Part shown: piece by piece, positions 1 through 36,797 of the stretch
How the letters are laid out: each line of letters begins with the position of its first letter
Position numbering within the stretch: the first letter of the stretch is position 1
Assembly: GCA_019561615.1 (NCBI GenBank)
Contig: JAHEQA010000045.1
Span: forward strand, 35,740 to 72,536
Reading direction: 5' to 3'
Length of the DNA stretch: 36,797 nucleotides
DNA from: Methanothermococcus sp. SCGC AD-155-E23
Lineage (GTDB): Archaea; AGJL01; Methanococci; Methanococcales; Methanococcaceae
Position numbers and translations under genes: made by a program
The notes under the pieces: model-generated
Databases searched by the model: none
What the model was told of the DNA's origin: nothing
Seen by the model: the letters and a program-made list of their open reading frames with translations, nothing else

Positions 1-1
1 T

Positions 2-943
2 AACTTAGAGGAGATAGACACTACAACAGATCTCTTTGGAAAGAGGTTAGACGCCCCTCTTATTGTAACAGGTATAACTGGAGGTCATCCAAAGGCAAAG
101 GAGATAAACAAAAATATTGCAGAGGCTGTAGAGGAGCTTAACCTGGGAATGGGTGTAGGTTCCCAGAGGGCAGGTATAGTAGATAGTAGTGTTGAAGATA
201 CTTACGGGGTGGTAAGGGATTACGATATACCCCTTGTTATAGGTAACTTGGGAGCTGTTAACTTTATAGAGGATGGATGGAACGAAGATACTATTGAGAG
301 GGCTGTAGAGATGGTTGAGGGAGATGCCATGGCCATACACTTCAACCCCCTTCAGGAGGCTATCCAACCGGAGGGAAATACTAACTTCAAGGGGATATGT
401 GTCCTCAAGGATATTATCTCCAGCTATAAGAGGAGGTACAGGGATATACCCTTTATAGCCAAGGAGGTTGGTGAGGGGTTTTCCAGGGAGGATGCCATAA
501 CACTGAGGGAGATAGGTTTTGATGGTATAGATGTAGCTGGAAGTGGTGGTACCTCCTGGGCTATGGTGGAATACTACAGGATAAAGGATAGGGGGTTTAG
601 AGAGTTTTCAAAGAGATTCCTAGATTGGGGTATACCTACTGCAGTCTCCCTACTCTATGTAAAGGATGTCTTCCCAGGTACTATCATTGCAAGTGGTGGT
701 ATAAGATCTGGAATAGATATGGCCAAGTCTATAGCCCTAGGTGCCCACTGCTGTGGAGTTGCACTACCTGTATTGAGAGCTGCCTTAAGAGGTAGTAGGG
801 AAGTTGTAAAGGTACTTGAGAGGATGATTAAGGAGTTGAAGACAACTATGTTCCTGGTAGGTTGTGAAAATATAGAAACTCTAAGAAGGGCTAAGTACGT
901 AATAAAGGGAGAGTTAAGGGAGTGGTTGGATATAAAGGGTTAA
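2..943 (+). CDS. fni: Type 2 isopentenyl-diphosphate delta-isomerase (FMN-dependent), 5'-truncated by the window edge
   Basis: The frame is open from base 2 (NLEEIDTTTDLFGKRLDAPLIVTGITGG...). IDI-2 motifs GVGSQR, HFNPLQEAIQPEG, KEVGEG, GGTSW and ASGGIRSG are present. Confidence 0.95.
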   Translation, partial: NLEEIDTTTDLFGKRLDAPLIVTGITGGHPKAKEINKNIAEAVEELNLGMGVGSQRAGIVDSSVEDTYGVVRDYDIPLVIGNLGAVNFIEDGWNEDTIERAVEMVEGDAMAIHFNPLQEAIQPEGNTNFKGICVLKDIISSYKRRYRDIPFIAKEVGEGFSREDAITLREIGFDGIDVAGSGGTSWAMVEYYRIKDRGFREFSKRFLDWGIPTAVSLLYVKDVFPGTIIASGGIRSGIDMAKSIALGAHCCGVALPVLRAALRGSREVVKVLERMIKELKTTMFLVGCENIETLRRAKYVIKGELREWLDIKG

Positions 944-1066
944 AGATTAATACTACTTATAAAAACACAGAGAATTAGGTAAACACTTGGATTTTTTAAC
1001 TATGCTAGGTAGGAGGTAGGGGGTTTATAGTGTTGTTATTGTTTTTATATTAAAAAATAAAAGGGA

Positions 1067-2422
1067 GTGGTGGATTTGCAGTTAGAAGTAGTTGCTATTG
1101 GAGGATACGAGGAAGTTGGAAAAAATATGACTGCCATCAACGTAGATGGTGAGATAATAATATTTGACATGGGTCTGATGCTAGACAGGGTACTGATACA
1201 TGAGGATACAGATATCTCCAAGATGCACAGTTTAAATTTAATTGAGATGGGTATAATTCCAGACGATACAGTGATGAAGAATATTGAAGGTGAGGTTAAG
1301 GCTATAGTGGTTTCCCATGGACACCTGGATCACATAGGGGCTATAACTAAGTTGGCCCATAGGTACAACGCCCCAATTATTGGAACCCCCTACACCATAG
1401 AACTTATTAAGAGGGAGATATTAAGTGAGAAGAAATTCGATGTAAGAAACCCCCTAGTTACACTGAATCCAAGGGAGTCCATAGACTTAACACCTAACCT
1501 AACCCTGGAGTTTATAAATATAACCCACAGTATCCCAGATTCTGTACTTCCAGTTCTCCACACACCTTACGGCGCCATAGTCTATGGTAACGACTTTAAA
1601 TTTGATAACTTTCCAGTGGTAGGTGAGAGGCCAGATTACAGGGCTATAAAGAAGGTAGGTAAGGAAGGGGTACTATGTATGATATCAGAGAGTACAAGGG
1701 TTGAGTACGAGGGGAAGACACCCTCCGAGAAGGTGGCCTCAGATCTTTTAAAAAATGATCTCCTAGGTGCAGACAACCAGTCAAATGCAGTGATTGTCAC
1801 AACCTTCTCCTCCCATATAGCCAGGATAAAGTCTGCAACAGAGATTGCAGAGAAGATGGGTAGAACCCCTATACTTATAGGGAGGTCCATGGTAAAGTAC
1901 TGTGGTATAGCAGAGGACATAGGTATTGTAAAGTTTCCAGATGATACAAGGATGGCAGGGGATCCCTCTGCCGTAGACAGGATATTCCGGGAGATCATGA
2001 AGGAGGGTAAGGAGAATTATCTACTTATAGTAACAGGGCATCAGGGAGAGGAGGGGGCTGTACTCTCCAGGATGGCTACTGAGAAGACACCCTTTAAATT
2101 TGAGAAGTACGACCAGGTTGTATTCTCTGCAGATGTAATACCTAACCCTATGAACGCCGCCCAGAGGTATATGTTAGAGGCCCGTTTAAAGAGATTGGGG
2201 GTAAGGGTCTTTAAGGGAGCCCATGTCTCTGGACATGCCTCTAAGGAGGATCACAGGGACATGCTAAGGTGGATTAACCCTGAACATGTAATACCCTCCC
2301 ATGGAGATTTCAACCTTACAACAGCCTATGCCAAGTTGGCAGAGGAGGAGGGTTATAGGTTGGGGGAGGATGTACATCTACTTAGAAATGGCCAGAGTCT
2401 AAAATTCGAGAGAATTATTTAA
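1067..2422 (+). CDS. rnj: Archaeal RNase J (beta-CASP metallo-beta-lactamase ribonuclease)
   Basis: Motifs GGYEEVGKNM, SHGHLDHIG, THSIPD, DFKFD, HVSGHA and PSHG. It lies between fni and idsA, as is common in Euryarchaeota. Confidence 0.92.
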   Translation: MVDLQLEVVAIGGYEEVGKNMTAINVDGEIIIFDMGLMLDRVLIHEDTDISKMHSLNLIEMGIIPDDTVMKNIEGEVKAIVVSHGHLDHIGAITKLAHRYNAPIIGTPYTIELIKREILSEKKFDVRNPLVTLNPRESIDLTPNLTLEFINITHSIPDSVLPVLHTPYGAIVYGNDFKFDNFPVVGERPDYRAIKKVGKEGVLCMISESTRVEYEGKTPSEKVASDLLKNDLLGADNQSNAVIVTTFSSHIARIKSATEIAEKMGRTPILIGRSMVKYCGIAEDIGIVKFPDDTRMAGDPSAVDRIFREIMKEGKENYLLIVTGHQGEEGAVLSRMATEKTPFKFEKYDQVVFSADVIPNPMNAAQRYMLEARLKRLGVRVFKGAHVSGHASKEDHRDMLRWINPEHVIPSHGDFNLTTAYAKLAEEEGYRLGEDVHLLRNGQSLKFERII

Positions 2423-2449
2423 TCCTAATTTTTTAATTAAGGTGAAAAG

Positions 2450-3409
2450 ATGGAACCCTTTGACAAGGATATCCTATCTCTCATTGATAGAGAGTTAAAT
2501 AGATATTTAGAGGGCGAGGGTACTATATACAAGGCCTCTAGACATCTTCTACTGGCAGGAGGTAAGAGGATAAGGCCCTATCTCACAGTTATTACCTATA
2601 TGTTAAAGGGGGAGAGGATAGAGGAGGTACTTCCTGCAGCCCTTGCAGTTGAGTTGATCCACAACTACACCCTTATCCACGACGACATAATGGATAACGA
2701 CGACAGGAGGAGGGGAATACCCACTGTTCACGTAGTATATGGAAAACCCATGGCTATCCTTGCAGGAGATCTCCTCTATGCAAAGGCCTTTGTTGCAGTG
2801 TCAGATATAAGAGATTCTAAAAAGGCCCATGAAGTCCTTAAGGTACTCTCCAGATCCTGTGTAGATGTATGTGTGGGACAGGCCATGGATATGGAGTTTG
2901 AGGAGAGGGAGAATATTACCATGGAGGAATACCTGGAGATGATCTCCAAGAAAACTGGTGCCCTTATTGTAACCTCTGTGGAGATAGGTGCCATAATAGG
3001 GGAATGTTCCCCCGAGGAGAGGGAGGCCCTCAGGGAGTACGCCAAGAGGATAGGTCTAGCCTTCCAGATACAGGACGACATCCTAGACCTTATTGGCAAT
3101 AGGGATAAAATAGGGAAGCCCATAGGTAGTGATATAAGGGAGGGTAAGAAGACCCTCATAGTTATACATGCCCTTCAACATCTTCCAGAGGATAGAAAGA
3201 GAAGACTCTTGGAGATCCTTGGAAAGAGAGATGCCAGGGAGGAGGAGATAGAGGAAGCTATTGAGATACTTAAAGACTCCATAGAATTTGCCAGGGAGAT
3301 GGTAAAGAGGTATGTTACAGAGGCCAAAGAGTATCTAAAAATATTTGATAAAAATAAGAGGAAAAAGTTAGAGGATATAGCAGATTTTATTATGGAGAGG
3401 GTGTATTAA
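2450..3409 (+). CDS. idsA: Geranylgeranyl diphosphate / short-chain isoprenyl diphosphate synthase
   Basis: GGKRIRP, first Asp-rich motif HDDIMDNDDRRRG, GQAMD, KT, second motif FQIQDDILD. RBS GGTGA-AAAG-ATG. Confidence 0.95.
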   Translation: MEPFDKDILSLIDRELNRYLEGEGTIYKASRHLLLAGGKRIRPYLTVITYMLKGERIEEVLPAALAVELIHNYTLIHDDIMDNDDRRRGIPTVHVVYGKPMAILAGDLLYAKAFVAVSDIRDSKKAHEVLKVLSRSCVDVCVGQAMDMEFEERENITMEEYLEMISKKTGALIVTSVEIGAIIGECSPEEREALREYAKRIGLAFQIQDDILDLIGNRDKIGKPIGSDIREGKKTLIVIHALQHLPEDRKRRLLEILGKRDAREEEIEEAIEILKDSIEFAREMVKRYVTEAKEYLKIFDKNKRKKLEDIADFIMERVY

Positions 3410-4287
3410 AAGAAGGGATAGTACTCCCTCTTTATTACAGGCACCTCTGAGAAACAGTCCAGGGTCATGGAGTTAAGAAGGTACCCATCTACACCCTTTA
3501 GATTAACTAGTAGACATCCCTTGATAGTTACCTTGATATCAGGTGCCCTCTTCCCCATCTCATCTACTAGAAGTAGGAGGTCCCTTACTCTTCCAACACC
3601 TTCAACGTTACATATGCCCTCCAACCTATCCCTGTTTCCCCTGTGAACTATCAGGTGGTGTACCATTATCTCCTTAACCTTACTCTCCTTACTTAAGATT
3701 TCAGAGAGTTCTATTAACTCATTCCTGTTAAAGCCTGGGATATACACACATCTAACTATGGTGTAGAGATACTTGGAGGCTATTTTTATATTCTCCAGTA
3801 TCCTCTCAAAGGTTTTAGACCCAGTTATTTTCTCATGGGTCTCTGGGGTGGAGGCACTTAGACTTACCATGAGGATATCCAGCCCTAGGTCTTTAAACTC
3901 CCTTATTAAATCTTTATCTAGATTTACCCCGTTTGTCTGGAGGTCACACCTTAAGTTAAGTGATTTTGTAAATTCAATAGCCCTTTTAACCTTCTCTGGA
4001 TAGAGTAGAGGTTCTCCGTACTGACTAATAGTTACAGCTGTGTAATTTTTAGTATCTGGATTTTTAGGATCTATACCGTATATACCCTCCTTTACTTTAA
4101 GTAACCTGGAGTAACAGAATATACAGTTATGTTGGCACCTCTGGGTAATCTCTATAGAGGGGTGATGATAGGGGTTAGGATTACTTAAGTCTAGACCTTG
4201 ACAGCCTATACAGTGTTTTGAAACCCTTAGATTGTTTACAATATCCTCTAACCTATCACAGATTTCATGCCTGAGAAGTATCTTGAT
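3406..4287 (-). CDS. Radical SAM protein of unknown function (about 293 aa), probable ATC start codon
   Basis: The frame of ORF 3406-3870 stays open upstream to a TGA at 4300-4302. The extension encodes CX3CX2C (CQHNCIFC), an extra HCIGC, YGEPLL and QTNG. It has no in-frame ATG/GTG/TTG, and GGTGA-AAAT precedes ATC at 4287-4285. Confidence 0.85.
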   Translation of the reverse strand: MKILLRHEICDRLEDIVNNLRVSKHCIGCQGLDLSNPNPYHHPSIEITQRCQHNCIFCYSRLLKVKEGIYGIDPKNPDTKNYTAVTISQYGEPLLYPEKVKRAIEFTKSLNLRCDLQTNGVNLDKDLIREFKDLGLDILMVSLSASTPETHEKITGSKTFERILENIKIASKYLYTIVRCVYIPGFNRNELIELSEILSKESKVKEIMVHHLIVHRGNRDRLEGICNVEGVGRVRDLLLLVDEMGKRAPDIKVTIKGCLLVNLKGVDGYLLNSMTLDCFSEVPVIKREYYPFF

Positions 4288-4318
4288 ATTTTCACCCTCT
4301 CAGGGGATAAAAAAGTAG

Positions 4319-4555
4319 TTATTCTAAAAGCCCTGCTGCGTCCAGGGCCAACTTAACCTCCTCAGTTGAGGCACCCTTTTTAATATCTACCTTCTTCTCG
4401 GTGGGCTCTATATGTTTTATATTACACTTCCTCCTCTTCACATTCCCATCTATTAAAACAAAGTTCTTGTCTATTACATCTACTATGACACAGATCTTTC
4501 CTGCCTCTCTTCCCATTGTTTTAACACATACCCTTCCCACTTCAATTGCAGCCAT
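4319..4555 (-). CDS. rpl14e: 50S ribosomal protein L14e
   Basis: [52 protein letters not shown]; part of the rpl34e-cmk-rpl14e cluster. Confidence 0.96.
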
Positions 4556-4559
4556 TCTT

Positions 4560-5108
4560 TCACCCTTCCTCTTTTTTTAAACTGTCTATACACTTACAGA
4601 TGATGTTAAATACACCATCTACATCCCAACGTGAGGTGTCTAGGACAAGGTGATAGATAGAGAGATCCTCTAGATCTATGTTGTAGATCTCTTTATAACG
4701 TTTTTTCTCACTTTTCTCCCTCTCAATCATTTCCGAGAGGGTTTTTTCCATATCCTTCTTCTCCCTCTTACTTATCCTCTCACATCTAACCATTGGAGGA
4801 GCCTTTAGCCATATGGAAAGTGTAGGTTCTATGTTATGTTTCTTCAGTATCCAGGCTGTAAGTCGCCCCTCTAGTACTACGTTCCCCTCCTTTGCAATTT
4901 CTACCTGCATGGCATCTATCTCCCTGTCTATCTCTGGATGCTCCTCTGCGTACCTACTGAACTCTGAGAGATCCATGTTCATCTTCTTAGCCATCTCCCT
5001 GAAGATAAACCCTGCACATACATGTTTCAAACCATACTTTTTAGCAATCATCTTGGATATTGTTGTAGTTCCACTACCAGGAGGTCCTCCAATGGTTATT
5101 ATCATCAC
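4560..5108 (-). CDS. cmk: Archaeal cytidylate kinase
   Basis: P-loop [25 protein letters not shown]; lies between rpl34e and rpl14e. Confidence 0.93.
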
Positions 5109-5114
5109 AACACC

Positions 5115-5390
5115 TTATAACTTTAAATTTCTTGCCCTCTCTATCATCAATCTCCTTAGGCACCTTGGACAGAGGTAACCACCGTATGGCCTCTCAGGCC
5201 TCTTCTCTGTTTTAGATAATTTCCTGATCTCGGAGGGCCTACCCCTTGGGACACCATTTAGGATGGCGCCACATTGGGCACACTTTGCCTTATCAGGTTT
5301 TCTCCTCCTGTAGTGTATCAATGTTCTGTTACCTGGTCCTCTCTTAAAAACCTTCTTTAGAGACCTAGATCTATACCTTGGAGCAGGCAT
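5115..5390 (-). CDS. rpl34e: 50S ribosomal protein L34e
   Basis: [14 protein letters not shown]...[15 protein letters not shown] zinc motif. Confidence 0.96.
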
Positions 5391-5497
5391 ATAGATAACC
5401 TCCCAGGATGTTTATAAAAATAAAAAATAGCAGGGACGTTACTTAATTAGAAAGAGGGTATACCTCCTACTATTTAAATCTTTCGTAGAGGGAGATC

Positions 5498-6493
5498 TTG
5501 AGGGAGATAGATATCAGAGAGTTAAAGAGATACTGTAACCCCTCCTATCTAACTATTAGGAGGGACAAGATTATTGTAAACAGTAGAAGGCTAGCTGGAA
5601 TATCCAGGGCAAAGAAGGAGAAGATAGAGAGGAGATTTAAGATACCTGTAATCTACTCTGAGAGCTACGAGCTAATATCCCAGAAGATGGGGAGGTATGT
5701 ATCCAGATACCGTATAATATCGCCAGGGGATGTGTTGATAGTAGGGTTAAGTGGGGGCAAGGACAGTTTGGCACTACTTCATCTTCTGGAATCCTATAGA
5801 CGTAGATTTGGGGTGAAGATATACGCCCTTACAGTAGATGTGAATGTGGGGGGTATTAGACCCTGGCATCCTGAGAGTGAAAGTGTAAAAAAGATAGTTG
5901 AGCACTGCGAGGCCCTAAATATCCCCCACAAATTGATATCCTTTAAGGAGGATGTAGTTAAGATGTCCCAGCTACTCTCAGACAACTCTACAGGTATTGT
6001 ATACTCCCCCTGCTTCTCCTGCTCCATAGTTAGAAGATATCTCCTAACTAACTTTGCCATGGAGTTAGTTGAGAAGGGGGTTGAGAAGAACAAGATAAAG
6101 ATATGTCTGGGACATACCCTAGAGGATAACTCAGATACTGTACTGGCAAATATCTTTAAGGGAGACATTATAAGGGTTCTAGAACCTATTAAAAATTTTG
6201 AGGAGACTACCTTTGACTTCAAAGAGTTTAAACTTAGACTACGACCATGTACCATAGTAAGGCCTCTACTAAGTGTTTCAGAGAAGGATATCTTAAAGGC
6301 CTTGAAGGAATGTGGTATCCAGTACTACAGGGATAAGGAGGTATGTCCCTACAGTAGGGATAGGGGGGACAGTATAAGGAGAAGGTGTCATGAGATACTG
6401 GAGGACCTTGAGAAGGATGTTAAAAACATAAGGGAGATGGTGGTCTCCTCTGTATTAAAATCCATAGAGTACTACAGAGGTAGAGGAGTATAA
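5498..6493 (+). CDS. PP-loop ATPase, TtcA/TtuA-like putative tRNA thiolation enzyme
   Basis: SGGKDS PP-loop, SPCFSC...RR, GHTLED, VRPL, CPYS. Confidence 0.75.
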   Translation: MREIDIRELKRYCNPSYLTIRRDKIIVNSRRLAGISRAKKEKIERRFKIPVIYSESYELISQKMGRYVSRYRIISPGDVLIVGLSGGKDSLALLHLLESYRRRFGVKIYALTVDVNVGGIRPWHPESESVKKIVEHCEALNIPHKLISFKEDVVKMSQLLSDNSTGIVYSPCFSCSIVRRYLLTNFAMELVEKGVEKNKIKICLGHTLEDNSDTVLANIFKGDIIRVLEPIKNFEETTFDFKEFKLRLRPCTIVRPLLSVSEKDILKALKECGIQYYRDKEVCPYSRDRGDSIRRRCHEILEDLEKDVKNIREMVVSSVLKSIEYYRGRGV

Positions 6494-6572
6494 TCTCAAG
6501 AAATATTTATATAATAATAGGGGGCAGAAAAAAGAGTGTAAAGGGGGAAAATTTTTAATGAAGGGATTTTAG

Positions 6573-8204
6573 GTGGTAGAAATGAGGAAAAAGTTGTTAA
6601 TACTAGCCGCCTTGGCATTAATGCTAGGTTTGGTGAACATGATATACGCTGAGAAAGAGGAGGATTTACTCTGGAAATACGAGACAGAGAGTGATATTAA
6701 CTCTGTGGCAATAACTCCTGATGGGGAGTATATAGTTGCTGGAAGTGGAACCCACTACCTCCTTGAAGAAGGTGGTAAGGTATATATCTTCAATAAAAAG
6801 GGACAGGTACTGAGAAACTATAAAGCAGAGGATAAGGTCAATTCCGTAGCTATAACACCTAATGGGGAGTACATAGTTGCAGGAAGTGACGACGATCACG
6901 TTTACTTCTTCAGTGTAGAGGGAATACTGTTATGGGAGTACAAGACAGGGGGTAGTGTTAACTCAGTGGCTATAACCTCAGATGGGGAGTACATAGTTGC
7001 AGGAAGTGACGACGATCACGTATACCTTCTAGATAGAGATGGGGCAGTGATATGGAAGTATAACGTAGATGATAACGTCCTATCAGTGGCAATAACACCA
7101 GATGGTAAATACATAGTTGCAGGAAGTGAGAATAACTACATATACTTCCTCAACAAAGATGGAGTGTTACTTTGGAGATATAAGACACAGGGGGATGTTA
7201 ACTCCTTGGCAATAACACCAGATGGTAAATACATAGTTGCAGGAAGTGGTGACAGGGGAGTTTACGGTTACAGTAAATCAGGTCAGGTCTCTTTCTTCAA
7301 CAAAGAGGGAGAGTACCTCTGGGATCACTGGACAGATGGAAGTGTTAACTCAGTGGCTATAACCTCAGATGGGGAGTACATAGTTGCAGGAAGTGACGAC
7401 GATCACGTTTACTTCTTCAACAAAGATGGAGTGTTACTTTGGAGATATAAGACAGCGGGCGATGTGGACGCTGTAACAATAACACCTGATGGAAAGTACA
7501 TAGCTGCTGGGGGTAGTGGCAACAGGGTCTACCTTTTAAACAGTGATGGGGGAGTACTCTGGGATCACTGGACATATGGAGATGTTAAGTCAGTGGCAAT
7601 AACACCAGATGGTAGATATATAGCTGCAGGAAGTGGGGACACCTTGCGAGGTGAGGTATACCTCTTCAGCCCCTGGGAGGCTATGCTTAAAAAGATAATA
7701 GAAGATGCCAGATCAACCATCTCAAGGATAAAGTTAAAATACAACGTAAAAGAGGCTGAGTTACTCCTTGCCCAGGCAGAGGCTGCATTTAAGAAGGGTG
7801 ACTATACCAAGGCAGAGGAACTTGCCTTAAAAGCTAAGAGAAAGGCTATAGAGATAAGTAAACAGGCTAAGGAAGTTGAAAAGATAATAGAAGACGCCAG
7901 ATTAACCATCCTAGAGGAGATGTTGAAGTATAACGTAAAAAAAGCTGAGTTACTCCTTGCCCAGGCAGAGGCTGCATTTAAGAAGGGTGACTATACCAAG
8001 GCAGAGGAACTTGCCCTGAAGGCGAAATCCCTTGCCCTGGACATAGACCAGGATGGAATACCCAACGAGGAGGACATATTCCCATATATAAACAACTACT
8101 ATATCTACGCCGGAATTGGGATACTAGTAATAGCTATAGTACTGGCATCTATAGGCTTTGCAATATACCTCTATAGAAATAGGAAAAGGGATATAGGGCT
8201 ATAA
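6573..8204 (+). CDS. Secreted, membrane-anchored 8-bladed WD40/PQQ-like beta-propeller protein with a helical stalk (start probably ATG at 6582)
   Basis: Signal peptide MRKKLLILAALALMLGLV; eight SVAITPDGxYIVAGS repeats; two 63-aa helical repeats; DIDQDGIPNEED Ca-binding-like motif; C-terminal TM helix followed by a basic tail. Confidence 0.85.
   Translation: MVEMRKKLLILAALALMLGLVNMIYAEKEEDLLWKYETESDINSVAITPDGEYIVAGSGTHYLLEEGGKVYIFNKKGQVLRNYKAEDKVNSVAITPNGEYIVAGSDDDHVYFFSVEGILLWEYKTGGSVNSVAITSDGEYIVAGSDDDHVYLLDRDGAVIWKYNVDDNVLSVAITPDGKYIVAGSENNYIYFLNKDGVLLWRYKTQGDVNSLAITPDGKYIVAGSGDRGVYGYSKSGQVSFFNKEGEYLWDHWTDGSVNSVAITSDGEYIVAGSDDDHVYFFNKDGVLLWRYKTAGDVDAVTITPDGKYIAAGGSGNRVYLLNSDGGVLWDHWTYGDVKSVAITPDGRYIAAGSGDTLRGEVYLFSPWEAMLKKIIEDARSTISRIKLKYNVKEAELLLAQAEAAFKKGDYTKAEELALKAKRKAIEISKQAKEVEKIIEDARLTILEEMLKYNVKKAELLLAQAEAAFKKGDYTKAEELALKAKSLALDIDQDGIPNEEDIFPYINNYYIYAGIGILVIAIVLASIGFAIYLYRNRKRDIGL
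6954..7408 (+). repeat. Intragenic direct repeat: identical 68-nt copies at 6954-7021 and 7341-7408 (blades 3 and 6), plus shorter shared blocks in other blades
   Basis: agtgttaactcagtggctataacctcagatggggagtacatagttgcaggaagtgacgacgatcacgt is read at both positions. Confidence 0.9.
7755..8015 (+). repeat. Intragenic direct repeat: identical 72-nt copies at 7755-7826 and 7944-8015 (189-nt period)
   Basis: gctgagttactccttgcccaggcagaggctgcatttaagaagggtgactataccaaggcagaggaacttgcc occurs twice and encodes AELLLAQAEAAFKKGDYTKAEELA. Confidence 0.9.
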
Positions 8205-8231
8205 TCTCTTTTTTATTTTTACAGGGATAGG

Positions 8232-8759
8232 ATGGGTAGGGCAGTATTTATACCTAGGAAGGAACTCCATGGCAACCTAGTAAAGGTATTAGACGCCTCC
8301 TCTTTTATCCATGGTTACAACCCCTCCCTGGAGAAGGGGGAGCACTATACCACCAGTGGTGTAGTGGAAGAGGTGAAAAGTAAGAGGGATGTTATCTATC
8401 TCGCCCTGGAGTATGGGAAGTTATTTATCAGGGAACCTAGAAGGGAAACTGTAGAAAGGGTAAAAAAAGCCTCCTTGGAAACTGGGGATAACCTCTCTCA
8501 ATGTGATATGGAGATACTGGCCCTGGCTATAGACCTAGGTGGAATACTTTATACAGACGACTACGGATTACAGAACGTAGCCAGGAAACTCTCTGTCCCA
8601 TTTAGACCTGTAATAGCCAGGGGGATAAGGGAGGAGTTTACATGGAGACTTGTATGTAGAGGATGTAAGAGGATATACCCTATAGACTACCAGGAGGAGG
8701 TCTGTGAGATCTGTGGAAGTCCCCTGGAGCGAAAGAGGGTTAAGAAAAGGGGAAACTAA
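8232..8759 (+). CDS. nob1: Nob1-family endoribonuclease (PIN domain plus Zn ribbon)
   Basis: VLDASSFI, LSQCDMEILALA, LYTDDYGLQNVA, CRGC...CEICG. Confidence 0.9.
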   Translation: MGRAVFIPRKELHGNLVKVLDASSFIHGYNPSLEKGEHYTTSGVVEEVKSKRDVIYLALEYGKLFIREPRRETVERVKKASLETGDNLSQCDMEILALAIDLGGILYTDDYGLQNVARKLSVPFRPVIARGIREEFTWRLVCRGCKRIYPIDYQEEVCEICGSPLERKRVKKRGN

Positions 8760-9695
8760 ATATCCTTTATACTTTCCCAGCAGGCCTTTAAAACCTGGAC
8801 AGAGTGTTTAAAGGTTTCAAGTTCCTCGGGACCTTATAGGTACTATCTCCTCTATACCCTTCCTACCTAACTTAACTGGCACCCCTATACATACACCACC
8901 TATACCGTCTATCTCCCCATCGAGGTAGGTGGAAAGTGTTAGTACCCTTTTCTCGTCGTTGATTATGGTCCTTATTACGTTAACCACTGCAGAGGCTGGA
9001 CCATACTCTGAACCTCCCTTTAATCTAATAATCTCCTCCCCTCTACTTTTCACAAGTTCCACTATCTCCCTGTAGGGGAGGTTCTCAAAACCTGGCATCC
9101 TACTTATAGGTATTCCTCCAATTGCCGTTGCACTTAGAAGGGGTACCATAGTATCCCCATGCTCTCCTATGATTCTAGTCCTCACCTCCCCAATATGTAC
9201 CCCAAAGTACTTTGCAATAGCCACCTTAAACCTCATGGAGTCTAGATGGGTACCTAGTCCAAAGACCTGGCTCCTGTCATAACCACTTTCAAAGAGTGCC
9301 TTCTGGGTCATAATATCTACAGGGTTAGTCACTATAAACAACTTGGTGTCACAGGTCTTAGATATATCCTTTACATAGTTCTTGATAATCTTTGCATTTA
9401 CCTTCGCCAGATCCAACCTGGACATACCGTCCTTCCTTGGCACCCCTGCAGAGATCACTGTAATCTCACTACCATCTACAGCATCTGGAATCTCTTTGTC
9501 ACTGTAGATCTCTATCTCTGCATCTCTGGCCTCAGCTGCAAGGGCGTCGTACATATCCATCCTAATACCTTCCAATTTTTTCAAGGACTTCTCCCTGGAT
9601 ATGAGAACTATATGTTTTATAGAGGGTTCCCTTGCAAGTAAAAAGGATACTGTAGAACCTATCCTTCCAGAGGCTCCAATAACTGCTATCTTCAT
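8756..9695 (-). CDS. mdh: Malate/lactate dehydrogenase family protein (archaeal MDH) with an apparent frameshift near 8831
   Basis: GASGRIG Rossmann motif, AGVPRKDGMSRLDL, VTNPVD, LDSMR, GEHGD. The main frame ends ...IVPIRSRGT*. The expected C-terminal helix PEELETFKHSVQVLKACWESIKDI* continues in another frame to TAG at 8758-8756. Confidence 0.88.
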
Positions 9696-9845
9696 CCTTC
9701 CACCGGTAATACTTTTGAATGGAAAGTATTAAATAGTATTACTAACAGGGATAATAGTAATACTGCCCCTTTTAGAAAGTAATATATAGTTAAAGTTTTC
9801 TTTACTTTGTTTCAAGTATTCTTTAACACTGTGGAGGTTTTTACC

Positions 9846-10064
9846 ATGGGGAGAGAGGGTGATACCCTGGATATAGAGGAGATAGATGTTTTAGCCATTG
9901 GACTACTACTTACGGCCCCTATGATGTCTGACTACGAGATGAGATGTATCTTATGCAAATTGAAAAAAATAGCTAAAAAAAAGAAGGTGGCCAGTTACAA
10001 AAGTATCAACGAGATACTGGATGACTGGGCCAATATGGCCTATCACTTAACTATGAAGTACTAA
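9846..10064 (+). CDS. Small hypothetical protein (72 aa, CxxC, basic)
   Basis: GGAGGT RBS before ATG at 9846; host-like codon usage; contains CILC. The ORF-track start at 9807 (TTG) lacks an RBS. Confidence 0.65.
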   Translation: MGREGDTLDIEEIDVLAIGLLLTAPMMSDYEMRCILCKLKKIAKKKKVASYKSINEILDDWANMAYHLTMKY

Positions 10065-10193
10065 CTACCAGCCTATGAGGAAGTAGGGTATTAGGGAGAG
10101 GAGCATAATCAGGCCAACAACTATGGCCAGTAGCTTCCTCATCCCTATATTTTTATTATACTTGGAGTATTTATTTTTATCCCTTCTCCTCAT
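10065..10193 (-). CDS. Putative 42-aa single-pass membrane peptide (below the ORF-track cutoff)
   Basis: MRRRDKNKYSKYNKNIGMRKLLAIVVGLIMLLSLIPYFLIGW*. Its ATG lies inside the 3' end of the CYTH gene and its stop abuts the stop of the convergent ORF. Confidence 0.6.
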   Translation of the reverse strand: MRRRDKNKYSKYNKNIGMRKLLAIVVGLIMLLSLIPYFLIGW

Positions 10194-10743
10194 AACTATC
10201 CCTAAGTTCTAGGTAGGATGCCCTTATCAATCTTCCCTCATCTAAATCCAGGGTTCTTATAAGGTCCATAAGTTCTCTAATAGCCCCCTCTCTTTCAGAT
10301 TCAGATTTAACACTTTTTTCAAATTCAAGGAAGTACCCTATATCCTCCACCCTATCTATAGATACTGTCACATCATCCTTCTTATATATCTCCCTTACCT
10401 TCCTAAGTGGAGGCACCTTTTTAAATCCAAGTTTTTCCAGTATAATTTTTGTAGTGTCTCCATCCTCTACCTTCACCTGGTACTCCTCCCTGGTCTTAGA
10501 TATACTGTCCAACTTTGGACCTTTGTAGGTTAGGTAGTACCTCCTATCCCCTCTCTCTAGGTCTATAGACTCCCTTATCCTGAGGGCCTCATCAGTTTCT
10601 CTAAAATCCCTGTCTATACCCTTGAAGTAGGTGTCTATCTCCTCCACCTTCCCATACCTTTTAAATCCCAATTCCTTTAATTTATGGGAGAGGTCCTCCA
10701 CCTCCTCCTTATCTACTTTAACCTTTAACTCCACCTCTATCAT
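10177..10743 (-). CDS. cyaB: CYTH-domain protein (class IV adenylate cyclase / triphosphate tunnel metalloenzyme)
   Basis: N-terminal IEVELK (ExExK), DTYF, ALRIR, LTYKGPK, KVRE, FLEFE, SYLEL. Confidence 0.88.
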   Translation of the reverse strand: MIEVELKVKVDKEEVEDLSHKLKELGFKRYGKVEEIDTYFKGIDRDFRETDEALRIRESIDLERGDRRYYLTYKGPKLDSISKTREEYQVKVEDGDTTKIILEKLGFKKVPPLRKVREIYKKDDVTVSIDRVEDIGYFLEFEKSVKSESEREGAIRELMDLIRTLDLDEGRLIRASYLELRDSYEEKG

Positions 10744-11174
10744 ACTACCACCAAACTCTTCACGTAAGGTCCTAACACCTCCCTCAACTTCTCCACATCC
10801 ACATTCTCTATCTCAAGCCAGATAACCACCTGGTTGTCCTCCCTCTCCAGGGTTGTAGAGAGTATATTTCCCCCTATCTCAGATATCTTGGAGGATATAT
10901 CTGCCAGTAACCCTATCCTGTCCTCAGCTACTATCCTGATCTTTCTTGTCAGGAGGCTCACATGCCCCCTCTCCAACAGATACCTCCCCTCCTCTGTTAA
11001 GTAGACTCCTCCCTTTTTACCCTTCTTTGTAGTCACTAAACCTAGATCTCTCAAAACCCTTATATACCTATCTACATTCTTGGGATGAATATTCAACCTA
11101 CTTGAAATCTCCTTAACTGTGTTGCACTCCGTTAGAAGTTCCATTATCCTCCTGGTAGTACCTTCAAGTTTCAT
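10740..11174 (-). CDS. Winged-HTH plus ACT domain transcriptional regulator
   Basis: N-terminal wHTH (TVKEISSRLNIHPKNVDRYIRVLRDLGLV...GKKGGV); C-terminal ACT (AEDRIGLLADIS); ATGA overlap with cyaB. Confidence 0.8.
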   Translation of the reverse strand: MKLEGTTRRIMELLTECNTVKEISSRLNIHPKNVDRYIRVLRDLGLVTTKKGKKGGVYLTEEGRYLLERGHVSLLTRKIRIVAEDRIGLLADISSKISEIGGNILSTTLEREDNQVVIWLEIENVDVEKLREVLGPYVKSLVVV

Positions 11175-11224
11175 AAATGTTTAATATGGGACTCCCTTAT
11201 TTATACTTATTAGAGGTGAAAAAT

Positions 11225-11683
11225 ATGCTTACCCATCTAGATGAAAAGGGCGTAAAGATGGTAGACATCTCAGAGAAGGAGGAGAAAAATAGGGAGTGTA
11301 TTGCAAGGGGCTTTATCAAGTTGAAACCCTCTACAGTGGAGGCCATATCCAGAAAGGAAGTAATAAAGGGAGATGTACTAACCACAGCTCAAATTGCTGG
11401 GATAATGGCTGTGAAAAATACCCCTAATATTATACCTCTCTGTCATCCCCTACCTATAACTGGGGTAAATGTAACCTTCAAGTTAGAGAGAGATGGGATA
11501 GAGGTGGAGGTGAGGGTAAAGACTACCTATAAAACAGGGGTGGAGATGGAGGCACTTACAGGTGTCTCAGCGGCTCTCCTAACTATATGGGATATGGTAA
11601 AGGCTATTGAGAAGGATAAGGATGGACAATATCCACATACCAGGATATGCGATATCAGGGTTGTAAGTAAGAGAAAAGAATGA
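11225..11683 (+). CDS. moaC: Cyclic pyranopterin monophosphate synthase MoaC
   Basis: [39 protein letters not shown]; GAGGTGA RBS before ATG at 11225. Confidence 0.95.
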
Positions 11684-11712
11684 AGGGCTATTGTTAACCA
11701 TACAGGGGAGGT

Positions 11713-11922
11713 GTGAATATGGCTAAACTTACCGAGAAGCAGGGAGTTCTATTGTTATATGGAATAGCAGTGTTTACAGGCGTAGCACTTATGCTTTCCC
11801 TTCCAAGGTTGGGATATGATAACTTTATCTTTATGGCATTGATTACACTATCAATTCCACTGGTTATTTTTGCAATAGGATCTTTAATGCTTGTTAAATA
11901 CCTTTCCTATAAAAGGGAATAA
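11713..11922 (+). CDS. Small hypothetical membrane protein (2 TM helices)
   Basis: Two hydrophobic stretches; GGAGGTG RBS; fills the moaC-dph2 gap on the same strand. Confidence 0.65.
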   Translation: MNMAKLTEKQGVLLLYGIAVFTGVALMLSLPRLGYDNFIFMALITLSIPLVIFAIGSLMLVKYLSYKRE

Positions 11923-11931
11923 TCAGAAGGG

Positions 11932-12906
11932 TTGATGGTAATGTGGGACTTGGAGAGGGAGAGGGTAATAGAGGAGATCCTGAGATGTAAGGGAAAGAGG
12001 ATACTCTTCCAGGCTCCTGAGGGTCTGAAGTTAGAGGTTGAGAGGGAGATAGAGGGTATAAGGGGATATTTTAGAGAAAGGGGGATAGAGGATATAGAGC
12101 TTATAATGTGGGGTGGAAGTGCCTTTGGAGCCTGTGATTTATGTGACAGGGAGGGGAAGTATCTAGATGTAGACCTTATAGTTCACTATGGGCATGAGGC
12201 CCTACCCTATGTAAGATCGGAGATACCAGTCCTCTATGTCCCCGCCTACTACAAACCTGATAGGGAACATTTAAGGGAGATCTATAGGGATATTGAGAAG
12301 ATACTTAAAAGGTGCAGGGATCCTGTAGTAACTACCACAGTACAATTTAAAAAGATCCTCCAGAGGTACAATCCCCAGGTAATACTTGGATGTAGGGTAG
12401 ATATGACCTTGGAGGATGGAAGGGACATCCTCTACATAGGGAGTGGAAGGTTCCACCCCCTAATGTTGGCCTATAAGTTTAGAAGGGAGATACCTATATA
12501 CAACCCTATAACCAGGGAGTTCTCCAAGATTAAAAAAGAGGAGGTTGAAGGTTTTATTAAGAGGAGGTTAGGGGTAATTTCAAAGTTACATTTAAACCCC
12601 CCGAGGAAAATTGGAGTAATACTCTCTGTAAAGAAGGGTCAGTGTAGAATAGGGGTTTTTAAAAGGGTGATTAATATATTGAGGGAGAGGGGTATAGAGT
12701 ACATACCTATATTGCTAGATAATATCAACCCTGAAGATCTTGTATACAATGTAGACGCCTACGTTGTATGTGCCTGTCCAAGGGTGGTATTGGACGACTC
12801 CATAAGATATAAAAAAATACTTTTAACACCAGGGGAGTTTAAGATGTATATAGATGGTGACTTCCAATACCGTCTAGAGGAGGTATCACCTGAAGATTTT
12901 AAATAG
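11932..12906 (+). CDS. dph2: Diphthamide biosynthesis enzyme Dph2
   Basis: QAPEGLK, FGACD, HYGH, ILGC, GSGRFH, KKGQ and ACPR, which supply the three Fe-S cysteines. Confidence 0.92.
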   Translation: MMVMWDLERERVIEEILRCKGKRILFQAPEGLKLEVEREIEGIRGYFRERGIEDIELIMWGGSAFGACDLCDREGKYLDVDLIVHYGHEALPYVRSEIPVLYVPAYYKPDREHLREIYRDIEKILKRCRDPVVTTTVQFKKILQRYNPQVILGCRVDMTLEDGRDILYIGSGRFHPLMLAYKFRREIPIYNPITREFSKIKKEEVEGFIKRRLGVISKLHLNPPRKIGVILSVKKGQCRIGVFKRVINILRERGIEYIPILLDNINPEDLVYNVDAYVVCACPRVVLDDSIRYKKILLTPGEFKMYIDGDFQYRLEEVSPEDFK

Positions 12907-13803
12907 TTATTCTTTTAGTCCCAACTTCTCAAGTACTGGATCACAGGATATGAAGTGTAGATCCAGTGCAACCTCCTCAGGTTTCATACCCATGGCAAGG
13001 CCTAGCAACTGGGAGTAGTGTATAACTGGCAGGGAGTACTCCCTTCCAAATCTCTCCTTTATCTCTATCTGTCCCCTGTCAAACTGTAGATGGCAGAAGG
13101 GACATACCTCTGTAACACAGTCTCCTCCAGCGTTGAGTATATTCTTAATCTTTATCTCTGTGATCTTCAATGCAGTCTCTAAGTCCCTGGCCCTTACACC
13201 TCCTCCAGCACCACAGCACATCTGTTTATCCAGGTAGTTAATAGATGTGGCACCTATGGCCTCTACAAGGGCGTCAAAGGATCTTGGTCTTTCTGCACTC
13301 TCAATCTTTTTAATATCTGTAGGTTTCAAGTAGTGGCATCCGTAATGGACCGCCACATTTAAATTAAGTGGCCTAACAACCTTCTCCGCTATGGCATCTG
13401 GACCGTAGTCGAAGTAGAGTACCTCTGGTAGATGTCTAACCTGGACCTTTCCCTTATACTCGTAGCCGTACTTTGAGAGGATCTTATTTACCTTCTCCCT
13501 TGCCCTCTCATTCTCCTTGAGTATATGATTTGCCTCGTAGAGGGAGCCGTAGCAACCGTTACAGATGGTGAGTATATCTAGCCCCCTCTCCTCTGCAACA
13601 CAGAGGTTTCTCCCTGCAAGGGTGAGCCAGGTAAGTAGATCGAAGGAACCAAATACCCCTGGAGCAGGGCAACAGGAGGCCTTCTCAAAGGGATATAGTT
13701 TTATACCTAACTTATCCAACGCCTTGTAGGTGGCACTCTCTATACCTGGATACCTGTTAGGTGCAATACATCCCAGGAAGAACAGGAACTCCATCTCCTT
13801 CAT
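12907..13803 (-). CDS. hdrB: CoB-CoM heterodisulfide reductase subunit B
   Basis: [50 protein letters not shown] (CCG domains). Confidence 0.96.
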
Positions 13804-13807
13804 AATT

Positions 13808-14383
13808 TCACCTTTTCAAATCCTTTTTCCTAATATCCTCCAACTTCTTAGTTTTAGGATTAATTCCAGCATTTTTGCAGAATCCAGTATCCTCCATAAT
13901 TCTCCTTATATGTTCCAGTACCTTGGGATACTTGTAGGTTGTAGGTGGCACCTCCGAGAGTCCCAACTTCTTCCTTACCTCCTTTATCTTGTCGTTAATT
14001 GGTACTGCATGTCCAGTTAGATATACATAGAGTGCTGTCTTTCTATGGGCAACGTAACCCATCTGGAAGGCTAAATTCCTCATGGCCTTGATGATCTCTG
14101 TGATCTTAACCTCCCTTGGACATCTCTCGTAGCAGGTATAACATGTTGTACACTTCCAGAGGTCGTCACTTTTTATATAATCCTCATGTCCAAAAATAGC
14201 AGCCCTTATTAACTTCCTAGTTCTATAGGCAGTTATCCTTCCACTGGGACATCCTCCTGTACAGGTTCCACACTGGTAGCACCTGGTGAAGGATCTTATT
14301 ACATCCTCCTCTCCTATCCTTTTTCCTATCTCTACTAATTTCGCTGGAAGTTCAGGGTTAAAATCCTTAACACTTATAACCAT
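13808..14383 (-). CDS. hdrC: CoB-CoM heterodisulfide reductase subunit C
   Basis: [12 protein letters not shown] and [13 protein letters not shown] ferredoxin motifs; directly upstream of hdrB. Confidence 0.96.
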
Positions 14384-14466
14384 ACTATCACCCCTAATCT
14401 ACTATAGGGGCCCCTCTATTTAACGGTAGGTTATTGGTACCTCTCTATAATACAGGTGTATAAAAC

Positions 14467-15192
14467 CTAAAAGTACTTAACAAGTCCTAAATACATCACC
14501 ATTGCAGAGATGCAACCAACAATAGTACATATAAGGTTGACATGTTCCTTGTTCAGTATCCCTCTCCTCTCAAAGAGTGCCCCAGAGATACTGTCAGAGA
14601 GGTTCCCCAGAATACCTGAGAGGGTACCTACTATAAGGAGGTAGTAGTTGTTAAAGAGTAAGGTGGCTAAAAGTCCTATAAGGAAACCACCTATCAAACC
14701 TGCAACAATACCCCAGAGTGTTACACCTCCATCAGTACCCCTTTCAACCTTCTCAAAGGTAGTTATCAACCTTGGAGTCTCCTTAGAGAGTACACCTAAC
14801 TCAGAGGAAAAGGTATCTGAAGTAGCTGCAGAGATAGCCCCCACATATCCAAAGAGGGCTGTGTTGTAATCCAGGATACCTAGCATATACATTATCACTA
14901 TTAAAATCGCCACCAGTCCATTTGCAATTACATTCTTTAAGGATCTCTTACACTCGTAAAGTTTCATAGATGCTTTTTTAGAACATCCTATCCTACTAAC
15001 TAAACTACCTAGTACCAGGAAACTTAAGATTATCAACAACCATTTTATATCTGTCACCATAAGTATAATAAAGGCCATGAGAGTTGAGACTGCCAAACCT
15101 GTATCGTCGAGATAACCCCTCTTCTTTATTATATAGGCCAGAATCATCACTATAACAAGGGAGTAGAGAAACCTTAGGTATATCTCCATCAC
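14467..15192 (-). CDS. DUF92 / TIGR00297 integral membrane protein
   Basis: Multiple TM helices; RSLKNVIANG, AATSDTFSSELG, PRLITT, GTDGGVT, DSISGA. Confidence 0.85.
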   Translation of the reverse strand: MMEIYLRFLYSLVIVMILAYIIKKRGYLDDTGLAVSTLMAFIILMVTDIKWLLIILSFLVLGSLVSRIGCSKKASMKLYECKRSLKNVIANGLVAILIVIMYMLGILDYNTALFGYVGAISAATSDTFSSELGVLSKETPRLITTFEKVERGTDGGVTLWGIVAGLIGGFLIGLLATLLFNNYYLLIVGTLSGILGNLSDSISGALFERRGILNKEHVNLICTIVGCISAMVMYLGLVKYF

Positions 15193-15281
15193 CTTTCACC
15201 AGGGGATTGAAATTTTTCCTACCGTATAAATAATGTTAATAAATACCCAATGCTTTATAAAAAGGATTACGGTGGTGTTAG

Positions 15282-16547
15282 ATGGAGAGTGGTAAGAAGG
15301 AGAAGGACCTCTATCTATTTAAAAAAGCCATTAAGGAGTTGAAGAGTAAAAAGGGAAAGGGTACTGAGCTGATAAGCCTCTACATACCTGCCAGGAGAAG
15401 AATATCCGATGTAACCCAGTACCTAAGGGAGGAACTCTCCCAGTCCTCCAACATCAAAAGTAAAACAACAAGGAAAAATGTCCAATCTGCAATTGAGGCC
15501 ATACTCCAAAGGTTAAAACTTCTAAAGGAGCCCCTTGAGAAGGGGGTTATCATATTCTCAGGGATGGTTCCCAGGGGAGGGCCTGGGACTGAGAAGATGG
15601 AGACCTACGTACTGGAACCACCTGAACCTATAAAGACCTTTATATACAGGTGTGACTCCCAGTTCTACACAGAACCCCTGGAGGACTTCCTGGAGGAGAA
15701 GGACGTATACGGTATTATACTTATAGACAGAAACGAGGCTACAATTGGAATAGTCAAGGGTAAGAATATCCAGGTATTGAAGAGACTGACCAGTGGGGTT
15801 CCTGGGAAGTTCAAGGCCGGTGGACAATCTGCAAGAAGACTGGAGAGGTTGATAGATGACGCTGCACATCAGTTTATGAAGAGGGTAGGTGAGTATGCAA
15901 ATGAGGAGTTCCTACCTCTACTGAAGGAGAAGAAGTTGAAGGGTATACTTATTGGAGGGCCTGGAAATACAAAGATTGAGTTTGTAAAGAAGAATTACCT
16001 AAACCATGAACTTAGGAAGATAGTGATAGATACCTTTGATATCTGTTATACCGAGGAGTTTGGAATAAGGGAACTTCTGGAAAAGGCCTCTGATGTTTTA
16101 AGGGATATAGAGTTGATGAAGGAGAGGGAGGTTGTCCAGAGGTTCTTCAAGGAGCTTATAAAGGAGGACGGTGGCCTTGCAGCCTACGGTGAAAAGGAGG
16201 TTATGAGGTATCTAGAGATGGGTGCTGTAGATACCCTTATCATTACAGACGACATAAACATGACTAGGGTAACTGTGAAATGTAACAACTGTGACTTTAC
16301 CCAGGAGGTAAATGTGAAAAATGAGGAACTTCAAAAGTTTGAGGAAGATCTAAAGAATAAATCCTGTCCAAAGTGTGGTGGGATGCTCTATATAGCAGAG
16401 AAAGAGGATATTATAGAGTACTTTGCAAGACTCTGTGAGGAAACTGGTACAACCTTGAAGATCATCTCCACAGAGACTGAGGAGGGTAGTCAGATATCCA
16501 AGGCATTTAAGGGTATAGCTGCTATTTTAAGATACAAGATTGATTAA
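15282..16547 (+). CDS. prf1: Peptide chain release factor aRF1
   Basis: [26 protein letters not shown]-terminal GIAAILRY. Confidence 0.97.
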
Positions 16548-17970
16548 AAAATCTGGAAACCCACCTTCTAAGGTGGAATTCAAAATCTTTATTCTCCCCC
16601 TTCTTATCCATATCAAGGGGTGGAATCTCTATATCAATATCTAACTCCATGGCACTTCTACAGAACCTCTCGTAGTCTATCTCCACCTCAGGTATAAGTC
16701 CTCTACCTTCCCCTCCCTCCACCTTCTTAACACCTATTACCTTTACCCCTATCTCCTCCCCTATCCTCCTAACCTTTTCAAAGAGTTGGAAGTTGTAAAC
16801 CCTGTTTAGTATTATACCCCTTACATCTACACCCATCTCCTTTAGTAGGGAGTAGTAACTTAGTCCCTCTATAAAGGCCCCCTCAATCCCTCCTTTACTA
16901 CAGGAGGATATAAGGTAGACTGGAAAACCAAGTAGTTTAGATACTTGGGCACTACTGTAATTCTCTCCCCTAAGGGCACCTGTGAAGGCACCCATTACAC
17001 CCTCCACTATATAGTAGTTATAGTTGGACTCCCTTACAAACCTTAAAAACTCCTCAACACTACACCACCCCCTCTCCCCAACCTTTATACTACTGTACTT
17101 CAGCATAGGTTCCCTTAGGATGTAGAGGGAGGGGAGGATATCTCTAACATCGGGACCTATCTTTGCAACAAATACCCTCCCCTTTAACTTGGAGACTATA
17201 GCCGTTAGTAAAAAAGTTTTTCCACAGTGGGAACCTGTAGATAGGAGGATTATTCCCCTTTTTCTACCATCGTATTTTCTCCTGGAGTATACCACAGACC
17301 TCCTTTTCAACTCCTCCCTTAACCTTTTGTTTTTCTCTAGTATGGCTTTATACTCCTCCTCATCTACACCTAAGTTCTCCAATAGATTTCTCCTTATATG
17401 GGGGTTGTCCAGGAATCCATGAACCATGGTACCGTATACATTCTTACTATACACCCCTGAGAGGATATACCTCTCCTCCTCAAGGTATCTGTAGTTTAAC
17501 TTCTCAACTTTAGATACACTTAGTATTTTAACCCCCTTACCAACCTTTATATCTCCGTAGGTGTGACAGTGGAATCCCTCCCCCCTCTCTCCAGCCCTTC
17601 CAAAGATAGAGTTGTTCATCAACTTAAACTCCACCCTATCTGTACATATCAAGGGGGAGAACTCCACATCCAACAGTCCCAAACCCTCTCTAAATATGGG
17701 ATAACTACTTTTCCTCCCTATATCTATCCTTTTAGAGAGCACCTGGAATCCACTACACACTCCAAAGAGTATACCCTCAAATTCTAGGAGGTATTTCTTC
17801 AACTTCTCATTTAGGGAGAGACTCTCTATAAGACTACCCCCTGGAATGATCAACATATCTAGGTCTTTAATAACATGGAGGTTGTCCTCCCTAACTGCCA
17901 AGGTAGGCAGATTTCCAAAGTTTTCAAAAGAGGGAAGAGCCCCTTTTATATCAAGTATGCCAATCTCCAT
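16522..17970 (-). CDS. CobB/CobQ-like amidotransferase with N-terminal class I GATase and C-terminal dethiobiotin-synthetase-like P-loop domain
   Basis: [14 protein letters not shown] (catalytic Cys), GLGLLD, YGTMVHG in the N-half; [27 protein letters not shown] in the C-half. Confidence 0.75.
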
Positions 17971-17972
17971 AG

Positions 17973-20459
17973 TTAACTCTCTATACTTTTTTGATAGGGG
18001 TTACAGATCCTTCTCCTGTAGTAGGCCGCATCCTCAGAGACCTTCCTGTTGTAGATAGATCCTATCCTCTCTATAGCGTCAAGTATTTTCACAGTATTCT
18101 CCAGGTAGTTGTAGATATCCCCTGGGTATGTCTGAAGGTTCAAGGTATGGTATATATGCCTAGATATCTGCAGGGGTGTTTTCCCACCTATCCTCAGGTT
18201 AATGATATATTTGGAGAAGTATCTGACGATGTCCTCCTCTATCATACCCTCGAACTCCATTATCCAGGGTAGTATCCTATCTAGTAAATTCCTATCTCTT
18301 ATCTTCTCCATATTCTCCTTTATTATCTCAAAGGCGTCGATGAACTTTGTGGGGATATTTACATTGATCACCTTACTTATCCTGTTCTTAAGACCCATGG
18401 GGATGTATACCCCCTCAAAGGGGTTAACTAGGGATAGGAGATCTACAATTGGAAGGTTTAAGTTTTTCCTTATAAGTTCTGCATCCTCTGGATAGAGGAA
18501 GGATATACCTGTAAAGTATCCATATCTGGTAACCCCTATATCCTCTCCCTCCTTCACCATACCGTACTCCACAAGTTTACCAAGTATGTAGTCTAAACTG
18601 TGGTTGCTACCCATAAGGGGAACTTTGGAAAGTAACTCCCTCTTTCTACAACCCTTCATACCTTTATAGTATCTCCTGTACCTCTCAATGGCACATAGAC
18701 TTGCCAGTACCTGCTCCATCTCCTCCCTCTCCTCGTATATCACCTCAACATCCTCAGGTTCAGAGTTTAACAGCTGGAAGGCTACCTCCTCCTCACTTCT
18801 CTCCATCTTGGCATGATACTTCTTACCGATCTCTATCAACATATAGACCTTTCCCATATCATGCATACCCTTCCTCCCTGCCCTTCCACATATCTGTTGA
18901 AACTCTGAGGGGGTGAGCCAGTCACCTCCCATGGCCAAACTCTCCAGGATAACAGTTGAGGCTGGAAAATCCACACCTGCTGCAAGGGCAGCAGTGGTAA
19001 CCACACACATAATCTCCTGCTTCATAAACTTCTCCTCTACCATCCTTCTCCTCCTGTACTCCATTCCCCCATGGTAGTACTCAGCCCTTATACCCTTGGA
19101 GTTTAGAAACCTTGCGATGTACTCGGCCCTCTTCCTGGAGTAGGTAAATATTAAACTCTGTCCCCTATATCCGTACTTAGACACCTTGTTAAACTCCCTC
19201 CTTACAATCTCCCTGATCATGTTAAGCTTTTGATACTCGTTCTTGGCAAAGAGGATATGTCTCTCCAGGGGTACTGGACGGCCGCTGTATGTTATAAGAC
19301 GGGCACCTAGACCTTTAGAGAGTTCCCGAGGATTCCCTACGGTGGCAGAGAGGTATATCATCTGCATATCCTCTCCCATCCTCTTGAGAAACCTTAACCT
19401 ACCTATAAGACCATCTAAACGGGCCCCCCTCTCCTCCATATTTAGGGAGTGAACCTCGTCTATCACAACAGTTCCAATACCTCTCAATTTACCTGACCTT
19501 ATAAGGTAGTCAATACCCTCATAGGTTCCAACGATGATGTCACTCTCTAAGTCTGTATTCACATCCTCACATCTACCCTCGTAAAGCCTCCCAGTACCTA
19601 CCCTTAAACTTACACTTAGTCCTATCTCCTTATAGCGCTCCCTGAATTCCAGGTACTTCTGATTTGCCAGGGCCACCAGAGGTACCAGATAGAGAAACTT
19701 CCCCCTACCCTCAAGTAGATTCTTTACACCTGCCAGCTCTCCAATAAGTGTCTTTCCAGAGGATGTAGCCGAGGTTACAAGGAGATCCCTACCCCTTAAC
19801 AACCCTCCCTTAACTGTAAGGGTCTGCACTGGTAGTAACTCTTTTATCCCCCTCTTCTTAAGTATCCTCTTTAACTCTTCAGGGATGTCCAACTCCTCAA
19901 CCCTGTAGTTTTTAATATCCTCCTGATCCCCAGTTAGAACATCGTATCTAGTTAACTCAGGTTTAACTACAGGGTTCCTGGAGGTTAGTAGATCTAAGAC
20001 CTTGTTTACATCCTTTAGCCTTTTAAGTAAACTCTCTATAAATTTCTCCCCAATATCTACCTCCTCCTTAACCTCCTCAAGGGCACACTTTAGACAGATA
20101 TACCTGTTGTTATGTAGATATTTCTCCTCCTCCAGTATGGTGTACCTCCCCTTTACAAGACAGTAGGGACATAGCTCTACCAGTTCATACCTTATGTTTC
20201 TACCCTTTAGGAAATCCTCTAACTTCAGGGACTCCTCATCCTTACTTAGGAGTACCTTGTCAGCGTTTCTCAGTATCTCCAATACCTTGGAGGGTTGTAT
20301 AGGTCTTATATTCCCCTCCCTATCTTCCCTACATCTGTAAAGTTCTATCCTCTTACCTACCTCTCTAAGGAGACAGTGATACCTGACGTTGTTATTGATA
20401 TCGACGATCTCCACCTCCTGTTTCTGCCTCTTCTTCTTCAATTTCCTTATTATTATCAA
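17973..20459 (-). CDS. Archaea-specific Ski2-like SF2 helicase (ASH-Ski2-like, DEVH box)
   Basis: LLPVQ Q-motif, [32 protein letters not shown]; N-terminal CPYC...CLKC zinc-finger-like domain. Confidence 0.88.
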
Positions 20460-20541
20460 GGTCCCACCTACTTATAATCCTGATAACCATAATAGATAAA
20501 GTAAGAGTTAAAATTATTATGAGAAGTTCAACGGGGGTAAT

Positions 20542-22749
20542 ATGGACATCCAAGATCTAAAGTATATAGAGGAGCAACTAGGTAGGAAACCTAACGATGT
20601 AGAGATAGGGATGTTTGAAAACCTCTGGAGTGAACACTGCTCCTACAGGAGTACAAGACATATCCTCAAGTTATTCAGTAAGACCTTGAAGAACAGTGAG
20701 GATATAGTTATAGGCCCTGGAGATGACGCTGCTGTGGTAAGGGTAGATAGAAAAACTGGTCTATGTGTAGCCCTGGCCATGGAGAGTCACAACCACCCCT
20801 CCTATATAGATCCCTACAACGGTGCAGCTACAGGTGTTGGAGGGATAGTAAGGGATGTTATCTCCATGAATGCAAAACCTATTGCACTCCTGGACTCTCT
20901 AAGGTTTGGGGATATTGAGGGGGAGATGGGGGATAAGGTTAGATGGCTTGTGGAGGGTGTAGTTAACGGTATCAGTGACTACGGAAACAGTATTGGGGTA
21001 CCTACTGTAGGTGGGGAGTGTGAGTTCCACAGCTCCTACAACTACAACAACTTGGTAAATGTAGTCTGTGTAGGTCTTGTAAGGGAGGGGGAGGTTGTAA
21101 CTGGAAAGGCTAGGGAGCCCAATCTATCCCTTATACTTGTGGGAAGTACTGGGAGGGATGGAATAGGTGGTGCCTCCTTTGCATCTAAGGATCTTACAAG
21201 TGAAAGTGAAGAGGAGAGACCAAGTGTCCAAATTGGAGATCCCTTTGCAGGGAAGTGTCTAATAGATGGGGTTTTGGAGGCCTGCAAAACTGGAAAGGTT
21301 AAGGCAATGAAGGATCTAGGGGCTGCAGGTCTCACCTCCGCATGTTCAGAGATGTGCTATGGAGGAGGTGTAGGTGCAGAGATACACCTTGAGAGGGTAA
21401 TTCTCAGGGAGGAGGGGATGACACCCTACGAGATACTGGTATCGGAATCCCAGGAGAGGATGTTGTTGGCGGTGGAGAGAGGAGGGGAGGAGGAGATAAT
21501 AGAGATATTCAAGAAGTACGAACTTCCAGCCTCTGTTATAGGGTGGACTACAGATACTGGGAGACTTGTAGTTAAGATGCACGGTAGGAAGATTGTAGAT
21601 CTACCTCTTAACCTGCTCTGTGGAGCACCACCTATAAAGAGAAAGGAGAAACCCTGTATACTTGAGGAGTACATAGACAGTAGTAGTGTTGAGATGCCTC
21701 AAGACCTTGGGGAGGTACTGTTAAGACTACTTGGAAGTCCAAATATCACCTCAAAGAGATGGATATACGAGAGATACGACTACGAAGTACAGCTGAGAAC
21801 TGTTGTAAGACCTGGGATGGATGCCGCAGTACTAAGGCTTATGGAGTGTCCTCCAAAGGCCCTGGCACTTACAACAGACTGTACCCCAACCTTCTGTAAG
21901 TTAAACCCCTACGTAGGTAGTGTATATACGGTATGTGAGAGTATTAGAAACCTGGCAACTGTAGGGGCGAGACCTATAGCAATGTTGGACAACTTAAACT
22001 TTGGAAATCCAGAGAAACCTGAGAGGATGTATCAGCTGAGGAAGTGTGTCGAGGGACTTGCCAACTGTGCAGAGTTTTTCAACATCCCAGTTGTAGGGGG
22101 GAATGTAAGTCTCTACAACGAGACTGTAATAGATGGAAAGGAGTACCCTATAAATCCCACCCCTACAGTATGCCTGGTAGGTATTATAGAGAAGGTAGAG
22201 ATGGTACCCTCAATACAGGGTAAGGTGGAGGAGGGAGATGTTATCCTGGTGACAGGTGAGACAAAGGAGGAGGTGGGGGGAAGTGAGTACTTCAGATATA
22301 TCCACGGTATAGAGAAGGGTATTGTACCTAGGTGCAACCTGGAGAGGGAGAAGAGGGTATACAGTACAGTGGTTGACCTAATAGGTAAGGGGCTGATAAG
22401 TGGGGCAACGGACATCTCTAGGGGAGGGCTAGGTGTAGGTATGGCAAGGATGTGTATCTGGAACAGGATAGGTGCAGAGGTTCAACTGGGAGACTACAAC
22501 AGAAATAGACTAAGGGATGATATACTTCTATTCTCAGAGTCCTCTGGAAGGATACTTTTAACTGTGAAGGAGGAGAATGTGGAGAAGGTTCTCAAAGCTC
22601 TAGGTGAGGATGGACATGTTATTGGAAGGGTTGGAGGAGACTCCCTAAGGGTGTACAATAAAGATAGGGAGATCCTTAACTTAGATGTGAAGGAGATGAG
22701 GGATGTCTATGAGAAGGGTTTCTACAAGATGATGGGAGATCTAGATTAG
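20542..22749 (+). CDS. purL: Phosphoribosylformylglycinamidine synthase subunit PurL
   Basis: [57 protein letters not shown]. Confidence 0.97.
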
Positions 22750-24235
22750 GGAAAATCTTACCTAGATCCACATTCTCCTCGATGACCTTTGCAATCTTTT
22801 CAAAACTACTCTCAAGGGTCCCCCTGTAACTGTCCCCAGTTATAGGTTTAAGGCCCTTTCTCCTCCTTACAAGGTTTACAATGAAGTTCCTGAACTTGTA
22901 GTTCTCAAAGATACCGTGGAAGTAGGTACCTAGGATATAGGCCTTCCTCCCCCCAACTTCCAATACCTTTATGGCACCGTCAAACCCCTCTCCATTATTT
23001 CCAAAACCTTTTATCACCTTAATTAGAGGTTTTTCACGGGATATGGTAATACCCTCGTGAAGTTCATAGCCAGAGACCTTGAACCTCTCCCCCTCTATCT
23101 CCAGTATACCGTAGGAGTTCTTTATCACCTTCTCATTTCCAAAGATAGTCTCCATATCTAGGAGTCCAAGCCCCTCTATACTACCTACCTCCCCCTCCCT
23201 GAAGTCCCTATCTATTAACATCCTCCCAAGTATCTGGAATCCCCCACATATCCCTATTACAATACCCCCCCTCTCTATAAACTCCCTTATCTTTCTATCC
23301 ATCCCATGCTCCCTCAGGAGTTTCATCTCAAGGGTGGAGCATCTAGTACCAGGTAGTATAAGTATATCCCCTGTGATGTCATCCTGGAAGTCTATAAGTC
23401 TTATAAGGGTATCCCTGAAGAGGGGATTGAAATCTGTGAAGTTTGCAATCTTTGAAAACCTTATTACATTTACCTCCACTGGACTTCTCAGATTTCCAAG
23501 TACCCTTTTCTCCTGGATAACCTGGCTGTCCTCCTCGGGGAATACAAAGTCCTCCCTGTAGGGAATCACCCCTAAAACTGGAATTCCCGTAAGCTCCTCT
23601 ATCCTCTCCAGTCCCTTCTTCAACACCTCGGGGTTCCCCCTGAACTTGTTTATTACAAAACCCTTAATAAGTCTCCTCCACCTCTTAGGTAGGAGGGATA
23701 CTGTACCGTAGAGGGATGGGAAGACCCCTCCCCTATCTATATCCCCCACTAGGATAGCATCTCCCCCTACCATCTCTAAAACCCTTAGATTTGCAATGTC
23801 ATCCTCTAAAAGGTTAATCTCACAGCAACTTCCAGCCCCCTCCATGACAACGTAGTCGTAATTTCTATCTAGATATTCCAAACTCTCCCTTATCTTCCCC
23901 AGGAAGAAATCCTTATTCCTCCTGTACTCGTTGTAGTCCATATCCCTGTAAGGTCTTCCATGAACTATAACCTGGGATATGAAGTTTCCCTTAGGTTTTA
24001 AGAGTATGGGGTTGAAGTGTATAGAGGGTTCAGTTTTTGCAGCCAGGCTTTGGATGTACTGGGCAACTGCTATCTCCCCCTCCTCCTTGGTAACCCTTGA
24101 GTTTAGACTCATATTCTGGGATTTAAAGGGCGCCACCTTGTAACCCCTGTTTGCAAGTATTCTACATAACCCTGCAACTATTAAGGTTTTTCCACAGTTT
24201 GAGGAGGTGCCTACCACCATTAGGAATTTGGCCAT
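22676..24235 (-). CDS. cobQ: Cobyric acid synthase
   Basis: [62 protein letters not shown]. The C-terminal tail overlaps purL by 74 nt. Confidence 0.95.
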
Positions 24236-24301
24236 CCTTTCACCAGAGGGATTTAAAAAAATATATAAAGATTAAAGACTTAATTATAATAAAAATTTTA
24301 G

Positions 24302-24592
24302 GTGATAGAAATGGAAAATGAGATTACAAAACTTATAGACACCCTCTGTGACAGGGAGTTAATTGTAAGGTTCACCTTGAATAAAACCTTGAAGTTGTCA
24401 ACATTTAAAATAGGGACCATGGAGATAGAGGGTGAATTTGGTATAAGCTTTAGAAATATAGAGACTGCAAGAAAGTTGGAGGAGTTAGGTAGGGAGGAAA
24501 AGGTTGAGGAGAGTGTTGAAATAAATATAGAGGAGTTGGAGAAGGAGGAAGGTACAGAAAAGGAGAAGGGTGGAGAGATAGCAGTTGAATAA
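24302..24592 (+). CDS. Hypothetical acidic protein
   Basis: GGTGA RBS (start probably ATG at 24311); host-like codon usage; Glu-rich C-terminus. Confidence 0.7.
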
Positions 24593-24630
24593 TATTATAC
24601 TTTTTTAAACACCTAGGGGTTGTTACAGGG

Positions 24631-25068
24631 ATGCCTATGGGAGATCTGGAGAAGTACCTAACCTCTACCCCTGTAAAGGAGATTATGACCACCGATGTTA
24701 TATACGTCTATCCAGAGGAGGGCATAGTAAAGGCCTTTGAAAAACTTTTGAAGTACAGGATAAGCTGTCTACCTGTAGTGGACAGGGATGGAAAGATTGT
24801 AGGTATAGTTACCACCACAGATATTGGACACAACCTCATAGAGGACAGATATACCTTGGATACTACAGTTGGAGATGTAATGACTAAGGAGGTAGTCACC
24901 ATAAAACCAGAGGAACCTGTAATTAACGCCATAAAAAAGATGGATGAGTATGGAGATAAGGGGGAGATCATCAATCAACTACCTGTAGTAGATGAGGATG
25001 GAAAATTGATAGGAATAGTATCCGATGGAGATATAATAAGGTTTTTATCAAGGTGTATAAAAAAATAA
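24631..25068 (+). CDS. Tandem CBS-domain protein
   Basis: VKEIMT...[18 protein letters not shown] and VGDVMT...[18 protein letters not shown]. Confidence 0.92.
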
Positions 25069-25088
25069 ATTTATATCAATCTATGGTT

Positions 25089-26117
25089 TCAGGAGGTAAG
25101 AAATTTTTTTTTACATCTATTTATTACTCCATCTGCTGCAGCACCACCAACTGTTCTTCTAATCTCCTCTACCAGGGCCTGGGAGGCTACTATACTAACT
25201 GGTTTTACCTTGCACCTCTCTACCTCCTTACTAAACTCCTTACTTAAGTTGGATAGTACATGTATTGCAGATTCCAGGTCCTCCTGTTCTTCCAGTAACT
25301 TGCTAGCCTTGGCATTTTCAATTAATAGATCTATATCTAGGGCCTTTACCAGACCTCTAATTCCAGAGGTCTCCAGTATGGCAGAGATGGCCTGTAATAC
25401 GTACAGGACCTCCCTTTCAGAGATCTTTTCAGAGTCCTCCGTTATTAAAGACTTCATCCTGTAGTAATTTAGGATACCACTTAAAGTTACAGTAGTCATA
25501 TGGGTAGGTAGGCCTGTTATTAGGGGTACCAGATCTATAGGTTTGACAACTACCTCCTTATTGATACTCTTTATCAGCTCTATACACCTGTTGAATTGCT
25601 CCTCTGTGGAGTACTCCTCCCCATCTAAGGATCTATATCCCACTATATACTTGGAGTACATAGCAGTACCTGGGATGGCATTTGGACAGGTGGAAACTAA
25701 TCCCACATCCTTCCTCTCCAACCTTAACTCCCTCTCTATGTTGGAGTATATCATTATTACAGGGGTTGAATCGCATATGGCAATAGTGGAGTCCCTGGGA
25801 ATATGTTGAAGAATACTCTTTATGGATTTTATTGTACTTTCACTAAAGGGTCTAGTTATAAACTGTACCTCTCCATGCTTTGCAGCCTCTGTATCCTTGT
25901 CAACAACCTTTACACCTGCCTCCTCTATCTTTTCCCAGAGCTCCTTATCCATTACATCCCTCTCAGGTTCAGAGAGTACAACGTCATGGCCAGCTTTGGC
26001 AAACTCTATTGCCATTGCTCCTCCACCAAAGGGAGGTTCTCCTCCCAGTTTCTCATGGAGTTTTAACTCTTCTAGATAGAACTTCTGATTCCCTGCTCCA
26101 TATATAGAAACCTTCAT
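25089..26117 (-). CDS. Hmd paralogue (HmdII/HmdIII-type, H2-forming methylene-H4MPT dehydrogenase-related protein), divergent
   Basis: MKVSIYGAGNQ..Y, GGEPPFGGGAMAIEFAKAGHDVVLSEP, AAKHGE, RKDVG, PGT, ETSGI.GL are typical of the HmdII/III family. Confidence 0.88.
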   Translation of the reverse strand: MKVSIYGAGNQKFYLEELKLHEKLGGEPPFGGGAMAIEFAKAGHDVVLSEPERDVMDKELWEKIEEAGVKVVDKDTEAAKHGEVQFITRPFSESTIKSIKSILQHIPRDSTIAICDSTPVIMIYSNIERELRLERKDVGLVSTCPNAIPGTAMYSKYIVGYRSLDGEEYSTEEQFNRCIELIKSINKEVVVKPIDLVPLITGLPTHMTTVTLSGILNYYRMKSLITEDSEKISEREVLYVLQAISAILETSGIRGLVKALDIDLLIENAKASKLLEEQEDLESAIHVLSNLSKEFSKEVERCKVKPVSIVASQALVEEIRRTVGGAAADGVINRCKKKFLTS

Positions 26118-26164
26118 ACTGGCACCTCTAGAATAATGACACTGTAACCTTGGATACTTTTAAA

Positions 26165-26172
26165 TATATAAA
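26165..26172 (-). promoter_or_regulatory. Probable TATA box of the Hmd paralogue
   Basis: TTTATATA on the minus strand about 48 nt upstream of the ATG; GAGGTG RBS at 26128-26123. Confidence 0.6.
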
Positions 26173-26180
26173 ATTAATGC

Positions 26181-26239
26181 ATATAGATATAGATATAGAT
26201 ATAGATATAGATATAGATATAGATATAGATATAGATATA
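26181..26239. repeat. Perfect hexanucleotide microsatellite (ATATAG)9 followed by ATATA
   Basis: Nine exact units at 26181-26234, intergenic, 8 nt from the TATA box above. Confidence 0.97.
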
Positions 26240-26280
26240 TTTGGATATAAGGTTACAAAAAATTAGAAAAAAATAGAGAA

Positions 26281-27438
26281 TTATTGTTCACTGTAGGTTA
26301 TGCCCTCAGCATCGAGGGCACTCTTTAGCATCACGTACTGTATAGAGACAGGTAGTGGGTAGCCTATTTTTACTACCTTCCCTTCCTTATGCTGCTCCTT
26401 TATCCAATTTACAAACTCCTCCCAGTTATTTGCAGGTATGTCCTTTCTTACAACAACTGCTGAACCTTCACTGTTAAGGGCACATACAATCTTACCCCTA
26501 GTACCCTTGTCTATGGCGAAGACAGCAGGAGGTACACCGTTAAGCCCTATATCTATCTGCTTCTGAGCCATTAGTGTCATTATCTTTGCCCCACCCTCCT
26601 GTACCAGTATCAATTCCACATCTGCAACCTTCTTACCATGACTGTAGAGGATGTACTTCTTCTTAGGTTCTACCTCCTCTAGGTATATGCCGTACTTCTT
26701 TTTAAACAACTCTGGATATGTGGCTGCAACGGAGAGTGCTGCATGGTGATCAGAGGGTAGGTGTGCCACCTTCAAGGTAGGTGTCTCTGAAGGTGGATTA
26801 GTTACAATATTGTTCTCTATCTCCCTAACTACCTGGTTGTAGATTTCAAAGTCAAAGAGTGTATCGAGTATTTTATTCCTGTCTGTAGTGTTCAACCTAC
26901 CACTTATAGCCCCCTGTTCCCTCATAACCTCTACGAAGTTCAAGGTTCCATTTACTATAAGTCTAGGATCTGTGATGTACTTGATAGTAGGTATGGACCT
27001 CTCCTCTACCTCCCTATCAACTCCAAGCCACCTGGCACAGGCCTCTACTGCCAAGGTCTTGTTCTTCTCCATCTCCCCTGTTGCCAGGATGATCAACTTC
27101 AAAAATTCCTTGGCAGCGTAATTCTTATTCTTTAGGGCATCCTCTGAAACTACCATTACACAGCAGGGGTGATTCTTCCACATCCCCTTTGGAGGGAGAT
27201 CTCCACTGTAGATAACTACCTTCCCTATACCCTTACTCTCTATTACGGCAGGTGTAGGTTGCCATGCGATTACTGCATCAAGTTCCCCAGTACTTAAAAG
27301 TTGTGGCATTGTTTTCTGTCCTTTACAGTTTACAAGTTTTACCATGGTGGTCTCTGTAGTACCCCCTCCAATACATCCTGCAAACATCACCCCTAGAATA
27401 AGGAGCCCTACACTAAGGAAAGTCATCAACCTCTTCAT
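26281..27438 (-). CDS. NitT/TauT (SsuA/NrtA-like) ABC transporter substrate-binding lipoprotein, apparently circularly permuted
   Basis: Lipobox FAGC. Motifs DAVIAWQP and HPCCV come before LKVAHLPSDHHAAL, GGAKIM, IDIG..GVPP, EGSAVVV and KIGYP..SIQ. Confidence 0.85.
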   Translation of the reverse strand: MKRLMTFLSVGLLILGVMFAGCIGGGTTETTMVKLVNCKGQKTMPQLLSTGELDAVIAWQPTPAVIESKGIGKVVIYSGDLPPKGMWKNHPCCVMVVSEDALKNKNYAAKEFLKLIILATGEMEKNKTLAVEACARWLGVDREVEERSIPTIKYITDPRLIVNGTLNFVEVMREQGAISGRLNTTDRNKILDTLFDFEIYNQVVREIENNIVTNPPSETPTLKVAHLPSDHHAALSVAATYPELFKKKYGIYLEEVEPKKKYILYSHGKKVADVELILVQEGGAKIMTLMAQKQIDIGLNGVPPAVFAIDKGTRGKIVCALNSEGSAVVVRKDIPANNWEEFVNWIKEQHKEGKVVKIGYPLPVSIQYVMLKSALDAEGITYSEQ

Positions 27439-27566
27439 AGTGTCACCTCATGGGCTTAATTATAGTAAAAGAGATTTACCATAAAATATATAACTCTTAC
27501 GATTTTTTTACATTAAAATAGAAATGAGATTTCGTATAATAAAAAGAGTCTATAAAAAAGAGAGAA

Positions 27567-28256
27567 TTACTGGGACTTTTTCTCCTCTCTTTTAAACTCC
27601 TCTATAAAGGATACCTTCTCAACATCTAACTTCTCCAATATCTTATCTGCAGCTATCTTTTTAAGAGCCCCTACATTCTTCAAGGGTATCAACATCTCTC
27701 CAGGTAGGATGATATTAACCTCCTTCTCCTTAACTTCCACCTTCACCTTCTCCACATCTAGGGCAGGTATAACAAGTTTCAACAACTCCCTTACTATATC
27801 CTCAGGTTTCTCCACTAACTCCTCTACCTTTAAAATGTATCTTACAGTTTTACCTGCCAACTGGTGGTTGAAGTCCACTAGAACCCTTCCCCCATCTACA
27901 CTTACTATCCTACCTACCTGGTTGTTTATAGTAACAGGCATACCTACAACTGGATTTATCCCGTGTTTCCTGAACTCTCTCAGTGGTACCAACTTGATCT
28001 TTGAGGGATCCCTCTTACCAAAGGCCTTTTCAGGTGGAAGCTCCAATTCCCTCTCCTCCCCTACCTCCATCTCCAACAGTGCCTCCTCTAGACCTGGTAT
28101 CAACATACCCTCTCCCACTATAACGGTAACTGGACCGTACTTCATCCCTGGGTTGTATATTCCCTCCTTTTTGGCCAACTCCTCATCTGTGGTATCGAAA
28201 AGTTTTCCATCTACATAACCACTGTAGGACACCTTTACAATGTCTCCCTTCTCCAT
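27567..28256 (-). CDS. Long-type archaeal FKBP peptidyl-prolyl isomerase (SlyD-like)
   Basis: [40 protein letters not shown] plus a C-terminal archaeal domain. Confidence 0.92.
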
Positions 28257-28373
28257 GCTAACACCTTATATCCCTTTATAAAAAGTTGATAAAAGAGGGA
28301 TAGGGATATATATACTTTGTTAAGATTTATTAATACATTTAAATTTATGAATATAAGGGACTATAAAAAAATA

Positions 28374-28449
28374 TGGTGCGCCAGTCGGGATTTGAACCCG
28401 AGTTGCTGGCTTGGAAGGCCAGAGTGATACCAGGCTACACCACTGGCGC
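28374..28449 (-). tRNA. tRNA-Gly (TCC), CCA encoded
   Basis: GCGCCAG acceptor stem, anticodon arm CTGGC-CT-TCC-AA-GCCAG, T-loop GTTCAAATC, 3' ACCA. Confidence 0.96.
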
Positions 28450-28458
28450 ACTACAAAG

Positions 28459-28531
28459 TGCGGCCTCCGGGATTTGAACCCGGGTACCGGCCGTGGCAGG
28501 GCCGTATGATACCAGGCTACATCAAGGCCGC
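28459..28531 (-). tRNA. tRNA-Gly (GCC), CCA not encoded
   Basis: GCGGCCT acceptor stem, anticodon arm CGGCC-CT-GCC-AC-GGCCG, GTTCAAATC; 9 nt upstream of tRNA-Gly(TCC). Confidence 0.96.
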
Positions 28532-28572
28532 TTTATCTCCACCACGGGCAAAAGATATAAAGAACAGGATAA

Positions 28573-28582
28573 TATATATAAG
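28573..28582 (-). promoter_or_regulatory. Probable TATA box of the tRNA-Gly pair
   Basis: TTATATATA on the minus strand about 42 nt upstream of the first tRNA. Confidence 0.55.
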
Positions 28583-28617
28583 TTACGATGTAGTGCAGAA
28601 ATGGTCACAAATGATTA

Positions 28618-28926
28618 TCACTTTAACCTAAAAAAGTACTTTTGAAAATTTACTATCCTTCCATTCTCCACAGGTATGCCTTCAGATCTTAGAAGTTCTA
28701 TCTTCTTCTCAACACCCATTACATAGCCTCCTACTTCACCGTTGGATTTAACCACCCTATGGCAGGGTATCTCCACAGGCCTAGGATTCCTACTTAGTAA
28801 CCTCCCTACCACTCTATACCCTTTAATCCCTAGAGCCTCTGCAACCTCCTTATAGGTGGTAACCTTTCCCCTAGGAATCCTAGATATTAGCCTGTAACAC
28901 CTCTCTCTAAGGGAGTCATCCTCCAT
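28618..28926 (-). CDS. ogt: Single-domain methylated-DNA--protein-cysteine methyltransferase (MGMT/Ogt family)
   Basis: IPRGKVTTYKEVA HTH, active-site IPCHRVV, GGY, LLRSEG. Confidence 0.85.
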   Translation of the reverse strand: MEDDSLRERCYRLISRIPRGKVTTYKEVAEALGIKGYRVVGRLLSRNPRPVEIPCHRVVKSNGEVGGYVMGVEKKIELLRSEGIPVENGRIVNFQKYFFRLK

Positions 28927-29499
28927 TTAAACAACACCCTTTGTACTTATTATCCCCTTCCTCTCATCTACCTGGGTAGCCATATCCAGGGCTACACCAA
29001 AGGCCTTAAAGAGTGCCTCTATCTTGTGATGTTCATTTATCCCCTTTACCTCAAAGTGTATATTCATCTTTCCGTTGTTTGCAACAGATTGGAAGAAGTG
29101 AATAACATTCTCTGTTGAGAAGTTCCCTATCCTCTCCCTACCTGGGATATACTCTCCAACGACGTAGGGTCTTCCCCCTAGATCTATGGCTACCATGGCA
29201 CGGGCGTCATCCATGGGGACAATAGCCCATCCAAATCTCTTTATGTTTTTCCTCTCTACCTCCTTTAAGGCAAGACCTAGGGCTATACCTACATCCTCTA
29301 CAAGGTGATGGTCATCTACCTCCAAGTCCCCCTCTGCATAGATGTAGAGGTCGAAGGACCCATGTTTTGCAAAGGAGGATAGAACATGGTCAAAGAAGGG
29401 TATCTTTGTAAAGATCTCGTACTCCCCAGTACCGTCGATGTTAATAGTCAAGGTTATATTGGTCTCCCTGGTTTTCCTCTTGATCTCGAAGATCCTCAA
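28927..29499 (-). CDS. hisB: Imidazoleglycerol-phosphate dehydratase
   Basis: [36 protein letters not shown]. Confidence 0.96.
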
Positions 29500-29507
29500 G
29501 TTATCAC

Positions 29508-30293
29508 CTAGGGCTGTATTAAACAGCCTTTACTACAGTACCTGTTTTTACACCTGTAAGGTAGGAGGGCCCTCCTTACACTCTCCAGAGCTATATACCC
29601 TGCCTCGTGAAGGATGGTATCCTCCAACTCCCTGTCGTACTCCATACTCCCAAGACATGGGTAGTTGTGATGGGCCTTGATTACCTCCTCCTTTAACTCT
29701 CCCAGAGGCTTTCCTCTTATCCTCTTTGCTATGTAGTAGGTCATGCCACAGGGTGCCGACACCAACACCTTGGCATCCACCACCTTATGCCCCTCTACCT
29801 TTACCTCCATCTGGGGATATCCTATCTTGAAGTAATCTATAAATTTGTTAAGTATCTCCCTTCCCTCCTTCTTCTCTAAGGCGCAGAAAGGTTTTGGATT
29901 CTCAAAGTCCATACCTAATTTTTCACAGATCTCCCTTAGGGTGTTTCTCATAGAGGGGGACAGATCCCTGGGACTCTCAGAGGGCACTATAAGTAATCTA
30001 TACCCCTTATCCCTTATAATATAGGGGAGTTCGTAGAGGAGATCCTGGTGAAGTTGGGCTACTATCACCTCCCCCCTGGGGATCTCAGGGATGTACTCAG
30101 AGGGATCCTCTATAAACTCCTCCCTCCCCACAGGAGGTATAACAACCCTCTCCACCTCCTCCCTATAACTCCACTCTCCACGGCAGTTATAGCAGTCCTC
30201 ACATATCCTACAGAAATCCCTGTCATTTATTAAATGGTGGTAAAATCTCTCCATCCCCTGGTTACCCTCATGATATAGAAAAGTAAGTCTCAT
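29508..30293 (-). CDS. DUF166-like Cys-rich protein
   Basis: FIEDP, LH.DL, PKPFCAL, SAPCG, HHNYPC, DTILH.AG; N-terminal [10 protein letters not shown]. Confidence 0.7.
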
Positions 30294-30357
30294 GATTTTT
30301 CACCAGTTTAATATATTAAAAAAAGAGGGAGAACATTGAAAACAGAAAAATAGTGGT

Positions 30358-30598
30358 TATCCCTCAACACTAACACCATTCCTCATCCTTGGCCTACGCC
30401 ACGTCAGAATGGCTAACCCTATGTTGAGGGGTTATGGGGATTTTTACTATACCCTGATCATCCCCAGGGAAGAACTCCCCTGTCACAGGGCTCACCCTCA
30501 AAATCCCCTTAAATTTAAGTATCCCTTCAATATCGAACCCGCTATCATCGCAGGGGTAATCCCCCTATGCTCCATGTGGGTCGGTTCATTGAAGGGCA
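30358..30598 (-). ncRNA. Three-hairpin box H/ACA-type pseudouridylation guide sRNA (AUA boxes), predicted 23S rRNA targets U2504, U1917 and U1915 (E. coli numbering)
   Basis: Hairpins at 30523-30596, 30436-30508 and 30361-30430. Each has a perfect 9-bp basal stem, an internal loop, an upper stem, a (U)GA...GAUGA K-turn and AUA directly 3' of the stem. It has its own TATA box and a downstream T-tract. Confidence 0.88.
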
Positions 30599-30621
30599 TT
30601 GATCTATATAGTAGGATCTCC

Positions 30622-30633
30622 TATATAAACTTT
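30622..30633 (-). promoter_or_regulatory. BRE/TATA promoter of the H/ACA sRNA
   Basis: AAAG-TTTATATA about 25 nt upstream of hairpin 1, overlapping the nadA stop codon. Confidence 0.75.
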
Positions 30634-31564
30634 AACCTCCACTGATAGATAGCATATAGTCGATAGCCCTTTTAGCCCTCTCTATTATCTCCTCATCTAG
30701 TACAACCTCGTACTTCTCCTCTACTAAACACCTCTCCAACTTCTCAAGGGTTATCCTCTTCATGGGCTCACAGATGGCATCCTCCCTTAGAGGTATTAAC
30801 TTCTTCTCCTCCCCCCTCTTTTCCAACTCTATCTTCAGCCTAGTTATCATGTCCACCTCGGTACCTATTATAAATACCTTCTCAGGGGAGTTGAGAACAT
30901 GTTTAACCATACCCCCTGTACTGTAGACGTAATCTGCCATCTCCTGGACATCAGGGTCACACTCAGGATGCACTAAGACCTGGGCATCTGGATACTTCTT
31001 TTTAACCCTCAATATATCCTCAACTGTGAACTTCTTATGTACGTAGCAGTGGCCATCTTCAGGCACTGGGATTATCTTCTTCCCAGTTCTCTTCTCCACG
31101 TAGTATCCAAGGTTTCTATCTGGCCCAAATATAATCTCATCCTCTTTAAAGGAGTTAACCACGATATGGGCATTTGCAGAGGTACATACTCCATCTGCCA
31201 GAACCTTGACCTCTGAGAGGGTATTTATGTATATAACCACCTTGGCGTTGGGATGCCTCTTTTTAGCCTCCATTATCATCTCAGGGGATAGTTGATGGGC
31301 CATGGGGCACTCTGTATCTTTAATCTCAGGTATCAGTACTTTCTTGTCCTTGTTAAGTATCTTTGCAGTTTCAGCCATAAAATCCACACCACAGAATACC
31401 ACAATATCGGCATCTGTCTTCTCAGCTATCCTACAGAGCTCCAGGGAGTCACCTATAAAATCGGCAACCCTCTGGATCTCTTCAGGTTGATAGTTGTGGG
31501 CGAGTATTATGGCGTTTTTCTCCCTCTTTAGTTTATCAATCCTCTCCCTTATGCCCATCACCAT
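30632..31564 (-). CDS. nadA: Quinolinate synthase
   Basis: ILAHNYQ, GDSL, FCGVDFMAETAK, CPMA, YINT, CTSANA, CYVH, VHPEC, STGGM, CEPMK. Confidence 0.96.
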   Translation of the reverse strand: MVMGIRERIDKLKREKNAIILAHNYQPEEIQRVADFIGDSLELCRIAEKTDADIVVFCGVDFMAETAKILNKDKKVLIPEIKDTECPMAHQLSPEMIMEAKKRHPNAKVVIYINTLSEVKVLADGVCTSANAHIVVNSFKEDEIIFGPDRNLGYYVEKRTGKKIIPVPEDGHCYVHKKFTVEDILRVKKKYPDAQVLVHPECDPDVQEMADYVYSTGGMVKHVLNSPEKVFIIGTEVDMITRLKIELEKRGEEKKLIPLREDAICEPMKRITLEKLERCLVEEKYEVVLDEEIIERAKRAIDYMLSISGG

Positions 31565-31567
31565 CCC

Positions 31568-32191
31568 TCATCTGTAGATACTGTGTAAAACCTTCAGGCA
31601 CTCTATTGTCATCTTCTTCCCTATCTCATCTAAGATATATGGAGTTATAGGTTCCCCATCTTTTATATGTTTCCCAGTACCTACCACGGTGTGCCCCTCC
31701 TCTTTAAGTTTAAGGTACCTTGCAGGACCCCTTGCATACTTGGCATCTGAGACCTTCACCTTCTCATCTATACCGAAGACCCCATCTGTACCTATGGTCT
31801 TTATCCCCCTCTTTTTACAGTAGTCTATTATCATGAGTCTTGTTGGAAGGGTATCTCCTCCAGCGATACAGATTATAGCAACGTCACCCTTTATCATATG
31901 GAGGTTATCCACCTTTATGTTCTTGGGAATCCCTACAACCCTCTCACTGTAAAACCTCTCTAGGAATTTAACCTTGTATTCTCCAACCTTTCCTCCAAGT
32001 CTTCTATGGATGATGTCGTTCCTCTCTATCTTCGCCTCGTCAAATAGATATATCTTCTCAGGACCTCCCCTATGAACCTCCATTAAATTCATTGCAACAC
32101 GAACTCCCAGTCTACCACATCCAATGATAGATACCTCCCCCCTTGGACGTAATCTCTTCTCCAGGTTTTCCACATCTTCCATGGTTATCAC
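31568..32191 (-). CDS. hcgE: ThiF/E1-like FeGP cofactor biosynthesis protein HcgE
   Basis: P.GEVSIIGCGRLGVR, VHRGGP, IAGGDT.P, GVFG, GTGK.IKD.EPITPYILD match my recollection of the HcgE family. Confidence 0.8.
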   Translation of the reverse strand: MITMEDVENLEKRLRPRGEVSIIGCGRLGVRVAMNLMEVHRGGPEKIYLFDEAKIERNDIIHRRLGGKVGEYKVKFLERFYSERVVGIPKNIKVDNLHMIKGDVAIICIAGGDTLPTRLMIIDYCKKRGIKTIGTDGVFGIDEKVKVSDAKYARGPARYLKLKEEGHTVVGTGKHIKDGEPITPYILDEIGKKMTIECLKVLHSIYR

Positions 32192-32263
32192 TATTGTTCT
32201 GTTATCTTAAACAATTGATATAAAAATAAGAAATTATTAAAAACAGTAAAAAAGGGAAAAAAC

Positions 32264-32400
32264 AGTACTATCAAAGACAGAAGAGATATACCCACCCTTG
32301 GAAAATCGTATTTTCATCGAAGCCCCATGGCTACTCTATACGACCGCCGTATGGGTGGGCCTGTCTCCGCAGTATCATCTTGGATCAACTGCGTACTACT
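32264..32400 (-). ncRNA. Structured H/ACA-like sRNA with an extra K-loop hairpin (possibly HgcC-related)
   Basis: Minus strand shows AGUAC/GUACU closing stem, CGCAGU-UGA-UCCAA-GAUGA-U-ACUGCG K-loop, GAGACAG/CUGUCUU stem, GCCCACCC/GGGUGGGU basal stem, pocket, GUCGUAU/AUACGAU stem, K-turn and AUA box. It has its own TATA box and a T6 tract. Confidence 0.82.
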
Positions 32401-32417
32401 ATATTAATCCCCCATGG

Positions 32418-32430
32418 TATATAAACTTTT
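32418..32430 (-). promoter_or_regulatory. BRE/TATA promoter of the second sRNA
   Basis: AAAAG-TTTATATA, with the same AAAGTTTATATA core as the promoter at 30622-30633, immediately after the cfbB stop. Confidence 0.75.
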
Positions 32431-33768
32431 TTAACAGTGGACTAGGGAGGAGGCTAGATAGGGGTTGGCAACAGGGTGTTGATGTGCATAACCTCCAAGT
32501 ACCCTACCATCTGGGGAGAGGAGTCCATCCATACCATTAACCATACCCCTACCTCTCTCTACCCTATAGGCAAACCTTCCCCTTATTCTCACTACCTTTG
32601 AGTAGTGAAACTCATGGGCCTTGAAGTTAACACCTTTTCTACCTATGGGACAGTTCTCTAAGAAGGTTCCAATTACATAACTTAGACCCTGTACCTCCTT
32701 AGTCATTACACTGTCACACTCCAACAAACCTACCATCTCCACCCCATCTATAGATCTACTTAGATACATGAGACCTCCACACTCTCCGTATATCTTACCC
32801 TCAAAATCCCTTATAGATTCAATCATAGATCTGTTACTACTTAACTCCCTTGCAAATAACTCTGGATATCCTCCACCGAAGTAGAGTACGTCACAGTTGG
32901 GAATTTCAGAATCCCTCAAGGGGCTGAAGAACTTGATATCTCCACCGTTCTCCCTGAGGGCATCGAAGGTGTCCCAGTAGTAGAAGTTGAAGGCCTCGTC
33001 ATAGGCCACCCCTATACTACACCTCCTCCTATCTATATGCCAAAGCCTAGTATCCCTCCTCTCTCCAAAGTCTACACTGTCACCTATCTCCACTATCCTC
33101 TCCAGGTCTAGACACTCCTCAACTACAGAGGCCCAGAGATCTATATATCTCTCTATCCTCTCCCTATTCTCAGGTGTTGGTACAAGGCCTAGATGTCTCT
33201 GGGGCACCTCCAGTCTTTCATCCCTGGGTATACCTCCAAGTACCTCTATATCTGGCAGGTAGTAGGATACAGCCTCTTTTAACTTCCTGTAGTGATTCTC
33301 CCCTCTGACCCTGTTGAATATAACCCCCTTAATATTCACATCCCTGTCGAAACTTCTAAATCCCTTTATAATCGCTGCAGCACTTCTTGTTAAACTTCGA
33401 GCATCTACTATGAGTATTACAGGGGCCTCCAGGGCCTTGGCTACAGAGGCGGTGGAACCTATGTCGTTGTAGGGGGATATACCCTCGTATAACCCTCTAA
33501 CACCCTCTATAATACTAATATCTTTGTCCCTGGAGTTTCTCCAGAACAACTCCCTTATCTGCCACCTGTCCATAAAAAAAGAGTCTAGGTTTCTACTGTA
33601 GTTCCCACTTGCAGTGGTGTGATAGGTAGGATCTATGTAATCAGGACCTACCTTGTAGGGTTGTACCTTGTACCGCCTAGAAAGTGCCCTCATTATCCCA
33701 GTGGATATAAGGGTCTTACCTACCATGGAGGATGTACCTGCCAGCACTACCCTTTTTAAATTCTTCAT
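32431..33768 (-). CDS. cfbB: Ni-sirohydrochlorin / cobyrinate a,c-diamide synthase (CfbB/CbiA)
   Basis: [61 protein letters not shown]. CfbB versus CbiA specificity cannot be resolved by eye. Confidence 0.85.
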
Positions 33769-33783
33769 CCTTTCCCTGCTAAG

Positions 33784-34842
33784 TTACTCCAAGATCTCAA
33801 AGTCTACTCCGTGACCAAAGAGGTAGAGTATTACACTTACAGGTACCTCCCTACTCCTGTAGGTGTAGAGGTTGTCACCTATCCTTAAGGAGTCTATCCT
33901 CTCCTTTATCTTGATGTTGTAGTACTCACTGTTGAACCTGGGATATATTGCATCCCTAAGGGGATCGAAGTACTCCAGGGTGTTGTACTTTACCTCTTTA
34001 ACCATGAAACCTGTATAGCCATGTAGGGATCCTATAACCCTTAGTAACCTGATGTCGTCCTCCATCACCTTCTCATCTAACTCCAACCTATTCCTCACCC
34101 TCTCTATTATTTCCAGTATCCTCTTTCTCTCCCTCTCATTTTTTCTCTCAATAATACTCTTCCAGTTATTACTCCTCTCCAACTGGGCTAGTAGCTTCTT
34201 GTTCCTTATGGCCTTAAGTATCCTCCTTCTCCAACCACTACCTACAGAGTTTAGATTTAGATTTTTTCCCAGGATGTACTCTATGAAACACCTCCTCTCC
34301 TCCCTACTCCAGTGTTCAATGGTCTCCCTTATATCCTCATCCCTGGGCTTTATATAGATGTGGTATCCCCTGTTCCCACTGAACACTATCCTTAAATCCT
34401 CCTTGGAGAGACCAAAATCAGGGATTAGGAATTCATCTATGAGGGTAAAGACCTGATTCTTCCCCTCCTCTAGACAGTGTCTACATACCCAGTTCTCATC
34501 CCTGTGGGTACACCTCTTCACCTTATGGACATCTATATCAAAGGCTACCTCCCTCCTGAATAACCCCTTCTTCTGGGCACCTCCCACTGAACTAGGGTAT
34601 CTCATATAGGCCAGGGACTTGTAGAGGTGGAAGGGACTCCTATCTAACACCCATCTTAGATACTCCTCCTCGGAGTTAAAGGAGAGGTTCCTGTTGTCAA
34701 CCTTATTTAGATATCCGTAACCTATCTCCCTATGTTTTATATCCTCTGGAACCTCCAACCACCTATTCTTCACAGCATCTCTAAAGTACTCCCTGTAGTA
34801 CCTCCTTACCAGATTAAATTTATTCCCCTCTAACGTTTCCAT
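33784..34842 (-). CDS. priS: DNA primase catalytic (small) subunit
   Basis: HREIG, EVAFDID, CTH...CRHC Zn site, FSGNRGYH, D..V..D..RLLR..GSLH. Confidence 0.95.
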   Translation of the reverse strand: METLEGNKFNLVRRYYREYFRDAVKNRWLEVPEDIKHREIGYGYLNKVDNRNLSFNSEEEYLRWVLDRSPFHLYKSLAYMRYPSSVGGAQKKGLFRREVAFDIDVHKVKRCTHRDENWVCRHCLEEGKNQVFTLIDEFLIPDFGLSKEDLRIVFSGNRGYHIYIKPRDEDIRETIEHWSREERRCFIEYILGKNLNLNSVGSGWRRRILKAIRNKKLLAQLERSNNWKSIIERKNERERKRILEIIERVRNRLELDEKVMEDDIRLLRVIGSLHGYTGFMVKEVKYNTLEYFDPLRDAIYPRFNSEYYNIKIKERIDSLRIGDNLYTYRSREVPVSVILYLFGHGVDFEILE

Positions 34843-34852
34843 AGAGACACTC

Positions 34853-35152
34853 TTAGAAGTACTTTCTATCCTGAGGTGTTTTTACCTCGTTGATTATCCT
34901 CCTACCTGCCGCCACTTCATCTATACTGTGTATAACTCCATTCATGGATTCCACAACCTTCTTTATCTCCTCGTAATTTAACATGTTTCCCTCGATGGTG
35001 ATTTTAATATTCTCTGTGGACTTGTCTATCTCATGTACAGTGATGTTTACTCCATCTACTCCCTCTAGGTTACACAACTTTAGGGCCAGATCTGTTAATT
35101 TAGGTTCATGGGTTTTTAGGACGTCTAGGACTATCCTCCTTAGCCCCTGCAA
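34853..35152 (-). CDS. DUF211 family protein
   Basis: RRIVLDVLK.HEP, GVDGVNIT, IHSIDEV.AG. Confidence 0.85.
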   Translation of the reverse strand: MQGLRRIVLDVLKTHEPKLTDLALKLCNLEGVDGVNITVHEIDKSTENIKITIEGNMLNYEEIKKVVESMNGVIHSIDEVAAGRRIINEVKTPQDRKYF

Positions 35153-35218
35153 TTTCCACTCCTCCTCCTTACATTTTTTCTAATACCTATATTAGGATGG
35201 GAATTATAAAATTTACTG

Positions 35219-36172
35219 TTAGTTGTCTTTTAAAGTCCCAAGTTTTGCCAGTAGTGCACCAAGCTGTATTCTCTCGTTGGCCCCCTCCACTATCCTGTAG
35301 TCACACTCTCCAACAGCCTCAAGGATTGCCACCTTCTTCCTATCATCTATATCTAGATTTGGAATCTCCCTGAACATCTGTACAAGTATATCCTCTCCAC
35401 TCATACCCCAGTCAATCATAAGTTTGTATAGGAGGTCCCTGGCCTCGTTGAATTTACCATCTAAAGCTAACTTCATCATCTGGCGGATCTCCTCAGGTCT
35501 AGCCCTGGAGGCTACCTTGTAAACGATCTCATCTGTAATATGCTTAGATACCGTTGCAGCAGTCTGTAACACATTTATAGCCTTTCTAAGATCACCCTCC
35601 GATACGTATATTATGGCATCTAAACCTTTCTCATCTATTGTAAGACCCTCCTTCTCACATATCTCCTTAATCTTCTTTGCAATATCCTCTTTCTTCAAGG
35701 GGGAGAATCTAAATATGGCACATCTGGACTGAATAGGTGGGATGATACGACTTGGATAGTTACAACTTAATATAAACCTACAGACATCTGAGTACTTCTC
35801 CATAATCCTCCTAAGGGCATTCTGGGCGTCACTTGTAAGGGCGTCACTCTCATCTAAGAAGATAATCTTAAAGGGGGCACCTCCAATAGGTTTAGTTCTT
35901 GCAAAGTCCTTGACCTTAGTTCTTATCACGTCTATACCCCTTTCATCAGAACTGTTTAACTCCAGGAAGTTCTCCCTCCAGTTTTCTCCAAATAACTCCC
36001 TAGCTAGACATAGTGCCGTAGTGGTCTTTCCCACCCCTGGAGGTCCGCTGAAGAGTAGATGGGGCATGGACTTCTTTTTCACGTAGTTCTTCAACCTCTT
36101 TATAATCTCCTCATGTCCTGTGATCTCATCTAACCTCTTTGGCCTGTACTTCTCTACCCATGGAATATCCAT
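35219..36172 (-). CDS. rfcS: Replication factor C small subunit (intein-free)
   Basis: PWVEKYRP, GPPGVGKT, ELNSSDERG, LDESD, QNALRR, QSRC, GDLR. Confidence 0.97.
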   Translation of the reverse strand: MDIPWVEKYRPKRLDEITGHEEIIKRLKNYVKKKSMPHLLFSGPPGVGKTTTALCLARELFGENWRENFLELNSSDERGIDVIRTKVKDFARTKPIGGAPFKIIFLDESDALTSDAQNALRRIMEKYSDVCRFILSCNYPSRIIPPIQSRCAIFRFSPLKKEDIAKKIKEICEKEGLTIDEKGLDAIIYVSEGDLRKAINVLQTAATVSKHITDEIVYKVASRARPEEIRQMMKLALDGKFNEARDLLYKLMIDWGMSGEDILVQMFREIPNLDIDDRKKVAILEAVGECDYRIVEGANERIQLGALLAKLGTLKDN

Positions 36173-36182
36173 TTTTCCACCT

Positions 36183-36797
36183 TTAGTACTTATTCTTCAT
36201 CTTTTTAAGGAGTTCTATCTCCCTGTCGATGTTGAAACTTAGTACCCCTCTAACTGAAAACTCCCCCCTTTCATTTACCCTACCACTGAATACACACTCC
36301 TCCCCCAGGGTCCTCTCAAATACCTCCTCACCCATACCCTTTAACTCCTCTCTAGGTATATTCAACACCTTCTCAGCTGCTGAACCGTAGAGTCTACAGA
36401 GTATGTTCCCTGTACCGTCGTCTAAGATAAGGGTGCACACTGGCACCTCTCTAGGTTCTACCTCTCCACATTCACTACATATATACCTACCCTCTTCACT
36501 TAGGGTCACCCTCCTGTTACACTGGGGACATAGGTAGAGGATAGGTTCCTGTTTTATATAGTCCACAACTGTACCCCTGATCTCAGCACTCTCCCCAGCC
36601 TCCAACTCCTTTATAAACTTCCTCTCTATGGCTATATCTACACCTTCGGGATTTACCTCGATCCTTCCATACCTCCCTACATTTAACTCCATAACCTTTT
36701 CTCTCATGTATCCGTTTATTATCTTTACTACGTCTCCCTCCTTTATCTCCAGAGAGGCGTGTTCATCCCAGAGTGCAACCCTTATACTGCCAGTTTC
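36183..36797 (-). CDS. rpa: Replication protein A (OB folds plus Zn finger), 5'-truncated by the window edge
   Basis: The frame is open to the window end (ETGSIRVALWDEHA...GDVVKIINGY). It contains CPQC...CSEC and LDDGTG, and lies next to rfcS. Confidence 0.88.
   Translation of the reverse strand, partial: ETGSIRVALWDEHASLEIKEGDVVKIINGYMREKVMELNVGRYGRIEVNPEGVDIAIERKFIKELEAGESAEIRGTVVDYIKQEPILYLCPQCNRRVTLSEEGRYICSECGEVEPREVPVCTLILDDGTGNILCRLYGSAAEKVLNIPREELKGMGEEVFERTLGEECVFSGRVNERGEFSVRGVLSFNIDREIELLKKMKNKY

What the first reader, a model, noticed from the sequence alone, without database searches (positions are those of the whole stretch)
30358..30633. Hidden three-module H/ACA guide RNA with AUA boxes aimed at 23S helix 69 and the peptidyl-transferase loop
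Seen in sequence: the nadA-DUF166 gap holds three consecutive minus-strand hairpins with perfect 9-bp basal stems (CCCUUCAAU/AUUGAAGGG, GGGGAUUUU/AAAAUCCCC, CCCUCAACA/UGUUGAGGG). Each has a bipartite pocket, a GA...GAUGA K-turn and AUA straight after the stem. The unit sits behind a TATA box and ends before a T-tract. The pockets are GAACCGA/UCGAU, GAGGGU/UAGU and AGGGUUA/GUUA, and in all three the 3' guide begins 14 nt before the box, which is the canonical spacing. Inference, using conserved archaeal 23S sequence recalled from memory: module 1 pairs AUCGA-[U2504]G-UCGGUUC, module 2 pairs ACUA-[U1917]A-ACCCUC, and module 3 pairs UAAC-[U1915]A-UAACCCU. Established: archaeal H/ACA RNAs use L7Ae K-turns and Cbf5, and H69 guides are known in other archaea. 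The unusual points are one transcript covering three functional-core sites, uniform AUA instead of ACA, and concealment under a spurious ORF.
Basis: partly seen in the sequence, partly recalled or inferred. Interest (0 to 1): 0.85.

Follow-up and report, generated by a model that had tools for sequence, protein, structure and literature searches.

The report
Three-hairpin H/ACA pseudouridine guide RNA
This gap between two genes encodes a small RNA that very likely guides pseudouridine formation in the core of the large ribosomal RNA; it belongs to an already known archaeal family, but one of its three guide pockets seems to have been re-aimed in this lineage.

Summary
The minus strand at 30596-30358 holds three hairpins. 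Each has a perfect 9-bp basal stem, GA/GAUGA K-turn motifs, an AUA box directly after the stem and a 3' guide starting 14 nt before the box. A TTTATATA box lies upstream and a T-tract downstream.

It is not a new kind of RNA. Rfam's HgcG (Pab40/Pf7) three-hairpin H/ACA family matches the whole element at E=9e-10, 40.3 bits, below its gathering score of 77. Hairpin 3 shares that family's helix-69 pocket. The element is conserved across Methanococcales, with compensatory changes in its stems and a conserved TATA box.

This MAG lacks the 3' half of its 23S, so targets were checked on eight relatives' 23S:
- Hairpin 1 fits U2504.
- Hairpin 3 fits U1915.
- Hairpin 2 fits U1917 (10 Watson-Crick pairs).

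In 27 of 30 genomes hairpin 2 instead fits the A loop (U2554/U2555). Only this window and two close relatives carry the changed pocket, so re-aiming or dual use is the one fresh point.

AUA is a known ANA variant, here used throughout the genus. The 78-aa opposite-strand ORF is not conserved. No RNA data could be found.

The parts
30622..30629 (-). TATA box (TTTATATA), directly after the nadA stop codon and about 25 nt upstream of hairpin 1
   Evidence: A TATA-like octamer lies at the same distance in relatives although the upstream genes differ. By regex, 25 of 30 genomes have one 30-35 nt before the AACCGACC anchor. One more (L030) was first matched further upstream but shows TTTTATATAA at the shared place. 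Four carry CTATAAATA there.
30520..30596 (-). Hairpin 1. Basal stem 30596-30588 / 30531-30523; 5' guide GAACCGA 30587-30581; 3' guide UCGAU 30536-30532; AUA 30522-30520. Predicted target: 23S U2504 (E. coli numbering).
   Evidence: AUCGA-UG-UCGGUUU, 5+7 pairs; 2 of 300 shuffled pockets reached this score. for numbering. A basal stem plus ANA box is kept in 30 of 30 genomes, with 15 stem variants.
30433..30508 (-). Hairpin 2. Basal stem 30508-30500 / 30444-30436; 5' pocket GAGGGUGAG 30499-30491; 3' pocket UAUAGUA 30451-30445; AUA 30435-30433. Best fit: helix 69 U1917. A weaker wobble fit to A-loop U2554/U2555 remains.
   Evidence: Upper-stem covariation (CCC/GGG, UCG/CGA, UUG/CAA). Basal stem kept in 30 of 30 genomes, with 13 variants.
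30358..30430 (-). Hairpin 3. Basal stem 30430-30422 / 30369-30361; 5' guide AGGGUUA 30420-30414; 3' guide GUUA 30374-30371; AUA 30360-30358. Predicted target: helix 69 U1915.
   Evidence: best-aligned part of the HgcG match; UAAC-UA-UAACCCU, 4+7 pairs; 8 of 300 shuffles; 11 of 20 pairs with changes on both sides; 91.1% of cells paired against 34.5-45.3% when slid; 68.5-92.1 bits in 19 of 19 three-hairpin loci.
30346..30350 (-). T-tract (TTTTT), a likely archaeal termination signal; a second TTTT follows at 30342-30339
   Evidence: Runs of four or more T also lie shortly after box 3 in the relatives printed. They were read by eye and not counted.
30409..30645 (+). 78-aa ORF on the opposite strand, judged spurious
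   Evidence: No Pfam family. An ORF of this kind is present in only 2 of 13 same-genus genomes, this one and its 98%-identical relative.

Best explanation
The gap between nadA and the DUF166 gene encodes a small RNA of about 245 nt, transcribed from its own TATA promoter on the minus strand. It is the Methanothermococcus ortholog of the known archaeal three-hairpin box H/ACA guide RNA (Afu4 / Pf7 / Pab40, Rfam HgcG).

Inferred from the family's established mechanism: each hairpin binds L7Ae at its K-turn. Cbf5-Nop10-Gar1 bind the basal stem and the AUA box. The two strands of the internal loop pair with 23S rRNA on either side of an unpaired U-N. Cbf5 then converts that U, held about 14 nt from the box, to pseudouridine.

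Shown here by complementarity to relatives' 23S: hairpin 1 fits U2504 at the peptidyl-transferase centre, and hairpin 3 fits U1915 in the helix 69 loop.

Hairpin 2 is ancestrally an A-loop guide (U2555 or U2554). In this window and two close relatives, five derived changes give it ten Watson-Crick pairs to the U1917 site of helix 69 and leave only a wobble-weakened fit to the A loop. It most likely now serves U1917, possibly both sites.
For: 1. Family match. HgcG gives E=9e-10, 40.3 bits, over model positions 1-276 at 30353-30658 minus. The same family matches 5 of 5 relatives' loci at 27.7-47.5 bits.

2. Anatomy. Three hairpins with 9-bp basal stems, GA/GAUGA motifs, an ANA box and 14-nt spacing; fold z = -4.65.

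3. Conservation. The element matched in 33 of 41 genomes searched, counting this one, and in 12 of 12 other genomes of the genus.

4. Covariation.
- 17 of 52 RNAalifold pairs carry compensatory changes.
- In hairpin 3, 11 of 20 pairs have changes on both sides, and 0 of 500 shuffles reached the covariation score.
- Basal stem plus ANA box is kept in 30/30, 30/30 and 19/19 sequences, with 15, 13 and 11 stem variants.

5. Own promoter. A TATA box sits at a fixed distance although the upstream genes differ.

6. Targets.
- The helix 69, 2504 and A-loop sites are identical in 8 of 8 relatives' 23S, apart from flank changes at the 2504 site.
- Pairings and shuffle controls are; E. coli numbering comes from alignment to MG1655 rrlH.
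- No better target exists in this organism's available 23S 5' half, partial 16S or 32 tRNAs: scores there are at most 9.5, against 10-11.5.

7. Hairpin 2.
- 24 of 30 genomes have 9-10 Watson-Crick pairs to the A loop.
- 3 have 8 Watson-Crick pairs plus 1 G-U.
- The 3 genomes of this window's group have 6 plus 3 G-U to the A loop, but 10 Watson-Crick pairs to the U1917 site. None of the other 27 can pair there.
- Arm energies at 37 C are -9.2 (U1917) against -6.4/-6.9 (A loop) for this window. The ancestral-type pocket gives -12.7/-13.4 on the A loop.

8. Proteins. Nop10 is present (79.8 bits) and a Gar1-like ORF scores 27.9 bits, just under the 29.3 cut-off. Cbf5 is present in 5 of 5 genus relatives.

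9. Literature.
- Pab40/Pf7/Afu4 have three motifs, motif 3 guides helix 69, the box is ANA and the spacing is 14-15 nt (passages and section 27 of PMC2377435).
- A Pab40.3-related motif has been reported in M. jannaschii (passages and section 14 of PMC4652768).
Against: - The HgcG score is below Rfam's gathering score (40.3 against 77), and the gathering-threshold scan found only two tRNAs.
- The organism's own helix 69, A loop and 2504 region are not in the assembly. Two metagenome scans found no contig to fill the gap. All targets therefore rest on relatives, the closest being 96.9% identical over the shared 23S 5' half.
- Cbf5 was not found in this 86%-complete MAG. Only PUA-like hits of about 30 bits appeared.
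- Hairpin 2's assignment is statistically weak on its own: 24 of 300 shuffled pockets reach its score. It also needs 3-nt and 2-nt spacers next to the upper stem.
- Hairpins 1 and 2 do not share targets with Pab40 motifs 1 and 2 (table; mapping by my own inference).
- No experiment here shows a transcript, protein binding or pseudouridine.
Confidence: 0.9

Rival explanations
1. Hairpin 2 of this window is still an A-loop guide, tolerating G-U wobbles, or is decaying. The fit to helix 69 U1917 would then be a by-product of the likeness of the two target sequences.
For: - All 27 other genomes fit the A loop, and none fits U1917.
- The window's pocket still forms 9 pairs with the A loop, 3 of them G-U, in the same register as its relatives.
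- The U1917 pairing leaves GAG and UA spacers at the upper stem.
- 24 of 300 shuffled pockets reach the same score.
- Hairpin 3's 3' strand (GUUAGUG) can itself reach U1917 in a shifted register, ACUA-UA-ACCCU. This resembles Haloferax SL2, which makes both helix 69 pseudouridines.
Against: - All five derived changes create Watson-Crick pairs with the U1917 site, and four of them weaken the A-loop pairing (my reading of the alignment).
- A-loop arm energy falls from about -13 to about -6.5 kcal/mol, while U1917 gives -9.2. That is more than the accepted hairpin 3 - U1915 pairing at -7.8.
- The changed pocket is identical in three species-level genomes whose hairpin otherwise differs at a few positions. 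That argues for maintenance rather than decay.
Confidence: 0.3
2. The structured stretch is a cis-acting element of a neighbouring mRNA, either the nadA 3' end or a DUF166 leader or riboswitch, rather than an independent guide RNA.
For: It lies between two genes on the same strand. No RNA data were available to define transcript ends.
Against: - The element keeps its own TATA box at a fixed distance in genomes whose upstream sequence is unrelated.
- In a second family hairpin 3 stands alone at a different locus, and one genome carries hairpins 1 and 3 without hairpin 2. The hairpins therefore behave as modules independent of nadA and DUF166.
- The only significant Rfam matches are H/ACA families; no riboswitch matched here.
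- The pockets are complementary to rRNA.
Confidence: 0.03
3. The plus-strand 78-aa ORF (30409-30645) is a real small-protein gene and the hairpins are incidental.
For: An open frame with an ATG start exists.
Against: - No Pfam family matched.
- The frame is open in only 2 of 13 same-genus genomes. The longest alternatives elsewhere are 40-47 aa or none.
- Substitutions follow RNA pairing, not codons.
Confidence: 0.01

Closest known systems
Pab40 / Pf7 / Pho40 (Rfam RF00064 HgcG) of Pyrococcus, and Afu4 of Archaeoglobus fulgidus
   Same: - One transcript carries three box H/ACA hairpins, each with a K-turn and an ANA box.
- Hairpin 3 has the same pocket core (GGUUA ... GUUA) and the same target, the conserved U in the helix 69 loop.
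- Its other hairpins target domain V of 23S, the peptidyl-transferase region, as hairpin 1 does here.
- Motif 2 is already documented as evolutionarily labile in target choice.
   Different: - The score is below Rfam's gathering score.
- Hairpin 1 here fits U2504. Pab40 motif 1 guides P. abyssi 2588, which by my offset estimate and the HgcG consensus pocket is about 8 nt upstream, near E. coli 2496. This was not verified against a P. abyssi sequence.
- Hairpin 2 here fits U1917, and the A loop in relatives. Pab40 motif 2 acts at P. abyssi 1932, and the Pf7/Afu4 targets are disputed.
- The boxes here are AUA.
Haloferax volcanii sR-h45 (double hairpin)
   Same: It guides the two helix 69 pseudouridines plus one site in the peptidyl-transferase region. 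Its first hairpin uses AUA as its ANA box.
   Different: It has two hairpins, not three. A single hairpin makes both helix 69 pseudouridines in an atypical pocket. In this window each helix 69 U would have its own hairpin.
Pab40.3-related H/ACA motif reported in Methanocaldococcus jannaschii
   Same: It is said to guide the position equivalent to P. abyssi L2016 in helix 69. In genomes of the second Methanococcales family I found a stand-alone hairpin-3 homolog at 59.7-64.8 bits, which is probably that motif.
   Different: There it is a single hairpin at a separate locus. Here it is fused behind hairpins 1 and 2. The figure that shows it is a supplement I could not open.
Yeast snR191 (Rfam RF01263) and Sulfolobus islandicus sR148
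   Same: Both guide the U1917-equivalent position of helix 69. For sR148 this comes from the table seen; the snR191 targets are recalled. snR191's model weakly matches hairpins 1-2 of the window (26.9 bits, E=0.0003, below its gathering score of 46). Its 3' hairpin aligns on hairpin 2's pocket.
   Different: These are eukaryotic and crenarchaeal RNAs with no shown homology. The likeness is most simply read as convergence on the same target sequence. The snR191 match did not reappear in the larger scan, which included another genome with the changed pocket.

Membership tests
Archaeal box H/ACA guide sRNA | Hairpin with a basal stem, an internal loop (pseudouridylation pocket) and an upper stem | tested here: met
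   Three hairpins; the stems are kept through compensatory changes.
Archaeal box H/ACA guide sRNA | K-turn or K-loop in the upper part of the hairpin (L7Ae site) | tested here: met
   Met at sequence level only. GA on the 5' strand and (G)AUGA on the 3' strand occur in each hairpin, and TGA is invariant in the alignments. L7Ae binding was not testable.
Archaeal box H/ACA guide sRNA | ANA box directly 3' of the basal stem, 14-15 nt from the target position | tested here: met
   AUA follows each stem, with 14 nt from the first 3'-guide base. ATA occurs in 13 of 13 genus genomes at all three hairpins, and ACA in all others.
Archaeal box H/ACA guide sRNA | Two-part complementarity to a stable RNA around an unpaired U-N | tested here: met
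   Met on 23S of relatives. The organism's own 23S lacks these regions.
Archaeal box H/ACA guide sRNA | The genome encodes Cbf5, Nop10, Gar1 and L7Ae | tested here: inconclusive
   Nop10 is present, and a Gar1-like ORF falls just below the cut-off. Cbf5 was not found in this 86%-complete MAG but is present in 5 of 5 genus relatives. L7Ae was not searched.
Archaeal box H/ACA guide sRNA | Expressed as a stable small RNA, with pseudouridine at the predicted sites | not testable with these tools
   No RNA holder was listed. Zero contigs were laid from three metatranscriptome runs.
Rfam RF00064 HgcG (Pab40) | Score at or above the curated gathering score (77 bits) | tested here: not met
   40.3 bits, E=9e-10, full-length match. 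Relatives score 27.7-47.5 bits.
Rfam RF00064 HgcG (Pab40) | Three tandem H/ACA hairpins, the third guiding the conserved helix 69 uridine | tested here: met
.
Rfam RF00064 HgcG (Pab40) | Hairpins 1 and 2 share targets with Pab40 motifs 1 and 2 | tested here: not met
   The targets here are U2504 and U1917 (A loop in relatives). Pab40 has P. abyssi 2588 and 1932. Mapping between the two numberings is my inference.

The most novel reading that the evidence does not exclude
In one Methanothermococcus lineage (this window and two species-level relatives), hairpin 2 of a conserved three-hairpin guide RNA has been re-aimed from the ribosomal A loop (U2555/U2554) to helix 69 U1917. The path was one inserted A and four substitutions (three C-to-U, one U-to-G). 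A U in the guide pairs with both A and G, so the intermediate and present pockets can still wobble-pair with the old target. If so, U1915 and U1917 are each served by their own hairpin on one transcript, and the A-loop pseudouridine is lost or reduced. This would be a natural, stepwise example of how RNA-guided modification sites move.
Probability: 0.5. Interest if true: 0.45.

Novelty: new member of a known kind. Interest (0 to 1): 0.3.

Why it matters
- Annotation. Rfam's gathering threshold misses this RNA in every Methanococcales genome I scanned with Rfam, and an ORF caller can place a spurious 78-aa gene on it. It should be annotated as an H/ACA guide RNA of the HgcG/Pab40/Afu4 family.
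- Biology. It predicts pseudouridines at three functionally central 23S positions in thermophilic methanogens, where rRNA modification maps are sparse.
- Comparative series. The 30-genome set gives a clean natural series of pocket states for hairpin 2: ancestral, intermediate and derived. That makes a specific question directly testable: can a guide change target through wobble-compatible intermediates?
- AUA box. The genus-wide switch of all three boxes from ACA to AUA (39 of 39 boxes against 40 of 40) is a small further curiosity. It fits the exposed middle base of the ANA box.

Tried and rejected
- Rfam at gathering threshold found only two tRNAs in the window.
- The organism's own 23S stops near E. 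coli position 1640 and is joined to unrelated sequence. No helix 69, peptidyl-transferase or sarcin-ricin motif in rRNA context lies elsewhere in the MAG. The two closest relatives (G011, G009) have no 23S either.
- Two metagenome scans found nothing. One used a 31-mer specific to this lineage's 23S, the other a 27-mer of hairpin 2.
- RNA evidence: no RNA holder was listed. Three metatranscriptome runs of the same study gave 0 contigs on 30200-30800 at 85% likeness. This says nothing either way about expression.
- A loose whole-genome search for other guides to the five sites was too noisy to use, although it did recover hairpins 2 and 3.
- One descriptor script did not return.
- A stricter H/ACA descriptor listed 32 candidates, with hairpins 3 and 2 among the top three. 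It missed hairpin 1. The rest looked like chance hits in coding sequence and were not checked further. I therefore cannot say whether another A-loop or U1917 guide exists in this genome.
- Model R1 (hairpin 3) found one further weak hit in the genome (C26, 20.7 bits, E=0.167). On reading, it lies over the start of a likely membrane-protein gene, and I rejected it.
- MAFFT alignments of hairpins 1 and 2 put some basal stems out of register. I therefore counted stems per sequence in a script instead of with the count of structure pairs.
- A box C/D reading was considered because of the GAUGA and CUGA motifs. It was dropped because no C/D family matched and the motifs sit inside hairpins, as in H/ACA K-turns.
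- I did not test whether Cbf5's PUA domain co-varies with the ACA-to-AUA switch. The review passage says the middle base is exposed.
- Four papers were not held: PMC124278, PMC149196, PMC1370243 and Thebault 2006, known only from the reference list.
- Supplementary figures S1 of PMC2377435 and S10-S11 of PMC4652768 could not be seen. They may bear on the Afu4/Pf7 motif-2 targets and on the M. jannaschii motif.
- Three literature calls were rejected for term syntax and re-sent in corrected form. One search found nothing.
Full report
**What is there.**
Read on the minus strand, the gap between nadA (30632-31564) and a DUF166 gene (29508-30293) holds three consecutive hairpins, at 30596-30520, 30508-30433 and 30430-30358. 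Each hairpin has:
- a perfect 9-bp basal stem;
- an internal loop;
- an upper stem interrupted by a GA on the 5' strand and (G)AUGA on the 3' strand;
- AUA directly after the basal stem;
- a first 3'-guide base 14 nt before that box.

TTTATATA (30629-30622) follows the nadA stop codon. TTTTT (30350-30346) follows the last box. The 251-nt stretch folds far better than shuffles (z = -4.65; 0 of 200 shuffles as good).

**What it is.**
At Rfam's gathering thresholds the window shows only two tRNAs. A permissive scan of 30250-30750 matches the HgcG (Pab40) H/ACA family over its whole length (model positions 1-276) at 30353-30658 minus. The score is 40.3 bits and E=9e-10, against a gathering score of 77. 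Hairpin 3 aligns best and shares the family's pocket.

According to Muller et al. 2008 (PMC2377435; passages and section 27 read):
- Pab40, Pf7, Pho40 and Afu4 are three-motif H/ACA sRNAs.
- Motif 3 guides the conserved helix 69 pseudouridine.
- The box is ANA, and the ANA-to-target distance is 14-15 nt.
- Motif 2 differs in specificity between species.

Toffano-Nioche et al. 2015 (PMC4652768; passages and section 14 read) also report a Pab40.3-related motif in M. jannaschii. The element is therefore a diverged member of a known family, not a hidden new class.

**Relatives.**
Record titles of the closest NadA loci name Methanothermococcus. The window lies in a 1.04-Mb, 86%-complete MAG. The element matched in 33 of 41 genomes searched, counting this one. 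That includes all 12 other genomes of the genus, 19 of 22 of the family and 13 of 17 of a second family.

Nineteen genomes carry all three hairpins in tandem. Eleven loci of the second family carry hairpins 1 and 2 only. In three genomes of that family that I searched, a hairpin-3 homolog stands alone elsewhere (59.7-64.8 bits). One genome of another genus has hairpins 1 and 3 without 2. The hairpins behave as modules.

**Structure is under selection.**
- RNAalifold on the 19 full-length copies predicts 52 pairs, 17 of them with compensatory changes.
- For hairpin 3, with a structure I specified, 91.1% of cells pair, against 34.5-45.3% when the partner is slid.
- In that structure 11 of 20 pairs have changes on both sides, and 0 of 500 shuffles reach the covariation score. 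These sequences are related, so the shuffle control overstates the case; the slid control is the fairer one.
- A per-sequence parse finds a basal stem followed by an ANA box in 30 of 30 (hairpin 1), 30 of 30 (hairpin 2) and 19 of 19 (hairpin 3) sequences. There are 15, 13 and 11 distinct stem variants.
- The pockets are nearly invariant.

**Transcription signals.**
A TATA-like octamer lies at the same distance upstream in all 30 genomes by eye, although the upstream sequence is otherwise unrelated. By regex:
- 25 of 30 fall 30-35 nt before a fixed anchor;
- one genome was first matched further upstream but has the shared box;
- four carry CTATAAATA there.

This supports an independent transcription unit starting a few bases before hairpin 1. 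That matches the Pab40 transcript start reported.

**Targets.**
The MAG's 23S ends near E. coli position 1640 and is joined to unrelated DNA. Helix 69, the A loop and the 2504 region are not in the assembly. I therefore used complete 23S genes from eight relatives. The closest is 96.9% identical to the window organism over the shared 5' half. The helix 69 and A-loop sites are identical in 8 of 8, and the 2504 site differs only in its flanks. E. coli numbering was set by aligning one relative to MG1655 rrlH.

| Hairpin | Pairing | Pairs | Target | Shuffled pockets reaching the score |
|---|---|---|---|---|
| 1 | AUCGA-UG-UCGGUUU | 5+7 | U2504 | 2 of 300 |
| 3 | UAAC-UA-UAACCCU | 4+7 | U1915 | 8 of 300 |
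| 2 | ACUA-UA-ACCCUC | 4+6 | U1917 | 24 of 300 |

In the organism's own available stable RNAs (23S 5' half, partial 16S, 32 tRNAs), nothing scores above 9.5. Hairpin 2's is the weakest statistically.

**Hairpin 2 is a derived state.**
In 24 of 30 genomes the pocket (GGGCG ... ACAGC) makes 9-10 Watson-Crick pairs with the A loop (GCUGU-UC-GCCCA or GCUG-UU-CGCCCA, that is U2555 or U2554). Three genomes (G001, G004, G005) make 8 plus one G-U.

The window and two relatives (G011, G009) make 6 plus three G-U with the A loop, but 10 Watson-Crick pairs with the U1917 site. None of the other 27 can pair there.

Reading the alignment, five changes separate the window's pocket from the ancestral type: an inserted A, three C-to-U and one U-to-G. 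All five create Watson-Crick pairs with helix 69, and four weaken the A-loop pairing. Arm energies agree:

| Pocket and target | Energy at 37 C (kcal/mol) |
|---|---|
| Window hairpin 2 on U1917 | -9.2 |
| Window hairpin 2 on the A loop | -6.4 / -6.9 |
| Ancestral-type pocket on the A loop | -12.7 / -13.4 |
| Hairpin 3 on U1915 | -7.8 |

I read this as re-aiming, or dual use through wobble pairs, with about even odds against continued A-loop use. Muller et al. describe a specificity change of motif 2 within this same family, so the phenomenon has precedent.

**The AUA boxes.**
ATA occurs at all three boxes in 13 of 13 genomes of the genus, and ACA at every box elsewhere (17, 17 and 6 boxes).
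- The archaeal box is defined as ANA.
- Haloferax sR-h45 uses AUA.
- In the solved RNP the two adenines are bound while the middle base is exposed (passages of PMC1865073).

AUA is thus an accepted variant. Only its genus-wide uniformity is mildly notable.

**Proteins.**
Nop10 is present (79.8 bits), and a Gar1-like ORF scores 27.9 bits, just under the cut-off. Cbf5 was not found in this MAG but is present in 5 of 5 genus relatives. In one of them it lies about 2 kb from a 23S gene. Its absence here may therefore share a cause with the broken rRNA contig; that is an inference.

**The overlapping ORF.**
The 78-aa plus-strand frame has no Pfam match. It is open in only 2 of 13 genus genomes, so I judge it spurious.

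**What could not be shown.**
No RNA run holds the stretch, so expression is inferred from the promoter and from conservation. Protein binding and pseudouridine formation are inferred from the family's established mechanism. The mapping of P. abyssi and A. fulgidus target numbers onto E. coli positions is my own estimate. It rests on offsets, on the HgcG consensus pocket and on recalled positions of conserved pseudouridines, and it may be off by a few bases.

**Verdict.**
This is a real and well-supported box H/ACA guide RNA, a new member of the known HgcG/Pab40/Afu4 family. It has one lineage-specific pocket change worth an experiment.

Noticed in passing
window 28377-28449 and 28459-28531 (minus): Two adjacent tRNA genes (65.4 and 58.1 bits). 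They are the only Rfam matches at gathering threshold in the window.
   Followed up: no
L001 (G000 contig C32) 229-2027: The MAG's 23S gene stops near E. coli position 1640 and runs straight into unrelated sequence. This looks like a misjoin or an assembly break. Domains IV-VI are absent from the whole assembly.
   Followed up: partly
L025 (G036), between hairpins 1 and 2: About 108 nt of extra sequence with long inverted ends sits between hairpins 1 and 2. The gap is 118 nt there, against 10-20 nt elsewhere. It may be a small mobile insertion inside the guide RNA gene.
   Followed up: no
L086 (G013) about 1430-1580: In one genome of another genus of the family, hairpin 1 is followed directly by hairpin 3 and hairpin 2 is missing.
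   Followed up: no
L090 and L091 (G029, G026), around position 1500: A further single H/ACA-like hairpin occurs in genomes of the second family (32-33 bits to the hairpin-3 model, ACA box). Its pocket differs (CGGCCCA ... UAGGAUA) and its target was not identified.
   Followed up: no
G000 whole genome; L098 (G005): cbf5 was not found in this MAG, although Nop10 is present. In relative G005, cbf5 lies about 2 kb from a 23S gene, the region that is broken in this assembly.
   Followed up: partly
alignment A3; 23S of relatives: The outermost base of hairpin 1's 5' guide is A where the 23S target reads ...UCGGUUU (G005). It is G where the target reads ...UCGGUUC (G024). This is one possible case of guide-target co-variation. 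G017 is an exception, and the window has G, which would give a G-U pair if its 23S is like G005's.
   Followed up: partly

Follow-up and report, generated by a model that had tools for sequence, protein, structure and literature searches.

A 36,797-nt stretch of a Methanothermococcus genome (hereafter, the window) harbors a small RNA (sRNA) element of the box H/ACA type that is conserved, with compensatory changes far exceeding the chance expectation, across the archaeal order Methanococcales. The sRNA gene spans positions 32257-32400 of the window on the minus strand and is predicted from its sequence to yield a TATA-driven RNA of about 135 nt; the gene, which is probably transcribed independently, is kept as a single copy throughout the order. 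The function that we tentatively prefer, as a slightly less than even proposition, is that of an H/ACA sRNP guide for the loop U of 16S rRNA helix 31 (U914 in M. jannaschii). The features of the gene and of the predicted RNA, from the promoter to the 3' end, are as follows.

32418-32432, minus strand: archaeal promoter, consisting of the TATA box TTTATATA (32418-32425) next to a BRE-like, A-rich stretch (32426-32432) that borders on the stop codon of cfbB
32368-32393, minus strand: 5' K-loop hairpin, with the stem CGCAGU/ACUGCG flanking UGA, an 8-nt loop and GAUGA
32361-32367, minus strand: 5' strand of the outer (closing) helix, GAGACAG, which pairs with 32274-32280
32290-32360, minus strand: H/ACA-type hairpin, comprising the lower stem CCCACCC (32353-32359)/GGGUGGG (32291-32297), pocket, upper stem, K-turn and apical stem-loop
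32344-32352, minus strand: 5' pocket strand, AUACGGCGG, of which GGCG (32345-32348) is the same in all 39 sequences
32314-32336, minus strand: K-turn, with GA (32335-32336), the C-stem GUAGCC/GGCUUC and loop AUGG (32319-32334), and the bulge GAU plus GA (32314-32318)
32298-32305, minus strand: 3' pocket strand, UUUUCCAA, unchanged across 38 of the 39 sequences (the remaining one has one U fewer)
32287-32289, minus strand: ANA box, reading AUA in this RNA and ACA in the majority of other genera; the pocket-closing pair lies 14-15 nt to its 5' side
32274-32280, minus strand: 3' strand of the outer (closing) helix, CUGUCUU, closing an internal loop that holds the AUA box and a 6-nt pyrimidine spacer
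32257-32268, minus strand: 3' tail, composed of GUACU (32264-32268), capable of pairing with the 5' end, and then a T6 run (32257-32262) that is the likely terminator

The original prediction of an independent minus-strand sRNA gene with its own promoter agrees with the location of the TATA box; furthermore, 35 of the 36 homologues have a TATA-like box 59-81 nt upstream of the hairpin, at a distance that tracks the length of the 5' arm. Given the usual archaeal TATA spacing, transcription presumably starts near 32394-32397. The T6 end that had been proposed for the RNA is present as well, outside the proposed boundary at 32264; where the T-run lies differs among members of the family, and in all 14 Methanocaldococcus sequences it immediately follows ACA. 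The GC enrichment noticed originally is pronounced (0.51 at 32300-32399 vs 0.25-0.26 in the flanking spacer), and the element folds with a minimum free energy of -44.8 kcal/mol (z = -2.48), which is equaled or bettered in 2 of 200 shuffles. The gene neighbors cfbB, a ThiF-like gene, nadA and priS. One of the two flanking genes named in the prediction, cfbB (32431-33768, minus strand), is recognized by the NCBIfam model F430_CfbB with 633 bits; for the other, hcgE, the assignment is plausible, the downstream ORF (31568-32191) having matched ThiF-family models weakly (E 6.5e-6). The synteny with cfbB is confined to the genus (the sRNA lies beside 5 of 5 Methanothermococcus cfbB loci and 0 of 4 Methanocaldococcus cfbB loci), which argues that the sRNA is a gene of its own.

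Using a covariance model built here, the element was detected in 39 of the 40 Methanococcales genomes, with 1-2 matches each and a single copy in the source genome; the genome without a match is 54% complete. The hairpin in the window scores 96.7 bits (E 1.2e-18) with the model R1, built here, and examples of orthologous loci are C1:353227-353301 in genome G020, C1:1236871-1236947 in G023 and C1:750844-750920 in G026. A phylum-level search produced matches in the same order exclusively, and none was found in 21 genomes of another archaeal phylum (around G040), where the search had no positive control. The covariation in relatives on which the prediction of a structured RNA hinged is extensive: among the 39 sequences (32 distinct), 17 of the 22 pairs show changes on both sides, vs 6 at most when the partners are slid, and 91.6% of the cells are in standard pairs, vs 30-48% with slid partners. 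A MAFFT alignment, which is independent of the covariance model, gives 93.3% paired cells and both-side changes at 8 of the 22 pairs.

The H/ACA-like hairpin with a K-turn and an AUA box is in the sequence as predicted, and its dimensions are those of archaeal H/ACA sRNAs. The lower stem (7 bp plus a G.U pair) falls within the archaeal range of 7-9 bp, is paired in 99.6% of the cells and shows both-side changes at 5 of its 7 pairs; all 6 pairs of the C-stem change on both sides, and the GA and UGA of the K-turn, as well as the A-N-A pattern, are invariant in all 39 sequences. The archaeal rules count about 10 layers in the GA stem, starting at the pocket-closing pair, and put the ANA box 14-16 nt 3' of that pair (PMC4652768). 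If the pocket is closed by G32344.U32305, 10 layers are counted up to the second G.A, with 15 nt to the ANA box; with G32345.U32304, the respective values are 11 layers and 14 nt, so that the sRNA follows both rules. Within the pocket, the positions flanking the blocks GGCG and UUUUCCAA vary.

The 5' K-loop hairpin, also anticipated, is likely to be a second L7Ae site without a guide pocket. In 35 of the 36 homologues, the 5' arm contains GA...GA flanked by a stem of 5 bp or more, in 17 different stem sequences; the same motif arises in about 15% of random or shuffled 62-mers. The enclosing GAGACAG/CUGUCUU helix of the prediction has counterparts, as a duplex of 4-9 bp, in all 22 Methanococcaceae, with the variants AGACAG/CUGUCU, UGACAG/CUGUCA, AGCAG/CUGCU, AGGC/GCCU and GGACG/CGUUC distributed by clade, and no comparable helix was found in 13 of the 14 Methanocaldococcus sequences, in which the 3' end is of the fully classical H/ACA type. 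Here, as in all 22 Methanococcaceae, the ANA box is thus not single-stranded at the 3' end of the hairpin unit. The terminal AGUAC/GUACU helix that had been proposed in addition can form in this RNA and is not kept in relatives (the closest one has GUAACU); Methanococcus-type genes terminate directly after the outer helix.

As originally noted, the sRNA has no clean canonical target in rRNA: anchored scans of 16S and 23S rRNA in several registers gave nothing above 9/13. The substrate pattern deduced in the prediction, UUGGAA-N(2-6)-GCCGUA, has no strict match in the genome, and no canonical site with two unpaired nucleotides exists genome-wide (best, 11/13) or in the 16S and 23S rRNAs of the source genome and of genomes G005, G010, G023 and G026; bipartite complementarity leaving 5'-UN-3' unpaired was accordingly not found. 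As a control for the target scan, the canonical helix-69 target of a neighboring H/ACA RNA in the same window was recovered. Near-perfect matches with a 1-nt gap (UUGGAA-U-GCCGUAG and similar; gaps of 1-3 nt were scanned) were discarded as chance: those inspected map to the C/T-rich strand in what appears to be coding sequence, and none is a tRNA. The pocket strands also resemble the anticodon arms of tRNA-Val(UAC), tRNA-Ala(UGC) and tRNA-Gly(UCC) and could pair with the D-arm and anticodon stem of tRNA-Ala, but these candidates were dropped given that the gap contains no U.

The invariant blocks of the pocket are complementary to both strands of 16S helix 31 (UUGGA, loop UUCAA, CGCC): the guide sequence UCCAA matches UUGGA in the 5' strand of the helix, and GGCG matches CGCC in the 3' strand, the addition of a C in the present sRNA extending the latter to CGCC(G). 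The orphan status assigned to the RNA originally, which holds with respect to canonical targets, is therefore probably too strong a label, the pocket being able to pair with helix 31 around the U that carries a hypermodification in eukaryotes and some archaea. The pairing is non-canonical: its two duplexes, of 5 bp and 4-5 bp, leave five target nucleotides (U, U, C, A, A) unpaired where the canonical number is two; in the canonical register, there would be a U.U mismatch 5' of the target U, and the 5' guide is unpaired. Even a third unpaired target residue is reported to be unfavorable (PMC4652768). The 16S segment, UUAAUUGGAUUCAACGCCGG, reads the same in each of 54 copies from 30 genomes; guide and target are both invariant, which leaves no room for guide-target covariation.

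Helix 31 is the sole relaxed bipartite match in the 16S rRNA, the partial 23S rRNA and the 32 tRNAs of the source genome, and likewise in the 16S rRNAs of G005 and G023. Such matches are common by chance, however: at least one occurs in 52-77 of 300 shuffled 16S sequences and 381 occur in the 2.09 Mnt of the source genome (a chance expectation of about one per 5-6 kb), so that the match is statistically weak by itself and derives its weight solely from where it falls. In constrained cofolding, with target self-folding subtracted, helix 31 ranks 3rd among 154 sites in G005 and 4th among 155 in G023, and other rRNA sites, such as 16S ~813-818 and 23S ~1026, perform equally well or better. The chance frequency and these competing sites would both fit an sRNA that is a true H/ACA guide for some other substrate (a small RNA, an mRNA, a pre-rRNA spacer or a tRNA missing from the MAG), with the helix-31 match a coincidence. 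This explanation appears unlikely: the better-scoring sites engage one arm or leave a 9-nt gap, the genome has no canonical site, the 1-nt-gap matches that were inspected fall in apparent coding sequence, and the 32 tRNAs yield no relaxed match. Moreover, a pocket that is invariant across the order calls for an equally invariant substrate, which favors rRNA.

Under the helix-31 guide reading, L7Ae would bind the K-turn in the upper stem and probably the 5' K-loop arm too, and the lower stem and the ANA box would be the binding sites of Cbf5-Nop10-Gar1; the closing helix of Methanococcaceae would clamp the base of the hairpin such that the ANA box resides in an internal loop rather than at the 3' end. 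Pairing of the pocket strands with both strands of helix 31 would open the helix and offer the loop UUCAA to Cbf5, which would convert the second loop U (M. jannaschii U914; ~nt 929 of the source 16S rRNA) into pseudouridine. The latter would be the substrate of Nep1 (yielding m1-pseudouridine) where Nep1 exists, at a site that would be served by Tsr3 (acp). Among the 40 genomes of the order, Cbf5 was detected in 36, including all 30 good ones; it was not found in the source assembly, which is 86% complete, where Nop10 is present and Gar1 is marginal (27.9 bits vs the cut-off of 29.3). Tsr3 is encoded in 39 of the 40 genomes, the source genome included. Nep1 is present in 18 of the 40, vs 39 for the sRNA, and was found neither in the source genus (0/12) nor in two other genera (0/1 and 0/7) that keep the sRNA; co-occurrence with Nep1 was therefore rejected as support for the target. 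MjNep1 is described as methylating 16S position 914 only if the base there is pseudouridine, and whether and how U914 becomes modified in M. jannaschii was not known at the time (Wurm et al. 2010, PMC2853112). The sRNA is a concrete candidate for the means by which this position becomes pseudouridine and may supply the guide that has been missing for a heavily modified P-site base of the ribosome. If so, an enclosed ANA box, a second K-turn arm devoid of a pocket and five target nucleotides left unpaired would put to the test the accepted rules of how Cbf5 reads H/ACA RNA.

Those same peculiarities could instead belong to an H/ACA-type RNP that does not modify its target, that is, a chaperone holding helix 31 open, comparable to snR30/U17 on 18S rRNA, or a scaffold for two L7Ae molecules. 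Five unpaired nucleotides make a poor geometry for catalysis, the ANA box is enclosed by a helix and accompanied by a putative extra L7Ae arm, and the sRNA persists in genera without Nep1; in addition, a pocket-less K-turn hairpin RNA of S. islandicus, sR666, is reported to co-purify with Cbf5 (PMC11077068). We nevertheless rate a non-modifying RNP as still less likely than a guide for another substrate: the catalytic geometry is preserved in all respects (10-layer GA stem, 14-15 nt to the ANA box, lower stem of 7-8 bp), the 3' end is classical in Methanocaldococcus, and weakly paired guides are described as active at the same site in Sulfolobus (PMC11077068). A bolder proposal, which we consider comparably improbable, is that of a dedicated helix-31 machine, a clamped H/ACA RNP with two L7Ae sites and the ANA box locked in the internal loop, which would invade both strands of the helix, leave the five-nt loop free and prevent the P-site hairpin from closing while the 30S subunit assembles. 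Such a machine would be primarily a chaperone, with pseudouridine synthesis in second place or absent, and would hand the loop over to Tsr3 (and to Nep1 where present). Should this be the case, it would be the first H/ACA RNP of archaea to have a role other than guiding, in the manner of snR30, and would show Cbf5 working with an enclosed ANA box.

With regard to family membership, no Rfam 15 family reaches its gathering score in the window or in five homologous loci, and the sRNA matches none of the archaeal H/ACA models HgcE, HgcF, HgcG, snoR9/Pab21 and Pyrobaculum sR2xx; the sole trace is PyrR208, over the K-turn region, at 12.8 bits (gathering score 64, E 4.5). Assignment of the sRNA to the HgcC family or to IS200/IS605-associated RNAs, for which the only argument was the occurrence of HgcC in Methanococcales, cited in the original prediction, is practically untenable and was ruled out by covariance-model search: no Hgc family is detectable even at E<=10 in 32150-32500, the HgcC model (RF00062, gathering score 50 bits) has no matches in the source genome and, while matching M. 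jannaschii (the control), it hits in the relative G026 a locus (C1:23835-23963) different from that of the sRNA, which is, furthermore, single-copy rather than multicopy and has the neighbors given above. The likeness consists in HgcC being a GC-rich small RNA of Methanocaldococcus; locus, copy number and covariance model all set the two apart. Further GC-rich transcripts of M. jannaschii, HgcA, HgcB and HgcD, which are absent from Rfam, were reportedly described by Klein in 2002; one of these could be the M. jannaschii orthologue of the sRNA. In a literature search that covered the text of articles, no H/ACA RNA of Methanococcales was found described at this locus or as acting on helix 31 of 16S rRNA; the one M. 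jannaschii H/ACA motif mentioned in the text of PMC4652768 is a helix-69 guide. The family covariance model, for which Rfam 15 has no equivalent, would enable annotation of the sRNA in 39 genomes.

Among the known systems, the eukaryotic snoRNAs snR35 of yeast and SNORA13 (ACA13) of human consist of two hairpins, carry the boxes H and ACA and lack a K-turn; their relationship with the sRNA is one of functional analogy only. They guide modification of the same helix-31 U, the first step of m1acp3-pseudouridine synthesis, preceding Nep1 and Tsr3 (PMC2853112; PMC4872110). In Pyrococcus, 16S U910/U922 is assigned to the guide Pf9/Pab160 (PMC2094053; PMC2377435): the pocket of Pf9 is complementary to 16S nt 905-917 around U910 (PMC2094053), and Pab160 modifies U922 in vitro (PMC2377435). 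Judging from the numbering and a remark on the P site, this is most likely the same helix-31 loop U. As described in these sources, Pf9/Pab160, for which Rfam has no model, resembles the sRNA in having a single guide hairpin with a lower stem, a K-turn within the upper stem, and an ANA box. The two differ, in a comparison by description, in that the Pf9 pairing flanks the U in the usual way whereas nucleotides beside the target are unpaired in the sRNA; neither a 5' K-loop arm nor a closing helix figures in the description of Pf9. Added modules on archaeal H/ACA RNAs have precedents in Pab19, whose H/ACA motif is preceded on the 5' side by a small, conserved stem-loop, and in Pab21, which shares a transcript with a C/D-box RNA (PMC2377435; PMC4652768), although neither is described there with the combination of a K-loop arm and an ANA-enclosing helix seen in the sRNA. 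Finally, sR435 of S. islandicus guides 16S-U930, the equivalent of yeast m1acp3-pseudouridine 1191 (PMC11077068). Compared by description, sR435 differs from the sRNA in being a plain single hairpin with eight targets; nevertheless, its pairing at this site, characterized as "markedly weak," with bulges and mismatches around the target (PMC11077068), provides a precedent for a loose guide at the helix-31 site such as the one proposed here.

The sRNA forms a GC-rich island (GC 0.51 vs 0.25-0.26 in the remaining spacer) between cfbB and a ThiF-like ORF, in an assembly that is 86% complete and comprises 1.04 Mb at 42.9% GC.

The sRNA gene and its flanks (window coordinates; parts of the sRNA gene assigned from sequence)
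32431-33768, minus strand: cfbB (NCBIfam F430_CfbB, 633 bits), one flank
32418-32425, minus strand: TATA box TTTATATA, immediately 3' of the cfbB stop codon
32368-32393, minus strand: 5' K-loop hairpin, CGCAGU-U-GA-UCCAAGAU-GA-U-ACUGCG
32361-32367, minus strand: closing helix, 5' strand, GAGACAG
32290-32360, minus strand: H/ACA-type hairpin
32287-32289, minus strand: AUA box, followed by a 6-nt pyrimidine spacer
32274-32280, minus strand: closing helix, 3' strand, CUGUCUU, pairing with GAGACAG
32257-32262, minus strand: T6 run, preceded by a short tail
31568-32191: ThiF-like ORF, other flank

The original prediction described this anatomy correctly, each part being located in the sequence; the T6 end that it proposed is present, slightly beyond the predicted position, and the additional terminal helix (AGUAC/GUACU) is confined to this genome and is not conserved in close relatives. 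The single-sequence fold has an energy of -44.8 kcal/mol (z = -2.48). In 35 of 36 sequences a TATA-like box precedes the hairpin by 59-81 nt, its distance from the hairpin tracking the length of the 5' arm among the homologues. The sRNA lies beside cfbB in all five Methanothermococcus cfbB loci and in none of the four Methanocaldococcus ones; because this adjacency is confined to the genus, a UTR of cfbB or of an hcg-like gene is ruled out.

By BLASTN, 11 of the 12 further Methanothermococcus genomes contain the complete element, and 13 of the 17 Methanocaldococcus genomes contain its core. The covariance model R1, built from a MAFFT alignment of the hairpin from 21 genomes, matched 39 of the 40 Methanococcales genomes, with one or two matches each (Methanothermococcus, 11/12; three other Methanococcaceae genera, g2, 1/1, g3, 7/7, and g4, 2/2; Methanocaldococcus, 17/17); the sole genome without a match is 54% complete. 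Covariation in relatives, which had been set as a test of the prediction, was found. In the MAFFT alignment, 93.3% of the pair cells are standard, a share that falls to 31-48% when the partners are slid, and both sides change in 8 of the 22 pairs. The set of 39 sequences (32 distinct) aligned to R1 leans towards structure because it was fitted to the model, a bias from which the MAFFT figures are free; in this set, 91.6% of the cells are paired (30-48% when slid), 17 of the 22 pairs change on both sides (at most 6 in slid controls), and the covariation score was matched by none of 500 shuffles.

Judged by its sequence, the sRNA fits the defining geometry of archaeal H/ACA RNA. The lower stem consists of 7 bp and one G.U pair; the GA and (G/A)AUGA elements of the K-turn are invariant, as is the A-N-A pattern of the box, which is AUA in this genome and ACA in most other genera. 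If G32344.U32305 is taken as the closing pair of the pocket, the second G.A is reached after 10 stacked layers and the ANA box after 15 nt; if the next G.U pair forms too, the counts become 11 layers and 14 nt. Counts of 10-11 layers and 14-15 nt are those given for productive archaeal guides by Toffano-Nioche et al. (PMC4652768).

Two accessory elements surround this hairpin. Of 36 sequences, 35 carry the 5' arm, in which at least 5 bp of stem flank GA...GA; 17 different stems occur among them, and roughly 15% of 62-mers, random or shuffled, contain the motif. In Methanothermococcus, g2 and part of g3 the arm is a K-loop; in g4, Methanocaldococcus and the remainder of g3 it is a complete K-turn bearing a small stem-loop of its own. 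As the homologues compared show neither a pocket in the arm nor a conserved ANA box 3' of it, the arm does not constitute a second guide unit. All 22 Methanococcaceae possess the closing helix (-2.3 to -11.4 kcal/mol, mean -7.1, compared to an average of -4.4 for non-cognate strands from other clades), with clade-specific sequences (AGACAG/CUGUCU, UGACAG/CUGUCA, AGCAG/CUGCU, AGGC/GCCU and GGACG/CGUUC). Among 14 Methanocaldococcus it is missing in 13 (mean, +0.2), and in all 14 the ACA and two nucleotides are directly followed by T5-7. The exception, locus L099 of genome G028, has a possible 7-bp pairing (AAGAAU/AUUCUU-type, -5.4 kcal/mol) of pre-hairpin nucleotides with a stretch beyond the T-run, which may be coincidental or a vestige of the closing helix. 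The family thus includes classical and "clamped" forms, and the sRNA of the window is of the latter kind. The closing helix might stabilise the RNA or its lower stem, or place the 5' L7Ae arm.

A canonical two-arm site flanking U-N was found neither in the 16S and 23S rRNAs of this genome and four complete relatives, which upholds the original failure to match the pocket cleanly to rRNA, nor elsewhere in this genome. The same scan with the second H/ACA-type RNA of the window (30357-30430) at once recovered the 23S helix-69 site GGUAAC-UA-UAACCCUCU, which validates the scan and gives weight to the negative result. Across the 39 sequences, the pocket contains two invariant blocks, GGCG in the 5' strand and UUUUCCAA in the 3' strand, and the flanking positions vary (alignment columns 10, U/C/A; 12, A/C/U; 17, G/A; 71, G/U/A). 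Both strands of 16S helix 31, 5'-UUGGA-UUCAA-CGCC(G)-3', have their complement in the pocket, UUGGA in UCCAA and CGCC in GGCG, with C at 32349 providing a fifth pair in this genome; the 20-nt helix 31 segment is identical in 54 of 54 copies from 30 genomes. In the RNAalifold consensus the pocket is closed by GG/CC pairs, as expected of a guide that addresses the two strands of one hairpin and is thus self-complementary.

When the rule is relaxed to a minimum of 5 Watson-Crick pairs in one arm and 4 in the other, separated by 2-6 nt that include a U, helix 31 is the sole match in the 16S, partial 23S and 32 tRNAs of this genome and in the 16S of genomes G005 and G023; the 23S rRNAs of the latter two yield three matches, none common to both, and 17-26% of shuffled 16S controls yield some match. 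Constrained cofolding ranks helix 31 third of 154 sites in G005 and fourth of 155 in G023, the sites above it using one arm only. The helix 31 U is a suggestive, not a proven, target. Relaxed matches number 381 in the whole genome, and it is conceivable, if rather unlikely, that the sRNA guides some substrate other than those examined. The helix 31 pairing is itself off-rule: five target nucleotides are unpaired, where a third unpaired residue is already rated unfavourable (PMC4652768), and the base 5' of the U opposes a U; a chaperone or scaffold that engages helix 31 without modifying it appears slightly less probable again. An HgcC/IS-related RNA, the membership originally suggested, can be dismissed: the HgcC model has no match in this whole genome, the M. 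jannaschii control is positive, and the match in genome G026 lies at a locus other than the sRNA. Rfam returned no family at gathering score for the element of the window or for five homologous loci, and the only H/ACA model with E<=10 in the region is Pyrobaculum sR208 (12.8 bits, over the K-turn).

Several other RNAs were noted. The second H/ACA-type sRNA of the window (30357-30508, minus strand), probably the "first sRNA" of the original prediction and probably corresponding to the L2015 motif of M. jannaschii in PMC4652768, has two hairpins, each with a K-turn and followed by AUA; the R1 score of the 3' one is 22 bits (E 0.012), and the pocket of that hairpin (AUAGGGUUA / GUUAGU) fits helix 69 canonically (12.5/15 in G005). 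One Methanocaldococcus carries a further H/ACA-like hairpin (G034:C1:1225313-1225384, locus L103; R1, 46 bits) with an ACA box and a different pocket (UUGGCGCG / UUUACAAA). Two adjoining tRNA genes (28377-28531, minus strand; Rfam tRNA, 65.4 and 58.1 bits) are called tRNA-Gly(UCC) and tRNA-Gly(GCC) by ARAGORN. The 23S rRNA of this assembly (contig C32:229-2027) matches over 1799 nt of a 2987-position model and is accordingly incomplete or mis-assembled.

Beyond the observed gene signals, fold, conservation and complementarity, modification of helix 31 would proceed with L7Ae bound to both K-motifs and with Cbf5-Nop10-Gar1 occupying the ANA box and lower stem; helix 31 would be opened by the pocket, and the U of its loop would be isomerised. 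Cbf5 is encoded in 36 of the 40 genomes of the order, including 11 of the remaining 12 Methanothermococcus genomes, and was not found in this 86%-complete assembly; Nop10 is present, and Gar1 falls slightly below the cut-off. Nep1 (PF03587) is present in 16 of 17 Methanocaldococcus and both g4 genomes and absent from Methanothermococcus (0/12), g2 (0/1) and g3 (0/7), whereas Tsr3 (PF04034) is encoded in 39 of the 40 genomes, this one included, so that the helix-31 modification pathway differs within the order. Should the proposed target be correct, modification in this organism would yield pseudouridine or acp3-pseudouridine instead of m1-pseudouridine.

Archaeal H/ACA sRNAs as a kind are already known; to our knowledge, an ANA box over which a conserved helix closes, a pocket-less K-loop arm and a loose two-strand grip on helix 31 have no prior description. 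The family has no Rfam 15 model, and no description of it was found in the main text of open-access papers; older M. jannaschii screens (Klein 2002, Thebault 2006) may have recorded the orthologue from Methanocaldococcus among GC-rich transcripts left without a name. The weight of the helix 31 match, which is suggestive, lies not in its existence but in its location: few positions are already known to be guided by H/ACA RNAs elsewhere, and this is one of them. The second U of the loop is M. jannaschii U914, which MjNep1 methylates only as pseudouridine, its in vivo modification being described by the authors as unknown (PMC2853112). The guide for the equivalent base is snR35 in yeast (PMC4872110), most likely, judged by numbering, Pf9/Pab160 in Pyrococcus, and in S. 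islandicus sR435, the pairing of which is "markedly weak" (PMC11077068).
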